Positions 1-64,000 of a DNA stretch of 64,000 nucleotides are shown here, in pieces; positions within the stretch are counted from its first letter, which is position 1, and every line of letters begins with the position of its first letter. The stretch spans positions 13,438-77,437 of the forward strand of contig JAOHMI010000002.1 in assembly GCA_028101965.1 (NCBI GenBank). The letters run 5' to 3'. Position numbers and translations under genes: made by a program. The stretch is from Bacteriovoracaceae bacterium (lineage in GTDB: Bacteria > Bdellovibrionota > Bacteriovoracia > Bacteriovoracales > Bacteriovoracaceae). A model generated the notes under the pieces. The model ran no database searches. It was not told the DNA's origin and saw only the letters and a program-made list of their open reading frames with translations.

Positions 1-1779
1 GTATACGGGGACTCCGTGAATTTTCGTTCGTAATTGACCATCCTGAGGAGTCATGTTGTTAGTGATATCCATGTTTGATAACACCTTGAGGCGATTAATC
101 ATTTCCTTGCCCCCCTTTGCCATCATAAAACTTTCATCTTTTTCTTGAAGAACACCATCGATTCTCATACGGATACATAAGAATTGATTGAAAGGTTCAA
201 AATGCACATCAGATGCTCTGGAAGTGATTGCTTCAACGATAATATCATCTAGTATTTCCACGGGGGAAATAGTTCTACGAGGGTTTTGATTTAATGATCG
301 TGGATAAAATTGTTCCTTGAGAGAAGTTAAATGTTTGTCAAAGTAGCTTTCAGAGATAATTTGGAACCGCAAGCGAAGACTACCCAAATATCTTGATACG
401 TTTTGAAAAATGCTAGTATCATTTGGATTAACCAGCCCAATGAGTAATTCGTTTTGCTGTAAATCGAGTGGTAGTATTTTATTTCTCATCAAAATAGATA
501 AAGGGATAACTTGTTTTAAATTGTGAAATTGAGGAGGTTCATTTTCTTTTCGATAAGAAAGACCAATATTTCGATTGCTGCTCTGTAAATAATTGGCCAA
601 AAGCTTGGCCGTAGGGACACTTACCTGAGGGGATTTGATTATTGATGATAAAACCTTCTTATTAAGCTTATAAACATAACCTTCACCCATCGTACGGGCA
701 TAAGTTATATAGTTTTTCCCACATAAAACTTCGATAAGACCAAAACAATCAGAGGACTGTAGTCCCATTACTTTATTAAAGTTATTATTTTTTTGCTTTT
801 TACATATCTCAATTTCTCCTTCCATTAGGATGTAAACAAACTCAGGTGAGTCTTCTTCTTGGTAGATAAATTGGTCTTTAGAAAAGGTTTCCTTTTCAAG
901 GAGTGGTTTAATTTTATTATTGACCACAGTGGGAGATAATCCAGAAAAGAGGATGCAATTATTTAATATATCCTGTTCATCAGGTTCGTCATTTTCTCCA
1001 GGTGTTTGTGGCAAATTGATTTTATTTTTATACATGTAAGAAAGACGCTCAAAGACGATTTCGTATTCGGATTGTCCTATTAAATAGGTATCAATTTGCA
1101 ATTTTGGTTTCTTTAACTTTATCTGTGAGATCGCTTCTTGCTTACTTGGGTTGATGATGGCGACACTTAAAGTATTACTATGTAAGGCCAAGGGTAATAA
1201 TTGATTCCTTTTCCAAGTTTGAATGGGAAGAAAGCTTAAAATTTCTTCATTATATTGGATTAAAGCTGGTTTATAATAAGTAAGGTAGCTTTGTGTTGCT
1301 GTAAACTCGTAAGCAGTATTCGCAAGCTTCCCTAATAGGTTCCTTAGGAGTTGAGGAATTGATTGCAAGCATTCGAGAAAATCGCTGCCTGAAAGTTTTA
1401 ATAGGTTTGTTTGCGAAGTAGCATAACATGAAGCAGACTTTGGTGCGTTTGTGAGGATCGCAAACTCTGCAAAGTAAGCACCTGTATCTAATATGGCCAA
1501 TCGATTTATTTGCTTAGTAGAAGTTTCAAACTTAGTTAATTCAACACTACCGTTTAGAATAAAGAAGACATTATTATTAATTTCATTTTCTAAAAAAACT
1601 GGATCACCTTTTTTAAAATTTAGAACCATTGTTTTGGGAATTATTGATTGAATATCTTTAATGGGAACATTTTTGAATAGGGGTATCTGTTGAAAAAAAT
1701 CAACCAAATTTTCAGAAGAATCAGTATATTCATCAAGTTTGTGGGCCATCACAACTCTATTCGTCTGATTTGCTACCAT
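1..1779 (-). CDS. GspE/PilB-family secretion or type IV pilus ATPase, truncated at its C-terminus by the window edge. N-terminal region has cNMP-binding-like and T2SSE_N-like domains.
   Basis: Absent from the supplied ORF track because there is no stop codon in the window. My own minus-strand translation from the ATG at 1779 is open all the way to position 1 (593 codons). The last 80 codons read IVEAITSRASDVHFEPFNQFLCIRMRIDGVLQE...INRLKVLSNMDITNNMTPQDGQLRTKIHGVPVY, which matches the hallmark N-terminal ATPase-domain motifs of GspE/PilB. Upstream segments are cNMP-binding-like: FKNVP..GDPVF..FFILNGSVEL and LFSGLS..FIYQEEDSPEFVYILMEGEIEI. Confidence 0.75.
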   Translation of the reverse strand, partial: MVANQTNRVVMAHKLDEYTDSSENLVDFFQQIPLFKNVPIKDIQSIIPKTMVLNFKKGDPVFLENEINNNVFFILNGSVELTKFETSTKQINRLAILDTGAYFAEFAILTNAPKSASCYATSQTNLLKLSGSDFLECLQSIPQLLRNLLGKLANTAYEFTATQSYLTYYKPALIQYNEEILSFLPIQTWKRNQLLPLALHSNTLSVAIINPSKQEAISQIKLKKPKLQIDTYLIGQSEYEIVFERLSYMYKNKINLPQTPGENDEPDEQDILNNCILFSGLSPTVVNNKIKPLLEKETFSKDQFIYQEEDSPEFVYILMEGEIEICKKQKNNNFNKVMGLQSSDCFGLIEVLCGKNYITYARTMGEGYVYKLNKKVLSSIIKSPQVSVPTAKLLANYLQSSNRNIGLSYRKENEPPQFHNLKQVIPLSILMRNKILPLDLQQNELLIGLVNPNDTSIFQNVSRYLGSLRLRFQIISESYFDKHLTSLKEQFYPRSLNQNPRRTISPVEILDDIIVEAITSRASDVHFEPFNQFLCIRMRIDGVLQEKDESFMMAKGGKEMINRLKVLSNMDITNNMTPQDGQLRTKIHGVPVY

Positions 1780-1939
1780 TTTTGATTGAATCTCCCCCCA
1801 GCATAAAAGAGCAGCAGAATTTTCCTTTACGTGTTGAATTGGATCCTGTTAAGAAAGCTCAAATTTATTTCACCACACTTAGAGATCAATTAGATCACTC
1901 AAGTTATAAATGAATATTAACAAACCAAAGGAGAGTTTG

Positions 1940-2719
1940 ATGAAATTAATTCTTATTGCATTACTCGGGTTAAGTTTGAACGTCTTTTCACAGTCTAAGG
2001 ATGAAGCAGATGCTTTATGGCAACAAAGAGGTGATGACCTCAATAATGCCAAGCTAGCAGCTGAAATGTATGAGGAAGTTTCTAAGACAGTTTCAACTGA
2101 ACTTACTGCTGCTAAATTATTACTGGATGCTTCAAATGCTTACTACATCTACGCAGATTATAGTAAGGGGAAGAACCTCAAGAAAAAATTTCATACTAAA
2201 GGTATGAATGTAGCGATCCGTGCTCAAAACTTAATTAAAGATACTGAAGAGAAAGCACTTCTGGCTTTAGCTTACTATCGTCACGGAATTAACTTAGGAA
2301 AATGGGGAAAAGCAAATGGTGTTGCCTCTTCAATCAAGAAAGCTCCTAAGTTAAGAAGCCTAATGAAGAAAGTTATCAAAATGGGATTTGAGAGCATGGA
2401 ATTCTATGGTGCTCACAGAACATTAGGAAAATTAGACTTTGAAATTCCAAAGCCTTTAGGTGGATCTAAGAAGCGTGCTTATAAAGCATTAAAGATTGCT
2501 TTTGATAATACTCAAGATGAAAGTGGAGTTGCGAGTGTACTTGGAACGAATAACCTTTATTTAGCTGATTCATTTTCCAATCGTGGAAAAAAAGAAGAAG
2601 CGATAAAAATCTTGAAGGGATTTTTAACTTTAGATCCTTCAATTATTCCTGGACGGGAGTTTGAAACTAAAGCGGAAATGGAAATCGCAAAAGAGAAATT
2701 AGAAAAACTTTCTAAATAA
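1940..2719 (+). CDS. Secreted TPR-like protein, paralogue of the TatT-type TRAP accessory protein
   Basis: ORF 1910..2719. The preferred start is ATG 1940, 6 nt after AAGGAG. Signal peptide MKLILIALLGLSLNVFSQ. It shares the block NLGKWGK...GA.R..G...GGS..K with ORF 5059..5937. Confidence 0.45.
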   Translation: MKLILIALLGLSLNVFSQSKDEADALWQQRGDDLNNAKLAAEMYEEVSKTVSTELTAAKLLLDASNAYYIYADYSKGKNLKKKFHTKGMNVAIRAQNLIKDTEEKALLALAYYRHGINLGKWGKANGVASSIKKAPKLRSLMKKVIKMGFESMEFYGAHRTLGKLDFEIPKPLGGSKKRAYKALKIAFDNTQDESGVASVLGTNNLYLADSFSNRGKKEEAIKILKGFLTLDPSIIPGREFETKAEMEIAKEKLEKLSK

Positions 2720-2726
2720 AACATAG

Positions 2727-2756
2727 AGGGAGGAGAAAACCTCCCTTCTTTTTTTT
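2727..2756 (+). terminator. Rho-independent terminator
   Basis: Stem-loop AGGGAGG-AGAAAA-CCTCCCT followed directly by TCTTTTTTTT, just after the stop codon at 2719. Confidence 0.6.
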
Positions 2757-2766
2757 GGGAATAATT

Positions 2767-4029
2767 ATGATAAACAATAAATTTTTAATTATTTTTTACT
2801 TATTAACATTTAGTTTATTTGCTAACGAAGGAAACTTGCGTTTTCCCATGGCTTTTGAAAATGCCAATGTTTTACCCAAGGGTATTAGAAATGTGCAAAT
2901 CAGAAATGGGCAATATGTGGCCAGAGATAAGTATGATAATGATGGAAATGTGCAAAATTTAGGTGCACCTCTAAATAAGGATGTTAAGTTTCTCGACTTT
3001 GTGGATGCCCAAGAAACTGAGTTTAAAAAGGGACAACTGCAAGGAGCGCTCAAGGCAGGTGGTGTCTCAGAAAATGATATTGCAGGTGAAACCACAGGTC
3101 AGGTTCAAATCGATATTGATGCTCAAGTTCCTATCTTTGCTTACGGTGTAACTGAAAAATGGACCACAGCATTTGCTATACCTATTGTAACAACTAAGGT
3201 TGATATTAAAACAGGTTTTAAGTCTTCAGGTACTTCTGATTCATTCGTTTCTCAAGAGTTTGTTTCCAAAGGTTTGAGAAATAAAGCTTATGAGATGCAA
3301 TCTAAAACGGATCAGGCAATTAAAAGAAAGTTGAGAAGATATGATTATGATGACGATTTAGAAGATCGAGAAGAGACTCGATTGGGAGATATCGTTCTCG
3401 TTAATAAGTATAATGTAATTAAAAATAAAAAATCAGTTTTAACCTTGAGAGGAGATTTGGTTTTACCAACCGGTGAAACTACTGATGTCGACAGGGCGGT
3501 TGATGTTGGAAGTGGTGATGGTCAGATGGATATTGGAATTGGTGGAGCCTATACATACTTCCTCAATGATACTTTCTCTTTAACCACATTTCTTTCTTAT
3601 ACAAATCAAATGGCAGCTTATGGTGTTGATCGCAGAATTCCTGAAAAAGCTAGTACTAAAGTTACTCCTGATATCGATCGTAATACACGAGTGGACCTTG
3701 GGGACCAATATATCGGGCAAATTTATTTATCAGCGAAAATTGGCGAAACTCCCTTCACTTTAATGGGAGGATTTCATGCTGCTCTAAAAGAAGAAGATCG
3801 GTATTCCGGGGATAAATATAGTTCGAGAAGGTATAATTACTTGAATCGGGACACTGATCAAGAAATGCATGCAACTTTAGCCGGTATGACATTTTCAACG
3901 GTGGGAATGTTTCGCCGAGGAGAGTTCAAAGTACCTTTGCAGATTTCTTTAATGGGCACAAATGTTTATCGCGGAAGAAATGCCATTAAAGATAATTTAA
4001 CTTCATTTGAATTTAGTTTATTTTTCTAA
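2767..4029 (+). CDS. Outer-membrane beta-barrel protein (family not recognised)
   Basis: ORF 2755..4029, with an ATG at 2767. Hydrophobic leader FLIIFYLLTFSLFANEG. Gly- and aromatic-rich alternating segments. The C-terminus ...SFEFSLFF ends in Phe, as is typical of OM barrels. Confidence 0.5.
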   Translation: MINNKFLIIFYLLTFSLFANEGNLRFPMAFENANVLPKGIRNVQIRNGQYVARDKYDNDGNVQNLGAPLNKDVKFLDFVDAQETEFKKGQLQGALKAGGVSENDIAGETTGQVQIDIDAQVPIFAYGVTEKWTTAFAIPIVTTKVDIKTGFKSSGTSDSFVSQEFVSKGLRNKAYEMQSKTDQAIKRKLRRYDYDDDLEDREETRLGDIVLVNKYNVIKNKKSVLTLRGDLVLPTGETTDVDRAVDVGSGDGQMDIGIGGAYTYFLNDTFSLTTFLSYTNQMAAYGVDRRIPEKASTKVTPDIDRNTRVDLGDQYIGQIYLSAKIGETPFTLMGGFHAALKEEDRYSGDKYSSRRYNYLNRDTDQEMHATLAGMTFSTVGMFRRGEFKVPLQISLMGTNVYRGRNAIKDNLTSFEFSLFF

Positions 4030-4038
4030 GGAAGCTTT

Positions 4039-5004
4039 ATGAAATTAATAAACCTATTATTGACAACTATTTTACTAAGTGCCTGCTGGCAGGAGAACCC
4101 TAAGCCTTATGGCAATTCAAAGAAATCAGTAAAAATTACTAAAATGTTTTCAAATTTGAATTTTGAAAATTACAAAGATGAGCCCGAAACAGCGACAATA
4201 TTCTTCATGCCTTCAAAGGATGAATTACGAGGGAAGAATTATCAAGAGGAAATAAAAAATCGCTATGCAAATTTAATTATTTTCTCTCAAAAGTTTGATG
4301 ATCATTATGTGGCCATGAATGAGGAAAGACCAGTTCTTGAAGAATTGAAGGAAAAGCATGAATGTGAGTTCTGGGATAGAGAAGAGCCAGAGGATCGAAA
4401 AAATCATAGTGATGAGTGCCTAGCTCTTTTTGATCGAGAGTATGAGTTAGGAGATAGAGATGCGCATTTATTGGGTGTTATGGAGTCACAGGTAAACGTA
4501 GGTAAACGAAATAATTGGTTTAAGCCATCTGGGTTTGGTTCTGTAATAAATTTAGCAGACCTTTCGAAAAATAAAAAAACAGGTATTTTTCTCTCTGAGT
4601 TAGATTATTATGGCAATAGTTACTCTCAAGACGACAAAGACATTTTTAATGTTAAATATTATCAACTGGACGAAGAGAAATCAGTAGGAATGCTTGAGTT
4701 CATTCTAAAAGAAAAAGGCGAAAGTGAAAAGTATAACGATATCATTTGGGAGTTTAAGTTAGAAGTTTCAACTTTTGATAAATACCTTCGGTTGAAAGGA
4801 GATGTCATTAAGAAGAAAATAATTCGAGATGATAATGATATTCCAGTTGGCCATGTGGAATTACAACAAGGGTCTGCCAAATTTGACTTTCCTCCAAAGG
4901 GAAGTGATGAGGGAGATTGGGATGATGATGAAGATGATTGGGATGATGATGATGGTGATGACTGGGACGATGAAGAAACCAGTGATGAAGATTGGGACCT
5001 TTAA
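4039..5004 (+). CDS. Lipoprotein with an extremely acidic Trp-Asp repeat C-terminal tail
   Basis: Lipobox LLSAC near the N-terminus. The C-terminus reads GDWDDDEDDWDDDDGDDWDDEETSDEDWDL. Confidence 0.6.
   Translation: MKLINLLLTTILLSACWQENPKPYGNSKKSVKITKMFSNLNFENYKDEPETATIFFMPSKDELRGKNYQEEIKNRYANLIIFSQKFDDHYVAMNEERPVLEELKEKHECEFWDREEPEDRKNHSDECLALFDREYELGDRDAHLLGVMESQVNVGKRNNWFKPSGFGSVINLADLSKNKKTGIFLSELDYYGNSYSQDDKDIFNVKYYQLDEEKSVGMLEFILKEKGESEKYNDIIWEFKLEVSTFDKYLRLKGDVIKKKIIRDDNDIPVGHVELQQGSAKFDFPPKGSDEGDWDDDEDDWDDDDGDDWDDEETSDEDWDL
4900..5001 (+). repeat. Imperfect GAT/TGG coding micro-repeat encoding the DWDD(D/E) tail
   Basis: The unit gattgggatgatgatga is reiterated with variants. It also generates the spurious alternate-frame ORF 4829..5023. 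Confidence 0.7.
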
Positions 5005-5058
5005 AGAGAATTTTGAAATATAATTAATAAAGATAATAATAAAACAAAGGATTATCCA

Positions 5059-5937
5059 ATGAAAATGAATTTAATAATACTTAGTTTTTTGAGTATGGCA
5101 TTATTAGTTTCATGTGCCAGTCACAAAACTGCCTTTGATGAAGGAAGCTCAGCAAAAAATTTTGTTGAACGAGAAAAATTAAAGAATGATATTGAAGTTG
5201 CTTTGAGTGATTGGTCTCAACGACATAAATCCGAAAAGTTAAATAAGGCTATTCAAAATCTAGAGAAAATTGCAGCTAAAACAGACGATAATAAAGATCT
5301 TTTAACTACTTTAGCTCGTGCTTATTACTTTAAAGCTGAATATTTTGCAAAAGAGAAAAATGAAAAAATGAGTTATTGGGAAAAAGGAGCTTACTATGGT
5401 GAGAAAGCCATAATTTCAGGAAATAAAGAGTTAGCATCTTTTTTGATTGAAGGTGAGAAACTTGAAAATCATTTAGATAAATTAAAGAAAGAAGACACTC
5501 CAGCATTATATTGGGTCGCTTCTAATTTAGGGAAATGGGGAAAATCAAAAGGGATTACAACTATTCTAAAATATAAAGGCACAATTAAAAAATACATTTC
5601 TAAAGTTGAGCAATCTGACAATAAGTTTTTCCATGGAGCAGCATACCGGTATTGGGGAGCTTATTATGCAGTGGCACCCGCTTTTGCAGGTGGAAGCTTA
5701 GAAAAATCAGAAGTTTACTTTGGTAAAAGTATGGATGTATCAACACAATATCTCGGAACTTATATTTTAAAAGCACAATTTCTTGCTACGAAGAAAAGAG
5801 ATAAAGCTCTTTTTAGCAAACTTTTAAATAAAGTTATTCAAACTAAACTTGATCCAAAATTTGAGGATTACCCAGATAATTTAAAGGCCAAAGAGATGGC
5901 AAAAAAGTTATTAAGTGAAAAAGATGATTTGTTTTAA
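5059..5937 (+). CDS. TatT-type TPR lipoprotein (T-component of a TPR-protein-associated TRAP transporter)
   Basis: Lipobox LLVSC. Helical repeat composition. The gene lies 20 nt upstream of a DctP-type binding protein, which is the TatT-like family context. The family assignment comes from memory of its motifs and context, not from a search. Confidence 0.55.
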   Translation: MKMNLIILSFLSMALLVSCASHKTAFDEGSSAKNFVEREKLKNDIEVALSDWSQRHKSEKLNKAIQNLEKIAAKTDDNKDLLTTLARAYYFKAEYFAKEKNEKMSYWEKGAYYGEKAIISGNKELASFLIEGEKLENHLDKLKKEDTPALYWVASNLGKWGKSKGITTILKYKGTIKKYISKVEQSDNKFFHGAAYRYWGAYYAVAPAFAGGSLEKSEVYFGKSMDVSTQYLGTYILKAQFLATKKRDKALFSKLLNKVIQTKLDPKFEDYPDNLKAKEMAKKLLSEKDDLF

Positions 5938-5956
5938 TCTAAGCTAGGAAAAAAAT

Positions 5957-6973
5957 ATGAAATATAGTTATATCTTTATAACATTAATCTTATCAATTTC
6001 AATGTCAGTTTCGGCTAAGACTCGAAAAGTTAAATTTGGAACTCTTGCTCCAGATGGAACTCCCTGGGCAGACCAACTGAATTTAATTAAAACTCAAGTT
6101 GAAAAAGAGTCAAAGAATAAAATTAAAGTTAAAGTTTTTTTGGGCGGTCAACTTGGAGGAGAAAGGGAAGTAATCGAAAAGGTTCGTCGCGGACATATCC
6201 AAGGAGCTGGGATAACTATGGCCGCTATTTCAAACGTAATCCCAGAATTAGATGTATTAGAAGTTCCTTATTTGTTTGAGTCTAATGAAGAGGTAGATTA
6301 CGTTTTGGATAAAGTTCTTCTTCCTGAAATTAGCAAGCTTTTTGATGAAAAGGATTTAATTCTTGTTAGTTTAGCCGAAAATGGCTGGAGAAGCATTGGA
6401 CATAAGTCTATCCTTGTAAAGTCTCCTAAGGATTTAAAGGGACAAAAAATGCGTTCTCAAGAATCAAAAGTGCATTTGGAGTTCTGGAAAAGCATGGGCG
6501 CAAGTCCTGTGGCCATATCGATACCTGAAGTTTTAACAAGCCTTCAAACTGGAATGGTGAAGGGGTATGATAATACACCTTTATTCATGGTAGCAGCTGA
6601 ATGGAATACGGCCATTAAGAATTACAGCTTAACTCGGCATATATATCAAGCTGCTGCAATTATTTATTCAAAAAAGTTTTGGAAAAAACTTACTCCTGAA
6701 GAGCAGAAAATCTTAATGGGTAAAGGAAATGAGTTAGCAAAAGAGGTGAGGGCTTCTGTAAGAAAGCTGGATGTCGAACTGATTGGTGTGATCAAAGAAA
6801 GTGGAGTTAAGGTTCACGAACTTTCTGTTAAAGAAAAAGGTGAATTCAGTAAACTTCTTTCCCTGAAAAGAAAAAGTATTGTGAAAGAGCTTGGACCTCG
6901 AGCCGAAGCTTTTTATCAAAAGGTACTTACTGGAAAAAAGAAATATAAAGAAACTAAAACGAAATTGAAGTAA
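5957..6973 (+). CDS. dctP: TRAP transporter periplasmic solute-binding protein, DctP family
   Basis: Signal peptide followed by FGTLAPDGTPWADQL...VFLGGQLGGEREVIEKVRRGHIQGAG...LEVPYLF...ENGWRSIG, which is typical DctP-family sequence. Confidence 0.85.
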   Translation: MKYSYIFITLILSISMSVSAKTRKVKFGTLAPDGTPWADQLNLIKTQVEKESKNKIKVKVFLGGQLGGEREVIEKVRRGHIQGAGITMAAISNVIPELDVLEVPYLFESNEEVDYVLDKVLLPEISKLFDEKDLILVSLAENGWRSIGHKSILVKSPKDLKGQKMRSQESKVHLEFWKSMGASPVAISIPEVLTSLQTGMVKGYDNTPLFMVAAEWNTAIKNYSLTRHIYQAAAIIYSKKFWKKLTPEEQKILMGKGNELAKEVRASVRKLDVELIGVIKESGVKVHELSVKEKGEFSKLLSLKRKSIVKELGPRAEAFYQKVLTGKKKYKETKTKLK

Positions 6974-6974
6974 A

Positions 6975-7820
6975 TTATAGTGAGGAGAGGTAGTTAATGG
7001 CTTGCTCCTCATTTACTTCATCTTCAAAATTATAATTATAGGTAATTCGATTATTTGGACCTGCATCGAAGTAAATCCGAACATCATCTAAATCGATACT
7101 ATCATTGTTGGAGCTATCCTCTCTTCCGAAAACTAGCTCAATCCCTCGATCAGAGAAACATGCATTTGGATTAGCGTTAAGCAAAGAATTAAGGTTGAGT
7201 GCCATTCCTGATGAAATATGCGGTAAACCAGAACCTAAACTATCATCTCCGGCCATATAGACTTTGTCATAACTTTGAAATTGGTATTTATTCATTTGTC
7301 CAATGGGACCTGGCCCCATATTCAGCCCCGCAGAGTCTTCAGTTACCATATAATCAACAACGATTTCATAGACTTCAGAATCATTTTCATCACAGTTTGG
7401 AGAGATGAAAAGGTGAGAGACTAGGTTATTTATTTGTGGACTGCTAATTACTTTTTTAGCCCTAGTATAATACGACATGTATTTAAAAGAAGATATTGAT
7501 TCTCCTTTAACGTCAGTAAATTTTATGCGAGCTCGATGATCACCTGCGACTGCTTGAGATGACAATGAGATTTGGGCAAATCTGTTGTCCTTATTTTCAA
7601 TTAAAGAAAACTTTGCATTTTTCTTTCCGTCTGGGATAACACCGGGAACTGAACTGGAAAGAAACTCGGTTGATTTCAAACTCTCCGTTTGTCCCTCAGG
7701 AAGAGGGGCATTGGCACCTATTCCGTCTAAAGTTTCGAAAGGTTGGTATTTACCATTTCCTTTTCCACAGCCAATTAGTAAAAATAGTAGTGATAAGCTA
7801 CTCATGATTGATCTATACAT
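6975..7820 (-). CDS. Lipoprotein of unknown function, antisense to the surrounding TRAP genes
   Basis: ORF 6975..7889. The preferred start is the ATG at 7820, 7 nt after GAGGA. Lipobox LLIGCGKG. The plus-strand ORFs in this interval have no export signal or RBS. Confidence 0.55.
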   Translation of the reverse strand: MYRSIMSSLSLLFLLIGCGKGNGKYQPFETLDGIGANAPLPEGQTESLKSTEFLSSSVPGVIPDGKKNAKFSLIENKDNRFAQISLSSQAVAGDHRARIKFTDVKGESISSFKYMSYYTRAKKVISSPQINNLVSHLFISPNCDENDSEVYEIVVDYMVTEDSAGLNMGPGPIGQMNKYQFQSYDKVYMAGDDSLGSGLPHISSGMALNLNSLLNANPNACFSDRGIELVFGREDSSNNDSIDLDDVRIYFDAGPNNRITYNYNFEDEVNEEQAINYLSSL

Positions 7821-7994
7821 TAATTTTCCTCTATGTCTCCCTTTTAGTTTACCATCGTTAAAAGGTTGGGAATTAGTCCATTTTCGCAAAATTAAATATT
7901 TTTGATGAGTTATATTCCTAATTAGGTGTATAAATTCTTCTTCAGCGACTGATTAAATTGGCAATTGAGACACGGTATATTATAGCTTCAAATT

Positions 7995-8495
7995 ATGAAA
8001 ACAATTCTGGGCATTGATAAAGTCATATTAAAATTGGAGCGAATGACCATATTTACTCTACTTTTTATTATGTGCACATCTCTTATTTTTGATGTCTTAT
8101 TAAGAGAAATCTTTAGCTATTCCTTAGTATGGGCTCAGAAATTATCCGTCTATCTTATGATTTGGATTGGTCTAATTGGCGCATCTGTTGTCATGAAAAA
8201 AAATGAGCACTTAGCTCCAACAATTGGTGAAAAACTCACTAAAAAGTACTTGGGGAAACTATACATTATCTTAAAGTATTCAATCTTAACTTCTTTTTGT
8301 TTTTATTTGTGTTACTACAGTTTTCTCTACGTTCATGAAAGCTATGAATTTGCAGATAAGAGTTTAGTTTTCTCAATCCCTCAATGGTGTTTTCAATTAA
8401 TCTTTATTTATGTCTTTTTTATGGTGGGTTTTCGCTCATTAATACACTTCTTACTTGATTTCTCCGAAAGTAAAAAACCTGAGGTAAAGGAATGA
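7995..8495 (+). CDS. dctQ: TRAP transporter small permease, DctQ family
   Basis: A 166-aa protein with four predicted TM helices. It shares an ATGA start/stop overlap with the downstream DctM gene. Confidence 0.8.
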   Translation: MKTILGIDKVILKLERMTIFTLLFIMCTSLIFDVLLREIFSYSLVWAQKLSVYLMIWIGLIGASVVMKKNEHLAPTIGEKLTKKYLGKLYIILKYSILTSFCFYLCYYSFLYVHESYEFADKSLVFSIPQWCFQLIFIYVFFMVGFRSLIHFLLDFSESKKPEVKE

Positions 8496-9751
8496 GTGGG
8501 ATTGGATTTGCTGGGATTTTTATTCTCCTATTACTTTTTGGGCAACCTCTTTTCTTACTACTTGGTTCAATTGCAATTTATAGCTATGTTTTTATCTCAG
8601 AAGAATCACCAACAATAATAATAGGGGACTTGTTTTACGCCGCTGATAAAGAAGTTCTTTTGGCCATCCCCTTATTTGTATTAGCTGGGCAGTTAATGAC
8701 TAAAGGTAAAATGGCCAACAATCTGATTGATTTGGCCAAACTAGTTACGAGAAAAATTCCTGGTGGTTTAGCCATTTCGGCAATTCTAAGTTGTTCCTTA
8801 TTTGCTGCTATTTCGGGTTCTTCTCCTGTTACATTAATTGCTATTGGATCAATACTTTATCCAGCGTTAAAAGAAGCAAATTATCCGGAAAAAATGTCAA
8901 TGGGTCTGCTCACTAGCGCAGGAACTTTAGGCATTATTATTCCTCCTAGTATTCCCATGATTGTTTTCGCCATCATGGCAAATGTATCAGTGATTGATCT
9001 ATTTAAAGCTGGAATAGGACCAGGGTTTTTGCTAGTTGCCATTTTAATTGGATATGCCGTTTATCGTTCTCCAGCCCGCTCTGTGTTAAACTTTAAAGTA
9101 GAGGAGATTAATTCTCAAAGCGTTTTCCGTGGTCTCTGGGCATTGTTTATGCCAGTGATAATTCTTGGTGGGATTTACACCGGATTTTTCAGTGCAACTG
9201 AGTCAGCTGTTGTGGCAGTTGCATACGCAATACTTGTTGAATGTATTATATTTCGCGAAATAAAATGGAAGGAATTTTATTCTTCATTTGTGGAAACTGG
9301 CGAGCTCTTAGGATCTCTTTTTCTTATTTTATTACTAGCAGTATCTATTAATAAGTTTCTCAGTTTTGAAGAAATTCCTCAGCAAATTTCTTCCTACCTT
9401 ACCAGTGTATTGACGAATAAAATTAGCTTTTTACTAGTGGTAAATTTATTTCTCCTGATAGTTGGTTGTTTCATGGATATAATGAGCGCTATCCTTGTTC
9501 TTGCTCCACTTTTAACACCTGCTGCCGTTGCTCTCGGTGTCGATCCAATCCACTTTGGAATCATTATGATAGTGAACCTTGAAATTGGTTATATTACTCC
9601 ACCTATTGGAATTAACTTATTTGTGGCCACATCAATATTTAAAAAGAATTTAGGAGAGGTAATAAAGTCTGTGCTTCCCTATGTTCTACTACTTCTCATA
9701 GGACTTATCTTAGTTACTTTTGTTCCTCAAATTAGTCTATTTTTGTTCTAG
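8492..9751 (+). CDS. dctM: TRAP transporter large permease, DctM family
   Basis: A 419-aa polytopic protein with DctM-like blocks: LLAIPLFVLAGQLM, ISGSSPVT, GTLGIIIPPSIPMIVF and GYITPPIGINLFV. Confidence 0.9.
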   Translation: MSGIGFAGIFILLLLFGQPLFLLLGSIAIYSYVFISEESPTIIIGDLFYAADKEVLLAIPLFVLAGQLMTKGKMANNLIDLAKLVTRKIPGGLAISAILSCSLFAAISGSSPVTLIAIGSILYPALKEANYPEKMSMGLLTSAGTLGIIIPPSIPMIVFAIMANVSVIDLFKAGIGPGFLLVAILIGYAVYRSPARSVLNFKVEEINSQSVFRGLWALFMPVIILGGIYTGFFSATESAVVAVAYAILVECIIFREIKWKEFYSSFVETGELLGSLFLILLLAVSINKFLSFEEIPQQISSYLTSVLTNKISFLLVVNLFLLIVGCFMDIMSAILVLAPLLTPAAVALGVDPIHFGIIMIVNLEIGYITPPIGINLFVATSIFKKNLGEVIKSVLPYVLLLLIGLILVTFVPQISLFLF

Positions 9752-9942
9752 ACGCACTGTTGACTCTCTGGAAATGGTTTTTCATGGTAATTCTCAATAA
9801 TCTATAAAATATTTTTACGCTGAATGTTTAATTTAAAGTGACTTTTGAGAAAAGTATTAACTTATCATTTTTTTACTATATGATAGTACCTTTATTGATT
9901 TAGATTCATCTGGATCGTACTCTACGCAATCCTGGAGGATAT

Positions 9943-10281
9943 ATGAGCTACGAATTTTATAAAATTATTCACATTATTTGTTTTGCGGGGGTTTTAATTT
10001 CCACCAGTCTTTTGGCTTTTGCTCCAAAAAAGAAAATCTATTCCATTGTCCAAGGTATTTGTGCCTTATTGATTTTTGTTACGGGAATGGGACTTATGGC
10101 AAGAGTAGGAATTAGCCACGGTGCAGGTTGGCCCGCTTGGATTAAAGTAAAAATGGGACTATTTATTGGTTATACAATTGTACCTCCAATTCTAATTAAA
10201 AGGTTTAATAAGAATATTGGTTTTATGGTATTAATTATTTCATTTATTGGATTAGTTTACACCGCTGTAAACCAATACTAA
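9943..10281 (+). CDS. Small integral membrane protein (about 4 TM helices)
   Basis: Hydrophobic 112-aa ORF with GGAGG upstream of the ATG. No family recognised with confidence. Confidence 0.5.
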   Translation: MSYEFYKIIHIICFAGVLISTSLLAFAPKKKIYSIVQGICALLIFVTGMGLMARVGISHGAGWPAWIKVKMGLFIGYTIVPPILIKRFNKNIGFMVLIISFIGLVYTAVNQY

Positions 10282-10294
10282 TCTTTTCTAGTTA

Positions 10295-10672
10295 ATGGCA
10301 TTACCAAAGAAATTTCTCTATTTTGTAGGAGGATGGATTGCACTCCTTTTAGCACTTATTGGCGCAATACTTCCGGTGATGCCAACAACACCTTTTATAA
10401 TCCTAGCAGCATATTGTTTTAAGAGAGGATCAGATAAGGTCCATGATTGGCTTTTGCGACAACCAGTTGTGGGAGAAACCATTAAAGATTGGGATAAACA
10501 CAGAGTTATCCAGCCGAAGTACAAAGTGATGGCATTTTGTAGTATTATAATCAGTTTTGGGTATATCATTTTATTTAGACCTATTCATTTTGGGTTTAAA
10601 ATAGGTCTGTTTATTCTTGGGTGTGCTATAATATTTTTTGTTATGAGACAAAACTCTACCCGAGAAGTATGA
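10295..10672 (+). CDS. YbaN/DUF454-family inner membrane protein
   Basis: LPVMPTTPFIILAAYCFKRGSDKVHDWLL...IKDWDKHRVI matches the DUF454 signature. Confidence 0.7.
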   Translation: MALPKKFLYFVGGWIALLLALIGAILPVMPTTPFIILAAYCFKRGSDKVHDWLLRQPVVGETIKDWDKHRVIQPKYKVMAFCSIIISFGYIILFRPIHFGFKIGLFILGCAIIFFVMRQNSTREV

Positions 10673-11715
10673 AAAAATATGATTATATAATTGTTGGTAA
10701 TGGCATTTCCGGAAACTTTCTAGCTCATCATTTATTAAATTATGATTCAAAATTAAAAATACTTATTATATTTGATGATCAGTTGATACCTGCATCGGAG
10801 CTAAATGCGGGCTTTTTCACTATGGGTTCTTTTTCATTTTTGGAAAAGATTTACAATGAAAAGCCTTGGTTGATTTCTATATTGCAAGAAAATGTTCTAG
10901 CAGTAAAAAAATTGGCCAAAAGTTTGAGTTGTACAATCATAGAGAAGGGAAGTTTAACTATTGTAGACTATCCTTTGACTAGTAAAGTTAATGAATTCTT
11001 TGACTCATTTGAGTATTTAAAAGAGAAAGATTCGTGGGGCAAAATTAATGGAGTTTATAATTCAATAGATTTTTCCGCAAATCCCAAAGTGTTTCTTAAC
11101 TCCTTTAGAAAATTTAATCAACAGCGAGGAGTTGAATACTTAAGTAAGAGCATTCTTCCTGGGGATAGTTCCCTCTCTCAAGGTAAAAGAGTGCTTTTCG
11201 CGACAAATGGTTTTACTCAAAATACATCTTTAAATAAGTTTGGTCTTGCTGTGCAACCACAGCGAGCTCAAATTCAAGAGATCTCTGTTCCCACGCGCCT
11301 TGGGGCTAGCCCAAATATCTATCATCCTGAACACAGAATATATTTTCGATTCATTGAGAACAAAATGCTTATAGGAGGACTGCGTACGCTTGATAGCAAA
11401 AATGAAAATACAACTGAAATGGAAGTGAATGAAAAAATTCAAACTGCATTATTTGATTACGCCACAAAATTTTTAGATGAGAAATTTTCATTTCCTTCGG
11501 AACAAATAAAAATCAATAATCAATGGAGTGGAATTATGGGTTTTACTTCTGATGAGTTGCCAGTGGTTAAAAGTTTGGAAAAGAATGCATATTATATTGG
11601 TGGTTTTAGTGGGCATGGAAATGGATTTAGTTACTGGTTAACAAGAGAATTAATTTACTTTTTAAATAACTCAAATAAATCAAGTCAGTATTTTAAGCAT
11701 TTTTATTTGAAATAA
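10669..11715 (+). CDS. FAD-dependent oxidoreductase (DAO-like)
   Basis: ORF 10621..11715. The likely start is ATG 10669, which forms an ATGA overlap with the previous stop. It gives MKKYDYIIVGNGISGNFLAHHL, a GxGxxG dinucleotide-binding fold. C-terminal GGFSGHG. Confidence 0.75.
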   Translation: MKKYDYIIVGNGISGNFLAHHLLNYDSKLKILIIFDDQLIPASELNAGFFTMGSFSFLEKIYNEKPWLISILQENVLAVKKLAKSLSCTIIEKGSLTIVDYPLTSKVNEFFDSFEYLKEKDSWGKINGVYNSIDFSANPKVFLNSFRKFNQQRGVEYLSKSILPGDSSLSQGKRVLFATNGFTQNTSLNKFGLAVQPQRAQIQEISVPTRLGASPNIYHPEHRIYFRFIENKMLIGGLRTLDSKNENTTEMEVNEKIQTALFDYATKFLDEKFSFPSEQIKINNQWSGIMGFTSDELPVVKSLEKNAYYIGGFSGHGNGFSYWLTRELIYFLNNSNKSSQYFKHFYLK

Positions 11716-12374
11716 ATTATTTTATCAACCTTTAACTTTCCTTGGGTGTTATCAAGAAAAAATATAAAAACCCATTTAACTGGATTGTTTAGTTTCATTT
11801 GGTTATAAAGGCTGGGATCCTTTGTGTACTTCCCTCCCCAAAAAATATTATTTTGAGGAAAGCAATGACTCCAAGAATCTTCTGTGCCACAACCGTTGGG
11901 ATGTGTTCCAAAACCGGTTTCTACTTCTTTGATAATTATTCTAAGGTGATCATTAAAGAAAAAATCACCCCAATGGCGATCAAGCCTATAACTTTGTTTA
12001 TTACCACATTGGTCAGTTAGCTTAAACGATTCGGTTAAATAAGCTACTTCATTGATTAGTTCTCTCTTATGATTAAATGTGAGAGATGTTTTTTTTATTT
12101 TTTGAATTATGAAGTTATTCCTATTCTCATCTTGATTTAAAATAAAATCAGAAAAGAACTCATAGTGAAGTCGAGATTGATTATTTTTATTTACGTTTTT
12201 TTGTATTAGATTTTTTGAATTAAAGTTTTGGGTCAATTCAGTCCGATTTATACAATTTTCTGGGTGATCCCAAAGGTCGGTTTTTTTATTAATTTCATGG
12301 GATGAAATTCCAATTTCTAAAGCATACGAGTTAAACAGGTACATAATAAAAATGAATGTACTTACTTTTGTCAC
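11703..12374 (-). CDS. Secreted hypothetical protein
   Basis: Signal-like N-terminus MTKVSTFIFIMYLFNSYA. Its 3' end overlaps the convergent oxidoreductase gene by 13 nt. Confidence 0.45.
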   Translation of the reverse strand: MTKVSTFIFIMYLFNSYALEIGISSHEINKKTDLWDHPENCINRTELTQNFNSKNLIQKNVNKNNQSRLHYEFFSDFILNQDENRNNFIIQKIKKTSLTFNHKRELINEVAYLTESFKLTDQCGNKQSYRLDRHWGDFFFNDHLRIIIKEVETGFGTHPNGCGTEDSWSHCFPQNNIFWGGKYTKDPSLYNQMKLNNPVKWVFIFFLDNTQGKLKVDKIIYFK

Positions 12375-12525
12375 TTACCCTCTTAGTCCTCTTAAAACTC
12401 ATTTGATACATGTATATTATGTAAGGAAAGAAGTGCGAAACCTAAAGGAAAGGTATGAACTTGAAAAAAGTATAGGTCTTTTAATTTAGATAATATTTTT
12501 AAGTGCTTGAAAACTTAATTATCTA

Positions 12526-13350
12526 TTATTGTTTATGTTTACAGGCTTGGTTTAGAATTGATTCAAAAAAAGGTTTTTCAATGTTTCTTTTCGAACCCTC
12601 TGGATGAAACTGGACACCTAGTATGGGTAAGTCTTTAAACTCAAAACTCTCAAGAATCATGTCGTTATTAGAGAAAGAAGTAAAATAAAACTTATCCGCG
12701 AAGTTGGATAGGTATTTTACATTTCCTCCCTGATGATGCCATTCCATTGCATAAAAACTAGGGTCAAACTTTCCAAATATTTTATAGAAATGTGTTTGCG
12801 GAAGATTCTTTATTTCTATTTTTTCTTTAATTCCAATGCGGTTTGGGATCCCCAGTTGAGTTTTTATATCGATATAGAGAGGGACTCCTTGACTGGCCAA
12901 GAGAATTTGCATACCTCTGCAGATGCCAACCAATGGAGCAAGCTTTTCTCTTTTAGATTTATCCAGATAGGTATCAATAAAAAGCATTTCGGCTTGGTCT
13001 CGTTTTTCACCTTCTTCATTTGAGTCAACTAAATGGAGAAGAGGTTTGATTTCAGTTTTGGCTTTTTCTGAGATACGGTTCCAATAATATTTTGGGTGAA
13101 TATCAATTCCTCCAGGAATGATAAAAGTATTAAACTTATTAAGCTCATTTAAATCTAGCAGTTGCTGAGTAAGCTTAAGACCGTGGAGTTTAGCGTACTT
13201 TTTGAGAGACTTTTTGACATAACTATCAGGTCCATAGGTATAACCAATTTTTAAACTCTTTATTTTTGCTTTTTCACATTCAGGTAATTTAGCAAAAGTG
13301 GGTTGGAGGATTATTAGTAAGGTGATTATCGAAATTTTAATTATTTTCAT
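12526..13350 (-). CDS. Class-I glutamine amidotransferase-like / peptidase C26 gamma-glutamyl hydrolase, with a signal peptide
   Basis: GICRGMQIL nucleophile elbow and GVQFHPE histidine motif. N-terminus MKIIKISIITLLIILQPTFA. Confidence 0.75.
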   Translation of the reverse strand: MKIIKISIITLLIILQPTFAKLPECEKAKIKSLKIGYTYGPDSYVKKSLKKYAKLHGLKLTQQLLDLNELNKFNTFIIPGGIDIHPKYYWNRISEKAKTEIKPLLHLVDSNEEGEKRDQAEMLFIDTYLDKSKREKLAPLVGICRGMQILLASQGVPLYIDIKTQLGIPNRIGIKEKIEIKNLPQTHFYKIFGKFDPSFYAMEWHHQGGNVKYLSNFADKFYFTSFSNNDMILESFEFKDLPILGVQFHPEGSKRNIEKPFFESILNQACKHKQ

Positions 13351-13432
13351 AGTCTTCCTATATCTTTCTTGATCGTGATTGGCAAAAATTATAAGTTAAG
13401 AGTAATAAAATATAAGTGAAAGGAAAAGTTTT

Positions 13433-13924
13433 ATGAGGCGATTCACATTAGAAAGTCTTGATTCTCCAAGGTTAGCGATGAAAATGATTAGCTATTGGCC
13501 ACCTTACTTTTTTAGTGGAATAAAGGTTGTTGATTTTAATGATGATTTAACTCAGATTAAAGTCCGGCTTAAGACATCTTTAATAAATCGCAATTATAAA
13601 GGGACTCACTTTGGGGGCTCTCTTTATTCTATGATAGACCCTTTTTATATGTTTATGATGATTCATGCGATGGGGCCAGGCTATCGTGTGTGGGATATAA
13701 GTGCGAAGATTGATTTTATTAAGGCCACATCTAATACCGTATTAGCTGAGTTTAAGTTAGAGCCCAAAGTTGTAAAAAAAGTTAAAAATCTAACCAGTTC
13801 AGGTGAGAAGCATATTGAGTCCTTTTTAGTGGAAATACGAGAAGAAGTTACAAATGAGCTTGTCGCCTCTGCGGTTAAAGATGTGTATGTTCGAAAAAAA
13901 TTACCGAAAGGTAAATCGAAATGA
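13433..13924 (+). CDS. Hot-dog fold protein, DUF4442/thioesterase-like
   Basis: YWPPYFFSGIKV...NRNYKGTHFGGSLYSMIDP resembles the DUF4442 pattern as I remember it. Confidence 0.5.
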   Translation: MRRFTLESLDSPRLAMKMISYWPPYFFSGIKVVDFNDDLTQIKVRLKTSLINRNYKGTHFGGSLYSMIDPFYMFMMIHAMGPGYRVWDISAKIDFIKATSNTVLAEFKLEPKVVKKVKNLTSSGEKHIESFLVEIREEVTNELVASAVKDVYVRKKLPKGKSK

Positions 13925-14068
13925 GATTGTGTTAGAGAGTAAGATCATTTTAAACCCAAGTAAGTAATCCTTTCAGTATGTCTACTGTATAAAATAAATT
14001 TTGTTACGAATCTGAAATCCTTCTGATCAAAGGAAAATTGGTAAACGTATTAACGAAGAGGTTTTTTT

Positions 14069-14611
14069 ATGAAAATTCTAACAATATTATTTATTGCAGT
14101 TGTCTCAAATTCGCTAACTGCGAAGGAAACTTTAAAATATAAAGATGTAGAGGAGATAAGGGCTCAATTAAGTAAATTAAGAGTCTATGTCAGTAGCCGG
14201 TTGGTTTCAAAGTACAGTGTCATTGCAGAGACAAGTGTGGATACAGATAAAGGAGAGCTAGACAAAAGGATTAAGAAAAAAGAACTAACCGTAAAGGTAA
14301 AAAAGCGGACAAAAGGTAAGATTGTGAATAATCCTAGAGGATATGATTATAACACTTTATATGTATCCTTTGACTCTGATTGTCAGCAACCTTCATGCGC
14401 CTATACCTTTAAGTGGGCCCGAAATAAAGAAAAATTTGTGCTTAGGCAAGTTCCTAAACAAGCAGGATTAAATATCGCTTCAGTTAAAAAAGGTTTTCCA
14501 ATTAAGATTGAGGCGAGGAAAAAAAGCCGTGTTTATTTGAAGTATGACCGTAATGAGCTTGTAAAAGTGACAAGAAAGACAAAAGTTTCAGACGGTCACC
14601 CTATCGAATAA
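14069..14611 (+). CDS. Secreted basic hypothetical protein
   Basis: Signal peptide MKILTILFIAVVSNSLTA. Lys-rich. Confidence 0.45.
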   Translation: MKILTILFIAVVSNSLTAKETLKYKDVEEIRAQLSKLRVYVSSRLVSKYSVIAETSVDTDKGELDKRIKKKELTVKVKKRTKGKIVNNPRGYDYNTLYVSFDSDCQQPSCAYTFKWARNKEKFVLRQVPKQAGLNIASVKKGFPIKIEARKKSRVYLKYDRNELVKVTRKTKVSDGHPIE

Positions 14612-14777
14612 TATATCCATAAGTAGATTCATCTATTCATTGAATTTCAATCAAAGGCAGAGAGTCAAATAGGATGGACTGAAAAAGTGACTAAAGCGGT
14701 CGGCAATTTTCTCCTCTTAACTTGCTGAGGATAATTGTGGTACACTATTTTTTGAGTTTTAAGTCTAAGGGAACTTA

Positions 14778-16214
14778 ATGGGACAGGAAGTTTCAAATAC
14801 CTCATTTTCAGATAATGAAGCCAAGCGCTTTAAACAAAAGCTAATTGAAGAAACTAAGCTTTTACAAACTTGGTTTAAAGAAAAGCATTTCTCTGATCAA
14901 GAAAAAAAATGTGGCTTAGAGTTGGAAGCCTGGATGGTTGACCGTGATTTTGTCCCTGCACCCATAAGTGATCAATTTATCTCTCTTTTGCAAAACCCTT
15001 TAGTGGTTCCGGAGCTTTCTAAATTTAATTTTGAACTGAATACTCTTCCTTGTGCTTTTGGGGATAATGTTTTTTCTTCTTTGGAGAGACAGCTTAAGAA
15101 AATCTGGAAGGGATGTGAGGCTCAAGCAGCTGCGATGGATGCAAAAGCTCTTATAATAGGAACTCTGCCAGTTTTAAGAGATCACATGCTTTGCTCAAGT
15201 AATATTTCACCTCAAAAAAGGTATAAAGCTTTAAATGATCAAATCATGAAGCTGAGAAACTTTGAACCGATTCAAATAAATATAAATGGCAGAGACCAAG
15301 TTAAATTAAAAAATGATAATTTATTTACTGAGTGTGCGGCAACGAGCTTACAAATTCATTATGGTGTAGACCAAGAAAGGGCTCATCATTATTATAATGC
15401 CTCCATTATAGCTAGTGCTTTTATGGGCGCAGCTTGTGCCAATTCACCATATTTTTATGGTAAAGAAGTTTGGGATGAGAGCCGTGTGGCCATATTTGAG
15501 CAATCAGTAAATGTGACTTCATTTCGCAATAAATTTGGTGAGCTGGCAACACGGGTTGGATTAGGTAATGGCTATGTTGGCGATAATTTATTCGAGATCT
15601 TTATTGAAAACCTTAATGGATATCCCATACTACTTCCTGAAGTATGCGAAGAAGCGAGGCCAGAAGAGCTTCGGCACCTAAGATTGCAAAATGGTACAAT
15701 CTGGCGTTGGAATCGTCCTCTAATTGGATTTGATAAAGAAGGAAAGCCTAATCTGCGATTAGAGTTTCGTGTCCCAAGTGCTGGCCCTACGATTCGAGAC
15801 TCCATTGCGAATACGACTTTGCAAATTGCTCTAGTAGAATATTTAGCAAGTATAGATGGTTTAACCGAAAAAATCCCTTTTCAGCGGGCTGTGTCAAACT
15901 TTTATGAATGTTGTCGGAATGGACTACAAGGCGAAGTTTATTGGGTCGATGGAAAAAGGTATAATGTTCGAGAACTCCTTCTTGATCAGATTTTACCCCA
16001 ATTACCCAAAGCATTGATTAATGTAGGAATACAGGAATCAGAAATTCAGAAATATTTACATAAAGTTATCCTTAAAAGAGTGAAAAAAGGCCAAACCGGG
16101 GCCAAATGGCAAAAAGCATTTGTTCATTCTTATGGTTATCGCTTTCAAAATATGTTAGAAGTGTATCACCAATATCAAATTCAAAATAAACCGGTACATT
16201 TATGGAAAGTCTGA
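14778..16214 (+). CDS. Glutamate-cysteine-ligase family 2 (GCS2/YbdK-like) carboxylate-amine ligase
   Basis: CGLELEAWMVD resembles the N-terminal GxExE strand of GCS2 ligases. The size (478 aa) and overall pattern are consistent with the family. Confidence 0.6.
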   Translation: MGQEVSNTSFSDNEAKRFKQKLIEETKLLQTWFKEKHFSDQEKKCGLELEAWMVDRDFVPAPISDQFISLLQNPLVVPELSKFNFELNTLPCAFGDNVFSSLERQLKKIWKGCEAQAAAMDAKALIIGTLPVLRDHMLCSSNISPQKRYKALNDQIMKLRNFEPIQININGRDQVKLKNDNLFTECAATSLQIHYGVDQERAHHYYNASIIASAFMGAACANSPYFYGKEVWDESRVAIFEQSVNVTSFRNKFGELATRVGLGNGYVGDNLFEIFIENLNGYPILLPEVCEEARPEELRHLRLQNGTIWRWNRPLIGFDKEGKPNLRLEFRVPSAGPTIRDSIANTTLQIALVEYLASIDGLTEKIPFQRAVSNFYECCRNGLQGEVYWVDGKRYNVRELLLDQILPQLPKALINVGIQESEIQKYLHKVILKRVKKGQTGAKWQKAFVHSYGYRFQNMLEVYHQYQIQNKPVHLWKV

Positions 16215-17215
16215 CAATACAAGACATTGATAATTTTGATTCTGCTTTTTTAAATACTTCAGTAGAAAATATAACAGAGTATGTGCAACAGCCGACTCTT
16301 TTTCACTATCGAGCAAGCTTAGGCCGACCGATTTTTATTTCGACTCTTTTGCATGGAAACGAGCATTCTGGATTTTTAGCTTTGCAAAAATTGTTACGCC
16401 AAATTCAATCCAATGAAGTAAGCCTTAATCAATCACTTCTCATTTTGATAGGTAATCCAAAAGCTGCTGCTCAAAACCTGCGCATGCTTCCCGGCCAACC
16501 TGACTTTAATCGAGTATGGAGTGGTGGAGAAAATGATTCCGCTGGCATTGCAAAACAAATTATTGATTATGCAAAAGAGAAGGATCCTGTTTGCTGTATT
16601 GATATTCACAATAATACCGGGAAAAATCCCTTTTATAGTTGTATCAATAAGACAGATCGACAATTTTTATACTTAGGTTCACTTTTTTCAAAAAATATTG
16701 TCTTTTTTACTGAACCTCACGAGGTTCTCTCAATGGCCTTTGCTCAGTTCTGCCCAAGCATTACCATTGAAGCCGGCCTTTCCGGAGAAGAGAAAGGTTT
16801 AAATATTTTGCAAGTGAAACTACAGCTTCTTATCAGTCATGAAGCGGTTCCTGAACTTCCTCATTTTGAAAATGTTAAAGTATTTCATTCCTATGCTCGC
16901 CTTCGCTTTAAGCATGGTACTAAAGTAGATTTTGAATTTAATAGTGATAGTGAGTCAGATTACTCTCTTAAAAGCGAACTAGAAGAATTTAATTTTAAGC
17001 ACCTAAAGGCAGGGGAGACAGTAGCCTATCATCAAGGTAATGATCTCTTTTGGGTGGAAAGTAATGAAGGGGAAAACTTGTTTAATGATTTCTTCTATCT
17101 CGAAGGCAATGAGCTAAAAGTTAAGAAAGAGTTTGTCCCGGCAATGTTAACTAAAAATAAAGATGTTATTCGAGATGACTGCTTCGGTTATATTATGGAA
17201 GACTATAAACTTTAA
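16202..17215 (+). CDS. AstE/AspA-family (succinylglutamate desuccinylase / aspartoacylase-like) zinc hydrolase
   Basis: LLHGNEHSG (zinc His/Glu) and CIDIHNNTG (second His). The gene overlaps the upstream ligase gene by 13 nt. Confidence 0.7.
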   Translation: MESLTIQDIDNFDSAFLNTSVENITEYVQQPTLFHYRASLGRPIFISTLLHGNEHSGFLALQKLLRQIQSNEVSLNQSLLILIGNPKAAAQNLRMLPGQPDFNRVWSGGENDSAGIAKQIIDYAKEKDPVCCIDIHNNTGKNPFYSCINKTDRQFLYLGSLFSKNIVFFTEPHEVLSMAFAQFCPSITIEAGLSGEEKGLNILQVKLQLLISHEAVPELPHFENVKVFHSYARLRFKHGTKVDFEFNSDSESDYSLKSELEEFNFKHLKAGETVAYHQGNDLFWVESNEGENLFNDFFYLEGNELKVKKEFVPAMLTKNKDVIRDDCFGYIMEDYKL

Positions 17216-17351
17216 GATCTTCAAAACTCGAAATTTAAATTGCATATTGATTAGATACCGAAATTGAAAACATAAATAAAACTGATAATAAGGGGTTACA
17301 TATTTACAAAAGAACCCATTTGAAAAAATTTCATTAGTTTATCATAATTTC

Positions 17352-17367
17352 TATAATCTAGATTATA
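17352..17367. promoter_or_regulatory. Perfect 16-bp palindrome TATAATCTAGATTATA, a candidate operator overlapping a -10-like hexamer
   Basis: Read directly from the sequence. It lies 32 nt upstream of ATG 17399. Confidence 0.3.
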
Positions 17368-17398
17368 ATTTTTCAACAGCTAAACAAAGGGTACGTTA

Positions 17399-17968
17399 AT
17401 GACACGTTTTAAGATAATCAATCTTTTCTTAGGTTTTTTTACATTTTCTGCTGTCAGCTATGCCACTTCTTATCACAAGAAATTATGCATGACTGCTCTA
17501 AGGAGTGATGGGACTTCTGGTGGTGAGGGAAAAATTAATGGAGTTCCGGTTGAATGGCAAGGGGAATTTAGTTACGGTCGCTACTTTGATTTAACTTTAC
17601 CTATTCTTATTCTTAAGGATGATGATGATGAGTGTGAAGAATATAAAAATAAAGCAGCCTACAAAAAGCTTTCGGAACTGTATTCAAAAATAGTTAAGTA
17701 TGACAAAGGGGTGCCAAATAAGAAATTGTGGCAAGTAGTTAGCAAGACTTTCCAAACGGATAAAGTTTGTTTTTATGATGTCAAAGTGAACGATGGCTAT
17801 TATGGAGAGAATGCTTATATTGAATCAATTAATCCAGATAAAATAGAGATTTCCAATCAAGGTAATCCCAACGGACTTAAAACAATCACGGATTATACAG
17901 AATGGGAAGATCATCATACATGGTATATGTATTATGTAGAGAAGTATGACTTATATTCCAAAGATTAA
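17399..17968 (+). CDS. Secreted hypothetical protein
   Basis: Signal-like N-terminus MTRFKIINLFLGFFTFSAVSYA. Confidence 0.45.
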   Translation: MTRFKIINLFLGFFTFSAVSYATSYHKKLCMTALRSDGTSGGEGKINGVPVEWQGEFSYGRYFDLTLPILILKDDDDECEEYKNKAAYKKLSELYSKIVKYDKGVPNKKLWQVVSKTFQTDKVCFYDVKVNDGYYGENAYIESINPDKIEISNQGNPNGLKTITDYTEWEDHHTWYMYYVEKYDLYSKD

Positions 17969-18119
17969 TTGATCACCAACCCTAAAAAATTCTCATTAAT
18001 AAAGCTTTTTAAATACGTATTATTTGAAATACCTGGAAGTTAAGTACGCTTGAGTTTGACATAGTTGAATTCTAATTGGGGATGAGTATATAATTACGAG
18101 TAAGAACTAAAGGAATAGT

Positions 18120-18602
18120 TTGCACCTCAGAAATTTAAACTTAATTGCTTTTATTATCATCTCCATCATAAGCCCATCCTTATACTCTGTCGTTGAATTT
18201 AAATCCAACATTTTCTTTTCCTTTGCGACAGTGGGCACCAATGATGCAATTAGTTCATCTCATAATACCTTGTTAATGGGGTCGGATAATGTGAAAGTTG
18301 GTGGTTACTTCGGTCATGAAAATAGGCATGGATCCACTACTGATACATCAGCTGGTGGGGCCATAAGAATTGGAGAAAATACATATTTTGAATTAAACGG
18401 AGGAGCTTTCAAAAGAACTTATAAGTATAATGAAACGGAGTTAGAAGGTGTTGGTGTTTCCGGAAACATCATATTAGGTAAGCATCTTTCCAAAAATGTT
18501 GGTGTATCTCTACTAGTTAATGGCAAACATATAACTAAAGGAATGGATAAGCGGTGGATTTATACTTTGCTTCCATATATCGGTCTAAGGACAAGTTTTT
18601 GA
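18120..18602 (+). CDS. Small outer-membrane beta-barrel-like protein
   Basis: TTG start 6 nt after AAGGA. Signal sequence. Gly-rich alternating strands. The C-terminus is ...GLRTSF. Confidence 0.45.
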   Translation: MHLRNLNLIAFIIISIISPSLYSVVEFKSNIFFSFATVGTNDAISSSHNTLLMGSDNVKVGGYFGHENRHGSTTDTSAGGAIRIGENTYFELNGGAFKRTYKYNETELEGVGVSGNIILGKHLSKNVGVSLLVNGKHITKGMDKRWIYTLLPYIGLRTSF

Positions 18603-19042
18603 TGAAAATTCTCATACTTTTTCTTGGATTAGGTTTTTTCAACTTTGGCCAAGCTTGGGAGCTTGAAGCGATTCCAGGAGTTACAGTCATTCAATTCGAT
18701 GAAGAAGATTACCAAGATTACAACACTGCTGGTGCCTCTGCTCGATTTAAAGCGAATTTTTACAATGGTAACAAGGGAGTATGGCTTCATAATCTATGGC
18801 GTGGTCAAAGTGTTGCCGCCTTTGATGCTATTCTAGGCTATAGTTATCGCTCTAGTGGTAGTTGGTATTTTGAAGCTGGTGCAGGCTTAGCTTATGGTGT
18901 TGCCTCTGGCGTTGGAGCAGGAGCTCTTCTAGGTACTGGTTTTAAAGCATCTGGAAATTGGTACGTTAGTGTTCCCGCAATTATCAAATCTGGTGGCTGG
19001 AGTTATTTATTGGTGACTCCCATGATTGGGTATAAGTTTTAA
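18602..19042 (+). CDS. Small outer-membrane beta-barrel-like protein
   Basis: The internal ATG at 18602 forms a TGATG overlap with the upstream stop. It gives MKILILFLGLGFFNFGQA. The C-terminus is ...MIGYKF. Confidence 0.5.
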   Translation: MKILILFLGLGFFNFGQAWELEAIPGVTVIQFDEEDYQDYNTAGASARFKANFYNGNKGVWLHNLWRGQSVAAFDAILGYSYRSSGSWYFEAGAGLAYGVASGVGAGALLGTGFKASGNWYVSVPAIIKSGGWSYLLVTPMIGYKF

Positions 19043-19044
19043 AA

Positions 19045-19644
19045 ATGAAACAGTCCTACCAAATTAATTTTTATTTTATAAAATACCTAGTCTTTTTTAT
19101 TTTGTTTTCCTGTGCCGATGGAAACAAAGAGGTTATCCACCAAGGTGAATGTGAGGGGTATGATAATTGGGAAGAATCTGATTATAAATTGCCTTGGCCC
19201 GTAGGTGACAGCTATAAAGTGCTTCAAGGAAATTGTTCTTCCTTTAGTCATATTGGAACGAATCGATTTGCCTATGATTTTGATATGTCTATAGGCTCTA
19301 CCATCACGGCCGTTAGAGCTGGAGAGGTTATTGAAGTGGAGGAGAGTTTTGAAGACGGGAATGGATGTCCGAATGCTAATATTATTAAAATTGAACATGA
19401 TGATGATACAGTCGCGGAATACCATCACTTGACTAAAGATGGAGCTCTGGTGGAGAAAGGTGATACAGTTGCTCAAGGAGATGAAATTGCCGAAAGTGGT
19501 AACACCGGCTGTAGCACAACACCCCATCTTCACTTTCAAGTTTGGATAGATAGCAATTACGAGGATACTATTCCTGTTAATTTCAGCAATACCGATTCAA
19601 ATCCGCGAGGCTTAGTGGAAGGTGAAGATTATGAAGCCGAATAA
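19045..19644 (+). CDS. M23-family (LytM-type) metallopeptidase lipoprotein
   Basis: Lipobox ILFSC. FAYDFDM...AVRAGEVIEVE...YHHL...GDEIAESGNTGCSTTPHLHFQV corresponds to the M23 HxxxD / HxH motifs. Confidence 0.8.
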   Translation: MKQSYQINFYFIKYLVFFILFSCADGNKEVIHQGECEGYDNWEESDYKLPWPVGDSYKVLQGNCSSFSHIGTNRFAYDFDMSIGSTITAVRAGEVIEVEESFEDGNGCPNANIIKIEHDDDTVAEYHHLTKDGALVEKGDTVAQGDEIAESGNTGCSTTPHLHFQVWIDSNYEDTIPVNFSNTDSNPRGLVEGEDYEAE

Positions 19645-20023
19645 TTAACCTGAATTCGGAATAAACGTCGCATCTCTGCGTCGCAGACTTTTATCATTTC
19701 GGTTATTATCCATATTATTGGTTTTCGGTTATCGAAAACCAAATAAGCAGTATGTATGCCAGGCGAAGCCAGGTGCACATACTTCTTTGTATGCTTCCTC
19801 AATAATAAAACCCAACTCCGATAGCTTCTTGTTTCTCCAAACTCAGGAGTATCTGCTTGTTATTTTTTATTTTTAACCCCGAACTGAGATTAATTAAATT
19901 CTACTATTCATGAGCAGTAAAGTTGTGACTCCTATCTTTTCTCGAGTTATATTTGATCATATAGACAATCTTAAAATCAAAATTAATAATTAAAGAGAAT
20001 GATTAATTTTAAAGGTGATTAAT

Positions 20024-20599
20024 ATGTTTATTATGAAGATTGCATATATTTTTCCATTTCTCTTTCTTCTTAATAGCTGTGCCAGTATTGATAAAAGTGA
20101 TTGCACTCAAGTCAATTGGGAGAACATGGGAGAAGAAGACGGCCGGATGGGTGCCACAACGAAAGCTAAGTTTTTAGAGTATCAAAAAAAGTGTAATGAG
20201 TTTGGAATTTCTGCAGATAATAAAGGGTACAAGAATGGTTATGCTCGTGGGATCAAAAAATATTGTACCTATGAAAATGGGTATGACGTAGGTTCAAAGG
20301 GAAAAGATCTTCCTGTTGTTTGTTCTCAATTACCTTCGAGAGAGTTTGCACGAGGACATAAGGCGGGTAAGTTATCCTATCAAGAAAAAAAGCAAAATGA
20401 TGAGATAATGAAATCTCACTCATTGTCTCTTGGAAAAGTTTTGGGGAAACAGAAAAAAAGAGCTTGTGACTGGAGTTCTGATTGTAAAATGACTGACCTA
20501 TGCAAGAATGCAAAATGTGCAAAGTCCAAAAAAGAATGTTCAATTAATTCAGAATGCACTCTTAACGGAAGATGTATTGGATCTAAATGTGAATTTTAA
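20024..20599 (+). CDS. Lipoprotein, DUF2799-like N-terminal region with a Cys-rich C-terminus
   Basis: ORF 20015..20599, with an ATG at 20024 after AAAGGTGA. Lipobox LLNSC. WENMGEEDGRMG...GYKNGYARGIKKYC repeats. Confidence 0.5.
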   Translation: MFIMKIAYIFPFLFLLNSCASIDKSDCTQVNWENMGEEDGRMGATTKAKFLEYQKKCNEFGISADNKGYKNGYARGIKKYCTYENGYDVGSKGKDLPVVCSQLPSREFARGHKAGKLSYQEKKQNDEIMKSHSLSLGKVLGKQKKRACDWSSDCKMTDLCKNAKCAKSKKECSINSECTLNGRCIGSKCEF

Positions 20600-20626
20600 T
20601 ATATTTTTAGCTATGATTATGAGCAA

Positions 20627-22159
20627 TTAGTCTTTCATTCGATATGATATTCTATCAATCGTTTTAATTTCACCATCTTTTGTAATTCTAAAAACTTCCC
20701 AATTATTATTTTCTAAACTTTGAGATCGTTTTCTTGTAAATTGAAATGTTTTTTTAAGTTTTCCATCAAAATACACATGTACTTTTGGATTGGCTATATT
20801 GATATCATTTATATTGACGTCGGTTCTATCAAACATATCTTCGTAGAAATGAACATCATAGAAATAATCATATTCTAAGGTATTGTTATTTCGAATTGGT
20901 ATTGTTATTGTTTCCGCTTTGACTCCAAAATCACGGTCATCCAAATCAAGAATATGGCCATCAATTTGTTCTGTAGCATAATTAAGTGTTATTCTCTTAT
21001 TGAAAGAATGTTCATTCAAGCTCAGATAGGCATCGAGGTCTTTTACTTTATTGTTTAGTCCATCCCAAGTAAGGATAATTGTAATTTTGTCTTTAGCAAA
21101 TGGGACTGGCAATATGGGTATTTTTATTTTTAGGTTGTTTTTATTGAATTCATATGTGGTTGAGAAGTATTCACCATTTATATCTTTTATTGTTAATTGT
21201 TTTGAGCTCAGATTCATCGGATTTGGAATATTAAACTTGCCCATATGATTCGTTGTAATCGAGATGCTTTTACCTTCGATTTGGTAAGTTACCTCTATCC
21301 CTTTTATAGGAGCACCCGTTTGAGCATCAATTACAATACCGTCTAAAGGGGGAGACTTGATAGCTCGTTTTAGACTAATGTCTTTTATTATTGTTTCTTC
21401 TTTAATGTTCGAAAATTTGATTTTAGTTTGAGTACCAATATATGTAGGATTTCGTTTATTTATTTTGATAAAAACTTCTTTCTCTTTTTTTAAGACTTTA
21501 AGAGAATAGAATCCATTTTTATCTGTATAGATTGTTTTATTTTTATTATTCGTTCTGTAATTAATTTTAACTTCGCCTAAAGGCATCTTTGAGTTTGAGT
21601 CAGTGATTCTTCCTTGTATTGTGATGGGTTGATTCCCTTTTCTAATTATATCTTTTTTTATTTCATCCCAAACTTTTGAAGACAAGAAAGGAACGATCCT
21701 TTCCCAGTCACCAGACTTAGATATTGGAGTTCTGAAATCTGAAGCTTTAGCATTGTCACAGATTACACTATCGTATACTTGATGAGTTGCATCGACAAAA
21801 CGAATTGAACTAGGCTTAACTTTGTCAATAATCGCAACCAAAAATGAAGAATTTCTCTGCCTTGAAGAAGCCAATATACTTTTCGATTTTGTTTTTAATA
21901 GATACGAGCAAACAATATCGGGGGGAGTCTGATTACTAATTAATAGGCGATTAAATAATTTTAGGTTTGTACTTCCATTAGGGGATTGCTCCACGTATGG
22001 GAAATAAAGTTGGACAAAGTTTGTTTTCAGAATTTCTTCTTTAGTTAAATTGATATTTTCGTGTGTTAAAACATAGTCGGTTGAACCTTGAGCGAAAAGG
22101 GAATTACTAAAAAGAATTAATGTGAAAATAAAAATGATGGATGCCTTAAATGGGATCAT
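20627..22159 (-). CDS. Secreted protein with two carboxypeptidase-regulatory-like (CarboxypepD_reg) domains and a YfaP/DUF2135-like C-terminus
   Basis: The likely start gives MIPFKASIIFIFTLILFSNSLFAQG. IQGRITDSNSKMPLGEVKI...TDKNGFYSL and DGIVIDAQTGAPIKGIEV...TNHMGKFNI are CarboxypepD_reg-like. The C-terminal LTWDG...DLDAYL...DLDDRD pattern is YfaP/DUF2135-like. Confidence 0.5.
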   Translation of the reverse strand: MIPFKASIIFIFTLILFSNSLFAQGSTDYVLTHENINLTKEEILKTNFVQLYFPYVEQSPNGSTNLKLFNRLLISNQTPPDIVCSYLLKTKSKSILASSRQRNSSFLVAIIDKVKPSSIRFVDATHQVYDSVICDNAKASDFRTPISKSGDWERIVPFLSSKVWDEIKKDIIRKGNQPITIQGRITDSNSKMPLGEVKINYRTNNKNKTIYTDKNGFYSLKVLKKEKEVFIKINKRNPTYIGTQTKIKFSNIKEETIIKDISLKRAIKSPPLDGIVIDAQTGAPIKGIEVTYQIEGKSISITTNHMGKFNIPNPMNLSSKQLTIKDINGEYFSTTYEFNKNNLKIKIPILPVPFAKDKITIILTWDGLNNKVKDLDAYLSLNEHSFNKRITLNYATEQIDGHILDLDDRDFGVKAETITIPIRNNNTLEYDYFYDVHFYEDMFDRTDVNINDINIANPKVHVYFDGKLKKTFQFTRKRSQSLENNNWEVFRITKDGEIKTIDRISYRMKD

Positions 22160-22479
22160 TGTTCCTGCCTTTAATTTAACTTTGAAGTGTGTATTTGAAC
22201 AATAAGTCATAAAATTATTTTTATAAATAATTTTTAATTGATATCTAGAAAGGTAAAAATATTAATCAGATTGTCACTTTTTGAGTATTAATTATTTTTT
22301 TATCGTGAAATTAAGTTTTAAGAATGTTTATTCTAAGGGAACTTAAGTCAAATAAATTAGACAATTTATTATAAGGATTTCTTATCATATATAATAAAAT
22401 TAAATATGTATAATTTCACTTTAGTCGGCTTTGGACTACCCATAAAAAAACGTATAAATAGCGATAATAAAAAATTATA

Positions 22480-24297
22480 TTAGCTACCAAGACGAATAGT
22501 AGATCTTTTGTTTTTCTCTAGAACTTTCTTTCTTAAGCGAATTATCTTTGGAGTAATTTCCACCCATTCATCATTATCAATCCAGTCCATGGCCTTCTCA
22601 ATAGTCAGGGTAGGAACAGGTGGGAGAATAATATTTTCATCTTTACCTGCAGTTCGCATGGAGGATAAGTGCTTCTCTCTAACTGGGTTTACATTAATAT
22701 CATTTTTCTTAGTGTGCTCTCCAACGATTTGTCCTTCGTAAACTTTATCACCAGGAGTTATAAGTTGTTTTCCGGATGAAAGTAAATTAAAGAGTGCATA
22801 TCCAGTGGCTTTACCAGGACGATCTGAAAGAATTGCTCCGTTTTGTCTAGAGAGCATGTCCCCAGCGTAATCACGATATTCTAAAAAGTGAGTGGAAAGA
22901 ATACCTTCACCTCGGGTATCAGTTAAAAATCGCGAACGAAAACCAATCAAACCTCGTGCAGGGATTTCAAAAACTAATCTATTTCTATCTTCACCCATAG
23001 GGTTTAATGAAGTCATCTTTCCTTTTCGGATAGAGAGTGTTTCTGTGATAACTCCAACGCAATCCATTGGGATATCCATGACCACTTCTTCATAAGGTTC
23101 TAGTTTTCGTCCATCTTCTTGTAAAAATAAAACTCTTGGACGGGCTACCATCAACTCATAACCTTTACGTCTAATCTCTTCAAAAACGATTGCCAATTGT
23201 AGTTCACCTCGTCCTTTAAGCTCAAACTCTTTAGGATCATCTGTTGCAGAATATTGTAAGGAAACATTTTGACGAGCGGCCATAACTAGCATCTCTTCAA
23301 GTTTTCGCCCTGTGAGATATTCACCTTGAGTACCTGCGCCAGGAGAAGTATTCACTGAAACTGTTACTGAAACAGTAGGCGGATCTACTTCTATTCTTGT
23401 GAGAGGATCAATTTTAGTTGGATCACAGACAGTGTCCCCAATATGGGCTCCTTCCATTCCTGAAAGAATTACTATTTCTCCAGCTTCTGCTGATTCAACT
23501 TCTTTCATTCCAAGAGCATCATAAATATGAATTGCACTTAACTTGAATTGAATATTTTTTTCCTTTCCAGTGGTTAGGATATATTGTTTATTTTTTTCCG
23601 CTGTTCCTCTTTTTATTCTTCCAACAACTTGTTGTCCTAGATAGCTTGAGTAAGTCAGGTTAGTGACGAGCATTTGTATTTCAGACCCTTCTTCAATTTT
23701 AGGGACAGGAAAAAAATCTGATATCATGAAATCAAGGATAGGGTGTAAATTATCACTTTCATCTTCAAGGTTTTGTTTGGCAAAGCCAAGTTTGGCTGAA
23801 GCGTAATAAAAAGGTATCTGTAAATCAAAGTCTTCTATTTCTAAAAAGGTAACAATATCTAAGAAAAGGTCTTCAATTTCTTGAATAACTTCTGAAATTC
23901 TTTCATCTGGACGGTCAATCTTGTTAATAACCACTCCAACTTTTATTCCTTGTTCGATGGCCTTAGATAAAACAAACCGAGTTTGAGGTAAAGGTCCTTC
24001 TGAGGCATCTACTAAGAGAAGTACTCCATCAACCATATTAAGAGATCTCTCAACTTCTCCACCAAAGTCCGAGTGACCAGGAGTATCTAACAAATTTATT
24101 TTATAATTCTTCCAATTAATAGCACAGTTTTTAGCGGTAATGGTTATACCACGCTCTCGTTCAAGCTCCCCCGAGTCCATGACTCGATCTTCTATTTCTT
24201 GTCTTTCGCTAAGAGTATCGGATTGCTTTAATAAGCCGTCTACAAGAGTTGTTTTGCCATGGTCAACGTGGGCCACGATGGCGATATTTTTTAACAT
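22480..24297 (-). CDS. typA: Translational GTPase TypA/BipA
   Basis: MLKNIAIVAHVDHGKTTLVD, DTPGH and NKID GTPase motifs, with BipA-like sequence over the full length. The preferred start is the ATG at 24297, 7 nt after AAGGA. Confidence 0.95.
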   Translation of the reverse strand: MLKNIAIVAHVDHGKTTLVDGLLKQSDTLSERQEIEDRVMDSGELERERGITITAKNCAINWKNYKINLLDTPGHSDFGGEVERSLNMVDGVLLLVDASEGPLPQTRFVLSKAIEQGIKVGVVINKIDRPDERISEVIQEIEDLFLDIVTFLEIEDFDLQIPFYYASAKLGFAKQNLEDESDNLHPILDFMISDFFPVPKIEEGSEIQMLVTNLTYSSYLGQQVVGRIKRGTAEKNKQYILTTGKEKNIQFKLSAIHIYDALGMKEVESAEAGEIVILSGMEGAHIGDTVCDPTKIDPLTRIEVDPPTVSVTVSVNTSPGAGTQGEYLTGRKLEEMLVMAARQNVSLQYSATDDPKEFELKGRGELQLAIVFEEIRRKGYELMVARPRVLFLQEDGRKLEPYEEVVMDIPMDCVGVITETLSIRKGKMTSLNPMGEDRNRLVFEIPARGLIGFRSRFLTDTRGEGILSTHFLEYRDYAGDMLSRQNGAILSDRPGKATGYALFNLLSSGKQLITPGDKVYEGQIVGEHTKKNDINVNPVREKHLSSMRTAGKDENIILPPVPTLTIEKAMDWIDNDEWVEITPKIIRLRKKVLEKNKRSTIRLGS

Positions 24298-24398
24298 GAA
24301 ATGTCCTTTGTGAATTATCACTTATTTTTAACAGAGAATTGAGAAAATAGACAGGGAATTGAAAAGATTTTTTTTAACATATTTTTAATAGTTAAACT

Positions 24399-25751
24399 CT
24401 AGACAGCTGGTCTTTTTTCCAGGGTTGAGAGTAAGAAATAAGCTAAAAAACATACGATAATAGAGGCAAAATAAGGGGCAGATAGGGCTAAATAGTGCTC
24501 AAAAATTGGATGAAGGATTAATCCCAGGATTAAAGTGACCAAAGGAGCTAAAATATGCCCTCGTTTTCCCCACAGGCCGAAGAGGGTAATCACAAGTATC
24601 CCAGCCGTTCCAAATGAAGAGGCCGTTTCCACTAATTGATATATTCCATCTGATGAATATGCAGTGGCAAATGAAAAGAGCGATAAAGTAATGAGCACGG
24701 TTCGAGATATCTTTAGCTTGAACTGGTCAGTTTTCTCTTTGATAAAGGGTTCTATGAAGTTTTGTTCGATCATGGCCGTGGAAGAGATTAATATTGAATC
24801 AATCGTGGCTAATATAGCAGATATAAGTGCCCCAATAAACAAGGGAGCAATGAAACTGGGGAGATATGTTTTAGCCAGGATAAATAAAAAATTCTCTGAA
24901 TTAGGGAGATCTTTGACAAGAGAGGGGCCCATCAAGCCAAGAAAAACCGGAATCGATCCAACAAAAAAATAGATTATACTTGAATAATAAGTGGACTTTA
25001 TGGCAATTGACTTATTTTTTGCGGCCAGGATTCGGGATATCAATTCAATGCTGACAAGGGAGCCGAATATGGGAATCATTAGTCGATCAATCCTTTGCCA
25101 AATATTTTCTCCAGGAGCGGTAAAACTTAATCGTTCAGGCGAAAGAGCAAGAGACCAATCGATCTCCAAGTTAAGAGTAATCACTAGGATTGCAATCAAG
25201 CCAATTGTTATAAGAATTCCTTGAATTAAATCGGTAATTATATCTCCAAGAAGGCCCCCTAAAAGGGTATAGGAAACTAATATAAAGAAACTAATTGAGA
25301 GGGTGATCTCTGGAGTTAAATCAGTGGCAAAGCTAATGATTTGTCCAAAAGCCTTTATTTGAGCCGCTCCCCATATTAAAGAGGAAGGCACTAGAATCAT
25401 GACTGATAATTTCTCAATGCTAAAGTGAAAACGAGATTTATAAAAATCCGCGAGAGTGACAAATTTAGAGGAATAAAACTTTCGGACAATGAGTAGCCCA
25501 AAAAGAAGAAGGCATAAGCTATATCCAATAGGATCTGCCCGTGATCCACTTAATCCATGAGTATAGACTTCTGAGGATGTACCAATGCAGGTTTCAGCTC
25601 CAAACCAAGTGGCAAAAAGCGAAAAGACAATTAAATAACTTGGTAGACTTCGTCCAGCTAGAAAAAAATCAGTATTGTTTTTTATACGGCGGCTAATCCA
25701 AAAACCAATGAAGAATTGCACGAGTAAAAAAAAGGTTAAAAAAGCCCACAT
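24399..25751 (-). CDS. Sodium:solute symporter (SSS) family transporter
   Basis: FFLAGRSLP motif. Polytopic 450-aa protein. Confidence 0.8.
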   Translation of the reverse strand: MWAFLTFFLLVQFFIGFWISRRIKNNTDFFLAGRSLPSYLIVFSLFATWFGAETCIGTSSEVYTHGLSGSRADPIGYSLCLLLFGLLIVRKFYSSKFVTLADFYKSRFHFSIEKLSVMILVPSSLIWGAAQIKAFGQIISFATDLTPEITLSISFFILVSYTLLGGLLGDIITDLIQGILITIGLIAILVITLNLEIDWSLALSPERLSFTAPGENIWQRIDRLMIPIFGSLVSIELISRILAAKNKSIAIKSTYYSSIIYFFVGSIPVFLGLMGPSLVKDLPNSENFLFILAKTYLPSFIAPLFIGALISAILATIDSILISSTAMIEQNFIEPFIKEKTDQFKLKISRTVLITLSLFSFATAYSSDGIYQLVETASSFGTAGILVITLFGLWGKRGHILAPLVTLILGLILHPIFEHYLALSAPYFASIIVCFLAYFLLSTLEKRPAV

Positions 25752-25832
25752 GATGAGTTCTATCCATGACTTTAAAATTTGATTAAAAGATTAGTTTAAT
25801 AAAACTGTGTAATAAGTACACTTTATTTTTTT

Positions 25833-27098
25833 GTGAACATGGAGTTTGCCTATGTACGATACAATTTCAACATCATGCTCAAAAAATATAATTTCCCATT
25901 TATGATCTGGTACATACTAGTGGAAACCGCTATCGCGCGTACTGCTTTTTATATGACCTATCCCTTTATTGCGATTCATTTAGCTGAGAAAAGTACTCTT
26001 AATCTAGGTGGTATTGGAGCCGTTTTAAGTTTAGGCCCTCTTATGTCCACGGTTATAAGTTTTTATATTGGATACCTCTCTGATTTAATTGGCCGGAAGG
26101 CCATATTATTCATGACTTTGATCCTTTGGTCGCTTATTTTCCTAGGATTCTCTCAAGCAAGCACGGTTTTAGAATATTCTTTACTTATGGCCGGAGTTGG
26201 TTTGGCGAGAGGGATATTTGAACCAGTTTCAGCTGCTTTGCAATCAGATTTAGCCCAAAAAGTTGATCCCAGTGGAGAAGTGAAGAAGAATTCATATCAT
26301 TTAAGATATTTTGCAATAAATATTGGAGCAGGAGTAGGTCCATTAATAGGTGCGGCACTCGTTTTGACAAATGCCAAGTTAATTTTTGTTGCATCTTCTA
26401 TTATATATTTATTTAGTGCAGTTCTCTTTTTAGCAGCGATCTACTATCAGCGAGATTTCTTGAGAAGTATTATTCCAAGCTCAAAAAATAAGATTACATT
26501 TGGGACTGTTGTGCAAACTGCAATTAAAGATAAAAAATTATTAATGTATCTCACGGCTTATTTTTTTATTAGTATGAGTCTATCCCAAATTGATTCCACT
26601 TTTCCTTTGTTTTTAAATAATACCTTTGCGGAAGAAGGAAAGTTACTTTTTGCTCGTTTAGTGAGCATGAATGGCTTTATTGTTGTGTTATGCTCACTGC
26701 CACTTTTGTCATGGTCCAAGAATTTCAATATCAATATTGGATGTTTTTGGAGCACAATAACCTGGGCCGTGGGGATTATTTTATTCGCGATTGGAAAAGA
26801 TCCCTTTGATTATTATGTGGCCATGGTGTTTATTACTTTAGGTGAAATTATCGTGTTTGCGAATGGATATCTTTTAATTGAAAATCTAGCTCCGGAGGAA
26901 ATGAAAGCCAGCTATCTAAGCACGATTAATTTAAGTGGATTGGGATTTGCTGTGGGTCCAGTGGTTGGTGCAACATTGTATGAATGGTATAATGTGAGCG
27001 TTGCTTTATTATTAATGAGCAGTTTCCTTATTTTTTCAGCTCTTATTTATTTAAAATTTTATTATAACGATTTATTAACACCTCAGGATGTGAAATGA
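25833..27098 (+). CDS. MFS transporter
   Basis: About 12 TM helices. The loop GYLSDLIGRKA corresponds to MFS motif A. The start is uncertain: GTG 25833, ATG 25839 or ATG 25875. Confidence 0.75.
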   Translation: MNMEFAYVRYNFNIMLKKYNFPFMIWYILVETAIARTAFYMTYPFIAIHLAEKSTLNLGGIGAVLSLGPLMSTVISFYIGYLSDLIGRKAILFMTLILWSLIFLGFSQASTVLEYSLLMAGVGLARGIFEPVSAALQSDLAQKVDPSGEVKKNSYHLRYFAINIGAGVGPLIGAALVLTNAKLIFVASSIIYLFSAVLFLAAIYYQRDFLRSIIPSSKNKITFGTVVQTAIKDKKLLMYLTAYFFISMSLSQIDSTFPLFLNNTFAEEGKLLFARLVSMNGFIVVLCSLPLLSWSKNFNINIGCFWSTITWAVGIILFAIGKDPFDYYVAMVFITLGEIIVFANGYLLIENLAPEEMKASYLSTINLSGLGFAVGPVVGATLYEWYNVSVALLLMSSFLIFSALIYLKFYYNDLLTPQDVK

Positions 27099-28105
27099 AC
27101 TATCTATTTGTCTTATTTATTTTAACCTTTAACCTTTTTGCTCAATTGGAAAGTAAAGAATGCCAAAAAGTAAAAGCAGCTTTTGATATTGGTTCTGGAA
27201 CCACTAAAATGAAAGTGGCCGTGGTGAATGATTGTTACCAATCAGTCGAGAAAGTTTTATTCAAAGCAAAAGAAAAAGTTAGCTATAAAGAGGATTTGGC
27301 CAAAAGCCCAAATCAAAACTTTTCACCTGAAATTCTTCAAGCAGGGAAAGCGGCATTAAAAAAATTAGTAAAAATGGCAAAAGAAGAATATAAGGCAACA
27401 GTTTTTAAAGGTGTGGCCACCAGTGCTTTTCGAGACTCTAAAAACTCATCTGAAATAATTGATTACGCCAAAGCAAAATTAGGTCTATCCGTGGAAATAA
27501 TAGATCAAAAGTTGGAAGCCAAACTTGGGTTTGCTGGAGTTTTAAGTACCGGAAAGTATAGCCCCAAAGATATTGTAGTTTGGGACATTGGAGGAGGCAG
27601 CATGCAAATGACTTCCTACTCTGGTAATAACAACTACCGCATGTACCTAGGGCAATTGGCATCGGTTCCCTTTAAGAATTATATTATTGAAAAATTGCAT
27701 AAAGATCATATTGAATATCGAATCACTCCAAATCCAATGGGCTGGAAAATTTCTCAAAAAGCCTTTAAAAAAGCTCGCCGAACCGCTCGCCGCAAGATTA
27801 AACGAAAACTAAAACGAAAAATAAAAAAAGGTAAAGTTACTGTAGTTGGAATTGGTGGAGTTCACAACTATTCACTTATGGGACAAATGGGATTGAAGGA
27901 TCAAGGAAGTTATACTTATAAGCAACTGCGAAACTGGAGTGTGCGAAATACTTTTCGAACAGATAAAGAAATTGGCGGGAAATATGCCTCGACCGATGCT
28001 AGTAATTTGATTCTTGTTCTTGGATTTATGGATGCACTTAAAGTTAAAGAAGTGGTGGTTGAAGATGTGAACCTGGCCGACGGTGTGCTCGTCTACTATA
28101 AATAG
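27095..28105 (+). CDS. Ppx/GppA-family phosphatase-fold protein with a signal-like N-terminus and a polybasic insert
   Basis: FDIGSGTTKMKVAVV, ATSAFRDSKN and WDIGGGSMQMT are actin-like ATPase phosphate motifs of Ppx/GppA. The gene shares an ATGA overlap with the MFS gene. Confidence 0.7.
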   Translation: MNYLFVLFILTFNLFAQLESKECQKVKAAFDIGSGTTKMKVAVVNDCYQSVEKVLFKAKEKVSYKEDLAKSPNQNFSPEILQAGKAALKKLVKMAKEEYKATVFKGVATSAFRDSKNSSEIIDYAKAKLGLSVEIIDQKLEAKLGFAGVLSTGKYSPKDIVVWDIGGGSMQMTSYSGNNNYRMYLGQLASVPFKNYIIEKLHKDHIEYRITPNPMGWKISQKAFKKARRTARRKIKRKLKRKIKKGKVTVVGIGGVHNYSLMGQMGLKDQGSYTYKQLRNWSVRNTFRTDKEIGGKYASTDASNLILVLGFMDALKVKEVVVEDVNLADGVLVYYK

Positions 28106-28108
28106 TAA

Positions 28109-29518
28109 TTAAAAATTAATTGAAGATTTAAATTTTAAATTACCTTTATCATAAGATTGTTTAAGCCCTTTTCTTAAGACCCAGAATAAATCTGATGTTT
28201 GAGAAAAGGGCTTCTTCATAAAGTTACCTAAGTCTCTTTTTAGCAAGCGAAATAAAACAATCCATTTGGGAAGATTTAACTCTATTACTAAATCTACAGG
28301 GGGAAGTAGATTTTTAATTAAATTGTAATTTCCTTCAATAATCCAGGATTGACTTTTTAGCTGTTTATTTAAAGATACCTTAAAGTTATCTTTCTCACTT
28401 TTCCCTTTTTGATTTTCTTCCCAGCGTAAATTATCAGTTTCTATATGGTGAAAACCTAAGTCTTGGAAAAGTTTTTTTGCAAGAGTGGATTTACCCGATC
28501 CTGGGTTTCCGAGAATTAATATTTTCTTATAATCCTTACTATGAATTGTATTTATTAGGTCATTATATTCTTGATTGGCCATTGATTTTTCATGCATAAG
28601 TGAAGCCAAACCAGAACGCACTCGCTGCATAAAATGCTCAAATCTTTTGGATCGAGATTCTAACCAGGATAATATTTTTTTGACTAAGGAGCTTCGTCTT
28701 AGAAAAAAAAGTAAAGTTAAGATGGCCATAGGGCGAAGGCATCGGATCATGACTTCATCCATACTTAACCCTTGAAAAGTGAGTAAAAGAACAAAGAAAA
28801 CCATTGTTAAGATAAAGAATGGGTTTAACAATTCTTTTACATAGGATTGAAAATGATTTGTGCATTTTTTATCTTTTAAGGGAAGATGTTTTCCTAATTT
28901 TTTAATTTTGGCATCGAGCTGACCCCACTTTTCTTCTGCCCACTTTTGAGTCGTGAAAAGAAGAATTATTCCAGTTATACATTTAAAAAAATAGACAGTA
29001 AGAATGAAAAAAATGATAAATTTTGGATCGATTCCAAATTTATTTATTTTTGTTTGGGCATAGTCTAATGCTGGAATGAAGTCTATGCCAAAAATTATTA
29101 AATAACTAAGAATTGGCTGAAAAAAAGCCCATAAAGACAATAATACCAGACCAATCCCATGACCTAATTTATTTCGACCAAAAATTATCACTCCTATTGT
29201 AAAAAGAAGACCCTGCATGAACAAGCTGATCATTGGCCCGAGTCGTTTTCCACCTGGGCTGAGGGTTTTAAAGAAAGCAACTAAAGCTGAGACTTCTAAG
29301 CAAGCTTTTGTTGCTTCGATGCGGGTCTCTTCTGCATATGATAATCTACTTAAGTAAATAGCTTGATTAAGTGAAAGCATATGCCCTGTAAATGGAAATT
29401 TTAAACTGTGAAGAAGGCTGCCTAAGACAATTTCAATAAGGGATAAATGGACTGCACTGTTTAAGCGTAAGTCAACATTCGTATTAGTTAAATTGTTTAA
29501 AGATAAATTATTTTCCAT
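28109..29518 (-). CDS. Fusion of a polytopic membrane domain to a C-terminal adenylate-kinase-like P-loop domain
   Basis: About 300 N-terminal residues are hydrophobic. The C-terminal KKILILGNPGSGKSTLAKKL...IIEGNY resembles small NMP-kinase / topology-modulation-like proteins. Confidence 0.6.
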   Translation of the reverse strand: MENNLSLNNLTNTNVDLRLNSAVHLSLIEIVLGSLLHSLKFPFTGHMLSLNQAIYLSRLSYAEETRIEATKACLEVSALVAFFKTLSPGGKRLGPMISLFMQGLLFTIGVIIFGRNKLGHGIGLVLLSLWAFFQPILSYLIIFGIDFIPALDYAQTKINKFGIDPKFIIFFILTVYFFKCITGIILLFTTQKWAEEKWGQLDAKIKKLGKHLPLKDKKCTNHFQSYVKELLNPFFILTMVFFVLLLTFQGLSMDEVMIRCLRPMAILTLLFFLRRSSLVKKILSWLESRSKRFEHFMQRVRSGLASLMHEKSMANQEYNDLINTIHSKDYKKILILGNPGSGKSTLAKKLFQDLGFHHIETDNLRWEENQKGKSEKDNFKVSLNKQLKSQSWIIEGNYNLIKNLLPPVDLVIELNLPKWIVLFRLLKRDLGNFMKKPFSQTSDLFWVLRKGLKQSYDKGNLKFKSSINF

Positions 29519-29557
29519 TAAGCATAAACCTATGCTTGATTGAAAAAATGGTCAAGA

Positions 29558-29953
29558 TTAGGTATTAACTTTGTAGAAATAAACTTTATGGGAGGAAGCT
29601 TGGCGGTTTTCGCATTTACCACGACTTAAAGAGAATTTAACTGGTGATTCAAACTCAATTTGCATTTTGCATAAAGGTGAGTTGGGGAGTTTTTTTGAGC
29701 TGCGAACAAAAATATTCTCTTTTCCAGATAATTTAAAATAGGTCACTTCATTTCCGGTGCCTAAGCAGTTTGCCCCATTATTTCGTGTTTCAATAATAAA
29801 CTTGAGATAATCAGAGGTATTTTCTACCAAACGTAACTTGCAAATGCTAAACAGCTCAGTTTGAAAAACACCAGGGCTAGCTGATGATGATGTATTTCTG
29901 GCCATTAGAATAGCCGAATTTAAAACAAGTGACAGGATAATAACAAACTTCAT
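29558..29953 (-). CDS. Small secreted hypothetical protein
   Basis: Signal peptide MKFVIILSLVLNSAILMA. Four Cys residues. Confidence 0.4.
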   Translation of the reverse strand: MKFVIILSLVLNSAILMARNTSSSASPGVFQTELFSICKLRLVENTSDYLKFIIETRNNGANCLGTGNEVTYFKLSGKENIFVRSSKKLPNSPLCKMQIEFESPVKFSLSRGKCENRQASSHKVYFYKVNT

Positions 29954-30062
29954 TAATTCTCAATTTTTACTAAATAATGATTGGATTATTTAATTTGTAG
30001 CATAGGGAGAGGTTTTATCAATTATAAAGATGCGAAACTATAAATTGTTTATACTCACTAGT

Positions 30063-30410
30063 TTAGGCAAACCTTAATCCACAGTCAGGGCATTCAGAGA
30101 ATTGTGAAGGGTTAAAGTAAGTTGAACAAGCAGGGCACTGAGTGTTCTCTTGATTAGGGTCAAAAGTTGCATTTAAAGCATCAAAGTCGATACTCAGTCC
30201 ATCATAGTCTTTGGCATGATAGGATTTTAGAAATGGTATGGCCGTTTCAATTTCATTTTGGGGAAGTCTTAATTCAATGGTGACTCCGCAACCTGTTCGG
30301 CAAGTTTGCCCATCATGATTGAGAACTGGGCTCAAACCTTGTTCCTCAAGTTTCTTCTCAAGTGTTTTTGCTTCAGCATGGGGGAATACTCCAATGATGA
30401 CTGTTTCCAT
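30063..30410 (-). CDS. Small protein with a C-terminal zinc ribbon
   Basis: CPACSTYFNPSQFSECPDCGLRF (CxxC...CxxC). Confidence 0.45.
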   Translation of the reverse strand: METVIIGVFPHAEAKTLEKKLEEQGLSPVLNHDGQTCRTGCGVTIELRLPQNEIETAIPFLKSYHAKDYDGLSIDFDALNATFDPNQENTQCPACSTYFNPSQFSECPDCGLRFA

Positions 30411-30595
30411 GAATTGGTCCTTCTAAGTAGTTAATAACATTTAATATTTATTTTATCATTTTATAACAATATATACATAAAGCTAGCTTAGACAATGCGA
30501 TTACCAGGTAAAATTAATAGGGTGAAGATTATATTTTGGGAAAAATTGCAGGATTGTTTAATCTGTTAAGACTAAGAATTAATAAAGGAGATAGC

Positions 30596-30700
30596 ATGAA
30601 TCAATTCGGCCTTTTGCAGGATCTGGTAAGATTTATTTCAGCAATTTCTTTTATTTTGTTTCTCATGACTTTAAGTTTTATCCTTTATAGCATTATCTGA
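30596..30700 (+). CDS. Candidate 34-aa hydrophobic micro-protein
   Basis: AAGGAG lies 7 nt upstream of the ATG. It encodes MNQFGLLQDLVRFISAISFILFLMTLSFILYSII. It is too short for the ORF track and is supported only by the RBS and one TM-like segment. Confidence 0.25.
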   Translation: MNQFGLLQDLVRFISAISFILFLMTLSFILYSII

Positions 30701-30885
30701 AACCGCTGGTTTACTATTCCCATAATATTAGAGAGTGATTTTCCCATGCGCCAAATATAGTTGTCTTTATCTAAAAAATAAAATTTTGAATATCCTAGCA
30801 ACCACTTGAATTAATTTAAAATTATTAGAATTCTTTGATTGTGAGTAAACTTTAAAAGACTTGAGAGGTTTAACAGGAGGAAATT

Positions 30886-31611
30886 GTGAAAGGATATTTC
30901 AATCCGCTAATTTCGCCTATTTTTCAGATAATCTTAATCCTAAGTTTTGGAGCATCATGTACTCGCATGATTAAGGTAGAGAAAAAATCAAAGGGCAAAG
31001 ATCGTATTATAACTAATACGAATACTACAACCACAACACCAGCGAATACTTTTGAATTAGTTTTTGCTGATGAAACGGTTAATAGCGGCAATATCTCTTA
31101 TGATGCAAATTTAGAAATTTTATCCATTTACACGTTTGGTGGAGTTAACGCTGCCGGAGCATTCCAGGGTGGTGGAACAGGAAATAAACCCATTGCCGCT
31201 TTGGATGGCTTTCATAATATGCATCTTTCTGATTTCTCATTAGACTTTGATTATGACCAAGCACAGACGGCCCCTTTTGTTAATATACTAATTGATATTG
31301 ATAGTGATGGTACCGCAGATAATATTGTTGTACCGACTGATCCATCGGGAGGATCATTCTCATTTGATGGTTCTACTGATTCTTTTCGAGTTGTGTGTGT
31401 ACCAACTTGTGGAACCTATAACTCTTTCTCTTATGACTTAACAGATTATCCGGATGCAACCATTGTTAATAGCACTATTACTGATGGGGGAATGCCAGCA
31501 GGTGCTGCCGCAACTGCAATTAACGGAGTTATCTTTTTTGTTGGCTCAGGCAGTAATGAAACGAGTGCCGTTTCAGGTGAAATATTTAATATAGAAACAA
31601 GCTTAGATTAA
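30886..31611 (+). CDS. Cassette copy 1, gene A: lipoprotein with a DxDxDG calcium-loop-like motif
   Basis: GTG start 5 nt after AGGAGG. Lipobox SFGASC. IDIDSDGTADN loop. Paralogue of 34347..35078. Confidence 0.65.
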   Translation: MKGYFNPLISPIFQIILILSFGASCTRMIKVEKKSKGKDRIITNTNTTTTTPANTFELVFADETVNSGNISYDANLEILSIYTFGGVNAAGAFQGGGTGNKPIAALDGFHNMHLSDFSLDFDYDQAQTAPFVNILIDIDSDGTADNIVVPTDPSGGSFSFDGSTDSFRVVCVPTCGTYNSFSYDLTDYPDATIVNSTITDGGMPAGAAATAINGVIFFVGSGSNETSAVSGEIFNIETSLD

Positions 31612-31635
31612 AATAAAATATTGGAAGGAATTTTT

Positions 31636-33909
31636 ATGAATTTATTTAAATACTTCACTCTTTGTTCTGTACTTTTTTCTTGTTCAAACTTATTTGCAAT
31701 AAGAAGCTATCTTTATGAGGATGATTGGGAGCCAGGAGTTGGGGTTTTGAGTGCGAATGCACAGTTGCAGGACTTTAGCTACGCGGGTTTCAAGAATAGT
31801 AGTGTTGAAACTCCTAAGTGGCAGGACTTTAATTTGCCTTTGTATCGAGTGAATGATTTTGGTGCTGATCCTACAGGAGTAGAGTATTCGGACGCTGCGA
31901 TTCAACTTGCCATTGATTCAGCGACAGCTAATGGTGGTGGAATTATTCTCTTTGGGTATGGATCTTATACGGTTAGTGAGAGTTTTAATATTACTGGATC
32001 TAATATTTTTATTGTCGGCTCAAGACATATTAATTCAAGTGAAAATAGTCAAAATGTAACTAAAATTTGGACTGATTATTGGTATAAAGAAGATGGTATC
32101 CCTGAGAATTTATCTCAAACCTATGGGACATTTAGATTTATAGGAAATCAGGAGTTTTCAAATCGTAAAAATTTAGCTGAAAATATTAGTCCTCACGATA
32201 TGTTTATTAAATTGGAGAGTGTGGATGGATTTAATATAGGAGATGATATTGCTATCGAACGAAATGAATTTGAAACTTGGATTGATGACTATGAAATGAA
32301 TGAATATTGGAGTGATCTGATTGGTGAAACTAAAAAAATGGAAAGCAGAACCATCGTTAATATAGATGTTCCTGCTCGGAAACTTTATTTAAATGCACCT
32401 GTTAGACATTTTATTAAATCAGGAGAAGGTAGTGTTAGTCTCGAAAGTGGATATTCCGAAAATGTTGGAATGTATAATATAAAATTTAATAATGCTCTTC
32501 ATGATGAAAATTACGTTAAAAAGATTGGTGGCAATCGAATGTCTTTTATTTATGTGAGAGATGTTAAGAATGCAGTCTTTGCAAATATATTTTCTTACGA
32601 TGCTTATCTTAATGATACTACCCACCATTTAGCCGATAGCTTTTTTTGGGCAGATAATTTAAAGGATTCAACTTTAACCAAGATTCGTGTTCAGAAAACT
32701 CAGCGTCGTATTGGTGGTGGAGCTGGTTATGGGATTAACTTAGATGAAGCATCAAATGTACTGATTCATGATGCGGATGTAACTTGGATGAGGCACAACT
32801 ATACATTTAATTATAATTCATTGGCCAAGGAAGGAAATGTTATAACTAAAAGTGTAAGTCGAAAAGCAAAAGCTAATCACTGTATAAATGAAGATGAAAT
32901 TACTGGCTGTATACTGTGGCCGACAAATGGAATTGATATTAAGGGAAGGGCAACAGTTTCAACTCTTATGACGGAAGTTACGGTGGATGATCGAATCAAG
33001 GGAATCAATAGAAAATCAGATTCATCTAATTCAGGAGATGCCGGTTGGGGGAACGTGGTATGGAATATAAATGGAGATGGAAAGGTTATATTTAAAGATA
33101 ATCAAAAATCTCTTACGGGTTATGGTTTTGTATATAGCTATGTTATTGCCTGGGCTCCAGGAATCAAAGTTAAAGGGGATAATAAAATAAGAGACCTAAA
33201 GAAAAAAGCATCAACCGTAGAGCCTCAGAATTTATTCTGTGATCAGTTAAGTAAAAGAGGAGCTGGAAGCTCTTGTGATGATATTCAGGTTGAGACAACA
33301 ACTGGATTAAGCCAAAATCAGACAGAATGCCATGAGTTGTTACAAGAAATTAACTATATTGAACAGACGATAGAAGGTTTACAAACTACTTTTGATGATA
33401 TGTTAAATGAACCTGAATACGAGTATGGATCCCCTCATGGTTTTGAAAATGTTTTGAATGGATTAGTTAGTCAAATTTCTCAAAATCAAAGTCAACTTGC
33501 AATTCTTCAATCTCAATTTAATGGTTATAATGAAGTTGGTTGTGTTTCGATAATGGATACAGGTCTTGCTGTTCCGATTAATGACGGTGTTGAAGAAGTG
33601 GCCATATCGGATAGAGAAAAAGAAAGGCTGTCCAAAGAGAAGATTAAAAGAGACAAAGCTTCTCAAGCTGAACTTGAAAAGTCAGGGATAAAGAAAATGG
33701 TCATGCAGCTGGATATTGCTGGGGAGAAACATGAAGTCCAAGTCACATTAAGAGGCGAGAAATCTTCACGGGTGAAAAGCCAAGAAGAGTTATTAAAAGA
33801 TCCTAGTTATCAAAAAATGATATCGAGCCTAAATCAAAAAATTGAGACGATCATTCAAAAAGATATTGCTGATGAAAGTGATTCGATTGGAGAGTTATCG
33901 ACTAAATAG
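31636..33909 (+). CDS. Cassette copy 1, gene B: secreted protein with a pectate-lyase-superfamily/tailspike-type N-terminal motif (right-handed beta-helix inferred) and a C-terminal coiled coil
   Basis: ORF 31621..33909, with an ATG at 31636 after GGAAGGA. Signal peptide. VNDFGADPTGVEYSDAAIQLAIDSATANGGGIILFGYGSYTV is the pectate-lyase-superfamily N-terminal motif. The C-terminus is heptad-like and Q/E/L-rich. Confidence 0.7.
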   Translation: MNLFKYFTLCSVLFSCSNLFAIRSYLYEDDWEPGVGVLSANAQLQDFSYAGFKNSSVETPKWQDFNLPLYRVNDFGADPTGVEYSDAAIQLAIDSATANGGGIILFGYGSYTVSESFNITGSNIFIVGSRHINSSENSQNVTKIWTDYWYKEDGIPENLSQTYGTFRFIGNQEFSNRKNLAENISPHDMFIKLESVDGFNIGDDIAIERNEFETWIDDYEMNEYWSDLIGETKKMESRTIVNIDVPARKLYLNAPVRHFIKSGEGSVSLESGYSENVGMYNIKFNNALHDENYVKKIGGNRMSFIYVRDVKNAVFANIFSYDAYLNDTTHHLADSFFWADNLKDSTLTKIRVQKTQRRIGGGAGYGINLDEASNVLIHDADVTWMRHNYTFNYNSLAKEGNVITKSVSRKAKANHCINEDEITGCILWPTNGIDIKGRATVSTLMTEVTVDDRIKGINRKSDSSNSGDAGWGNVVWNINGDGKVIFKDNQKSLTGYGFVYSYVIAWAPGIKVKGDNKIRDLKKKASTVEPQNLFCDQLSKRGAGSSCDDIQVETTTGLSQNQTECHELLQEINYIEQTIEGLQTTFDDMLNEPEYEYGSPHGFENVLNGLVSQISQNQSQLAILQSQFNGYNEVGCVSIMDTGLAVPINDGVEEVAISDREKERLSKEKIKRDKASQAELEKSGIKKMVMQLDIAGEKHEVQVTLRGEKSSRVKSQEELLKDPSYQKMISSLNQKIETIIQKDIADESDSIGELSTK

Positions 33910-34346
33910 ATCTATCTGCTTAGTTATAAACAACTATAAGTATCGAAAATTATTATACTTTCTGTTCGTAATAGCAGAGTGATTATTTTTGTGAAGCAGG
34001 AAAAGCTGACTTACTTCATTACAGTTCAATCCTTATAAATTGGCTGACTATAGTTGTGGTATCTTCTTAGTTACTGAAATACTTAGTTTTCAAAAGTTGT
34101 AATTAATTGAATTTTGATCGATCAGAAATATAGTAAACCAGTTAGCAATAATTAAATAACAAAATTTATTAAACCTTTGAAATTTAATTCAATAATATGG
34201 TTTTTACCATTATTTATGGCAGTCATTTGCTTCCAATGATTTAGTTAACAAGCTAATTTTATGTATTTTTCCTTTTTTTTTATCGAATTCGTCCGAATAG
34301 ACCTGATAATTAGAGCATATAATATTTTTTTATTTGGAGGACGTTT

Positions 34347-35078
34347 GTGCAAAAAAAATATTGGAACCATTATTGGTTTTTGGTCTCTTTTATTATTTCT
34401 TTAAATTTAATTTCATGTGGGAAACTTAATATTAATACTGAGGAAGAAATGGTTAAGAGTAAAGATAGAAGTGATTCTCTCGCGCAAACAAACAATACAA
34501 ATAATACTGAAGTCGCTTTTGAATATTTATTTGATGATGAATCAGTGAATAACTCTAGCATTAGTTTTGACGATGCTAGCGGAGTCTTAAGCCTAACTTG
34601 TTCTGGAGGTGTAAACGCCTCTGGTGGTTTTCAGGGGGGCGGAACAGGAAACAAACCCATTGCTGCCTTAGATGGTTTTAATGGTGTTGATCTAGGAGAC
34701 TTTTCTATATCTTGGGACTACGACCAAGGTCAAGATATTCCCTGGATGAATATCCTTATTGATAATGATGATGACGGTATTGCGGACAACATTATTGTTC
34801 CACTTTCAGCATCAGGTGGTTCCTTTTCTTTTTCAGGGGCAAGTGACTCTTTTAAAGTGGTTTGTGTCCCAACGTGTGGAACTTGGAGTAGCAATCAGTA
34901 TGACATCGACGATTATCCCAATGCGACCATTGTCGATAGTACTATCTCTGACGGTGGAATGCCTGCAGGGTCATTATCTACGAGCATCAATGGGGTGCTC
35001 TTCTCAATGGGGGGAGGAAGTTCAGAGACATCAGTTCTTTCAGCAGAAATTTCAAATTTAGAATCAAATTTAGATTAA
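34347..35078 (+). CDS. Cassette copy 2, gene A: lipoprotein with a DxDxDG calcium-loop-like motif
   Basis: GTG start 6 nt after GGAGG. Lipobox NLISCG. IDNDDDGIADN loop. It shares GGTGNKPIAALDGF, DSF(R/K)VVCVPTCGT and DGGMPAG with copy 1. Confidence 0.65.
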   Translation: MQKKYWNHYWFLVSFIISLNLISCGKLNINTEEEMVKSKDRSDSLAQTNNTNNTEVAFEYLFDDESVNNSSISFDDASGVLSLTCSGGVNASGGFQGGGTGNKPIAALDGFNGVDLGDFSISWDYDQGQDIPWMNILIDNDDDGIADNIIVPLSASGGSFSFSGASDSFKVVCVPTCGTWSSNQYDIDDYPNATIVDSTISDGGMPAGSLSTSINGVLFSMGGGSSETSVLSAEISNLESNLD

Positions 35079-35109
35079 CCATTTTCTTTAATTAAAAGGG
35101 GAGAAAGCG

Positions 35110-37344
35110 ATGAACGTATTAAGATTTATAAATGTTATTTGTTTTTTGAGCATGGTAAATGCCTACTCATTAAGATCAGTTTTGTATCCAGTGGACTGGA
35201 CGCTCGGCTTTAACCAAAATGGAGCGAAACTTCAAGATTATAGTTTTGCTGGATACAAAAATAGTAATGAATCGCTTCCAAATTGGGATTCATTTGGTCT
35301 GGTCAAGTTCAAAGTAGACGATTATGGAGGAGATCCTAGTGGACAAAGTTTCTCTGATGATGCCATTCATGAAGCCATCGCTGATGCTATTGCAAATAAT
35401 GGCGGGATTATCATGTTTAGTCCTGGAACCTATAAAATCAAAGATCAGTTTCAAATTAATAATTCTAATATATTCATTGTTGGAACCAAATCCGTAAGTG
35501 CTCCGAGCGATACGGAGAACTTCACTAATATAATTACTGATTATATTGGCCTTCCTGGTAATAAGCCTGAAAACTTATCTGGCTCCTATGGAACTTTTGT
35601 TTTTAATGGAGGGGGCGGACTTTCAAATAGTAAAAATTTAGCACAAAATATGGAAATTGATGACACTGAAATAAAGTTAAACAGCATTGATGGTTTTAGT
35701 GTCGGAGATGATATTGTCATCATTCGCAATGTTTCTAGTCAATGGGTTAATGACTGGGGAATGGGTAGTTATTGGGGGGATATGATTGGTGAAAATAAGG
35801 TTATTGAAAAGAGACATATTGTAAGTATTAATACCCCTGGTAAAAAATTAGTTTTAAATGCACCAACTCGGCATTTCTTGAAAGCGAGTGAAGGGTCAGT
35901 CAAAAAAGCGACAGCATTAATCGAGAATGTAGGTGTTTATAATATTAGATTTAATAATGCTCTTGCGACCATTGGAACAGCTGAAGAATTAGGTGGGAAT
36001 CGAATGGCTTTTATAAAAATAGCCAATGCCAAAAATGCGATCATCAGTAATATCATAACTTTTGATCGAGCAGGAGATTCTACAAATCGGCATATGGCAG
36101 ATAGTGGAATAATGTTTAGTAACGTTAAAGATTCAACCATAAGTAACGCAAATATATTTTCCACTCAAAATAGATTAGAAAATGGGCATGGTTACGGATT
36201 GAACTTAATTGCGACTTCCCACGTTCTGATTCACGGATCTGATATTGGACATAACCGCCACAATTATGTTTTTAATGGAAACAACTTAGATAAGGAAGGA
36301 AATGCAGTAGTCTCAAGCAAATCGAAAGCTTCATATGCTAAAAATTGTTCAGGAGATAATGGTAACGGAATCTGTGTCACTATTAAAGCTGCCGGAATAG
36401 ACTGTCATGGTAGTGCCTCGGTAGGGATGCTTTTTACTGATGTAACAGTTGATGACAAAATTGAGTGCAAAAATAGAAAACATTACTCTTCAAATGCAGG
36501 TCAAACCGGAACAAATATCACTATGTGGAATGCAAGAGGAGACGGGAAAGTTCGATTTAAGGGAATGGAGTTTCATCAAGATGGTCATGGATTTGTTCGC
36601 GGTTATATGATAGGGACTGGACCAGGTTTTGGTATGAAAGGGGACAGCGATTGGCGAGAGCATAAAGGTGATGCTTCCTCTCTACAACCGCAAAACTTAT
36701 TTTGCGATCAACTTGCAAGAAGGCTTACAGGTGGGAGCTGTGATTTACAACTACCGGTCCTAACTGGCTATACACCAAATCAGGAAGCTTGTATTGATCT
36801 TTTAAATGAAATTGGTAGTTTAAATAACAGTATCGCTCAAGTGCAACAGACGATTTATGATATTTTAGATCAAGACCCTGATGGACCTATTTTTGGAGGA
36901 GGATCTGGGGGAATAGTAATTACTAACTTACAAAACCAAATTGATAACTATAGAGACCAAAGAGATGATTTGCAAAATCAATATGATACTTTTAATGGTG
37001 TAGGATGCGAGTATATCATGATCAACGGTTTAGTTGGTCCAGGAGGTCCAGGAGGACCGGTAGATGATAAAGTAAATAGAGATCATCTTGTTGATTTAAA
37101 ATCAATCTCTGATGGAAAAGAGAGAATCATCATGGGCAGCCAGATGAAGGTGACTGAAGCAGAAAAAGCAAAACTTTCCTATTTCAACGACATGAAAGTT
37201 GAGGTAGATGGAACAATTGAGAGCATTGAAGTTTTAATTGAAAGTAAAGATCTAAAAACTGGAAAGTTTCTTGATTTAAGTCGTAATAAAAGCTTATCCA
37301 CGGACCCATCTGTTCAGAACTTAATTAAAGAGGCACTCAAATAA
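35110..37344 (+). CDS. Cassette copy 2, gene B: secreted protein with a pectate-lyase-superfamily/tailspike-type N-terminal motif (right-handed beta-helix inferred) and a C-terminal coiled coil
   Basis: GGGGAG RBS. Signal peptide. VDDYGGDPSGQSFSDDAIHEAIADAIANNGGIIMFSPGTYKI. It shares GGNRM.FI, HNY.FN and QPQNLFCDQL..R..GGSCD with copy 1. Confidence 0.7.
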   Translation: MNVLRFINVICFLSMVNAYSLRSVLYPVDWTLGFNQNGAKLQDYSFAGYKNSNESLPNWDSFGLVKFKVDDYGGDPSGQSFSDDAIHEAIADAIANNGGIIMFSPGTYKIKDQFQINNSNIFIVGTKSVSAPSDTENFTNIITDYIGLPGNKPENLSGSYGTFVFNGGGGLSNSKNLAQNMEIDDTEIKLNSIDGFSVGDDIVIIRNVSSQWVNDWGMGSYWGDMIGENKVIEKRHIVSINTPGKKLVLNAPTRHFLKASEGSVKKATALIENVGVYNIRFNNALATIGTAEELGGNRMAFIKIANAKNAIISNIITFDRAGDSTNRHMADSGIMFSNVKDSTISNANIFSTQNRLENGHGYGLNLIATSHVLIHGSDIGHNRHNYVFNGNNLDKEGNAVVSSKSKASYAKNCSGDNGNGICVTIKAAGIDCHGSASVGMLFTDVTVDDKIECKNRKHYSSNAGQTGTNITMWNARGDGKVRFKGMEFHQDGHGFVRGYMIGTGPGFGMKGDSDWREHKGDASSLQPQNLFCDQLARRLTGGSCDLQLPVLTGYTPNQEACIDLLNEIGSLNNSIAQVQQTIYDILDQDPDGPIFGGGSGGIVITNLQNQIDNYRDQRDDLQNQYDTFNGVGCEYIMINGLVGPGGPGGPVDDKVNRDHLVDLKSISDGKERIIMGSQMKVTEAEKAKLSYFNDMKVEVDGTIESIEVLIESKDLKTGKFLDLSRNKSLSTDPSVQNLIKEALK

Positions 37345-37356
37345 ACTGACCTAAAG

Positions 37357-37401
37357 CTTTGCTCAAGTGAACCAAGTTTTGTCCACTTGAGCAAAGTTTT
37401 T
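37357..37401 (+). terminator. Strong rho-independent terminator
   Basis: Perfect 13-bp stem CTTTGCTCAAGTG...CACTTGAGCAAAG followed by TTTTTGG, 13 nt after the stop at 37344. Confidence 0.85.
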
Positions 37402-37439
37402 GGGTCGTACTATTTATCGACGAAATTATAAGAAGAGAA

Positions 37440-37466
37440 TTACTAACTGCCCTACGAGTATGGTGG
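37440..37466. repeat. IS terminal inverted repeat (left)
   Basis: TTACTAACTGCCCTACGAGTATGGTGG. Confidence 0.75.
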
Positions 37467-37522
37467 TAAATAAAAAGTACAATCCGATTAATTGTGATCA
37501 TTTTTTTCATCAAGTTAATTTT

Positions 37523-38419
37523 CTAAATAAGAATTGTATTGTGGTAGTGGATAAAGAGATCAATGTGATTTTTAAGCATGACTGGATCTTTCGTTGTACA
37601 CCAAGACCTTCTAAATAATCTGTTGATGTTTGCCCTAAGCATGGCGTAAGAGTGGTTAATAGAAAAAAGAGGATCTCTTCTTTTTCTTTTTAACTCACCT
37701 TGACCTGTTACACAGCTTCTTCCTCCTTTGAACCTTAAATGCTTGGCATGGGGAAGGTGCTTATTTACAAAAAAGGGATAAAGTTTATGCTCATCTGATC
37801 TAATTTCAACTTGAGGGTCAAGTGAGGCTTTAATTTGATTAAATAAGTCTTCGAGTGCATTTTTATGGTTATTTTCTCTTCTTCCATACTTCTTTTTTGA
37901 TATTTTGGCTAAATGTCCAAAGGCAGGGATAGAGGCAACATGAGCTCCTAGTATCGCTCTTGAATTTGAATCAACTGCACAGCTAACGGTTAGTGGTTTT
38001 AGTTTTGTATGCTCAATTGTAATAAGATCATCAAATTGGATTCGGTTTAATCCTCTTATTTTCTTTAAGTATTCATCATGATGCATTCTAGCTTTTTTAG
38101 CTAAATAAATTAATTTTCTTTTAACGGTAATTTGATGAATATTTAAATTAAGGGCACATCTTCGCATAGACATACCTAAAGCCAGAAGTTTAAAAAGAAA
38201 AAAGTTAACTCTTCTTTTTTTTTGCCTGTATTCAAGCTCTCCGGTAGATTTGCTAAACCTCTTTCCACAATCTCTGCACCGATATCTCTGTACCTTACGA
38301 CTATCATTTTTTCTAAAATAATTACCATCTTTTTGAATATTACTTTCAATTTTAATGCACTTTAGATTTGGGCAGCCTTTAATCATATAAGCTATATTCA
38401 AATAATTTGCGAAAATCAA
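37523..38419 (-). CDS. Transposase with an N-terminal zinc ribbon, an HTH and a DDE-type core, IS1-family-like
   Basis: CPNLKC...QRYRCRDCGKRFS is a zinc ribbon like IS1 InsA. FDDLITIEH...AVDSNSRAILGAHV resembles the first catalytic Asp region. The ORF lies between the inverted repeats. Confidence 0.65.
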   Translation of the reverse strand: MIFANYLNIAYMIKGCPNLKCIKIESNIQKDGNYFRKNDSRKVQRYRCRDCGKRFSKSTGELEYRQKKRRVNFFLFKLLALGMSMRRCALNLNIHQITVKRKLIYLAKKARMHHDEYLKKIRGLNRIQFDDLITIEHTKLKPLTVSCAVDSNSRAILGAHVASIPAFGHLAKISKKKYGRRENNHKNALEDLFNQIKASLDPQVEIRSDEHKLYPFFVNKHLPHAKHLRFKGGRSCVTGQGELKRKRRDPLFSINHSYAMLRANINRLFRRSWCTTKDPVMLKNHIDLFIHYHNTILI

Positions 38420-38495
38420 TTGAATAGGTGGTTGAAAAAATTAAGAATAATTCAAATCTTTAGAAATATTTTTTTTATTAAGGAAATATTTAATT

Positions 38496-38521
38496 CACCA
38501 CTATAGTAGGGCAGTTAGTAA
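38496..38521. repeat. IS terminal inverted repeat (right)
   Basis: CACCACTATAGTAGGGCAGTTAGTAA. Its reverse complement is TTACTAACTGCCCTACTATAGTGGTG. Confidence 0.75.
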
Positions 38522-38714
38522 AGCATAAATAAAATCTAGTTATTCTGCAAACATTTCACATTCTAGGTGTTGTTTTAATTAATTTTTAATTTTTCTGATT
38601 TTTCTCCCAGTAGTCTTGGGGATGGCCATTCAAAAACTCTTTTTTATGTGACAAGGTTAGTAAACTTTTTTAAGATATTAGTGTAAAATCTCGAAATTGA
38701 AAAGAAGGTGCACC

Positions 38715-39605
38715 ATGTTAGATTGGCTCTTAGGTCTAACGCCAGAAAACATCTCCTCCTACGGGGCAGATATTGATGGCGTTATTTCAACAACCACACA
38801 AATTGTTTTTTATTGGTGGTTGGTAGCTGAAATATTATTAATTGCTTTTATCATCATGTATCGAAAGAGACCTGGTCAAAAAGCTGCTTACATAACTGGA
38901 GCAAGTTGGAAGGCCATGAGTTATGTGCTTATTCCTACTTTTTTCGTTTTACTCCTAGATATTTATTTAGATATTAAGTCGCAAAGAGTTTGGGATCATG
39001 TGAAAACGAATCTACCCAAAGCTGATATTGAAGCAAAAGTAGTGGGAATGCAGTTTTCTTGGCTTTATACGCTTCCGGGAAAAGATAACAAGCTGGGCAC
39101 TGACGACGATATTGAGACAGATGTTCTGACCTTTCCTGTTGATAAAGTTATTCATGTTCACATATCCTCCACGGATGTTCTTCATTCATTCTTTTTACCT
39201 CATATGAGATTTAAGCAAGATGCGGTTCCTGGGCGGACGATTACTGGTTGGTTTAAAGCCACAAAAACTGGAGTTTACCCTGTTTCATGTGCTGAATTAT
39301 GTGGAACCGGGCATGGGATAATGGCATCTAGCTACGAAGTTATGACTCAAGAGGATTATGATCAATGGGTGATTGAGAACTCTGAAGATGAAGAAGTCGC
39401 TTCAAATGATGTTTCAGCGGAGCCAGCGTCAGCAGGTTTTATTGAAGAAGATTATCCTGAAACTAAGATCGATCCTAAGTATAAAGAAGGTGGAGAAGAT
39501 CATACTACTTTCTCGAGAAGTGCTCCGGAAAGAAATACTGAACTCGATGGGGACGCGAGTGAAGAGAATTCTTCGAATGAAGAAGACACAGAAGACATAC
39601 AATAA
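38715..39605 (+). CDS. coxB: Cytochrome c oxidase subunit II (CuA) with an acidic C-terminal extension and no cytochrome c domain
   Basis: ORF 38697..39605, with an ATG at 38715. Two N-terminal TM helices. DVLHSFFLPHM and CAELCGTGHGIM are the CuA ligands. The roughly 75-aa tail is D/E/S-rich. Confidence 0.85.
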   Translation: MLDWLLGLTPENISSYGADIDGVISTTTQIVFYWWLVAEILLIAFIIMYRKRPGQKAAYITGASWKAMSYVLIPTFFVLLLDIYLDIKSQRVWDHVKTNLPKADIEAKVVGMQFSWLYTLPGKDNKLGTDDDIETDVLTFPVDKVIHVHISSTDVLHSFFLPHMRFKQDAVPGRTITGWFKATKTGVYPVSCAELCGTGHGIMASSYEVMTQEDYDQWVIENSEDEEVASNDVSAEPASAGFIEEDYPETKIDPKYKEGGEDHTTFSRSAPERNTELDGDASEENSSNEEDTEDIQ

Positions 39606-39634
39606 GTTGAAAAGAGATATAAAGGAAAAATAAA

Positions 39635-41299
39635 ATGGGACACGCAAAACCTAATTTTTGGAATACATATGTATTCAGTATCGATCACAAGATGATCGCT
39701 AAGCAATACTTAATTACTGGTTTACTTATGGCCGCCATGGGTGGTTTTTTTGCTTACGTTTTTCGAATGCAATTAGCTTTCCCTGGTGAAGCGGTACCTT
39801 TCTTTGGTGTTGTGGAGCCTGGAAGCTATAATTCACTTATTACTCTGCACGGTTCGATTATGATTTTTTGGGTAGGGATGCCACTTCTTCTGGGTGGATT
39901 TGGAAACTATCTCATTCCACTTATGATTGGTGCAGATGATATGGCTTTTCCTAAACTAAATGCCATGTCCTATTGGACCTACTTAGCTTCGATCGTGGTT
40001 TTAATAATCTCTTTTATAGTTCCGGACGGACCTGCTTCTGGGGGTTGGACTTTTTATCCACCACTTTCGGCTAATCCTGATTATACCGGAGTTGGGGCAG
40101 GGATTAACTTATGGATAATCGCAGTCGCTTTAGAATTTTTCTCAGTTCTCATGGGTGGGGTTAACTACTTAACCACAGTCTGTAATATGCGAGTTAAGGG
40201 TCTTTCTTTTATGAGACTTCCCATGATGATTTGGATGCAATTAATTGCGGCCATTCTATTTATGTTCTCAGTTGGACCACTTTTAGCTGGTTCAATTATG
40301 ATGCTCTTAGACCGAACCGCAGGTACTTCCTTCTTTTTACCTGCCGGTGGGGGAGATCCACTTTTATTTCAACATTTATTTTGGTTTTTTGGTCACCCTG
40401 AAGTTTATGTATTGCTTCTTCCGGCCCTTGGTGTGGTTATGGAAGTCTTACCAGTGCATGCACGTAAGCCTCTGTTTGGATACAAACTGCTTCTTTGGGC
40501 GTTTGTGGCCGCTGGTGCCTTAAGTTTTGTGGTTTGGGCTCATCATCAATTTATTTCAGGGATGGATCCTAGAATGGTTATGCCCTTTGCAGCTTTAACT
40601 TTGATCATTTCTGTTCCTTTTGCCGTTTGTATGTTTGCGCTGATTGCAACTCTGTTTAAGGGAAATATATCCTTAACCACTCCTATGCTATTTACCTTAG
40701 GAATGGTGGCAGAGTTTTTAATTGGGGGGATTACAGGGGTAATTGTTGGTGCTTCAGCTGGTGATATTTACTATCATGATACTTATTATATTATTGCTCA
40801 CTTTCATTATACGATGGTGCCCATTACAATTTTTGCTATGCTTTCAGGTGTGTACCACTGGTATCCGAAAATGTGGGGAAGAATGTATAATGAAACTTTA
40901 GGAAAGCTTCACTTTTGGTTAAGTGCTATAAGTTTCAACTTTATTTTCATTCCTCTTTTTCAAGTAGGACAAATGGGACATCATCGAAGAATTCCTGATC
41001 CAACTGAATATGAATTTTTAGTCAGTACGATGCCTTATCATAAGATCGCAACCTATGCTCTTATCGTATTATTATTAGCCCAATTTTTATTTATCTTTAA
41101 CTTTTTCTGGTCCATGTTTAAAGGTAAGAAAGTTGAATCTAATAATCCATGGCAAGCAACAACTCTTGAATGGCAATGCCCATCTCCGCCGGTTGCTCAT
41201 GGAAACTTTGTGGAAATTCCAACGGTTCACCGAGGACCATATGAGTATTCTACTCCGGAAAGAACTGAAGATTTTTATCCTCAATGGGAAAAGTCTTAA
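39635..41299 (+). CDS. coxA: Cytochrome c oxidase subunit I
   Basis: WFFGHPEVY, GMDPR, HFHY and YHWYPKM motifs. 12 or more TM helices. Confidence 0.95.
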   Translation: MGHAKPNFWNTYVFSIDHKMIAKQYLITGLLMAAMGGFFAYVFRMQLAFPGEAVPFFGVVEPGSYNSLITLHGSIMIFWVGMPLLLGGFGNYLIPLMIGADDMAFPKLNAMSYWTYLASIVVLIISFIVPDGPASGGWTFYPPLSANPDYTGVGAGINLWIIAVALEFFSVLMGGVNYLTTVCNMRVKGLSFMRLPMMIWMQLIAAILFMFSVGPLLAGSIMMLLDRTAGTSFFLPAGGGDPLLFQHLFWFFGHPEVYVLLLPALGVVMEVLPVHARKPLFGYKLLLWAFVAAGALSFVVWAHHQFISGMDPRMVMPFAALTLIISVPFAVCMFALIATLFKGNISLTTPMLFTLGMVAEFLIGGITGVIVGASAGDIYYHDTYYIIAHFHYTMVPITIFAMLSGVYHWYPKMWGRMYNETLGKLHFWLSAISFNFIFIPLFQVGQMGHHRRIPDPTEYEFLVSTMPYHKIATYALIVLLLAQFLFIFNFFWSMFKGKKVESNNPWQATTLEWQCPSPPVAHGNFVEIPTVHRGPYEYSTPERTEDFYPQWEKS

Positions 41300-41350
41300 T
41301 GGTTAATTTAAATGGATTTAAAAAGATATTTCAATTAAGGAGTTATTGAT

Positions 41351-41941
41351 ATGAGTGCGCCTATTAATCCAGAGGATATTTACGAAAAGGCTGAAGTGCC
41401 TAGTGGTCGTTTGGCCATGTGGTGGTTTTTATCCTCAGAGGTTTGTGTTTTTGGTGGTCTTCTTGCTGTTTTTGTTATGCTTCGACTTAAAAATCCAATT
41501 TGGGAAGAGTCTGCAGCTAAAACTTTAACTGTGATTGGAACGATCAATACTCTTTTACTTCTCACTTCTTCGCTTTTTATAGTTTTAGCCCATCATTACG
41601 CTGAAAAAGCTATGAAGGATATTAAGTTTAAAGAACATGCCTCCTATTACCTTGGTTTAGCAATCTTTCTTGGATTTTGCTTCTTAGGTTTTAAGTCTTT
41701 TGAATATTATAATGAACTTAGCCATGGTGTAACACCGCTTACTAACTTGTTTTGGAGCTTTTACTTCTTTATTACCGGTTTGCATGGGTTTCACGTACTG
41801 ATTGGTATATTTATAAATTTATGGGTTTGGAAAGATGTTAAACAGGGAGTGAATCTACAACGGGTTGAGATCGCTGGACTATACTGGCACTTTGTTGATG
41901 TTGTGTGGATTTTTGTTTTTCCATTATTTTACGTAGCATAA
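41351..41941 (+). CDS. coxC: Cytochrome c oxidase subunit III
   Basis: GLHGFHVLIG and YWHFVDVVWIF motifs. Confidence 0.85.
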   Translation: MSAPINPEDIYEKAEVPSGRLAMWWFLSSEVCVFGGLLAVFVMLRLKNPIWEESAAKTLTVIGTINTLLLLTSSLFIVLAHHYAEKAMKDIKFKEHASYYLGLAIFLGFCFLGFKSFEYYNELSHGVTPLTNLFWSFYFFITGLHGFHVLIGIFINLWVWKDVKQGVNLQRVEIAGLYWHFVDVVWIFVFPLFYVA

Positions 41942-41961
41942 GAATTTACAGGAGATAAATT

Positions 41962-42258
41962 ATGAGTTCAGATCACGCTGAGGGCGGACACATGGATGTA
42001 AAGCAATATGTTTATCTTTGGGTAGTACTTTTAGTTTTACTCATCGGTTCTCTTTTTGCGGGCCACTTGGGTTCCCCTTTAATGGAAAAAATTATTATCT
42101 GGGGAGTTGCGATCATTAAAACCTTGATTGTTGCTGCTTATTATATGCATCTGAAGATGGAGAAAAAGTTTATTAAATGGAGCTTTTACTTTGGTATATG
42201 CTGCGTTGTCTTTTTTGTTGCTGGCACCTATGTTGATGTTGTTATGCGAACAAACTAA
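41962..42258 (+). CDS. Small oxidase subunit IV-like membrane protein (bacterial COX4 type)
   Basis: A 98-aa protein with 3 TM helices, in the position after subunit III. YMHLK-like motif. Confidence 0.55.
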   Translation: MSSDHAEGGHMDVKQYVYLWVVLLVLLIGSLFAGHLGSPLMEKIIIWGVAIIKTLIVAAYYMHLKMEKKFIKWSFYFGICCVVFFVAGTYVDVVMRTN

Positions 42259-42279
42259 TAAAATAATTGAGGCTCTTCT

Positions 42280-42840
42280 ATGGGAACTCTGACTACTGAA
42301 AAAATTGATCGACTCGGGCGAAAAGTTCAAAGAGAAGAATCTCTTTTCGATTCGAAAACTGTTGCCCTATTTCTCATCATAGGTGCAGAAATGATGGTGT
42401 TCGCAGGCTTGCTAACAGCATTTCAAGTTTTGAAAGTAAATCAAGTCATGTGGCCTCCCTATGGAATGCCCAAATTTCCGGCCATGATTACGGGTATTAA
42501 TACAATTATTCTAATTAGTTCTGGAATATTTTTAGAAGTTTTTGTTCGAAAGAAAATGACTGCCTTCTATCTGTCATCATTGATTGCTTTAATCGCTTTC
42601 GTCAGTATTCAAGTAATTGAATGGTTTGACCTGGTTCAGTTTGGATTAGAGATTGTTGGCGGTGTTTATGGAGGAATCTACTTATTAGTGATTGGATTTC
42701 ACGCAACTCATGTGCTATTTTCTCTCGGTTGGATGTTAATACACTTTTTTAAAGGGTGGACCAATACTGAAATGCTGCGAATTTATCTGTGGTTTGTCAT
42801 TTTAGTTTGGCCGTTTGTCTATGCGATTGTTTATTTTTAA
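42280..42840 (+). CDS. Second heme-copper oxidase subunit III-like membrane protein
   Basis: GFHATHVLFSLGWML resembles the subunit III GxHxxHV motif. About 5 TM helices. Confidence 0.55.
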   Translation: MGTLTTEKIDRLGRKVQREESLFDSKTVALFLIIGAEMMVFAGLLTAFQVLKVNQVMWPPYGMPKFPAMITGINTIILISSGIFLEVFVRKKMTAFYLSSLIALIAFVSIQVIEWFDLVQFGLEIVGGVYGGIYLLVIGFHATHVLFSLGWMLIHFFKGWTNTEMLRIYLWFVILVWPFVYAIVYF

Positions 42841-43045
42841 ATTATTTTTTCTACTTTCTTCGAGTGCTCTCACGTGCCCAATGTGCTTTCAGGGCAATGG
42901 TGACACTGAAAAAGTTGTCAGCACTTATCTAAATACTACCTTTGTTTTATTGGGGCTACCTTTTCTATTTTTAATTATTGGATTTGTTCTTTATAAGAAA
43001 AGAAAAAATGCACTGAAGAGTGCTCAGCTCGAAAATCAAGCATAG
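42821..43045 (+). CDS. Small signal-anchored CxxC protein with a C-terminal TM helix
   Basis: The ATG at 42821 overlaps the end of the upstream gene. LTCPMCFQG follows the leader. The hydrophobic segment LLGLPFLFLIIGFVLY is followed by KKRK. Confidence 0.35.
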   Translation: MRLFIFKLFFLLSSSALTCPMCFQGNGDTEKVVSTYLNTTFVLLGLPFLFLIIGFVLYKKRKNALKSAQLENQA

Positions 43046-43068
43046 TTTCTTAATTTGAAATATCTAAT

Positions 43069-44091
43069 TTACAAGGATGATCCTCGATATTCAGACCCAA
43101 TATCCCCGAGATCTTCTAATAGAATCTTACTATGGGAAGTGAGAAATTCATTAAGTGTATCAAATTCTGCTTCAGGAATATTAAGTAAATTCAAATTAAT
43201 ATTGTCTTTAATATGTTCCGATAGACTTAATCTTGCTCCAATAATAACAGAAGTTGACGAATTTTGATCTAAGATAAGTTTAGACGCTATATTAGAAATG
43301 CTTGCTTTGTATTTGAAAGCAATTTTATTGAGGATACATAATAATTCTTGAAATTTCTCCCATCCACCTAAGCGGTCTATTAATTTTTTATGGACAAACT
43401 GTCCCCTGTTTAAATCTTTTTCTAATGGTTCATTTTGATTGAGCCAGCGATTAGATAAAAAGCCAGAGGCAATTGTTCCAAAAGCCAAAAGGTGTATATT
43501 ATGGTGGTAACAGTATTCAAGCATTTCCGTTTTTACTCTGGCATCTGTTAATGAGAACCGTACTTGATGGGAAGTAATTTTATAGCCTTTCTCAATTATT
43601 TTCTTCAAACTTTCTAAACTGAAATTTGTTAAACCAATCTGATCGATTTTTCCTTTTTCGTTAAGCTTTTGAAGATTATCAAGCGCTTTGTATAAGCGCG
43701 GATCTTCATAATCCCACCAATGAAATTGAAGCAGGTCTATCTTTTCAACATTCATTCTTTTTAAAGAAATGTCGATTTGATCCTCAACATACTTAAGGCT
43801 ATAGTCGACATTTAAAGTCCATCTAGTTTTTAAATCCGTCGGCACCCACTTTGTGAACGCTTTTAATTTAGATAACTCATTTTCTCCATCGCGTTCCAGA
43901 ATAATTTTTCTTAGTTCTCCAATGAAATCTTCCGCTGGCCCGTAATGATCTGCAAGATCCCACTGGTGAAACCCAGATTTAAAGTATCGATACATCTCTT
44001 CAACTGCATGAGAATTGTCTATCTTTCCATGGCCTCCAGAAACTTGCCACATTCCAATAATAGTTGGTGCAAAAGATTTTTCTATTTCCAT
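43069..44091 (-). CDS. Aldo/keto reductase family oxidoreductase
   Basis: IGMWQVSGGHG, DLADHYGPAEDFIGE, LLQFHWWD and GLTNF are AKR signatures. Confidence 0.85.
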   Translation of the reverse strand: MEIEKSFAPTIIGMWQVSGGHGKIDNSHAVEEMYRYFKSGFHQWDLADHYGPAEDFIGELRKIILERDGENELSKLKAFTKWVPTDLKTRWTLNVDYSLKYVEDQIDISLKRMNVEKIDLLQFHWWDYEDPRLYKALDNLQKLNEKGKIDQIGLTNFSLESLKKIIEKGYKITSHQVRFSLTDARVKTEMLEYCYHHNIHLLAFGTIASGFLSNRWLNQNEPLEKDLNRGQFVHKKLIDRLGGWEKFQELLCILNKIAFKYKASISNIASKLILDQNSSTSVIIGARLSLSEHIKDNINLNLLNIPEAEFDTLNEFLTSHSKILLEDLGDIGSEYRGSSL

Positions 44092-44278
44092 TACTTGATC
44101 CTTGTACTTATTAAATTATCAAATATCATATAATTAAAAAATATATTTTAATTATTTTTTTAATTGATTATTAATAATTAATAAGAAGAAGGAATAAGAT
44201 TATTTAGAAAGATAAAGTTAATTGGAGGAGCAAGATAAAGTTCTTGCCCCTTTTGTAAATTTATTATTATTATTAATA

Positions 44279-44953
44279 TTAATTTAACTTTCTAATAGAT
44301 AGTTGGCCTCTATAACTAACTTCAACGGTGCAATCTTCTGCGATTTTAGTTACAGTAACATTTCGTCTACGGCCATTAACACTCATTTTAATTCTTTGTC
44401 CGACATACACTCCTTCACATTGTGCGGCGATTAGTTGTGCCATTTGTCCAAGTGATGTGTCTGTGGCCATAAGAATTTGTGATTGCGTACTAAGAAGATC
44501 AATCGAAGTATACTGATTTCCGACTATTCCAGTTGCATAGCAATCTGCCGAGACCTGATCGATTTTCATAAAGAGGGACTGCCCACTTTTTTGAGTAAGT
44601 ATAACGGATCCCACTGCAATATCTGGGCAGACTGCTACTGGAGGTTGAACAGGTGGAGGATTATGCGGTGGAAATGGGTTATGGTTTCCTGGGTTGTTTC
44701 CAGGGTGATGTCCAGGCCCCGAATGGTTTGACCTTTTAAATGAAAACCATGCCTGCTCAAGGGAGGCATCAAGTTGCTCGAGTTTTAGAAGTGAGAGTTT
44801 TTCATGACGACGTGACTCTGTAATGAGTCTATTGAGATGGTCCATTTTACTTTCAATACTTTGCAATAGCTCATAATAATCTTTTTGTTGAGCAAAGCTA
44901 GAGAATGAAAAAAGTGTACAGAGAACCATTAAAGAAACAGATTTGACTTTCAT
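44279..44953 (-). CDS. Secreted protein: coiled coil, His/Pro/Asn-rich linker and a 4-Cys C-terminal domain
   Basis: Signal peptide MKVKSVSLMVLCTLFSFSSFA. Linker HSGPGHHPGNNPGNHNPFPPHNPPPVQPPV. Confidence 0.45.
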   Translation of the reverse strand: MKVKSVSLMVLCTLFSFSSFAQQKDYYELLQSIESKMDHLNRLITESRRHEKLSLLKLEQLDASLEQAWFSFKRSNHSGPGHHPGNNPGNHNPFPPHNPPPVQPPVAVCPDIAVGSVILTQKSGQSLFMKIDQVSADCYATGIVGNQYTSIDLLSTQSQILMATDTSLGQMAQLIAAQCEGVYVGQRIKMSVNGRRRNVTVTKIAEDCTVEVSYRGQLSIRKLN

Positions 44954-45256
44954 AAAATACCCCTTTGGTGACTAAGTCCTACCTGGACTCAATAGGGAAG
45001 TATCAAAAATAAATTCTCATTGTCCTTAGAAATGTTGTGCAATAGAAATATTTACTTGGAGTCAAAATGGCATAACATCTAGGAATTTCTAATGAAAAAT
45101 GTCTAAGGATGATAAGAGCTATGCATCGTAAATGTATTTATAGTTATTTCGGATGTTAGTTTGATTCATAAAAAATTTGTAGGGTTCGGTTTTAAATATT
45201 TTATTAGTAAGGAAATTATTGAATAACTTATCTTAATTAAATAAAGGGAGCTTCTT

Positions 45257-45661
45257 ATGAAAATTGTTTTAGGGTTAATGTTTACTTTGCTTACTTCATT
45301 AAATGCACAAACAATAGAAGAAAAATGCAAGTTATTTGAAGATAAGGTACAATTTGAAAAAAATCTTGGAACAACTAATTGTGGAAACTCTATTACCTTA
45401 TTGGCATGGACTTCAAGTGAAGTAGTTGAAGGAAACAAATGTAAAATCACAGTTAAGCTTGAAGAGATGTGGACTGAAATGCAATGTCCTGAAAGATTAG
45501 AGGATAAGCAGCGAGCGAGGATTTTTGCAACATTTAAAAGACCTTTTGTTAATCGTAAGTTTAATCGTTTATGTAAAATAATAAATTTTCAAAGAATTCA
45601 AAAAGGTAAAGATAAGTATGGAGATCGATATATTGTTTGTTCTAAAAGATTGAAAGAATAA
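45257..45661 (+). CDS. Small secreted basic Cys-containing protein
   Basis: Signal peptide MKIVLGLMFTLLTSLNA. Confidence 0.4.
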   Translation: MKIVLGLMFTLLTSLNAQTIEEKCKLFEDKVQFEKNLGTTNCGNSITLLAWTSSEVVEGNKCKITVKLEEMWTEMQCPERLEDKQRARIFATFKRPFVNRKFNRLCKIINFQRIQKGKDKYGDRYIVCSKRLKE

Positions 45662-45915
45662 TATAGGAATTCAGTTTCTTTCATTAATATATGGTCAAGG
45701 GATATAGGTTTATTCTGTTTTGAAGTAGTAGTGTCTCTTTTGAGACGGTATTTAATTCAATAGTACTCTTTAATAAGCATTTTTTCTTCGTTGAAATTAA
45801 TCTAGGTCAATATAGAGACTGACAATTGGTCGTTTCCCCCTGCAAATATTTCAAAATAAATCGGTTTATTTCTATTTCAGGATAAGGAAGAAAAGTTCTT
45901 TAATCAGGAGGGTGT

Positions 45916-48087
45916 ATGCAATCAAAGCTATTCGTTTTTATTAGTTTATTCGTTTTCAATTTATCTTTATTTGGAATTGAAGTTGTGAAAACAACAGAAT
46001 CATATTCGGCTGAAAATTTCAATTGTACAAAATACGAAAAAGAAATTACTCGTCCACGGAACGCACGAAAAATACTGGTTGAAGAGCAGCGGTGTGAAAT
46101 AAAGAGTTTATTTAAACCTGGAGAATGGAAGAAGCATACATTTTTAACTTTAGACGCAGAGGATATTGGAGATATTCAATTCGCTCACGGTTACTTAATG
46201 GCCGAGCAGATAGCGGATGGATCACTTATTGAAGCTTTAGAGAATATTAAAGCATCAACTGCTTCCATGAAAGGCATTAAAAAAAATGTTTTTAAGTCAA
46301 TTCGTAAATGCATTTTTCGTGGCTTAAGAAAATCTGTCAGCGCTCGATTTAACCGGGCCATAACAGGATTATCGGAAGGGTTTCAAGCTAGGTTAGAAAA
46401 TGATCCCAACTTAAAGGTTAAGTTTCGTACTCATCGAGAATTCCAAGAAGCGACATTAAGTATCGAGCTAGGAAATGTGGCTTATGGATTATTGCATGGA
46501 ATGGATGAAAAATGGCTAAAGCATTTTGGAAAAACTTTAGTGGGATGTGGTATTCCCATAACCAAAGGTTTAGCTAAGTCACTTCTTCATACGATAGGCA
46601 CAAAAGGTGGATTAAAAGAGAAATTCGCTTGTTCTGGTGTCATCTCAAATAAGAATATTTCAAAAAATGGTGAATTCATACACGCTCGAAACTTAGAGCA
46701 AACGGCCATGATGAGATCGTGGAATAAGCATCCTGTTACTTTTTTAATTAAGGAAAAAAAGATTAAGAATAAAGTCGCTTATCGAGATACGACTAAACCA
46801 ACAGGATATGTAGCTTATGGGACCGCTGGTTTAGTATTCCCTGGGGGAATTAGTGGATATAATGACCAAGGTATTACTGTTAGTTTACACCAACTAAATG
46901 CACGAACTTATGATAGACGAACAAAAAAGAAAAAAGGGGATATGCTTCCAATGCTACAGCAAGAAATTCTTGCTATGGCAGGGAGTATTGATGATGCCGT
47001 TCAAGTGGCAGTAAGAACTAAGGTGTTTTCATCTTGGATAATTTTAATAGGGGATGCTAAAAATAATGAATCTGCCACAATTGAAGTAAGCCCAAAGGGA
47101 GTAGTTGTCTCACAAAGGTCAACTGAGAAGTCATTGGGGATCTCTAATCACTTTCTCTCAAAATCTCAAGACAAGCATCACTTTCATAGTCGTTACTCAA
47201 ACTACATGGAAACGCAATCAAGGTTTTATCAAATAAATCAATTTCTAAAGGGAGCTGAGTCGACTAAAAATATTGATGAAAAGTCTTTAATTCAATTCTT
47301 AGCTTCCCATCAGGATGGCTATGTGAATAAGGAATTCATTTTTGGTACATCTTTAGGAAGAACAAGTAACATATTTACTTCCATCGCTATGCCTGCTTCT
47401 GAAAAAAGTGTGCTTTCTTTAGGGGATACTAGCATCGCGAATCATGGGACATACTTTACCGTTTATAGTGATATTAAGAATTCTTCGTTTAGACTGGATA
47501 ATGCAATTCATATTCGTTCTGAAAAAGGCTCATTAATCCCGAATAAAGCAGCTGATCTTTATGGAAAAGCTTATTTGGCACATAATGGGGGAAGAGATGA
47601 TATTGCTTTAGATTTATTAGAAAAAATAAATCTAATTTTTGAACAGCAGACTCAGCAAGGATCTAGAAGTTATCATGACTCTCATTTAGATTATTTGCTT
47701 GGTCGTTTCTACTTAGCTAAAAAAGATTTAAAAAAAGCTTATGAGTATTTGAGTAGGGCACAGGGAAGTTTTACAGATGAATACCGGAAAAAGAGAAATC
47801 AAATTTATCTACTCTATCTTTCTCAAAAATTTAACTATAATATAGGCTTTAATCTTTCTCAATTTAATTCGATTTACGCTGAGACAGAAGCATTTTTTAA
47901 AGGTTTGTTAAAAAATGGCTACCATCAAAATTTAACAAAAATTAACTCAAAGTTAAGCTCATCTAAGAACATACATGCTCATTTAGATATTGAAGCGAAG
48001 CTTGATCTGCTAAAACAGATTAAGAAAAATAAAATTAAGGATTTTAAAAAGTCATTTGGAAAAATAGACATGTCTTCAATTGATTAA
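45916..48087 (+). CDS. Secreted Ntn-hydrolase (peptidase C45 / acyltransferase-like) with a TPR-like C-terminal extension
   Basis: AGGAGG RBS and a signal peptide. FACSGVIS...GEFIHARNLEQ (candidate nucleophile Cys plus an RN motif), GGISGYNDQGITVSLH and ISNHF are C45-like blocks. The C-terminus LGRFYLAKKDLKKAYEYLSRA is TPR-like. Confidence 0.55.
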   Translation: MQSKLFVFISLFVFNLSLFGIEVVKTTESYSAENFNCTKYEKEITRPRNARKILVEEQRCEIKSLFKPGEWKKHTFLTLDAEDIGDIQFAHGYLMAEQIADGSLIEALENIKASTASMKGIKKNVFKSIRKCIFRGLRKSVSARFNRAITGLSEGFQARLENDPNLKVKFRTHREFQEATLSIELGNVAYGLLHGMDEKWLKHFGKTLVGCGIPITKGLAKSLLHTIGTKGGLKEKFACSGVISNKNISKNGEFIHARNLEQTAMMRSWNKHPVTFLIKEKKIKNKVAYRDTTKPTGYVAYGTAGLVFPGGISGYNDQGITVSLHQLNARTYDRRTKKKKGDMLPMLQQEILAMAGSIDDAVQVAVRTKVFSSWIILIGDAKNNESATIEVSPKGVVVSQRSTEKSLGISNHFLSKSQDKHHFHSRYSNYMETQSRFYQINQFLKGAESTKNIDEKSLIQFLASHQDGYVNKEFIFGTSLGRTSNIFTSIAMPASEKSVLSLGDTSIANHGTYFTVYSDIKNSSFRLDNAIHIRSEKGSLIPNKAADLYGKAYLAHNGGRDDIALDLLEKINLIFEQQTQQGSRSYHDSHLDYLLGRFYLAKKDLKKAYEYLSRAQGSFTDEYRKKRNQIYLLYLSQKFNYNIGFNLSQFNSIYAETEAFFKGLLKNGYHQNLTKINSKLSSSKNIHAHLDIEAKLDLLKQIKKNKIKDFKKSFGKIDMSSID

Positions 48088-48117
48088 AAGACATGCCTCG
48101 TTTCTTTAATTAAATTT

Positions 48118-48387
48118 TTATCGGTGAGAGTGCTTGTAGGAAATACAAATCTCAGGCCCATCGGGCATATCCTTGGTCATTGCGTCGATGATAATTCCTC
48201 GGTGATTAGGCTCGCTGCTATTTGCAAACTCACCAGTAAGATGATCATGACCACCTGCAAATTTATTAACTTTCTTTTGAACTTCCTCAATGTTTTTCCC
48301 TGTGAAACATTTAATATGCGAATGAGGTCCATGTGCTAAGACTGCGAAACTAAATAAACTAATGCTAATCATTGTTAATGTTTTCAT
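48118..48387 (-). CDS. Small secreted His-rich protein (candidate periplasmic metal binder)
   Basis: Signal peptide followed by HGPHSH...GGHDH...NH...YKHSHR. Confidence 0.45.
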   Translation of the reverse strand: MKTLTMISISLFSFAVLAHGPHSHIKCFTGKNIEEVQKKVNKFAGGHDHLTGEFANSSEPNHRGIIIDAMTKDMPDGPEICISYKHSHR

Positions 48388-48517
48388 TATTAATTCTCCT
48401 TGTTGAACTAGTGGGTGTTTGTCGAAGACTATACAAAGTGATATAGATCTTAAACATTAAAAAAAATTATCGAGACAAAAGTGTGGCAATTAACGAAACA
48501 CTTAAGGAGAATGACAC

Positions 48518-49117
48518 ATGAAGAAAATTAGTTTTATCTTTTGCGCACTGTTGGTTATCAATTTTGTTCAGGCAAATAAAAAAAATTATTCCATCTCCTC
48601 AAATAATATTAAAGCTGGAACAGAAGTTTTGATTGGTAAAAAGAAAATTAAACTACACACTGGGAATGATCTCATTGCCGTCGGAAAATCAATATTTACT
48701 TTTTTAGATAAAAAAACTAAATTCCCTAAATTAAAAAATAAAGTTACTTTAATAAATGTTGTTCCTTCTATTGATACTCCAGTATGCGAAGAACAGTCAC
48801 ATATACTTGGTGAAAGTAAAAATATTAATCAAGAAATTTCTCGCGTTACTATTAGTCGTGATTTGCCCATGGCCCAAAGGCGATTTGCAAAAGAAGCTAA
48901 ATTAGAAAACATCCATTATATTTCTGATTTTAACGATGCTGAGTTTGGAAAGAAATCAGGTCTCCTTATGTCAGATAATGGATTATTGGCAAGAGCTGTG
49001 ATTGTGACTGATGAAAAAGGAATCATTCGTTACATGCAGATTGTTCCAAAAGTTAGTGAGTTACCTGATATGAAAAAAGCAATTAATTTTGCCAATAATC
49101 TGGCAACTCAAAAATAG
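48518..49117 (+). CDS. tpx: Thiol peroxidase (Tpx family) with a signal peptide. It has a single Cys in the mature domain.
   Basis: VVPSIDTPVCEEQ (Tpx peroxidatic Cys motif), DLPMAQRRF and LLARAVIVTDEKGII. Confidence 0.85.
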   Translation: MKKISFIFCALLVINFVQANKKNYSISSNNIKAGTEVLIGKKKIKLHTGNDLIAVGKSIFTFLDKKTKFPKLKNKVTLINVVPSIDTPVCEEQSHILGESKNINQEISRVTISRDLPMAQRRFAKEAKLENIHYISDFNDAEFGKKSGLLMSDNGLLARAVIVTDEKGIIRYMQIVPKVSELPDMKKAINFANNLATQK

Positions 49118-49174
49118 ATTCATTTTTACATTTCCACTTGGGTAAAATCTTTTATCAGGATATTAAATGTGCAA

Positions 49175-49915
49175 ATGAAACCCAAAGTATTAATATTTCT
49201 AACATTTTTATTTTTATCCTCATCTACTTTTTCTATGAAAAGCATCCTATTAATTGGTGATTCTCATACTGCTGGATACTTTGGTAAAAAACTTCATAGT
49301 TATATTGTCGAAAGAAATCACGACTTAGTCACTTTAGGTCATGCTTCTTCAGCCCCATTTCATTGGATAAATCAAAAAGAATATTATTTAAGTGGTGGAG
49401 TTTATAATCAAGCAACTGTATCAAATGTAGATTATAACCATCCTAATCCTCCATCTCATTGGTCTAAAAAAGTTAACGTTCCTAAGTTTACTCCTTTGCT
49501 TGAGAATATGATTTATCATTCGAAATGGAGAAGTAAAATTCAAAACTCGATAATACCAGAGTTTGTCATCATTGCTTTAGGAGCGAATGATCTTGGTTTT
49601 CTTGGTGAAGTAGGCTCAAAAAAATATAATAATCATAAAAAATATGCTCAAAGCATGGTTGAGTTCTTAAAGGATAAGAGTATACCCTGTGTGTGGATAG
49701 GTCCACCTAGTGGAACAAAGAAAGATCCTATTAAAAATAATATTGTTTATAAGTACCTTAATGAAACAGTATCTTCTTATTGTCCTCTATATGATAGTCG
49801 AAAATACATTGCAGAATGTCCAGATGGAAGGCATTTTAATTGTAAATCAAGTTTCCCGAGGGCCAACGAGTGGGCAAGGGATGTATCTAGATTTGTCTCT
49901 CTTTATGTTCATTAA
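49175..49915 (+). CDS. Secreted SGNH/GDSL-type hydrolase
   Basis: ILLIGDSHTAG (block I), LGANDL (block III) and DGRH (block V, DxxH). Signal peptide. Confidence 0.6.
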   Translation: MKPKVLIFLTFLFLSSSTFSMKSILLIGDSHTAGYFGKKLHSYIVERNHDLVTLGHASSAPFHWINQKEYYLSGGVYNQATVSNVDYNHPNPPSHWSKKVNVPKFTPLLENMIYHSKWRSKIQNSIIPEFVIIALGANDLGFLGEVGSKKYNNHKKYAQSMVEFLKDKSIPCVWIGPPSGTKKDPIKNNIVYKYLNETVSSYCPLYDSRKYIAECPDGRHFNCKSSFPRANEWARDVSRFVSLYVH

Positions 49916-49948
49916 ATAAATAATATTATGTCATTGGAAAAAAAATTA

Positions 49949-50704
49949 CTATATATTTGAAACTAGTTTCTTGATCGATGACTCAGATTGCCCATGTATA
50001 TTTGCTGGCCAAATCTGATACTTTATCACTAGAGTTTCATTATTGATTTTTAAATTTAAGCTATTTTCATCAATGGCCATCGGAAGTGTCAGAATTTTTT
50101 CTCTAATTAAATTTAAGGTTTCATCATTCTTTTTTTCATCTTTTAACTTTATTTCAAGTTCACACTGAGCATAATTTTTTGATTGAATTAAAGTAACAGG
50201 GTGATTATAAATATCTTTAGTGGGGATAAAGACTTGGTTTCCGTCCTCTAAAACAAGGGTTGATTTAAAATAGCCTAAGCTTTTAACTCGGCCTGTGTAT
50301 TCTTTTATGTGAATTTTATCTCCTAAAAAGAATGGCCTATTAAATACGAGTGAAAGATACCTAAAAAGACGGTAACTTCCTAATGTAAATCCAATTACAA
50401 GAAAAGAAAAAAGTATATTTATAGGAATAATTCCAATTAGTGGAAGGTCTCGTGATAAGAGCAAAAAACGATTGACAACTATTCCAAAAATGATAATGAA
50501 TATTGGCCATTTAGTCAGAGCGCTAATCAAATCAGTTTCAAGCTCAAGTATTTTTATGAGCCGCCCAATTAAGGATCGAATAACGAGTAAGGTGAAAACG
50601 ATAGACAGAAGAATGATAATATCCACAAATAGATCTTTGTAGATATAGTTATTTAAACTTCCAACTTGTTCATTCCAACTTTTTAAAAAATTAGTTAAAT
50701 TCAT
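49949..50704 (-). CDS. MscS-like mechanosensitive channel family protein (short)
   Basis: The start at 50704 gives MNLTNFLKSW. It overlaps the upstream stop by 14 nt. TM helices are followed by FFLGDKIHIKEYTGRVKSLGYFKSTLVLEDGNQVFIPTKDI, the MscS beta-domain signature. Confidence 0.65.
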   Translation of the reverse strand: MNLTNFLKSWNEQVGSLNNYIYKDLFVDIIILLSIVFTLLVIRSLIGRLIKILELETDLISALTKWPIFIIIFGIVVNRFLLLSRDLPLIGIIPINILFSFLVIGFTLGSYRLFRYLSLVFNRPFFLGDKIHIKEYTGRVKSLGYFKSTLVLEDGNQVFIPTKDIYNHPVTLIQSKNYAQCELEIKLKDEKKNDETLNLIREKILTLPMAIDENSLNLKINNETLVIKYQIWPANIHGQSESSIKKLVSNI

Positions 50705-53700
50705 TATGAATTTTCCATTTGTTTTCAAAAGGGTTGAGAATAATACTACCGAGCAGGCTGCGAGCAACATGTCGTGTAGCAATTCTATTTTTCTTGCTAT
50801 TACTAAATGAGATTACATTTAAATTATATAAGTAGTTAACAGACTGAAGAATTTCATTTTGGTTTAGGTGCGTGCTTCTTGAGAGCTCACTAATATTACA
50901 TTCACCAAACTTAAGAAGATAACTTAAGGTAACAAAAACTTTTTCAGGTAATTCGCTAACTAAATGAGATTCTAGCTTAAAGCTTTTAATACTTCTATTC
51001 AATGTGACTTTATCATTTTCAGGATTCAGATTTGTTAGCCAATGGTAAATAAGGAGTCTGATATTTCCATGAGAATTATTTATGACTTTTGATACTGACC
51101 GTTTGAAGAATATATTATTCTTGGATGCTTCAAAACTAATATTCTTATTTCGATGTTCTAATTGAACTCCACTTGCAGTTTGACGATTTTTAATTATGTC
51201 AAAGGCAACATCATAGGAGAGAGGTTGAATTGTATAGATTTTATTTGCGAGAAGGTAGAGCGAGAATGTTTTATTGAGAAAATCATATGAACTTTGATTG
51301 AGAGTAAAAATCCATAAAGTTTTTTTGTTTCCAAAGAATAAATTACTAATTTGGGATTTAAAATATTGAATATTAGATCCATGAATAATCCATTGGTCTA
51401 GGTCATCAATTAATACAACTCGTCTTCGTTGATCAAAATAATTGGTTTGATCTAGTTTCTGTATCGCCTCAGGAAGACCTTTTCGCTTTTGCAAGAAGGT
51501 ATCATCGATCCGTTTGATGTTTTCACATTTAAGATCAATTTGCAGCATATTCAGTAATGAAGTTTTTCCACTCCCAGATGGGCCATTGATAAAAAGAACT
51601 GAAGACTCATTTTTATTCATCCATGATTGCTCAAACTCTAAAATTGATTCGAGAATGTCTTGATTGGCCAACATAAACTTGGAGCTTTTGATCGGGTCAA
51701 ATGTGAAGCAATCTAAAAAGTAAGGTGGATAATTGTTTAAATTAATTTGGTCAATTTTCTCACACGTATCAGAGAGTTTTTTTAAGTTCTTACTAAATAT
51801 ATTTCGATGCTGCCTTTCTTTAAAGTCTTCACTTGGTGCAAGTTCTCCGATCGTTTCTTGATATAGGTTTTTCAAGAAGAATAATGTCATCTTTTTAATG
51901 GATTTAAAAAAATTAGGCATTTCATTAAAAACAAAATCACTTAAAAAATAAATTCTTTTTTTGGCCAAATTAATGACTGAGTAACTGTGAAACTTCTCAT
52001 AAACTTGTCCAATGGATTGAGAAGTATTTGTTGAAAGTTGGTGATGGTTTTCTTCAACTTTCTGGTCTAGTTCTTTTAAAATTTTGGATAAGCTATTTTT
52101 ATATTTACCAATAAATTCACTGAGCTGGTTTTGATCAAGAATGTTTTTTGATCTTAACTCAGTTGGAGTTTCTACTTCCTCAAGAATAATATTAAACTTT
52201 CCTAAAACGTCGTTAATTTCAATTCTGGTTTTTTCGAAAATCTCAGATAAACCTTCGACCTTTTCTTCGAGCTGAGGAATGATTTCAAAAGTAATAATTT
52301 GATGTATATATTTCTCATAATTAAAATTGAAATTCTGAAAATTCCGAAAACTTTCTACAAATAATTGGTCAGAGTCGAGATATATAGATTTATTAGTGGG
52401 GATAAATTCTTTTTCGAGCAATTTGATGTGAGAATTAAAATCCTGCTCTATTTCATAAGGGTTGAGGTAACAAATATGATTAAGTGAGGACTGTAGATTC
52501 TCTATGATTCCTTTTAAGTGTTTAGATTTGATTTTTAATGACTCATTAATATCCTGAGATTCAATGAGAAAGTCAAAATCATTAAAGATAGGCCCTAGAG
52601 TTTTCTTAGTATCATCTTTTAGTTTATTTGTTTTACTGAAGTATTTTTCCTTAATAAATAAATTAAATAGGTGATTGAAATTTTGATGATTGTTATAATT
52701 AATCAAACAATCAGACAGAGCTTGAAGAGTTTGTCTTAACTCATTTTGATTATTGAAAAACTTTGCCTTGGCTTTTAATAATAAATTTCTTTTTTTGGAA
52801 AACTTAAGATTGAATTTTCGGTGTTCACTGAGACCATATCGATTGAAGAAATTATATAAAGTTGAGCGAGAATTTCTATCAGATATTTTAATTTGGTCTA
52901 AGCTGAATTGAATTTTAGACTGGAGGTCGAAAATTTTAATATCTTGAAATAGGTTTTCAAAATATATCTCTGAGAATTGGAAAATTGTGGAATTATGTAA
53001 ATAGCTATAATAGATTTTTTGTAAGATGTCTAACTCACGGATTATTAAGCTCGAAGTTTCAGATTTTATTATAGTTTGTATTGGGTAGTGAACTGTATAG
53101 GCATTTTTAGTTGAAGTGAAAAAGCTTTTTAAAATAAAGTGAATATTTATTCTTCTATTCCAAATACTATTTCTTTTAAATTCATTAATAACATCATGAT
53201 TTATGAGTATCGGTAGACTTGAGGGGAGAGCTTCGATTAAGTTTTCTAGTTTTCTTTGTACTTTATTGAATTTATTATTTATGGTTTGATCCAATAAACT
53301 AAAAGTATTGGAAATATTTTTTCCGGTAATTTTTTGTTTAGTTAAGTTGAGTTCTTCATTAGAGCAATGATCAAAATCGAAAAAGTATTTTTCTTGTTCT
53401 AAGTTTTTAATGATTTGATTAATGGGCACAATGAGTTCTTCTTGATAGATACTTGCTTTTTTCTGATAAAAATCATCAATATGTTTTTGCAATTGCTCTG
53501 AAGCGAGTGTTCTATTTAAACCATGCTCATTAGTTACTTTTAAGTTTTGATTAAGTTTTATTTTTATAAATGAGAGAGGGAGTGTTTTGTTTATTTTAAG
53601 TGTTTCTTGGCTTTCTTCATCAGAAGAATCTTTTTCAACTGTTTCTAATGAGGTATCACTTTCTTCTGGAATGTCGCCAACCTTCTTTAATGAGAGTTTT

Positions 53701-54944
53701 AAGAGTATTGGACCGGTTAAAAGATTTAATGTAACAAGACCCATTCCAACCACTCTAATGTCATTTGAAAACTGAGGGAATTTCTGAGCTGCTAGTTCAA
53801 TTAAACCAAGTGTTACTCCTGCTTGAGGAATATAACCAAGAAAACCAATCTTTGAAATTTTACTCTCTTCTCTGGCCCATTGGAGGCCATAACGACCGGC
53901 CACGAACATACTTAAAAAACGAGCACAATATAATATGATTGCTATGGGGAGAATGGAAAGGGTATCATGAACTCCAATATTTGCTCCTGCATTAGTAAAG
54001 AAAATTACAAAAACAGGGAGAGATACTTTAACCAGGAGGTGATGAAGTTCTTTCTCAAATTTTGTATAATTAACAATATAAATTCCTGCCGCAATGAGAG
54101 TTAAGAGATATTCAAGATGAAAAGTTCTGCAAATATCAAAACTGGCAATAAGAATGACGATGACAAAGAGAAAGTTTTCAAAATTTATAAATTTTAAATA
54201 AACATGAATTACTAAACCTATAAGAATTCCCGCGACCAGAGATAAGCCTATCTCATGAGAAAGGTTCGCTACGATATTAGACAATTTTAAATTTGCTTCG
54301 GGTTTAAGCAAGAAATTTCCGACGGTGGCCGCGATGGTTAAAAGAACCACAACGATGAGGTCTTTTATGACTGCCGTGTTTAGTATGAGGTTACTTAATC
54401 GACCCTTAGCTTTTGATTCGTTAATGATTGCAAGTACGATAGCAGGAGAAGTCCCATAGCATAAAGTGCTAATGACCATAGACATGACGAAAAGCGCGGT
54501 ATTGCTATATTCAGTTTCACCAAAGAATTTGAAGCTTAAAAATAGAGCAGGGGTAACGATAAGATAGATGGCCAAGATCTTAATGATTGAGGTTTTCCAC
54601 AAAGCATTAATACTTCGATAAAGGGAAGAGAATTTTAATTCTAATCCGGCACTAAGGGCAATAATTCCGATCGCTAAATTATTAAACATTTTTAGTTTCT
54701 CTACTACACCTGAAGAAAGCATTTTGCCTAGCTCAGGACCGAGCATAAGTCCTGCAAGTATGTATCCTGTTACCATGGGAAGGCCAAAATTAGAGCCTAT
54801 TTCAGCAAAAGTATAGGCCACTAAAAGTAATGCGCCCATTGAAACTAAAGTTTCAGCAACAAAAAATTCTTTTAAAAAAGGAATATCCTGCTTTGTTAGG
54901 TAGAAAAGGAAAATGAAAAATATTAAAAAAAATAGCTTCTTCAT
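50691..54944 (-). CDS. 1417-aa fusion protein: N-terminal CPA-type (Na+/H+ exchanger/Kef-like) membrane domain, about 650-aa helical region, P-loop ATPase, then a winged-helix-like C-terminus
   Basis: GYILAGLMLGPELG and LSAGLELKF are CPA signatures in the first 430 or so aa. Walker A FINGPSGSGKTSLL is encoded at 51561-51584. Walker B VVLIDDLD is encoded at 51396-51419. The C-terminal LSYLLKFGECNISELSRSTHLNQNEILQSVNYL is wHTH-like. Confidence 0.7.
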   Translation of the reverse strand: MKKLFFLIFFIFLFYLTKQDIPFLKEFFVAETLVSMGALLLVAYTFAEIGSNFGLPMVTGYILAGLMLGPELGKMLSSGVVEKLKMFNNLAIGIIALSAGLELKFSSLYRSINALWKTSIIKILAIYLIVTPALFLSFKFFGETEYSNTALFVMSMVISTLCYGTSPAIVLAIINESKAKGRLSNLILNTAVIKDLIVVVLLTIAATVGNFLLKPEANLKLSNIVANLSHEIGLSLVAGILIGLVIHVYLKFINFENFLFVIVILIASFDICRTFHLEYLLTLIAAGIYIVNYTKFEKELHHLLVKVSLPVFVIFFTNAGANIGVHDTLSILPIAIILYCARFLSMFVAGRYGLQWAREESKISKIGFLGYIPQAGVTLGLIELAAQKFPQFSNDIRVVGMGLVTLNLLTGPILLKLSLKKVGDIPEESDTSLETVEKDSSDEESQETLKINKTLPLSFIKIKLNQNLKVTNEHGLNRTLASEQLQKHIDDFYQKKASIYQEELIVPINQIIKNLEQEKYFFDFDHCSNEELNLTKQKITGKNISNTFSLLDQTINNKFNKVQRKLENLIEALPSSLPILINHDVINEFKRNSIWNRRINIHFILKSFFTSTKNAYTVHYPIQTIIKSETSSLIIRELDILQKIYYSYLHNSTIFQFSEIYFENLFQDIKIFDLQSKIQFSLDQIKISDRNSRSTLYNFFNRYGLSEHRKFNLKFSKKRNLLLKAKAKFFNNQNELRQTLQALSDCLINYNNHQNFNHLFNLFIKEKYFSKTNKLKDDTKKTLGPIFNDFDFLIESQDINESLKIKSKHLKGIIENLQSSLNHICYLNPYEIEQDFNSHIKLLEKEFIPTNKSIYLDSDQLFVESFRNFQNFNFNYEKYIHQIITFEIIPQLEEKVEGLSEIFEKTRIEINDVLGKFNIILEEVETPTELRSKNILDQNQLSEFIGKYKNSLSKILKELDQKVEENHHQLSTNTSQSIGQVYEKFHSYSVINLAKKRIYFLSDFVFNEMPNFFKSIKKMTLFFLKNLYQETIGELAPSEDFKERQHRNIFSKNLKKLSDTCEKIDQINLNNYPPYFLDCFTFDPIKSSKFMLANQDILESILEFEQSWMNKNESSVLFINGPSGSGKTSLLNMLQIDLKCENIKRIDDTFLQKRKGLPEAIQKLDQTNYFDQRRRVVLIDDLDQWIIHGSNIQYFKSQISNLFFGNKKTLWIFTLNQSSYDFLNKTFSLYLLANKIYTIQPLSYDVAFDIIKNRQTASGVQLEHRNKNISFEASKNNIFFKRSVSKVINNSHGNIRLLIYHWLTNLNPENDKVTLNRSIKSFKLESHLVSELPEKVFVTLSYLLKFGECNISELSRSTHLNQNEILQSVNYLYNLNVISFSNSKKNRIATRHVARSLLGSIILNPFENKWKIHNEFN

Positions 54945-54946
54945 AG

Positions 54947-56203
54947 TTATGACTTCGGACTAAAAATGCCCTCAACCTTTTTTAATTCATCGCAATCAAT
55001 GAGCATTGCGCGAGCCTTGTTTAGACCAACAATTTCAAAAAATAATAAATTTATTAATGAGATAAAAATAATTTCGGATGATATTTCTGGGTAATATTCA
55101 CCAATCATCATGGCCAAGACAACGATGACAGTGTCTTGAGCTAAGACACCTCTTCCTAGAAATTGAAAATGATTGGGGGTTTTAAAAAAGAAAAGGGTTA
55201 TTTGCTTTGCCAGTAAGAATTGAATAAAAGCAAAGCGTAGTGTTATAAAAAGGGCGGCTAATCCGATGATCTCAAAAGAGGGGATAGATATGTTGCTTGA
55301 GGCGACAACTAAAACAATTGCTAAAATTGGTTGTCTTTGTGCTTGTATTATTTTGGCCAATTTATCAGCATCCTTATAGAGCTTGCTAACCATAATTCCC
55401 ATGAGGACGTTGATAAGAAGAACACCACATCCTAAATGGAAGCCAAGTCCGGCCGCAAAGAAGACTCCACCAAGTGTGGCCAGAATGATTCTATTTTCTT
55501 GGTTTGATTTTCCAATGAATTGAGTGAGTAAAAAACCTAATAGGGGTCCAATGGCCAGCATAGAAAGAGTGACAATCGCATGAGTTGAAGTAACTTGGTG
55601 ATCAGTGAAACCGGAAAAAAGTTGAGTGGAAAAAGTAAGTAGTCCTAAAGCTATAATGACCCAAAATTGAAGAGCATTATTAACTTGATTGATAAAGGGA
55701 AAGACCACTCCAGATGATTTAACATCTTTTGTGGTGAAGAAGTGAATTAATCCTGAAGAGTAGGGAAAAACAAATGATAAAAATAATATTAAATAATAAT
55801 ATCTCGATTGATAAAAATCTTCGATACTGTTTATACCAAAATATTTCCTCCCCACAATAAAGAAAAGTGAGACAAACATCATAAAAAATAAACCAGAGCT
55901 AAAAATATAAATAATAAAGGTTTTTGATATTAAATATTTTTCGGTTTTTGAGGGGAGTAGTTTAAGTCCAATCCAAAATGAAAGAGAAGAACCTAAAATA
56001 TAAGCTAGAATTTTAAGTGAGCTCATTCCATCCGCACTAACCAGGGCATTGTTAAAATTTGGACCAAGTAATGTTCCAAGTATGAAGAAAACACTTATTT
56101 TGACGAAGCTGCTATTTCGGCCAAAATAATTCACTAGCTTGGAGGCGGCGAAGGCCAAAATGATAATTAGGGTAAATATGAGAGAGGTGCTAATTCCTTG
56201 CAA
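54947..56203 (-). CDS. CPA-type cation/proton antiporter-like membrane protein
   Basis: FFILGTLLGPNF and SLSFWIGLKL resemble CPA motifs. The protein is polytopic and 418 aa long. Its stop is 2 nt from the start of the downstream gene. Confidence 0.6.
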   Translation of the reverse strand: MQGISTSLIFTLIIILAFAASKLVNYFGRNSSFVKISVFFILGTLLGPNFNNALVSADGMSSLKILAYILGSSLSFWIGLKLLPSKTEKYLISKTFIIYIFSSGLFFMMFVSLFFIVGRKYFGINSIEDFYQSRYYYLILFLSFVFPYSSGLIHFFTTKDVKSSGVVFPFINQVNNALQFWVIIALGLLTFSTQLFSGFTDHQVTSTHAIVTLSMLAIGPLLGFLLTQFIGKSNQENRIILATLGGVFFAAGLGFHLGCGVLLINVLMGIMVSKLYKDADKLAKIIQAQRQPILAIVLVVASSNISIPSFEIIGLAALFITLRFAFIQFLLAKQITLFFFKTPNHFQFLGRGVLAQDTVIVVLAMMIGEYYPEISSEIIFISLINLLFFEIVGLNKARAMLIDCDELKKVEGIFSPKS

Positions 56204-56290
56204 ACCAATCCTTCGTTTTGAACATTATATATTATAGATAATATTTTATTATAGAGAAGGTTAGTCGGGATTAAGGGGGGAGAGTTTGCC

Positions 56291-57553
56291 TTAGGTCAGG
56301 GCTTTGATTTTATTCATATAAGCATTCTTCATGGCCAATTCAAATTCATCATTGTCTTTATACTCAAATCCAAAAACTGGTTTCCAATGCCGTTTGTTTT
56401 CCATGCAGAGGTAAAAGAAGACTTGATCGTGCCAAGGAGCGAAGTTGTCATAAACCATACGAAAGAGCTTGTGTTTAATTTCATCCGGGTAACTTAGCTT
56501 TCCGTCCGCTTCTACCATAGGCATTTGAAGAACTTTAGAAGGGACTTTCTTCTGACGAATTTCTTTAATAACTGAAGGGGTGAAAGTGAGCGTTCCTAAA
56601 GAAATTAAGGCAACTTTGTTCACATCAAAAGTATTCACAATGCGTTTAACAATGGCCGCGTATTCTTGTTCACAATTATCAAAATAAAACATGGGATGAA
56701 AATGAAATCCAACTAAGTGGCCTTTATCCGCAAGTTTTCTGGCGCTTCTTAATCTTTCTTCCAGGGAGGCAGTATACAATTCTTCATTTTGAATCACCAC
56801 ATCTGGATTCATGGTCCAGGTAAAGAGAAGATTTTTAGGAAGATCAGTCTCCAGAAGAAACTTAATATTTTTACTTTTAGTTTTCAGCTCTAAAATGACA
56901 TTTGGATGCTTGCGGGCCCAATTAAAAAGTGTTTCAAGATTTCCATTCTTATTTCCCCACAATAGGGAGTCAGAACTTTGTCCGGTTCCAATATGGTAAG
57001 TTAGGTTTGGGTCTATGGGAATAGCATCTAATTTTTGCTCTAAGTTTTCTTCCATAAGAATAGTATCTTGGCCTTCATAAAAAGATTGAATTGAACAGTA
57101 GGTACAACCAAAGGCACAGTTGAGGGCCACATCAAGAGTTTGCAAATTGCAGCACAAAGTTTTATCGGAATAAACAGGGCAAGTGGAAATAATTTTACTC
57201 TCTGTATCGGCAACTCCAAAAGATAAAGCACTATCTCTCGTTAGTTTTTTTTCAGGAACTTCGTAAGTTTTCTTTTGCGGATCTTTTAAACTTTCCACAT
57301 ATTTTTTTATTTGGTTAAAAAATAATTTCTTATTAAGTTTCTTATGTTGTGAGAAATCCAAGTGACTGAGAGGTTTTTCTTGCCACATTTTAATATCGCG
57401 ACTGTATTCAAGAATAATTTTAATCTGCTGAAAAGATAAATTCAGTTCATTAGAGTAACTTTCGAGCCAGGATTTTTCTTTGGCAGGAATTTCGTTCTCA
57501 AATGGAATCGTTTTTAGGGCCGAAGCGAATTTTTCAATTGCTTGAGTTGTCAT
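56291..57553 (-). CDS. Radical SAM protein, spore-photoproduct-lyase/DNA-photolyase-like (COG1533-like), with an N-terminal extension
   Basis: NCAFGCTYCSIQ is a CxxxCxxC cluster. The overall resemblance to SplB-like proteins is from memory. The start shares 1 nt with the hemN stop (TAATG). Confidence 0.5.
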   Translation of the reverse strand: MTTQAIEKFASALKTIPFENEIPAKEKSWLESYSNELNLSFQQIKIILEYSRDIKMWQEKPLSHLDFSQHKKLNKKLFFNQIKKYVESLKDPQKKTYEVPEKKLTRDSALSFGVADTESKIISTCPVYSDKTLCCNLQTLDVALNCAFGCTYCSIQSFYEGQDTILMEENLEQKLDAIPIDPNLTYHIGTGQSSDSLLWGNKNGNLETLFNWARKHPNVILELKTKSKNIKFLLETDLPKNLLFTWTMNPDVVIQNEELYTASLEERLRSARKLADKGHLVGFHFHPMFYFDNCEQEYAAIVKRIVNTFDVNKVALISLGTLTFTPSVIKEIRQKKVPSKVLQMPMVEADGKLSYPDEIKHKLFRMVYDNFAPWHDQVFFYLCMENKRHWKPVFGFEYKDNDEFELAMKNAYMNKIKALT

Positions 57554-58926
57554 TAATGAGTCCTGGAAAATCGAATTTGTTCTGATTTTTCAAATAAGTG
57601 AGAATCAAAACAGCGTGCGATATTTCTTAAAAAATCTTCTCCGCGACCGGTGACCTTAAGTTCATCTTTATCTATTGATATCAACTCATCTTGCTTAAGT
57701 TGATCCAGCTCTTTATGAGAGAAATGAATAAAATCAGCAGTGAATTGCTCTTTATTGATGAGAGAAATATCGGCTTCATAGTTACACATAATATCTTGGA
57801 TAATTTTATCAATAATTTTGTCTGTCTCTGAAAGAGTGTGTCCGTAGTAGAAAGGAAGTTCATTTTTATCTATTCTTTCATAATAATCATTGAGAACTTT
57901 TTCATTTTGAATGAAATGATCTGAAGAATTTGAGATGGCCGAGACGCCTAACCCTAAAAGAATTCGGCTTTTCTTGTCCACATATCCCATGAAGTTACGA
58001 TATAATTTATTGTTCTTTTTTGCTTGGTAAAGAAAGCTTGAGGATTTGGCAAAATGATCCAATCCTATCGAGTGATAGTCATTTTTATTAAATAGCTTGC
58101 AAGCATTTTCAAAAATTTCAAACTTTACTTCTTTGGTCGGTAGAAATTGTTCAGGAATTGCTTTTTGGACTTTGATTTTAGCAGGTAAATGAGCATAGAG
58201 GTAAAAGGCAATTAAATCTGGTTCGAGCTCTATTACTTGCTCAACAGTTCTTTGATTATTCTTGATGGTCTGATGGGGTAAACCATATATTAGATCAAAG
58301 TTAAGTGAATCAAATTTACGTTTGCGAATTTCACTAGTTAATTTTTCCACTAAAGAAAATGGTTGAATTCGATTTACACTTTCTTGCACCTGGGGGTCAA
58401 AGTCTTGGACTCCAAAACTGAGGCGAGAAAAGCCGTATTCTTTTAAAACATCGAGAAGTTCAACATCGAACTCACGCGGATCAATTTCAATGGACCCAAT
58501 AAAACTCTGAGTAAAATGGGGCTTAAAGTTATCTAAAAGCTGACTCATTTGAGTGGGAGTTAAAAATGAAGGTGTTCCTCCTCCAAAATGAAGCGAGTTA
58601 ATCTTGATGTCGCCTAGGCTATCGAGGTATAACCGCCATTCCTTTGCCACAGCTAATATATATTTGTCTGAACGAGTCTTATCTTTTGTGATGAGCTTAT
58701 TGCAACCACAAAAATAGCAAAGTGTGTCGCAAAAGGGGATATGAATATACAAATCAATACCTTCTGGAGTGTGCAGAAGGTTAGACTTAAGAGAGTTTCT
58801 CCAGGCTTCTTGGTTCGTTAACCCCTTCCAAAAAGGAAATGGTGGATAGCTCGTGTACCTAGGAGCGTTCATGGCATATTTCTGCAAAAGCTGCCATTTA
58901 TCCTGGCGTTCCGGTGTTATATTCAT
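57553..58926 (-). CDS. hemN: Oxygen-independent coproporphyrinogen III oxidase (radical SAM)
   Basis: YIHIPFCDTLCYFCGCN, HFGGGTPS and a HemN-like C-terminal domain. Confidence 0.9.
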   Translation of the reverse strand: MNITPERQDKWQLLQKYAMNAPRYTSYPPFPFWKGLTNQEAWRNSLKSNLLHTPEGIDLYIHIPFCDTLCYFCGCNKLITKDKTRSDKYILAVAKEWRLYLDSLGDIKINSLHFGGGTPSFLTPTQMSQLLDNFKPHFTQSFIGSIEIDPREFDVELLDVLKEYGFSRLSFGVQDFDPQVQESVNRIQPFSLVEKLTSEIRKRKFDSLNFDLIYGLPHQTIKNNQRTVEQVIELEPDLIAFYLYAHLPAKIKVQKAIPEQFLPTKEVKFEIFENACKLFNKNDYHSIGLDHFAKSSSFLYQAKKNNKLYRNFMGYVDKKSRILLGLGVSAISNSSDHFIQNEKVLNDYYERIDKNELPFYYGHTLSETDKIIDKIIQDIMCNYEADISLINKEQFTADFIHFSHKELDQLKQDELISIDKDELKVTGRGEDFLRNIARCFDSHLFEKSEQIRFSRTH

Positions 58927-59139
58927 GAAGCATAATTAGCTTATATATGAAGAAATGTCACTTAAAGCTGAAAATACTTTACTATTCCGAGGGTAAAAAA
59001 TGGATGGGTAAATAGGCACTATACTTGTATAATTCGATGGACAGAGCCGTCGACAGAAAATACAATATCAAGTCGTAAGCAAAAGTTTAAATTTAATTAA
59101 AATTTACCAATATCATAAGAAACTAAAGGATTCGATTTT

Positions 59140-60972
59140 ATGCAAGAATTAGACAGTGTCATTGTTCGCTTTGCTGGAGACTCCGGGGACGGGATGCAGC
59201 TAGCTGGAACTCAATTTTCAAACACCTCTGCCATTATGGGGAACGATATTTCCACATTCCCTGATTTCCCTGCGGAAATTCGGGCACCAAGAGGGACTGA
59301 GGCCGGAGTCTCTGGTTTTCAGGTACATATTGGAGCGAAGGAGATTCATACTCCTGGGGATGCTCCATATATTCTAGTGGCCATGAATCCTGCCGCATTC
59401 AAGGTTAACTTAAAAGACCTTGAGCAAGGGGGAATCCTTATTGCTAACACAGATGAGTTTACAGACAAGAACCTTGAAAAACTTGATATGACAGGAACGG
59501 TTCTTGATTCACCAATGGTAGAACCTTATAAAGTTGTTCGGGCAGCGATCACAAGCCAGACGGTGGAAGCGCTTAAAGAATTGGATTTGGATAATAAATC
59601 CAAAGAGAGATGTAAAAACTTTTATGCTCTTGGATTAATATACTATATGCTTCATCGAGAAATTGACCCTACCTTAAAGTGGATTAGAGAAAAATTTGCT
59701 GGAAAAGATACATTAATTCAAGCGAACGAAACTGCTCTTAAAGCTGGATTTAACTTTGGTGATACCATTGAAGAATCAGTCAGTCGGTTTAAAATTCCAG
59801 CGGCAAAAATTCAACCTGGAACTTATAAACAAATTAATGGAAATACAGCGACAGCTTGGGGCTTTATTCAAGCAGCCCAAACTTCAGGGCGAGAGTTGTT
59901 TTTAGGATCATATCCTATTACTCCAGCATCTGATATTTTACATGAACTAAGTAAAAGAAAAGATTTTAACGTAAAGACTTTTCAAGCTGAGGATGAAATT
60001 GCGGGAATTTGTACCTCTATCGGTGCAGCTTTTTCTGGAGCATTGGCCATTACTTCAACTTCTGGACCAGGAATGGCGCTTAAAGGTGAAGCGATGGGAT
60101 TGGCCATGATGTACGAGCTTCCTTTAGTTATCATAAATGTTCAACGTGGTGGACCTTCAACTGGTCTTCCCACCAAAACAGAGCAGTCCGATTTAATGCA
60201 AGCCTTCTATGGTCGAAATGGAGAGTCTCCTGTGGCAATTGTAGCGGCATCTAGACCTGCTGACTGTTTTCACATGGCTTATGAAGCTTCTCGATTAGCT
60301 TTAGAACATATGACTCCAGTGATATTATTAACTGATGGTTATATTGCTAACGGTGCGGAGCCTTGGAGACTACCTGATTTAGATAAGGATTATTCAACGA
60401 TCAATACTACCGTAGTTAAAGATGGCGACTATAACGATAAAGAGTTTTTAGCCTATGAAAGAAACGCTGAAACTTATGCTCGCCCATGGGCACTTCCTGG
60501 AACACCAGGTTTAGAGCATCGATTAGGTGGTTTGGAAAAGAAAAGTGGAACTGGAAACATTTCTTATGATCCTGCCAATCACGAAGCCATGTGCTTTGAG
60601 AGAAGAGATAAAATTCTAAAAATGCAAAACTCTATTCCTGAGTTAGAACTGGAAGGTGAAGACTCTGGTGATGTTCTGGTGGTTAGCTGGGGAGGAACTT
60701 ACGGTGCCGTTACTCAAGCCGTGAGTAAATTACAAAAAGAAGGGAAGAAAATATCTTTAGCCCATTTAAGATACATCAATCCTTTTCCTAAGAACTTTGA
60801 AAGTACTTTAAAGAACTTTAAAAAGATTCTAGTTCCTGAATTAAACTTAGGTCAGCTAGTGAACATTATGAATGCCGAGTTCCGTTGTGATGCTCATGGG
60901 ATTAATAAAGTTCAAGGATTACCATTTAAAATTTCAGAACTAGTTGAAGCATTTAATAAAGAGCTTAATTAA
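59140..60972 (+). CDS. korA: 2-oxoglutarate/2-oxoacid:ferredoxin oxidoreductase alpha subunit (fused gamma-alpha type)
   Basis: RFAGDSGDGMQLAG, GSYPITPASDIL and TSGPGMALKGE motifs. Confidence 0.85.
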   Translation: MQELDSVIVRFAGDSGDGMQLAGTQFSNTSAIMGNDISTFPDFPAEIRAPRGTEAGVSGFQVHIGAKEIHTPGDAPYILVAMNPAAFKVNLKDLEQGGILIANTDEFTDKNLEKLDMTGTVLDSPMVEPYKVVRAAITSQTVEALKELDLDNKSKERCKNFYALGLIYYMLHREIDPTLKWIREKFAGKDTLIQANETALKAGFNFGDTIEESVSRFKIPAAKIQPGTYKQINGNTATAWGFIQAAQTSGRELFLGSYPITPASDILHELSKRKDFNVKTFQAEDEIAGICTSIGAAFSGALAITSTSGPGMALKGEAMGLAMMYELPLVIINVQRGGPSTGLPTKTEQSDLMQAFYGRNGESPVAIVAASRPADCFHMAYEASRLALEHMTPVILLTDGYIANGAEPWRLPDLDKDYSTINTTVVKDGDYNDKEFLAYERNAETYARPWALPGTPGLEHRLGGLEKKSGTGNISYDPANHEAMCFERRDKILKMQNSIPELELEGEDSGDVLVVSWGGTYGAVTQAVSKLQKEGKKISLAHLRYINPFPKNFESTLKNFKKILVPELNLGQLVNIMNAEFRCDAHGINKVQGLPFKISELVEAFNKELN

Positions 60973-60992
60973 AAATTAACAAGGAATTAGAT

Positions 60993-62006
60993 ATGTCAGA
61001 ACAACCTACGTATAAAAAGAAAGATTTTGTTTCAGATCAAGAGGTTCGATGGTGCCCAGGATGTGGTGATTATGCCATTTTATCATCTGTTCAACTTGCG
61101 CTTACTAAACTCGGCCGTAAAAAAGAAGAGTTTGTGTTCGTTTCAGGGATTGGATGCTCTTCACGTTTCCCTTACTATATGAATACTTATGGTCTTCATA
61201 CAATCCATGGGAGAGCTCCTGCACTTGCTTCGGGAATTAAAACTCAAAACCCAGACTTATCAGTTTGGATTATAACAGGGGACGGAGATGGTTTATCCAT
61301 CGGTGGTAACCATTTAATTCATGTGGTTCGGCGAAATTTAGATGTTAATATTCTTCTTTTCAATAACGAAATCTATGGACTTACTAAGGGACAATACTCG
61401 CCAACTTCTAATCAAGGTTTGGTAACGAAGTCTACACCTCAGGGATCCATCGATCGACCATTTCAACCAGCTCCTCTTCTTTTAGGAGCACGATCAAGTT
61501 TTTATGCACGTACATTGGATACAGATCCAAAACATATGCAACAAATGTTTACTCGTTCTTATAATCATAAAGGAACTTCCTTTGTAGAGATCTTCCAAAA
61601 CTGCGTTATTTTTAATGATAAAATTCATGAGCAATTCACAAATCGAGCAAGCCGTGATGATACCACTATTCGAGTTGAACATGGCCAGCCAATGATCTTT
61701 GGTAAAGAGAAAAACAAAGGTATTATTTTAAAAGATGTTAAACCTGAAGTTGTGACTATTGGAGAAAATGGTGTGACTGAAGCAGATCTTTTAGTTCACG
61801 ATGAAACCAATCCCTTCATTGCCAATCTTTTAGCTCATGCTAATGATTTTGGTCTTCCCGTGCCTTACGGTGTTCTTTACTGCGCTAAAGATGAAGCTTG
61901 CTATGAAGAGGGTGTTCATAGTCAAATCAATGCAGTGATTGACAAGAAAGGAAAGGGCGATATGAAGAAGCTTCTTTTCTCAGGAGAAACTATTACAGTA
62001 GACTAG
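60993..62006 (+). CDS. korB: 2-oxoglutarate/2-oxoacid:ferredoxin oxidoreductase beta subunit (TPP-binding)
   Basis: WCPGCGDY, GIGCSSR, GDGDGLSIGGNH and NNEIYGLTKGQ. Confidence 0.9.
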   Translation: MSEQPTYKKKDFVSDQEVRWCPGCGDYAILSSVQLALTKLGRKKEEFVFVSGIGCSSRFPYYMNTYGLHTIHGRAPALASGIKTQNPDLSVWIITGDGDGLSIGGNHLIHVVRRNLDVNILLFNNEIYGLTKGQYSPTSNQGLVTKSTPQGSIDRPFQPAPLLLGARSSFYARTLDTDPKHMQQMFTRSYNHKGTSFVEIFQNCVIFNDKIHEQFTNRASRDDTTIRVEHGQPMIFGKEKNKGIILKDVKPEVVTIGENGVTEADLLVHDETNPFIANLLAHANDFGLPVPYGVLYCAKDEACYEEGVHSQINAVIDKKGKGDMKKLLFSGETITVD

Positions 62007-62058
62007 AAGTCCTTAATTTTAGGAAAACTAAGCAAAGAAATTTCCTCTATTTTATAAT

Positions 62059-62102
62059 AACTCCCTTATTGATTAGAATAGTTAATAAGGGAGTTTTTTT
62101 AT
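62059..62102 (+). terminator. Rho-independent terminator after korB
   Basis: 12-bp stem AACTCCCTTATT...AATAAGGGAGTT followed by TTTTTTTA. Confidence 0.8.
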
Positions 62103-62350
62103 TTGGGGCCTAAAATGAGGCTTAGATTAACTCTATTGATTCTGTTTCTTTTCTTTATTTTTAATACATTTGGTTTTCAAGGTAATGAAATCATTGACCA
62201 TGCTAAAAGTGTACTTCATTTGGGAGTATAATGAGTAAAATTGGTCGTACTCATAACTTTTTACTCAAGATTTTTTCGATGGAGATCTCTTTTGTCAGTT
62301 AATTTTTTTCACTTATTTCAAATATTAATTTTCGAAAATTTTGTTACAAT

Positions 62351-62385
62351 AAAGTCAAAGGCTTAATTTTATTATTTTTGACTTT
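62351..62385. promoter_or_regulatory. 9-bp inverted repeat AAAGTCAAA-N17-TTTGACTTT upstream of ORF 62405
   Basis: Read directly from the sequence. The right arm ends 20 nt before the ATG. Confidence 0.25.
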
Positions 62386-62404
62386 AAAATCACAAGGAAG
62401 TGTA

Positions 62405-62962
62405 ATGTCTAATTTAAAAAACCTACCACTCATTATTTTTTTAGTTTCTTTTATCGTCGGTTCGAGAGCCGAAGCAAAGTTTTTAAATATTCAATATAGT
62501 GTATTAGAGTCAGCTCCAATTATCGGAGTGGGGTTGGGAAATTTCTCGCTATCTTACATGACCGTTTCAGAGTCAAGTAAAACAGGTAGTCTGGAGATCG
62601 AAGGAACGCGAACTGATATTCGTTTGGATTACTGGCCAAGTGGGGCTTTTATGGATAGTTGGTATATTGGTGCGGCTAGTTCAACTATTACAGTAGATAT
62701 AAATTATTCTTCAGACACGCTTAATACAACTACTTTTGAAGTTGAAGAAATTGATTATGAAGGATCGGGAACTGCAACTGGTACAGTCTTTTTTGTGGGT
62801 TACCATTGGCAATGGAGTTATTTAAACCTCGCTTTGGGAGCGTACGCTGGGTCTTATAGTAGTGGAACATTTGAAGTTGAGTCAGACACTGGTGAAACAG
62901 AAAACCAAACGGCACCGATTACTGCTTCTGGTGGCGAGGTAAAAATTGGTATCGCTTTTTAA
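62405..62962 (+). CDS. Secreted beta-barrel-like protein
   Basis: ATG at 62405 after AAGGAAG. Signal peptide. The C-terminus is ...EVKIGIAF. Confidence 0.45.
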   Translation: MSNLKNLPLIIFLVSFIVGSRAEAKFLNIQYSVLESAPIIGVGLGNFSLSYMTVSESSKTGSLEIEGTRTDIRLDYWPSGAFMDSWYIGAASSTITVDINYSSDTLNTTTFEVEEIDYEGSGTATGTVFFVGYHWQWSYLNLALGAYAGSYSSGTFEVESDTGETENQTAPITASGGEVKIGIAF

Positions 62963-62974
62963 GGGAATTAAAAA

Positions 62975-63373
62975 ATGAATTGTCCCAAATGTAAAAATAT
63001 TGAAATGGAATTAATTGAAGTGGAACAAGTGGAATTCGATTTTTGTAATAATGGTTGTCTTGGCTTATGGTGTGAGAAGGGCGAATTAGCGTTTTACGTA
63101 ACTTCGGCTAATGATCTTCCTTTTAATCATGAATTAAAACATGCTAAATCTACCGAATTAAATTGTCCTCACTGCGAAAACGAAAAATTAGTGGAAGTGA
63201 AATACGATAACGATAATGATTTGTGGTTGGACTTTTGTCATACCTGTCATGGAATCTTTTTAGATCAAGGGGAGCTAGGAAAAGTACAAAAAAGTGTCAG
63301 TCGAATTCCCTTTAAATTTCGCTATAATTTAGCGATCAAGCAATTGAAAGACATGGGTTATACCATTAAATAG
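62975..63373 (+). CDS. Protein with two TFIIB-type zinc-ribbon (zf-TFIIB-like) modules
   Basis: MNCPKCKN...FCNNGCLGLWCEKGEL and LNCPHCEN...FCHTCHGIFLDQGELGKV. Confidence 0.6.
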   Translation: MNCPKCKNIEMELIEVEQVEFDFCNNGCLGLWCEKGELAFYVTSANDLPFNHELKHAKSTELNCPHCENEKLVEVKYDNDNDLWLDFCHTCHGIFLDQGELGKVQKSVSRIPFKFRYNLAIKQLKDMGYTIK

Positions 63374-63501
63374 GTTTTTACTTGATTCGAATAGTCTTGA
63401 TTCACTGCTCGTGAATCTAAAATGATTTATCTTTTACTGCAATTCCCATTAAAAAATTGTTATCTTTATAGTGTTAATAAATATTTTAAAAGGTGAACTT
63501 T

Positions 63502-64000
63502 ATGGATACTTCTTTTAATGCAACAACGGCCGATCGAATTGGGCAAATGAAATATAGTGCAGTGAACTTTACTCATATAAAGCAAACTTCAATTAAAGCT
63601 CAAAGAGAAATTGCTCAGTTAACCTTCGCTGAGCGAAAGCTAATTTTAAAAAGAATAAGAACATATATAATCGAAAACAGAGATCAATTAATAGCTAAAG
63701 TACAGAGAGAAACTTTAAAGTCTCGGACTGATGCCTTAATTGGAGAGATTTTTGCGGTCTGTGATCACTTAGTTTTTTTAGAAAAAAATTTAGAAAAATT
63801 CTTACAAGACAAAAAAATTCCTACACCGATTAGTTTATTAGGAAAAAAATCTCGAGTCTATTGTGATCCCTTAGGAACAATTCTTATTATTTCTCCTTGG
63901 AATTATCCATTGTATCAAGCTATTGTACCTATCACTTCTGCCTTAATGACAAGAAATGCAGTGATCTATAAACCATCTGAATTTACTCCATTGAAGGGTG
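63502..64000 (+). CDS. Aldehyde dehydrogenase family protein, truncated at its C-terminus by the window edge
   Basis: My own translation from ATG 63502 gives ...LGTILIISPWNYPLYQAIVPITSALMTRNAVIYKPSEFTP, which contains the ALDH PWNYP and KPSE motifs. It is absent from the ORF track because there is no stop in the window. Confidence 0.8.
   Translation, partial: MDTSFNATTADRIGQMKYSAVNFTHIKQTSIKAQREIAQLTFAERKLILKRIRTYIIENRDQLIAKVQRETLKSRTDALIGEIFAVCDHLVFLEKNLEKFLQDKKIPTPISLLGKKSRVYCDPLGTILIISPWNYPLYQAIVPITSALMTRNAVIYKPSEFTPLKG

What the first reader, a model, noticed from the sequence alone, without database searches (positions are those of the whole stretch)
30886..37344. Tandemly duplicated lipoprotein plus pectate-lyase/tailspike-motif two-gene cassettes of unknown function
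Two adjacent copies of the same unit are present.

Gene A (241 and 243 aa):
- It has a lipobox.
- It has a GTG start behind a strong GGAGG-type RBS.

Gene B (757 and 744 aa):
- It follows gene A after a gap of 24 to 31 nt.
- It carries a signal peptide.

Conserved blocks in the A copies:
- GGVNA.G.FQGGGTGNKPIAALDGF
- NILID.D.DG.ADNI.VP
- DSF(R/K)VVCVPTCGT
- DGGMPAG

Conserved blocks in the B copies:
- D(F/Y)G(A/G)DP(T/S)G...DAI..AI..A.ANGGGII.F..G.Y
- GGNRM.FI
- HNY.FN
- (E/Q)PQNLFCDQL..R..G.SCD

Elsewhere the copies differ. By eye, roughly half the positions are identical, but no alignment was computed. The duplication is therefore old and both copies are maintained.

The N-terminal motif of B is the signature of pectate-lyase-superfamily right-handed beta-helices. 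These are found in polysaccharide depolymerases and phage tailspikes. Here it is followed by a Cys-bracketed coiled coil and a divergent tail. A carries an EF-hand/thrombospondin-like DxDxDG loop and conserved Cys pairs. I do not recognise A as any named family.

A plausible model is a surface-anchored complex, with A as the lipid anchor or adaptor and B as the glycan-binding or glycan-cleaving spike. The two paralogous sets could have different specificities, for example toward prey envelope glycans.
Basis: partly seen in the sequence, partly recalled or inferred. Interest (0 to 1): 0.8.

Follow-up and report, generated by a model that had tools for sequence, protein, structure and literature searches.

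The report
Duplicated lipoprotein plus beta-helix lyase pair
A marine predatory-type bacterium (Bacteriovoracaceae) carries two old tandem copies of a gene pair: a small lipoprotein from an unnamed family, followed by a secreted beta-helix enzyme distantly related to PL29 and phage capsule lyases. The enzyme is a divergent member of a known kind, the lipoprotein family is undescribed, and the pairing was found nowhere else.

Summary
A1/B1 (30886-33909) and A2/B2 (34347-37344) are true paralogous units: the A copies are 55% identical and the B copies 42%. The structured cores align without gaps, and third codon positions are near saturation.

B is a secreted right-handed beta-helix protein. It has a PF12708 N-cap, an inserted "rider"-like barrel, and conserved Tyr and Arg-His motifs that align with catalytic residues of phage K1 lyase. 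24 of the 28 aligned family members (26 relatives plus B1 and B2) match NCBIfam BT3328 (PL29 hyaluronan/chondroitin endo-lyase). B is therefore most likely a polysaccharide lyase, not a tailspike. Its C-terminal ~210 aa (Cys-stapled helical hairpin plus tail) is absent from the 26 aligned relatives.

A is a lipoprotein with a confidently modelled beta-jelly-roll. It has no Pfam or NCBIfam match. An exhaustive profile search found about 80 remote relatives, which are lipoproteins of Myxococcota-like MAGs and C-terminal domains of large proteins on viral contigs. Fold matches to carbohydrate-binding modules are weak.

The pairing is not conserved. None of 32 A-like loci holds a B-like gene, and none of 6 B-like loci holds an A-like gene. 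An A:B complex is therefore inference only. The closest analogue is the Bacteroides PL29 lyase with its adjacent glycan-binding lipoproteins. Interest is moderate.

The parts
30886..31611 (+). A1: 241-aa lipoprotein. Signal peptide with lipobox Cys25, a Thr/Asn-rich linker at 26-55, and a beta-jelly-roll at 56-241.
   Evidence: ORF. GGAGG plus GTG start. AF2 core pLDDT above 90. Family profile hit at 3.4e-57.
31636..33909 (+). B1: 757-aa secreted beta-helix protein. Signal peptide 1-21. N-terminal QDFSYAGF motif. PF12708 cap 67-145. Inserted barrel at about 146-275. Beta-helix core to about 545 with Y365, R386-H387 and K436. Helical hairpin 560-631 stapled by C565 and C636. Poorly modelled tail 641-757.
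33910..34346 (.). 437-bp AT-rich spacer between the two units. It has no similarity to the A1 upstream region. Only a weak hairpin follows the B1 stop.
   Evidence: One search gives -18.2 kcal/mol, z -2.85.
34347..35078 (+). A2: 243-aa lipoprotein paralogue of A1 with lipobox LIS-C24. It is 55% identical overall and 63% in the core.
35110..37344 (+). B2: 744-aa paralogue of B1 (42% identity). It keeps the family His at the position where B1 has Lys. NCBI record MDA8791768.1 names it 'GH55 family protein'.
37349..37405 (+). Strong hairpin followed by a U-run just after the B2 stop. It is a likely intrinsic terminator of the cassette.
   Evidence: I5. One search gives -29.2 kcal/mol, z -6.8.
37440..38521 (-). 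IS1-like insertion sequence flanking the cassette. It has 26-nt terminal inverted repeats and a 298-aa transposase. It is context, not part of the system.
   Evidence: I6. One search gives NF033558 at E 2.9e-9..

Best explanation
Each unit is a likely bicistronic operon (inferred from spacing) encoding two exported proteins.

B is a Sec-secreted, disulfide-bonded right-handed beta-helix enzyme. It belongs to a divergent branch of the PL29/BT3328-like clade. That clade shares with phage K1-type capsule lyases the N-cap, the inserted "rider" barrel and a Tyr / Arg-His / His / Arg set of groove residues. B most likely cleaves an acidic, uronic-acid-containing polysaccharide such as capsule, EPS or algal/host glycan by beta-elimination.

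A is a Lol-sorted lipoprotein whose roughly 185-aa jelly-roll domain most likely binds a ligand, probably glycan, at the envelope. It may present substrate to B or hold B at the surface. This would resemble the way SGBP lipoproteins work with the surface PL29 lyase in Bacteroides.

The B-specific C-terminal hairpin and tail is the most plausible docking or oligomerisation element. The two diverged units would give two specificities.

Shown here: the paralogy, the export signals, the beta-helix and jelly-roll folds, and family membership at superfamily level.

Inferred: lyase chemistry, glycan binding by A, any A-B contact, and the substrate.
For: Paralogy and constraint:
-.

B fold:
- The AF2 model has pLDDT 76 and pTM 0.71.
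- Foldseek top hits are phage polysaccharide lyases/depolymerases 9k4a, 4ru5, 7w1c and 4ru4, at E 1e-14 to 1e-11.

B family:
- 28 distant homologues at 23-27% identity cover residues 1-545.
- 27 of the 28 aligned family members (26 relatives plus B1 and B2) match PF12708. Some relatives also carry DUF4955, CBM96 or CBM6/35.
- 24 of those 28 match NCBIfam BT_3328_fam, best E 1.7e-72. B2 itself matches at E 9.7e-4.
- The core-only profile hits the K1-specific depolymerase 9k4a across the rider and helix regions, E 6.7e-5.
- hhalign against K1 lyase and the column print place B1 Y365 on catalytic Tyr311.
- They place the RH(N) motif on R333-H334.
- They place the family "SDxHH" on His373.
- They place "DDxxxxNR" near Arg397. 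The K1 catalytic residues come from PMC8822698.
- Relatives sit beside GH5, sulfatase, glycosyltransferase and LacI genes.

A:
- The AF2 core has pLDDT above 90 and is a beta-sandwich.
- The best fold matches are CBM11, CBM86, the xanthanase CBM, SGBP-B and the BoNT Hc lectin-like domain.
- The domain also forms the C-terminus of 717-802-aa proteins on viral contigs.

Analogy:
- BT3328 (PL29) is surface-located, is encoded next to the SGBP lipoproteins BT3329 and BT3330, and co-immunoprecipitates with them (PMC6994673).
Against: - A-like and B-like genes never co-occur elsewhere: 0 of 32 and 0 of 6 loci.
- The fold matches for A are weak (E about 1e-3, TM 0.2-0.4), so glycan binding is a guess.
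- The catalytic alignment to K1 lyase has low confidence (hhalign probability 11%).
- B1 has Lys where the family and B2 have His. Both B copies lack the family's conserved "EG" near the C-terminus of the domain.
- B1 itself does not reach E 0.001 against BT_3328_fam.
- The 64-kb window contains no uronate-metabolism, transporter or other glycan genes.
- No biochemical data exist for any close relative.
Confidence: 0.5

Rival explanations
1. B is a glycoside hydrolase, as the NCBI name 'GH55 family protein' implies, or another non-lyase beta-helix enzyme such as an epimerase. It would not be a polysaccharide lyase.
For: - The strongest sequence matches to solved structures are the N-cap of AlgE C5-epimerases (E 2e-18) and of GH55, GH28, GH87 and GH110 hydrolases.
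- NCBIfam gives weak rhamnogalacturonidase hits.
- NCBI annotates B2 as GH55.
Against: - Those matches cover only residues of about 60-140, the cap shared by many beta-helix families.
- Beyond the cap, the only sequence hit is a K1-specific lyase-type depolymerase.
- The family as a whole matches the PL29 model.
- The invariant residues are Tyr, His and Arg rather than the Asp/Glu clusters typical of GH28 or GH55.
Confidence: 0.2
2. A and B are functionally independent neighbours. A segmental duplication copied both genes, and each is kept for its own reason. A has a role unrelated to glycans or to B.
For: - No co-occurrence was found in 38 related loci.
- The closest A relative, from another Bacteriovoracaceae MAG, stands alone beside unrelated genes.
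- No conserved neighbour of A-like genes exists at all.
Against: - Both units keep the same order and the same 24-31-nt spacing with individual ribosome-binding sites.
- There is no internal terminator between A and B.
- Both genes are retained intact in both copies despite saturation of silent sites.
Confidence: 0.25
3. The cassette is a remnant or domesticated piece of phage receptor-binding machinery (depolymerase tailspike plus fibre-tip domain) brought in by mobile DNA.
For: - B's best fold matches are phage depolymerases.
- The A domain occurs on IMG/VR viral contigs, once next to an SU10-type capsid gene.
- An IS1-like element abuts the cassette.
Against: - Both proteins carry cellular export signals (lipobox, signal peptidase I type).
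- No phage genes lie in the window.
- GC content is uniform across the region.
- PHROG hits for B cover only the N-cap, and A has none.
- B's sequence relatives are cellular CAZyme-like proteins with CBMs.
- No virion-attachment domain is present.
Confidence: 0.05

Closest known systems
PL29 family: Bacteroides thetaiotaomicron BT3328 surface hyaluronan/chondroitin endo-lyase, with its adjacent SGBP lipoproteins BT3329 and BT3330
   Same: - The beta-helix catalytic domain is of the same superfamily. 24 of the 28 aligned B-family members (26 relatives plus B1 and B2) match the BT_3328_fam model, and B2 aligns to model positions 320-505.
- The lyase gene lies next to a gene for an envelope lipoprotein.
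- In Bacteroides the lipoproteins bind the glycan and co-immunoprecipitate with the lyase (PMC6994673).
   Different: - B1 and B2 score far below the family cut-off: 17 bits against 1100.
- They lack the roughly 300-aa N-terminal spacer of BT3328.
- They add a unique C-terminal hairpin and tail.
- B is not itself a lipoprotein.
- No SusC/D, sulfatase or GH88 genes are nearby.
- A is a 241-aa single jelly-roll, and no homology to BT3329 or BT3330 has been shown.
- The host is a Bdellovibrionota MAG, not Bacteroidota.
Phage K1-type capsule lyases (NTUH-K2044-K1-1 ORF34, PDB 7w1c; K64-1 S2-4, PDB 9k4a) and LKA1 gp49 / phi297 gp61
   Same: - They share a right-handed beta-helix with a beta-barrel inserted early in the helix (the "rider").
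- They are the best fold matches.
- A sequence-profile match runs across the rider and core regions.
- Tyr311 and the RH motif align with invariant B-family residues.
   Different: - B has no N-terminal virion-binding domain and no C-terminal beta-sandwich.
- B carries a signal peptide.
- A trimeric state for B is not indicated.
- Identity is about 10-15%.
Carbohydrate-binding jelly-roll modules (CBM11, CBM86, SGBP-B) and phage fibre-tip domains, as comparators for A
   Same: - The beta-sandwich/jelly-roll fold is of similar size.
- There is a possible structural metal loop (D-x-D-x-DG).
- Related domains sit at the distal end of large viral proteins.
   Different: - There is no sequence similarity, and fold scores are only marginal.
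- The conserved motifs are not those of any described CBM: DHSVN, FNGGGTGNKAI, AYPxA...DGGMP.

Membership tests
Pectate-lyase-superfamily right-handed beta-helix (Pfam PF12708 N-cap) | Match to PF12708 above the gathering score | tested here: met
   B1 scores 29.3 bits against a cut-off of 27. B2 falls below threshold on its own. 27 of the 28 aligned family members (26 relatives plus B1 and B2) match.
Pectate-lyase-superfamily right-handed beta-helix (Pfam PF12708 N-cap) | Parallel beta-helix fold | tested here: met
   The AF2 model gives Foldseek probability 1.0 to many beta-helix enzymes.
PL29 (BT3328 family endo-lyase) | Sequence match to NF058554 at or above its cut-off of 1100 bits | tested here: not met
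   B2 scores 17.4 bits (E 9.7e-4). B1 is not reported. The link is only transitive, through relatives that match at up to 1.7e-72.
PL29 (BT3328 family endo-lyase) | Beta-elimination activity on uronic-acid polysaccharides | not testable with these tools
   This needs purified protein and an A235 or product assay.
K1-lyase-type phage depolymerase | Catalytic Tyr, His and Arg in the groove (Y311, H373, R397; PMC8822698) | tested here: inconclusive
   The Tyr is conserved (B1 Y365). The His position is His in B2 and Lys in B1. The Arg is offset by 2 residues. The alignment has low confidence, with hhalign E 0.0026 and probability 11%.
K1-lyase-type phage depolymerase | Virion-attachment N-domain and trimeric tailspike architecture | tested here: not met
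   The N-terminus is a signal peptide followed directly by the family motif. PHROG hits cover the cap only.
Bacterial lipoprotein (A) | Signal peptide ending in a lipobox Cys | tested here: met
   A1 has ...SFGAS-C25 and A2 has ...LNLIS-C24. The Cys is conserved in many family members. The test is by sequence reading only.
Bacteroidetes SGBP (BT3329/BT3330-like) | Homology to BT3329/BT3330, or demonstrated glycan binding | not testable with these tools
   The reference sequences could not be fetched. The architecture differs, since A lacks the roughly 300-aa shared spacer described in PMC6994673.
Conserved two-gene A+B system | Co-occurrence of A-like and B-like genes in other genomes | tested here: not met
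   0 of 32 A-like loci and 0 of 6 B-like loci show the partner.

The most novel reading that the evidence does not exclude
The A domain is a previously undescribed receptor- or glycan-binding module shared between envelope lipoproteins of predatory bacteria (Bdellovibrionota, Myxococcota) and the tips of phage fibre-like proteins.

In this Bacteriovoracaceae it docks, through B's unique Cys-stapled hairpin and tail, with a PL29-like lyase. Together they form a predator-surface depolymerase complex that cuts through prey capsule or EPS. The two diverged sets would target different prey glycans.

This would be a first molecular answer to how BALOs traverse capsules. A recent review (PMC11721376) describes capsule penetration without naming any enzyme.
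Probability: 0.1. Interest if true: 0.75.

Novelty: new variant of a known kind. Interest (0 to 1): 0.42.

Why it matters
- If B is an active lyase, it extends the PL29-like clade into predatory Bdellovibrionota with a new C-terminal architecture. Only one founding PL29 enzyme has been characterised.
- A defines an unannotated jelly-roll family of about 80 representatives in 1.8 billion proteins. It is found in predator-type lipoproteins and in viral proteins, and it has a confident model but no known function.
- Together they offer a compact, testable candidate for how a BALO handles extracellular or prey polysaccharides.
- If the pair is not functionally linked, what remains is an ordinary divergent CAZyme next to a hypothetical lipoprotein.

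Tried and rejected
- Searches for A with Pfam, NCBIfam, PHROGs and PDB sequences all came back empty.
- A word-indexed homologue search for A found only A1 and A2. The exhaustive profile search was needed to find relatives.
- Foldseek of A against PDB and BFVD gave only marginal, heterogeneous jelly-roll hits.
- A search for relatives of B's C-terminal 210 aa returned nothing, not even the parent protein, so it is uninformative. Pfam gives only noise for this region.
- A profile-profile test for a beta-helix related to B inside the viral A-domain proteins was negative.
- tblastn of a viral A-domain protein against cultured phages found no match.
- PHROG and Pfam annotation of the viral neighbourhoods was mostly empty.
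- No conserved neighbour of A-like genes was found.
- Look-ups of the MAG's own contig by exact protein failed.
- The PL29 founding paper (PMC6240882) is not held, so PL29 catalytic residues could not be compared.
- I considered A as a GDSL-like enzyme and rejected it, because the family \"GDS\" motif is not conserved in A1 or A2.
- I considered a prophage origin and rejected it. The reasons are given under the rival explanations.
Full report
**1. Observation**

The window is about 35% GC throughout. Exact protein matches identify it as a 104-kb contig of an NCBI MAG named "Bacteriovoracaceae bacterium", locus tags N9N67_00895 onward.

- A1 is 30886-31611: 241 aa, GTG start 7 nt after GGAGG.
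- B1 is 31636-33909: 757 aa.
- A2 is 34347-35078: 243 aa, GTG start after GGAGG.
- B2 is 35110-37344: 744 aa.
- The A-B gaps are 24 and 31 nt, and each B has its own ribosome-binding site.

Paralogy is clear:
- A1/A2 are 55% identical (E 2e-74) and B1/B2 are 42% identical (E 0).
- At DNA level only two coding patches remain detectable, at 65-69% identity. The 437-bp spacer and the upstream regions are unrelated.
- The structured parts align without a single gap. These are A residues 56-241 at 63% identity and B residues 67-545 at 44-52%.
- B's C-terminal hairpin is 36% identical and its tail 20%.
- Identity at codon positions 1/2/3 is 0.70/0.71/0.42 for A and 0.57/0.63/0.40 for B.
- The duplication is therefore old, silent sites are near saturation, and all four genes are under purifying selection.
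- No other family member lies in the window.

A strong hairpin with a U-tract follows B2 (-29.2 kcal/mol, z -6.8). Only a weak structure follows B1.

**2. What B is**

*Sequence level*
- B1 passes Pfam PF12708 (29.3 bits against a cut-off of 27) over residues 72-134.
- PDB sequence hits for B1 alone cover only this cap, in AlgE epimerases.
- A database search found 28 distant homologues at 23-27% identity. They cover residues 1 to about 545 and end at the shared motif "LxPxSLYxDQLxRRL".
- Residues 546-757 of B1 and B2 are therefore an addition that the 26 aligned relatives lack.

*Family context*
- The relatives carry CBM96, CBM6, CBM35, PKD or DUF4955 modules.
- They sit next to GH5, sulfatase, glycosyltransferase or LacI genes. 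The family is carbohydrate-active.
- 24 of the 28 aligned family members (26 relatives plus B1 and B2) match NCBIfam NF058554, "BT3328 family hyaluronic acid endo-lyase", with best E 1.7e-72. B2 itself gives E 9.7e-4, aligning to model positions 320-505.
- BT3328 is the founding PL29 enzyme. It is a surface endo-lyase acting by beta-elimination on chondroitin sulfate and hyaluronan (PMC9067506, PMC6994673).

*Structure*
- The AF2 model of B1 (pLDDT 76, pTM 0.71) is a right-handed beta-helix.
- Foldseek ranks phage polysaccharide lyases/depolymerases first: 9k4a, 4ru5, 7w1c (K1 lyase) and 4ru4, at E 1e-14 to 1e-11. AlgE epimerases follow, then GH28 and GH110.
- A profile of the core alone (B1 residues 140-545) still finds the K1-specific depolymerase 9k4a, at E 6.7e-5. 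The match spans the inserted barrel ("rider" domain) and the following rungs.

*Candidate catalytic residues*

I fetched the K1 lyase sequence from AB716666 ORF34. Its catalytic residues are Tyr311, His373 and Arg397 (PMC8822698). hhalign (E 0.0026 but probability only 11%) and the family column print give these correspondences:
- K1 "GWY311GVEV" aligns with the family "GGxGYxFxL", where B1 has Y365.
- K1 "VR333H334AISLNW" aligns with the family "GRHNFxxNW", where B1 has R386 and H387. Both are invariant.
- K1 "GFDTH373D" aligns with the family "SDxHH". B2 has "GIDCHG" and B1 has "GIDIKG", so B1 carries Lys at this position.
- K1 "DDGFQAR397" aligns with the family "DDGWxxxNR", with the Arg offset by two residues.

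The pattern of invariant Tyr, His and Arg, with no conserved acidic cluster, favours lyase chemistry. This is an inference from weak alignments.

*Export and the C-terminal extension*
- Three Cys pairs are conserved between B1 and B2: 416/425, 535/547 and 565/636.
- The last pair brackets the predicted antiparallel helical hairpin at 560-631.
- Together with the signal peptides, this indicates an exported, oxidised protein.
- The tail (641-757) is poorly modelled and has no family match.
- The homologue search with the C-terminal region failed even to find its parent protein, so it says nothing.

*Phage origin*
- PHROG tail-spike hits are confined to the cap.
- There is no virion-binding domain. 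B is not a tailspike.
- The NCBI label "GH55 family protein" for B2 also rests on the cap only.

**3. What A is**

*Sequence level*
- A has no Pfam, NCBIfam, PHROG or PDB sequence match.
- The word-indexed search found only A1 and A2.
- An exhaustive HMM search of 1.84 billion representatives with the A1+A2 profile found 81 proteins at E ≤ 1e-3, of which 9 are at E ≤ 1e-10.
- Most are 240-300 aa long.
- Shared motifs are D(H/L)SVNxA, N-x-AG-x-FNGGGTGNKAI-x-G, Y-x-N-x-x-VDL-x-CDG, AYPxA-x-x-x-DA-x-x-x-DGGMP-x-G and (often) GDS.
- None of the relatives has a Pfam domain for this region or a source name other than "hypothetical protein".

*Two sub-classes appear*
- The first is lipoproteins with a Cys after a hydrophobic N-terminus. 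They occur in another Bacteriovoracaceae MAG and in high-GC Myxococcota-type MAGs.
- The second is forms without a signal peptide. These include 717- and 802-aa proteins that carry the domain at their C-terminus.
- Five such loci lie on IMG/VR viral contigs. One lies about 650 bp downstream of an SU10-type major capsid gene.
- None matches cultured phages.

*Structure*
- The AF2 model of A1 is confident in the core (pLDDT above 90 over residues 60-240) and is a beta-sandwich/jelly-roll.
- Foldseek gives only marginal hits (E about 1e-3, TM 0.2-0.4). These are to CBM11, CBM86, a xanthanase CBM, SGBP-B, botulinum Hc lectin-like domains, PL7/GH11/GH16 jelly-rolls, and assorted phage tail proteins.
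- I read A as a ligand-binding, probably glycan-binding, lipoprotein, with low-to-moderate confidence.

- The "DxDxDG" loop is only partly conserved in the family.
- The CxxxC pair is restricted to the three closest members.

**4. Is the pair a system?**

- From the A side, I examined 9 genome loci and 23 metagenome loci. None has a B-family ORF by tblastn or by family HMM at E ≤ 1.
- No other conserved neighbour exists.
- The closest A relative (37-44% identity, another Bacteriovoracaceae) stands alone.
- From the B side, six loci of the nearest B relatives have no A-family ORF even at E ≤ 10.
- The association is therefore specific to this lineage as far as sampled.
- What still argues for a local functional link is the tight, ribosome-binding-site-equipped A-to-B spacing, and the retention of both genes in both copies through a long divergence.
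- The flanks are housekeeping genes: MFS, Ppx/GppA, BipA and the cox operon. An IS1-like element (37440-38521, 26-nt inverted repeats) lies immediately downstream. This is not a PUL.

**5. Mechanism and comparison**

- Best reading (confidence about 0.5 as a whole): B is a secreted PL29-like polysaccharide lyase and A is an envelope lipoprotein that binds ligand.
- The closest known arrangement is bt3328 (PL29) next to bt3329 and bt3330. Their lipoprotein products bind the substrate and co-immunoprecipitate with the lyase at the cell surface (PMC6994673).
- The differences from that arrangement are large and are listed under "closest known".
- Confidence by step is as follows:

| Claim | Confidence |
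|---|---|
| B is a beta-helix carbohydrate-active protein | about 0.9 |
| B uses lyase rather than hydrolase chemistry | about 0.6 |
| A binds glycan | about 0.35 |
| A and B make physical contact | about 0.2 |

- The prey-glycan idea is untested. It is of interest because how BALOs pass capsules has no assigned enzyme (PMC11721376).

**6. Verdict**

The finding is a real, old tandem duplication. B is a divergent new member of a known enzyme kind with a novel C-terminal extension. A belongs to an undescribed family with a confident fold. The pairing is unique to this locus and unproven as a system. I rate it as a new variant of a known kind, with moderate interest.

Noticed in passing
window 37440-38521: An IS1-like insertion sequence sits between the cassette terminator and the cytochrome oxidase operon. 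It has 26-nt terminal inverted repeats at 37440-37465 and 38496-38521. Its 298-aa transposase (37523-38419, minus strand) has an N-terminal zinc ribbon.
   Followed up: partly
window 30596-30700 (+): A 34-aa hydrophobic small ORF (MNQFGLLQDLVRFISAISFILFLMTLSFILYSII) lies behind an AAAGGAG ribosome-binding site, about 185 nt upstream of A1. It could be a small membrane peptide or a chance ORF.
   Followed up: no
L035-L039 (IMG/VR contigs); proteins P0059 and P0083: The A-type jelly-roll domain forms the C-terminus of 717-802-aa proteins on viral contigs. In L039 the gene follows an SU10-type major capsid gene. This suggests a fibre-tip or receptor-binding use of the domain in uncultured phages.
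   Followed up: partly
window 30063-30410 (-): A 115-aa protein matches the NCBIfam 'zinc ribbon-containing (seleno)protein DG' model at E 1e-19. It covers only the C-terminal part of the model.
   Followed up: no
L005, L006, L011: MAGs labelled 'uncultured Enterobacterales bacterium' that carry A-like lipoprotein genes have 69-73% GC. The taxonomic label looks wrong, and they resemble Myxococcota-type genomes.
   Followed up: no
window 35110-37344: The NCBI record MDA8791768.1 names B2 'glycoside hydrolase family 55 protein'. The evidence here shows only the shared N-cap supports that name, and the family is closer to PL29 lyases.
   Followed up: yes
window 28109-29518 (-): A 469-aa protein combines a multi-pass membrane N-terminal half with a C-terminal P-loop kinase-like domain (matched as 'DNA topology modulation protein', E 5e-19). 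This is an unusual fusion.
   Followed up: no
tool behaviour: The word-indexed homologue search with B1 did not return B2, which is 42% identical and present in the collection. The search with B1's C-terminus did not return B1 itself. Negatives from that tool are weak.
   Followed up: yes

Follow-up and report, generated by a model that had tools for sequence, protein, structure and literature searches.

We find that three adjacent genes in a 64,000-nt stretch of a Bacteriovoracaceae genome (the window) may well form a chromosomal, vertically conserved ion-homeostasis operon regulated by a nucleotide switch, most likely acting in K+ or osmotic balance (probability about 0.5). No fusion of a CPA domain to such an ATPase is described in the searchable literature, and an earlier note, made from the sequence alone, likewise knew of no antiporter joined to an ORC- or STAND-like ATPase. 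That note had listed three ion-flux modules (two CPA-like, one MscS-like), a helical spacer, a P-loop ATPase and a winged helix, an anatomy that proved right throughout. It had also placed three packed genes on the minus strand, with a 2-nt gap between genes 1 and 2 and a 14-nt overlap between genes 2 and 3, and our reading of the open reading frames matches its coordinates exactly:

Gene 1: 54947..56203, minus strand, 418 aa, TTG start, polytopic membrane protein.
Gene 2: 50691..54944, minus strand, 1417 aa, 2 nt from gene 1.
Gene 3: 49949..50704, minus strand, 251 aa from the ATG at 50704, sharing its first 14 nt with gene 2.
Intergenic region 5' of gene 1: 56204..56290, minus strand, 87 nt, AT-rich as read from the sequence.

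The open frame of gene 3 extends over 49949..50782, and it is the internal ATG at 50704 that gives the 251-aa product; gene 3 homologues likewise abut or overlap the preceding gene. By eye, the intergenic region shows boxes resembling TATAAT together with AAGGA as a Shine-Dalgarno-like site, and it probably represents the operon promoter and ribosome binding site; a consensus promoter scan did not flag it.

The part of gene 2 that precedes its C-terminal module comprises the following features, all on the minus strand:

Residues 1-427: 53664..54944, minus strand, CPA (NhaA-fold) membrane domain.
G-T-S-P motif: 54444-54455, minus strand, at the site of the T-D-P unwound-helix motif.
K194-D195: 54360-54365, minus strand, at the site of the ND/DD motif.
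Residues 428-478: 53511..53663, minus strand, acidic linker (ESDTSLETVEKDSSDEESQE...), predicted disordered.
Residues 479-1069: 51738..53510, minus strand, all-alpha domain of ~590 aa.

The first 430 or so residues had been described as CPA-like, and residues 40-388 indeed match the Pfam family Na_H_Exchanger (PF00999; E=2.8e-23, 82.8 bits, cutoff 26.2). A profile of the domain matches NHE6, NHE9 and NapA in the PDB, with alignment of the motif. K194 and D195 are conserved in 95 % and 94 % of the family, respectively, and many intramembrane acidic residues besides D195 are kept. The CPA motif is nevertheless atypical, with a Lys rather than Asp, Asn or Gln at position 6, and with T-S-P rather than T-D-P in the unwound helix. 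Our gene 2 has V291 at a site where 92 % of the family carry an Arg, which is a candidate for the conserved basic residue at position 8 in the CPA motif. Given the atypical motif and V291, the domain may not be a classical cation/proton exchanger.

We compared this architecture to KefC and KefB, where a CPA-fold domain is also followed by a nucleotide-binding cytoplasmic regulatory domain in one chain. Position 3 of the unwound-helix motif in gene 2 is a Ser, as in the Kef-like motif LSST (PMC6181914), and the genomic company is again K+-related (Trk, see below). Unlike in KefC/KefB, no RCK/KTN domain is found in gene 2 with Pfam or NCBIfam, K-D replaces the Kef Q-D, and a degenerate CPA paralogue takes the role of partner instead of KefF/KefG. 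The tail of ~990 aa consists of a helical stalk, an ORC-like AAA+ domain and a winged helix.

The degenerate paralogue is encoded by gene 1. Its own sequence in the window has no Pfam match; its family aligns with the gene 2 CPA domain over 377 columns (hhalign probability 99.7 %, E=4e-25), and one orthologue (L004) matches PF00999 directly. At the site of K194-D195, gene 1 contains L-Q, and its family S/G/A followed by Q. Residue frequencies place Gln at the D195-equivalent site in 75 % of the gene 1 family, and E102, E231, E270, H276 and E278 of gene 2 have no counterpart. Judged from these alignments, gene 1 and the membrane domain of gene 2 are CPA-fold paralogues, gene 1 being the divergent copy, from which the ion-binding Asp has been lost, a degeneracy overlooked when its 418-aa product was called CPA-like.

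The linker has pLDDT values <50 in both structure models. The domain that follows is built from helices 38-84 residues long and two small beta hairpins in AF2 models (pLDDT about 78, many blocks >90). Neither Pfam nor NCBIfam has a family that it matches, and Foldseek against the PDB yields no significant structural neighbor (best E=0.13); profile searches return only biased apolipoprotein-like matches, and an HMM of the domain is essentially restricted to CPA fusions. The earlier description of ~650 aa of N/K/F-rich, motif-less helical sequence thus stands: Asn, Lys and Phe account for 9.8, 10.6 and 8.3 % of residues 431-1090, compared with 5.8, 7.8 and 5.9 % in the other window ORFs, and the models are nearly all helical.

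The C-terminal module of gene 2 is organized as follows:

Residues 1070-1240: 51225..51737, minus strand, module start with a (L)PxxYxxxF motif and the AAA+ alpha/beta base.
Walker A GPSGSGKT: 51561-51584, minus strand, residues 1121-1128.
Walker B VVLIDD: 51402-51419, minus strand, residues 1176-1181.
Residues 1241-1325: 50970..51224, minus strand, AAA+ lid domain, from DSSP of the model.
R1254: 51183-51185, minus strand, invariant lid residue.
S-x-G-N-I-R: 51042-51074, minus strand, box VIII-like sensor-2 motif in the lid.
Residues 1326-1417: 50694..50969, minus strand, C-terminal winged-helix domain.

The best Foldseek matches of this module are Cdc6/ORC structures (E=2e-7 to 1e-5; 7jgr_G, 7tji_I, 2qby_A, 1fnn_A and 1w5t_A at E=2e-7 to 5e-6, alignments of 350-450 columns), followed by RuvB and Apaf-1/NLR; at the sequence level, every Pfam and NCBIfam match lies below cutoff. 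Residues 1323-1405 match winged-helix proteins in PDB profile searches and resemble MarR, ArsR and TrmB in sequence, homologues have Pfam MarR_2 and TrmB matches in this region, and by position it corresponds to the winged-helix domain of Cdc6/ORC. Walker motifs, fold matches and winged helix together confirm the P-loop NTPase (ORC/Cdc6- or STAND-like) with a helix-turn-helix-like tail that had been proposed, and no known transporter regulatory domain, the alternative raised for this tail, was found with Pfam, NCBIfam, PDB profiles or Foldseek. Archaeal Orc1/Cdc6 and eukaryotic ORC/Cdc6, AAA+ proteins of the initiator clade, share the order of AAA+ base, lid and winged helix, and their box VIII resembles the family sensor-2 motif S-x-G-N-L/I-R-x-A. 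Our module differs from them in its linkage to membrane transport proteins, either by fusion or as the product of an adjacent gene, in its poorly conserved recognition helix, in a Walker B of the hhhhDD rather than hhhhDE type, and in its catalytic residues, which across the family are often degenerate, a point missed by the earlier note. The P-loop glycines are kept in 96-97 % of the family, D1180 of Walker B in 92 %, and R1254, G1293 and R1296 of the lid in 100, 97 and 49 %. In 41 % of members an Arg stands in for the Walker A Lys, and in 20 % an Asn for the second acidic residue of Walker B; only 49 % retain the Arg of sensor-2, and the family alignment contains no conserved Arg finger. This conservation pattern fits a switch.

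Such a switch could also act on DNA. Were the winged helix to bind DNA, the operon would be a signaling rather than a gating device, with the MscS-like protein and the CPA domain as sensors (transceptors) and the ATPase-winged helix as a nucleotide-dependent output on ion-homeostasis genes, tethered to the membrane or, in CPA-less relatives, soluble. The module has the domain order of DNA-binding initiators, its winged helix matches MarR, ArsR, XylR and TrmB regulators by sequence, it is always C-terminal, on soluble as well as receptor-like proteins, and degenerate catalytic residues are compatible with this role. However, recognition helix and wing contain few conserved basic residues (R1367, 60 %), the conserved sites being mostly in the hydrophobic core, and STAND proteins as well as some AAA+ switches contain a winged helix that is integral to them but does not bind DNA. 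The fusion moreover keeps the transport-critical Asp and the intramembrane acidic residues, which favors real transport. We thus regard a DNA-directed output as rather unlikely.

Gene 3 resembles MscS and YnaI in having three transmembrane helices, a beta domain and an RPFxxGD-type junction. The match to PF00924 (30.6 bits, cutoff 20.2) and that of its family profile to MscS structures (E=7e-17) bear out the short MscS-like channel of the earlier note. In contrast to MscS/YnaI, the C-terminal domain is divergent, with only the middle Pfam domain detected, and an AAA+/winged-helix gene is its obligate partner, to which it is coupled in translation, an arrangement that to our knowledge is undescribed for channels of the MscS family. 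The ATPase-winged-helix module of ~350 aa is also found on unrelated proteins of Myxococcota and Desulfuromonas, always at the extreme C-terminus, either of soluble proteins or of receptor-like ones that combine a signal peptide and transmembrane helices with a large periplasmic part. In the seven contexts of such non-CPA carriers that we sampled, an MscS-like gene lies directly downstream in all seven (spacing -8 to +14 nt), and CorA is adjacent in two. These partner genes match the gene 3 family HMM at 1e-30 to 1e-40, compared with 1.8e-24 for a canonical MscS that shares the locus of one carrier. The conserved core, unnoticed in the earlier note, is the pair of ATPase module and MscS-like protein, which exists also without the CPA domain.

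AAA+ modules commonly drive assembly, and the module may be an assembly, scaffolding or quality-control factor that oligomerizes under the membrane on its helical stalk and clusters the heptameric MscS-like channel with the transporter, exerting no direct control over flux. The stalk is long and rigid-looking in the AF2 models, and a gene so strictly paired with the MscS-like one, and translationally coupled to it, would suit such a role. The missing Arg finger and degenerate catalytic residues, however, disfavor a ring-forming hydrolase, and the nearest folds are of switch or initiator type, not unfoldases, making an assembly factor improbable.

We identified about 180 full-length homologues of the fusion, in Bdellovibrionota, Myxococcota and a few other groups; a word search returned 79, nearly all 1300-1500 aa long, and the tail alone 153 representative clusters. 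Among 77 GTDB species loci, gene 1 lies upstream of the fusion in 61 of 61 eligible loci (60 by script, plus L077, where an over-long ORF call masks it), and an MscS-like gene lies downstream in 66 of 66. The three genes are thus syntenic in >60 other genomes, answering the concern that they might be so nowhere else. In 35 of the 61 loci, the K+ uptake pair TrkA and TrkH separates gene 1 from the fusion; in L005, TrkH-TrkA follows the MscS-like gene, and in L006 TrkA is inserted. As in TrkAH/KtrAB, with their nucleotide-binding RCK rings, a cytoplasmic nucleotide sensor would gate a K+ pathway in our proposal, and TrkA/TrkH sit physically within about half of the operons; membrane fold and nucleotide-binding fold both differ from TrkAH/KtrAB, and the window operon contains no Trk genes.

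The earlier note had offered two functional readings, abortive infection or an ATP-gated osmotic or ionic regulator. In the first, a STAND-like NTPase would sense infection and open the CPA and MscS-like paths, collapsing membrane potential or turgor. Apaf-1/NLR, MalT and nSTAND proteins indeed combine nucleotide-binding, helical and winged-helix domains, and gene 2 shares their DD-type Walker B, lack of an Arg finger and an effector on the N-terminal side of the NTPase, and the Foldseek matches include structures of Apaf-1 and NLRs. Yet matches to nSTAND, NACHT and PifA models are weak and below threshold, and the module ends the protein, leaving no C-terminal repeat-type sensor. Precedents are PifA (KAP-family) and Tmn (YobI-family), membrane-associated P-loop NTPases of phage defense, of which Tmn exports Mg2+. 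As in our proposal, the NTPase there goes together with a helical arm in the cytosol and with the export of ions (bioRxiv 10.64898/2026.03.01.708804). Their NTPase families differ from ours, however, and the gene 2 P-loop domain has no inserted transmembrane helices. The operon matches no PADLOC defense family: the hits span just 34-84 residues (34 for PifA) at E≥1.8e-4, the level of a P-loop, Tmn is unmatched, and genes 1 and 3 have no PADLOC match at all. Flanking genes are housekeeping and differ by lineage, and no defense or mobile genes were seen in the window or the related loci inspected, so that defense islands are not the setting in which the neighborhood recurs. Searches of 72,556 plasmids and 50,697 phages returned no homologue, the operon is apparently single-copy and lineage-wide, and the frequent Walker A Arg and the embedded Trk genes also argue against defense, which we consider very unlikely. 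The osmotic or ionic regulator is favored instead, because of the embedded TrkA/TrkH, the ATPase-MscS pairing without a CPA domain and the nearby CorA. That a frameshift or assembly error created the 1417-aa ORF by joining transporter and ATPase genes, as the earlier note had cautioned, is almost certainly wrong, since homologue lengths match and transmembrane, middle and C-terminal parts are continuous in the non-identical homologues from independent assemblies of several phyla.

For the ion-homeostasis operon, we envision that the two CPA paralogues would pair as a heterodimer in which one subunit is competent for transport and the other is a pseudo-subunit. The flexible acidic linker and the helical stalk tether the CPA domain to the AAA+-lid-winged-helix module, which may act as a slow ATP/ADP-binding switch rather than a motor, in the role that RCK/KTN has in Kef-type transporters. 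The state of this module could govern both the efflux of cations via the CPA dimer and whether its MscS-like partner channel opens, such that solute release would be matched to energy and ionic status and, where Trk is present, also to Trk-mediated K+ uptake. The operon, hitherto undescribed, would thus appear to represent a new mode of K+ or osmotic regulation in predatory and related bacteria.

We re-derived the coordinates of the three minus-strand open reading frames (ORFs) and found the tight packing, with a 2-nt gap and a 14-nt overlap, that an earlier note on this DNA had described:

54947..56203, minus strand: gene 1, 418 aa, TTG start
50691..54944, minus strand: gene 2, 1417 aa, beginning 2 nt past the end of gene 1
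49949..50704, minus strand: gene 3, 251 aa from the ATG at 50704, overlapping gene 2 by 14 nt

The ORF of gene 3 extends back as far as a TTG at 50782. The window is AT-rich (~34 % G+C), and the 87-nt AT-rich gap located 5' of gene 1 contains TATAAT-like boxes and an AAGGA site; a promoter/terminator scan is uninformative in DNA of this composition (46 sites versus 37.6 expected). Directly upstream of the operon and on the same strand (56291-58926, minus) lies a HemN gene (TIGR00538, 448 bits), which overlaps by 1 nt a downstream 420-aa SPL-like radical-SAM gene. The SPL-like protein scores 63.8 bits, far under the spore-photoproduct-lyase cutoff of 400. An exact match to the gene 2 product is already present in NCBI; it comes from a Bacteriovoracaceae MAG and is annotated as hypothetical.

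The N-terminus of gene 2 had been read as a CPA-like membrane domain. Indeed, residues 40-388 match Pfam Na_H_Exchanger (PF00999) well above the curated cutoff (82.8 versus 26.2 bits, E=2.8e-23). Compared with the PDB, a profile of the gene 2 membrane family matched the NHE6, NHE9 and NapA structures, with the G-T-S-P of the family aligned to the T-D-P unwound-helix motif and K194-D195 aligned to the ND motif. In the CPA-motif scheme of Masrati et al., the Asp at position 7 (EcNhaA D164) is essential for transport (PMC6181914). This residue is present in gene 2 as D195, which aligns to the D of the NHE 'ND' and is 94 % conserved in the family. Motif position 6 is occupied by Lys (K194, 95 %) and not by Asp, Asn or Gln, and a Lys here is not among the CPA-motif variants discussed in the same paper (PMC6181914). 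Position 3 is Ser (S166, 97 %) rather than the Asp (T-D-P or A-T-D) of characterised Na+/H+ exchangers, a feature shared with Kef-like proteins (LSST). The family motif reads GTSP ... (no Glu5) ... K6 D7, with R291 as the candidate for position 8 (the basic R/K on the helix that precedes the second unwound one), assigned by topology alone; a PDB search with a profile of the C-terminal half-domain, intended to pin this position, gave no match. R291 is found in 92 % of the family and is Val in the window protein (54072-54074), where residue 324 is Gly versus Asp in 75 % of the family. Judging from these substitutions, the ion site of the window protein may be unlike the one in related proteins. 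One family member, P0193 (1817 aa), carries CarboxypepD_reg-like beta-sandwich inserts within its CPA domain, at approximately residues 226-405.

Gene 1 has no Pfam match, and a word search returned gene 1 alone. We gathered its orthologues by synteny; they align well, and hhalign pairs their profile with the membrane domain of gene 2 at 99.7 % probability (E=4e-25). A gene 1 orthologue matches PF00999. The position-7 Asp is absent from gene 1, with Gln found at the D195 site in the window protein and in 75 % of the family, and five further conserved intramembrane acidic or His residues of gene 2 are missing as well. Because of these losses, gene 1 is by its sequence a degenerate CPA-fold paralogue of the gene 2 membrane domain, and by itself it is unlikely to act as a transporter. 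Gene 3, previously called an MscS-like channel, is assigned to this family by a PF00924 match above the cutoff (30.6 versus 20.2 bits), and its family profile aligns to TM1-TM3 and the beta domain of MscS structures (E=7e-17).

The gene 2 membrane domain is followed by an acidic linker of low model confidence (residues 428-478) and by a stretch of long helices, the longest of 84 residues (residues 479-1069), as seen in two independent AF2 runs with a mean pLDDT of 77.6 and 77.7. A Foldseek search of this middle domain against the PDB returned no significant structure, the best being designed bundles and axonemal coiled coils (E=0.13), with ClyA/NheA far below significance. The domain has no match in Pfam or NCBIfam, and biased apolipoprotein-like matches to the helical region in profile searches were treated as compositional. 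These searches yielded neither a family nor a fold, in line with the earlier description of a helical spacer without a recognised motif. In Kef-type K+ efflux systems, a C-terminal KTN/RCK (TrkA_N/TrkA_C) domain is found on the transporter chain. Gene 2 has no TrkA_N/TrkA_C match in Pfam or NCBIfam. The defining RCK tail of Kef is replaced, as had been proposed, by a helical stalk, an AAA+ domain and a winged helix.

The C-terminal module (residues 1070-1417) contains Walker A (GPSGSGKT, 51561-51584) and Walker B (VVLIDD) motifs. DSSP analysis of the AF2 model reveals a topology running from b1-a1 through b5, followed by the lid and then the winged helix. Its best Foldseek structures are Cdc6, ORC and archaeal Orc1/Cdc6, with RuvB and Apaf-1/NLR next, and profile matches to 2qby, ORC4, RuvB and MarR/ArsR-type wHTH proteins agree with this ranking. 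Motifs, model topology and Foldseek together bear out the initial view of an ORC/Cdc6- or STAND-like P-loop NTPase with a helix-turn-helix-like tail, and the module has the layout of the initiator (ORC/Cdc6) clade: Walker A and B motifs, an alpha/beta base, a helical lid and a winged helix. All sequence matches of the ATPase lie under curated cutoffs, as do those to nSTAND, NACHT and AAA_16. Sequence and profile searches of Pfam, NCBIfam and the PDB gave only P-loop- or wHTH-level matches, which argues against the tail being a known transporter regulatory domain. STAND NTPases combine an NBD-HD-WHD core with a C-terminal repeat sensor (TPR, WD40 or LRR). The core layout is compatible with gene 2, but gene 2 ends at the winged helix, without a repeat sensor. 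ORC/Cdc6 proteins are the closest structures, yet the gene 2 family lacks a conserved Arg finger.

Conservation of the ATPase residues was assessed across 178 family members, no two of them identical. Conserved positions are the P-loop glycines (96-97 %), D1180 of Walker B (92 %) and lid R1254 (100 %). In 41 % of the family, Arg replaces the Walker A Lys, often alongside loss of the sensor-2 Arg, which is retained in 49 %, and the second acidic residue of Walker B is replaced by Asn in 20 %. The window protein has the complete canonical set (K, T, DD, R), the sensor-2 Arg being present. In the alpha4 region, where we looked for an Arg finger, no position exceeds 41 % R/K in the family. Arg finger and sensor-2 Arg are the inter-subunit hydrolysis features of AAA+ ATPases. 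The observed conservation is the pattern of a putative nucleotide-binding switch, with slow or dispensable hydrolysis, and not of a ring motor.

We compared the operon to related loci in other genomes. Word searches returned 79 homologues of gene 2, nearly all of 1300-1500 aa, and an exhaustive search with the tail only gave 153 representative clusters. We scanned GTDB, one genome for each species, with 10 query sequences; this identified 77 loci in Bdellovibrionota, in Myxococcota (Polyangiaceae, Nannocystaceae) and in one Ignavibacterium and one Caldithrix MAG; Plesiocystis pacifica SIR-1 and Paraliomyxa miuraensis (Myxococcota) are carriers in culture. ORFs were called in all loci and searched with HMMs built for these families, which located the fusion in 69 of them. 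Gene 1 is found upstream of the fusion in all 61 loci with enough sequence and an MscS-like gene downstream in 66 of 66, which disposes of the concern that the three genes might be syntenic nowhere else. The window's layout (gene 1, fusion, MscS) occurs in 25 loci, and a layout with TrkA and TrkH inserted between gene 1 and the fusion in 28 intact loci, plus variants. The inserted genes encode a standard double-RCK TrkA (~445 aa) and TrkH (~485 aa). Trk genes are present in 35 of 61 loci, about half of the CPA-type operons; other placements are TrkH-TrkA 3' of the MscS-like gene, or TrkA alone as the insertion. They are absent from the window operon and from the entire 64-kb window.

Examples of the TrkA and TrkH pair between gene 1 and the fusion
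L007, 3127-6001
L028, 3216-5998
L060, Paraliomyxa miuraensis
L076, Plesiocystis pacifica

The Caldithrix locus (L078, 1294-3785) lacks an MscS-like gene and pairs the gene 1 paralogue with a CPA paralogue of 431 aa that has no tail. By its gene content, this minimal pair may represent the ancestral heterodimer state. Such tail-less paralogues might include TCDB entry 2.A.37.6.1 (M. xanthus Q1D5P4, 432 aa, PMC3924187). Two Polyangiaceae loci (L002 and L003, 3810-4649) contain an extra 279-aa gene that has no Pfam match and overlaps the start of gene 1 by 4 nt. In this lineage, the operon may thus include a fourth gene. In the closest relative (L001, 2342-3700, minus), a cyclic-nucleotide-binding ion-channel gene (Ion_trans and cNMP_binding) is located just upstream of the operon, a further ion-flux gene in these surroundings.

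An HMM of the C-terminal module (~357 positions, opening with an LPxxYxxLF motif) also matched, end to end and with E=1e-55 to 1e-80, the extreme C-terminus of proteins that have neither the CPA nor the middle domain. Some are soluble proteins of 730-930 aa; others are membrane proteins whose TM domains are of different, unrecognised types. They belong to Myxococcota, 'Deltaproteobacteria' and Desulfuromonas and are annotated just as AAA or ATP-binding. In all seven such contexts sampled, the next gene, at a distance of -8 to +14 nt, encodes a 265-329-aa MscS-like protein:

Loci with the module in proteins lacking the CPA domain
L085, 6001-10421
L086, 4896-10479
L087, 5001-8581
L088, 5001-8014
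L089, 5001-9045
L090, 5001-9431
L091, 3210-6993

The MscS-like partners match the gene 3 family HMM with 1e-30 to 1e-40, compared with 1.8e-24 for a canonical three-domain MscS in one of these loci. CorA adjoins in two of the seven (L086 and L091). L091 has MscS-like genes on both sides, together with a Usp gene. Since the pairing persists in 7/7 cases without the CPA domain, the conserved core is the ATPase/winged-helix module with a small MscS-like channel, whereas the ion-transport partners (CPA, Trk, CorA) vary. A word-index search for all architectures bearing the module returned no matches, metagenome scans with two of the CPA-less carriers nothing useful, and sequence searches of the proteins P0148 and P0189 against the PDB no match. 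In the window itself, a 469-aa ORF (28109-29518, minus) with an AAA_17 P-loop near its C-terminus matches the module HMM weakly (1.3e-4), probably through generic P-loop similarity.

We propose that the products of genes 1 and 2 would pair as a CPA heterodimer in which a single subunit is active, and that the gene 2 tail would be an ATP/ADP-dependent switch in place of a Kef-type RCK/KTN domain, controlling the exchanger and the partner MscS-like channel alike in K+ or osmotic homeostasis. We give this package as a whole a probability of about one half; the less demanding claim, of a role in ion homeostasis rather than in defence, is likely. The nearest functional analogue of the system would be a regulated exchanger of the Kef type, joined by an MscS safety valve and by Trk uptake.

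Within the winged helix, the recognition helix stands out neither as basic nor as conserved. A sensing-and-transcription device, with the winged helix binding DNA, is an unlikely alternative, and a replication role for the module is unlikely because of its fusion to a membrane domain and the transport-gene context. We consider an assembly or scaffold role rather improbable. Abortive infection, the defence logic suggested in the earlier note, finds a precedent in Tmn, a membrane NTPase whose defence works through ion export (bioRxiv 10.64898/2026.03.01.708804), but every context test opposes it and it appears slightly less probable still. For gene 2, PADLOC-DB gave only short hits with low scores (PifA, 34 aa, E=1.8e-4; mad8, in the P-loop region; a CARF-type model, 84 aa, E=0.028), genes 1 and 3 had no match, and the operon falls in no PADLOC family. 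Plasmid and phage tblastn searches found no copies of the operon, Trk genes are embedded in related operons, and the flanking genes, in the related loci and in the window, are ordinary metabolic or housekeeping genes that vary by lineage. An assembly artefact can be dismissed, the joining of two genes by a frameshift being excluded by the lengths of the homologues and their breadth.

The proposed homeostasis system belongs to a known kind, that of regulated ion-homeostasis transporter and channel sets. Neither a CPA-AAA+ fusion nor an MscS/AAA+ gene pair is described in the full-text literature searched, which covered few subscription journals. A further step would be for the AAA+/winged-helix switch of ORC/Cdc6 type to serve, through physical coupling, as the dedicated gate of a small MscS-family channel and, here, also of the fused CPA exchanger, heterodimeric with a pseudo-subunit. 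This is doubtful at present; if true, it would establish a novel type of solute-release complex, gated by nucleotide, and would be the first case of an initiator-clade AAA+ module recruited for membrane ion-flux control. The idea is directly testable, because cultured hosts exist (Plesiocystis pacifica, Paraliomyxa miuraensis and Desulfuromonas spp.). Other leads are the putative natural CPA heterodimer with a pseudo-subunit and the unusual K-D ion-site motif.

The regulation of secondary transporters and of mechanosensitive channels is generally attributed either to small ligand-binding domains (RCK/KTN, cNMP, CBS) or to membrane tension by itself. Our operon may add another type of regulator, an ORC/Cdc6-like AAA+ switch carried on a helical stalk of ~600 aa, in a lineage-wide family. 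If the coupling is real, it would introduce a new principle into the regulation of K+ and osmotic homeostasis, in which the nucleotide or energy state controls emergency solute release, and would provide a function for many proteins of Myxococcota, Bdellovibrionota and Desulfuromonadota now annotated just as 'AAA family ATPase' or 'cation:proton antiporter'.
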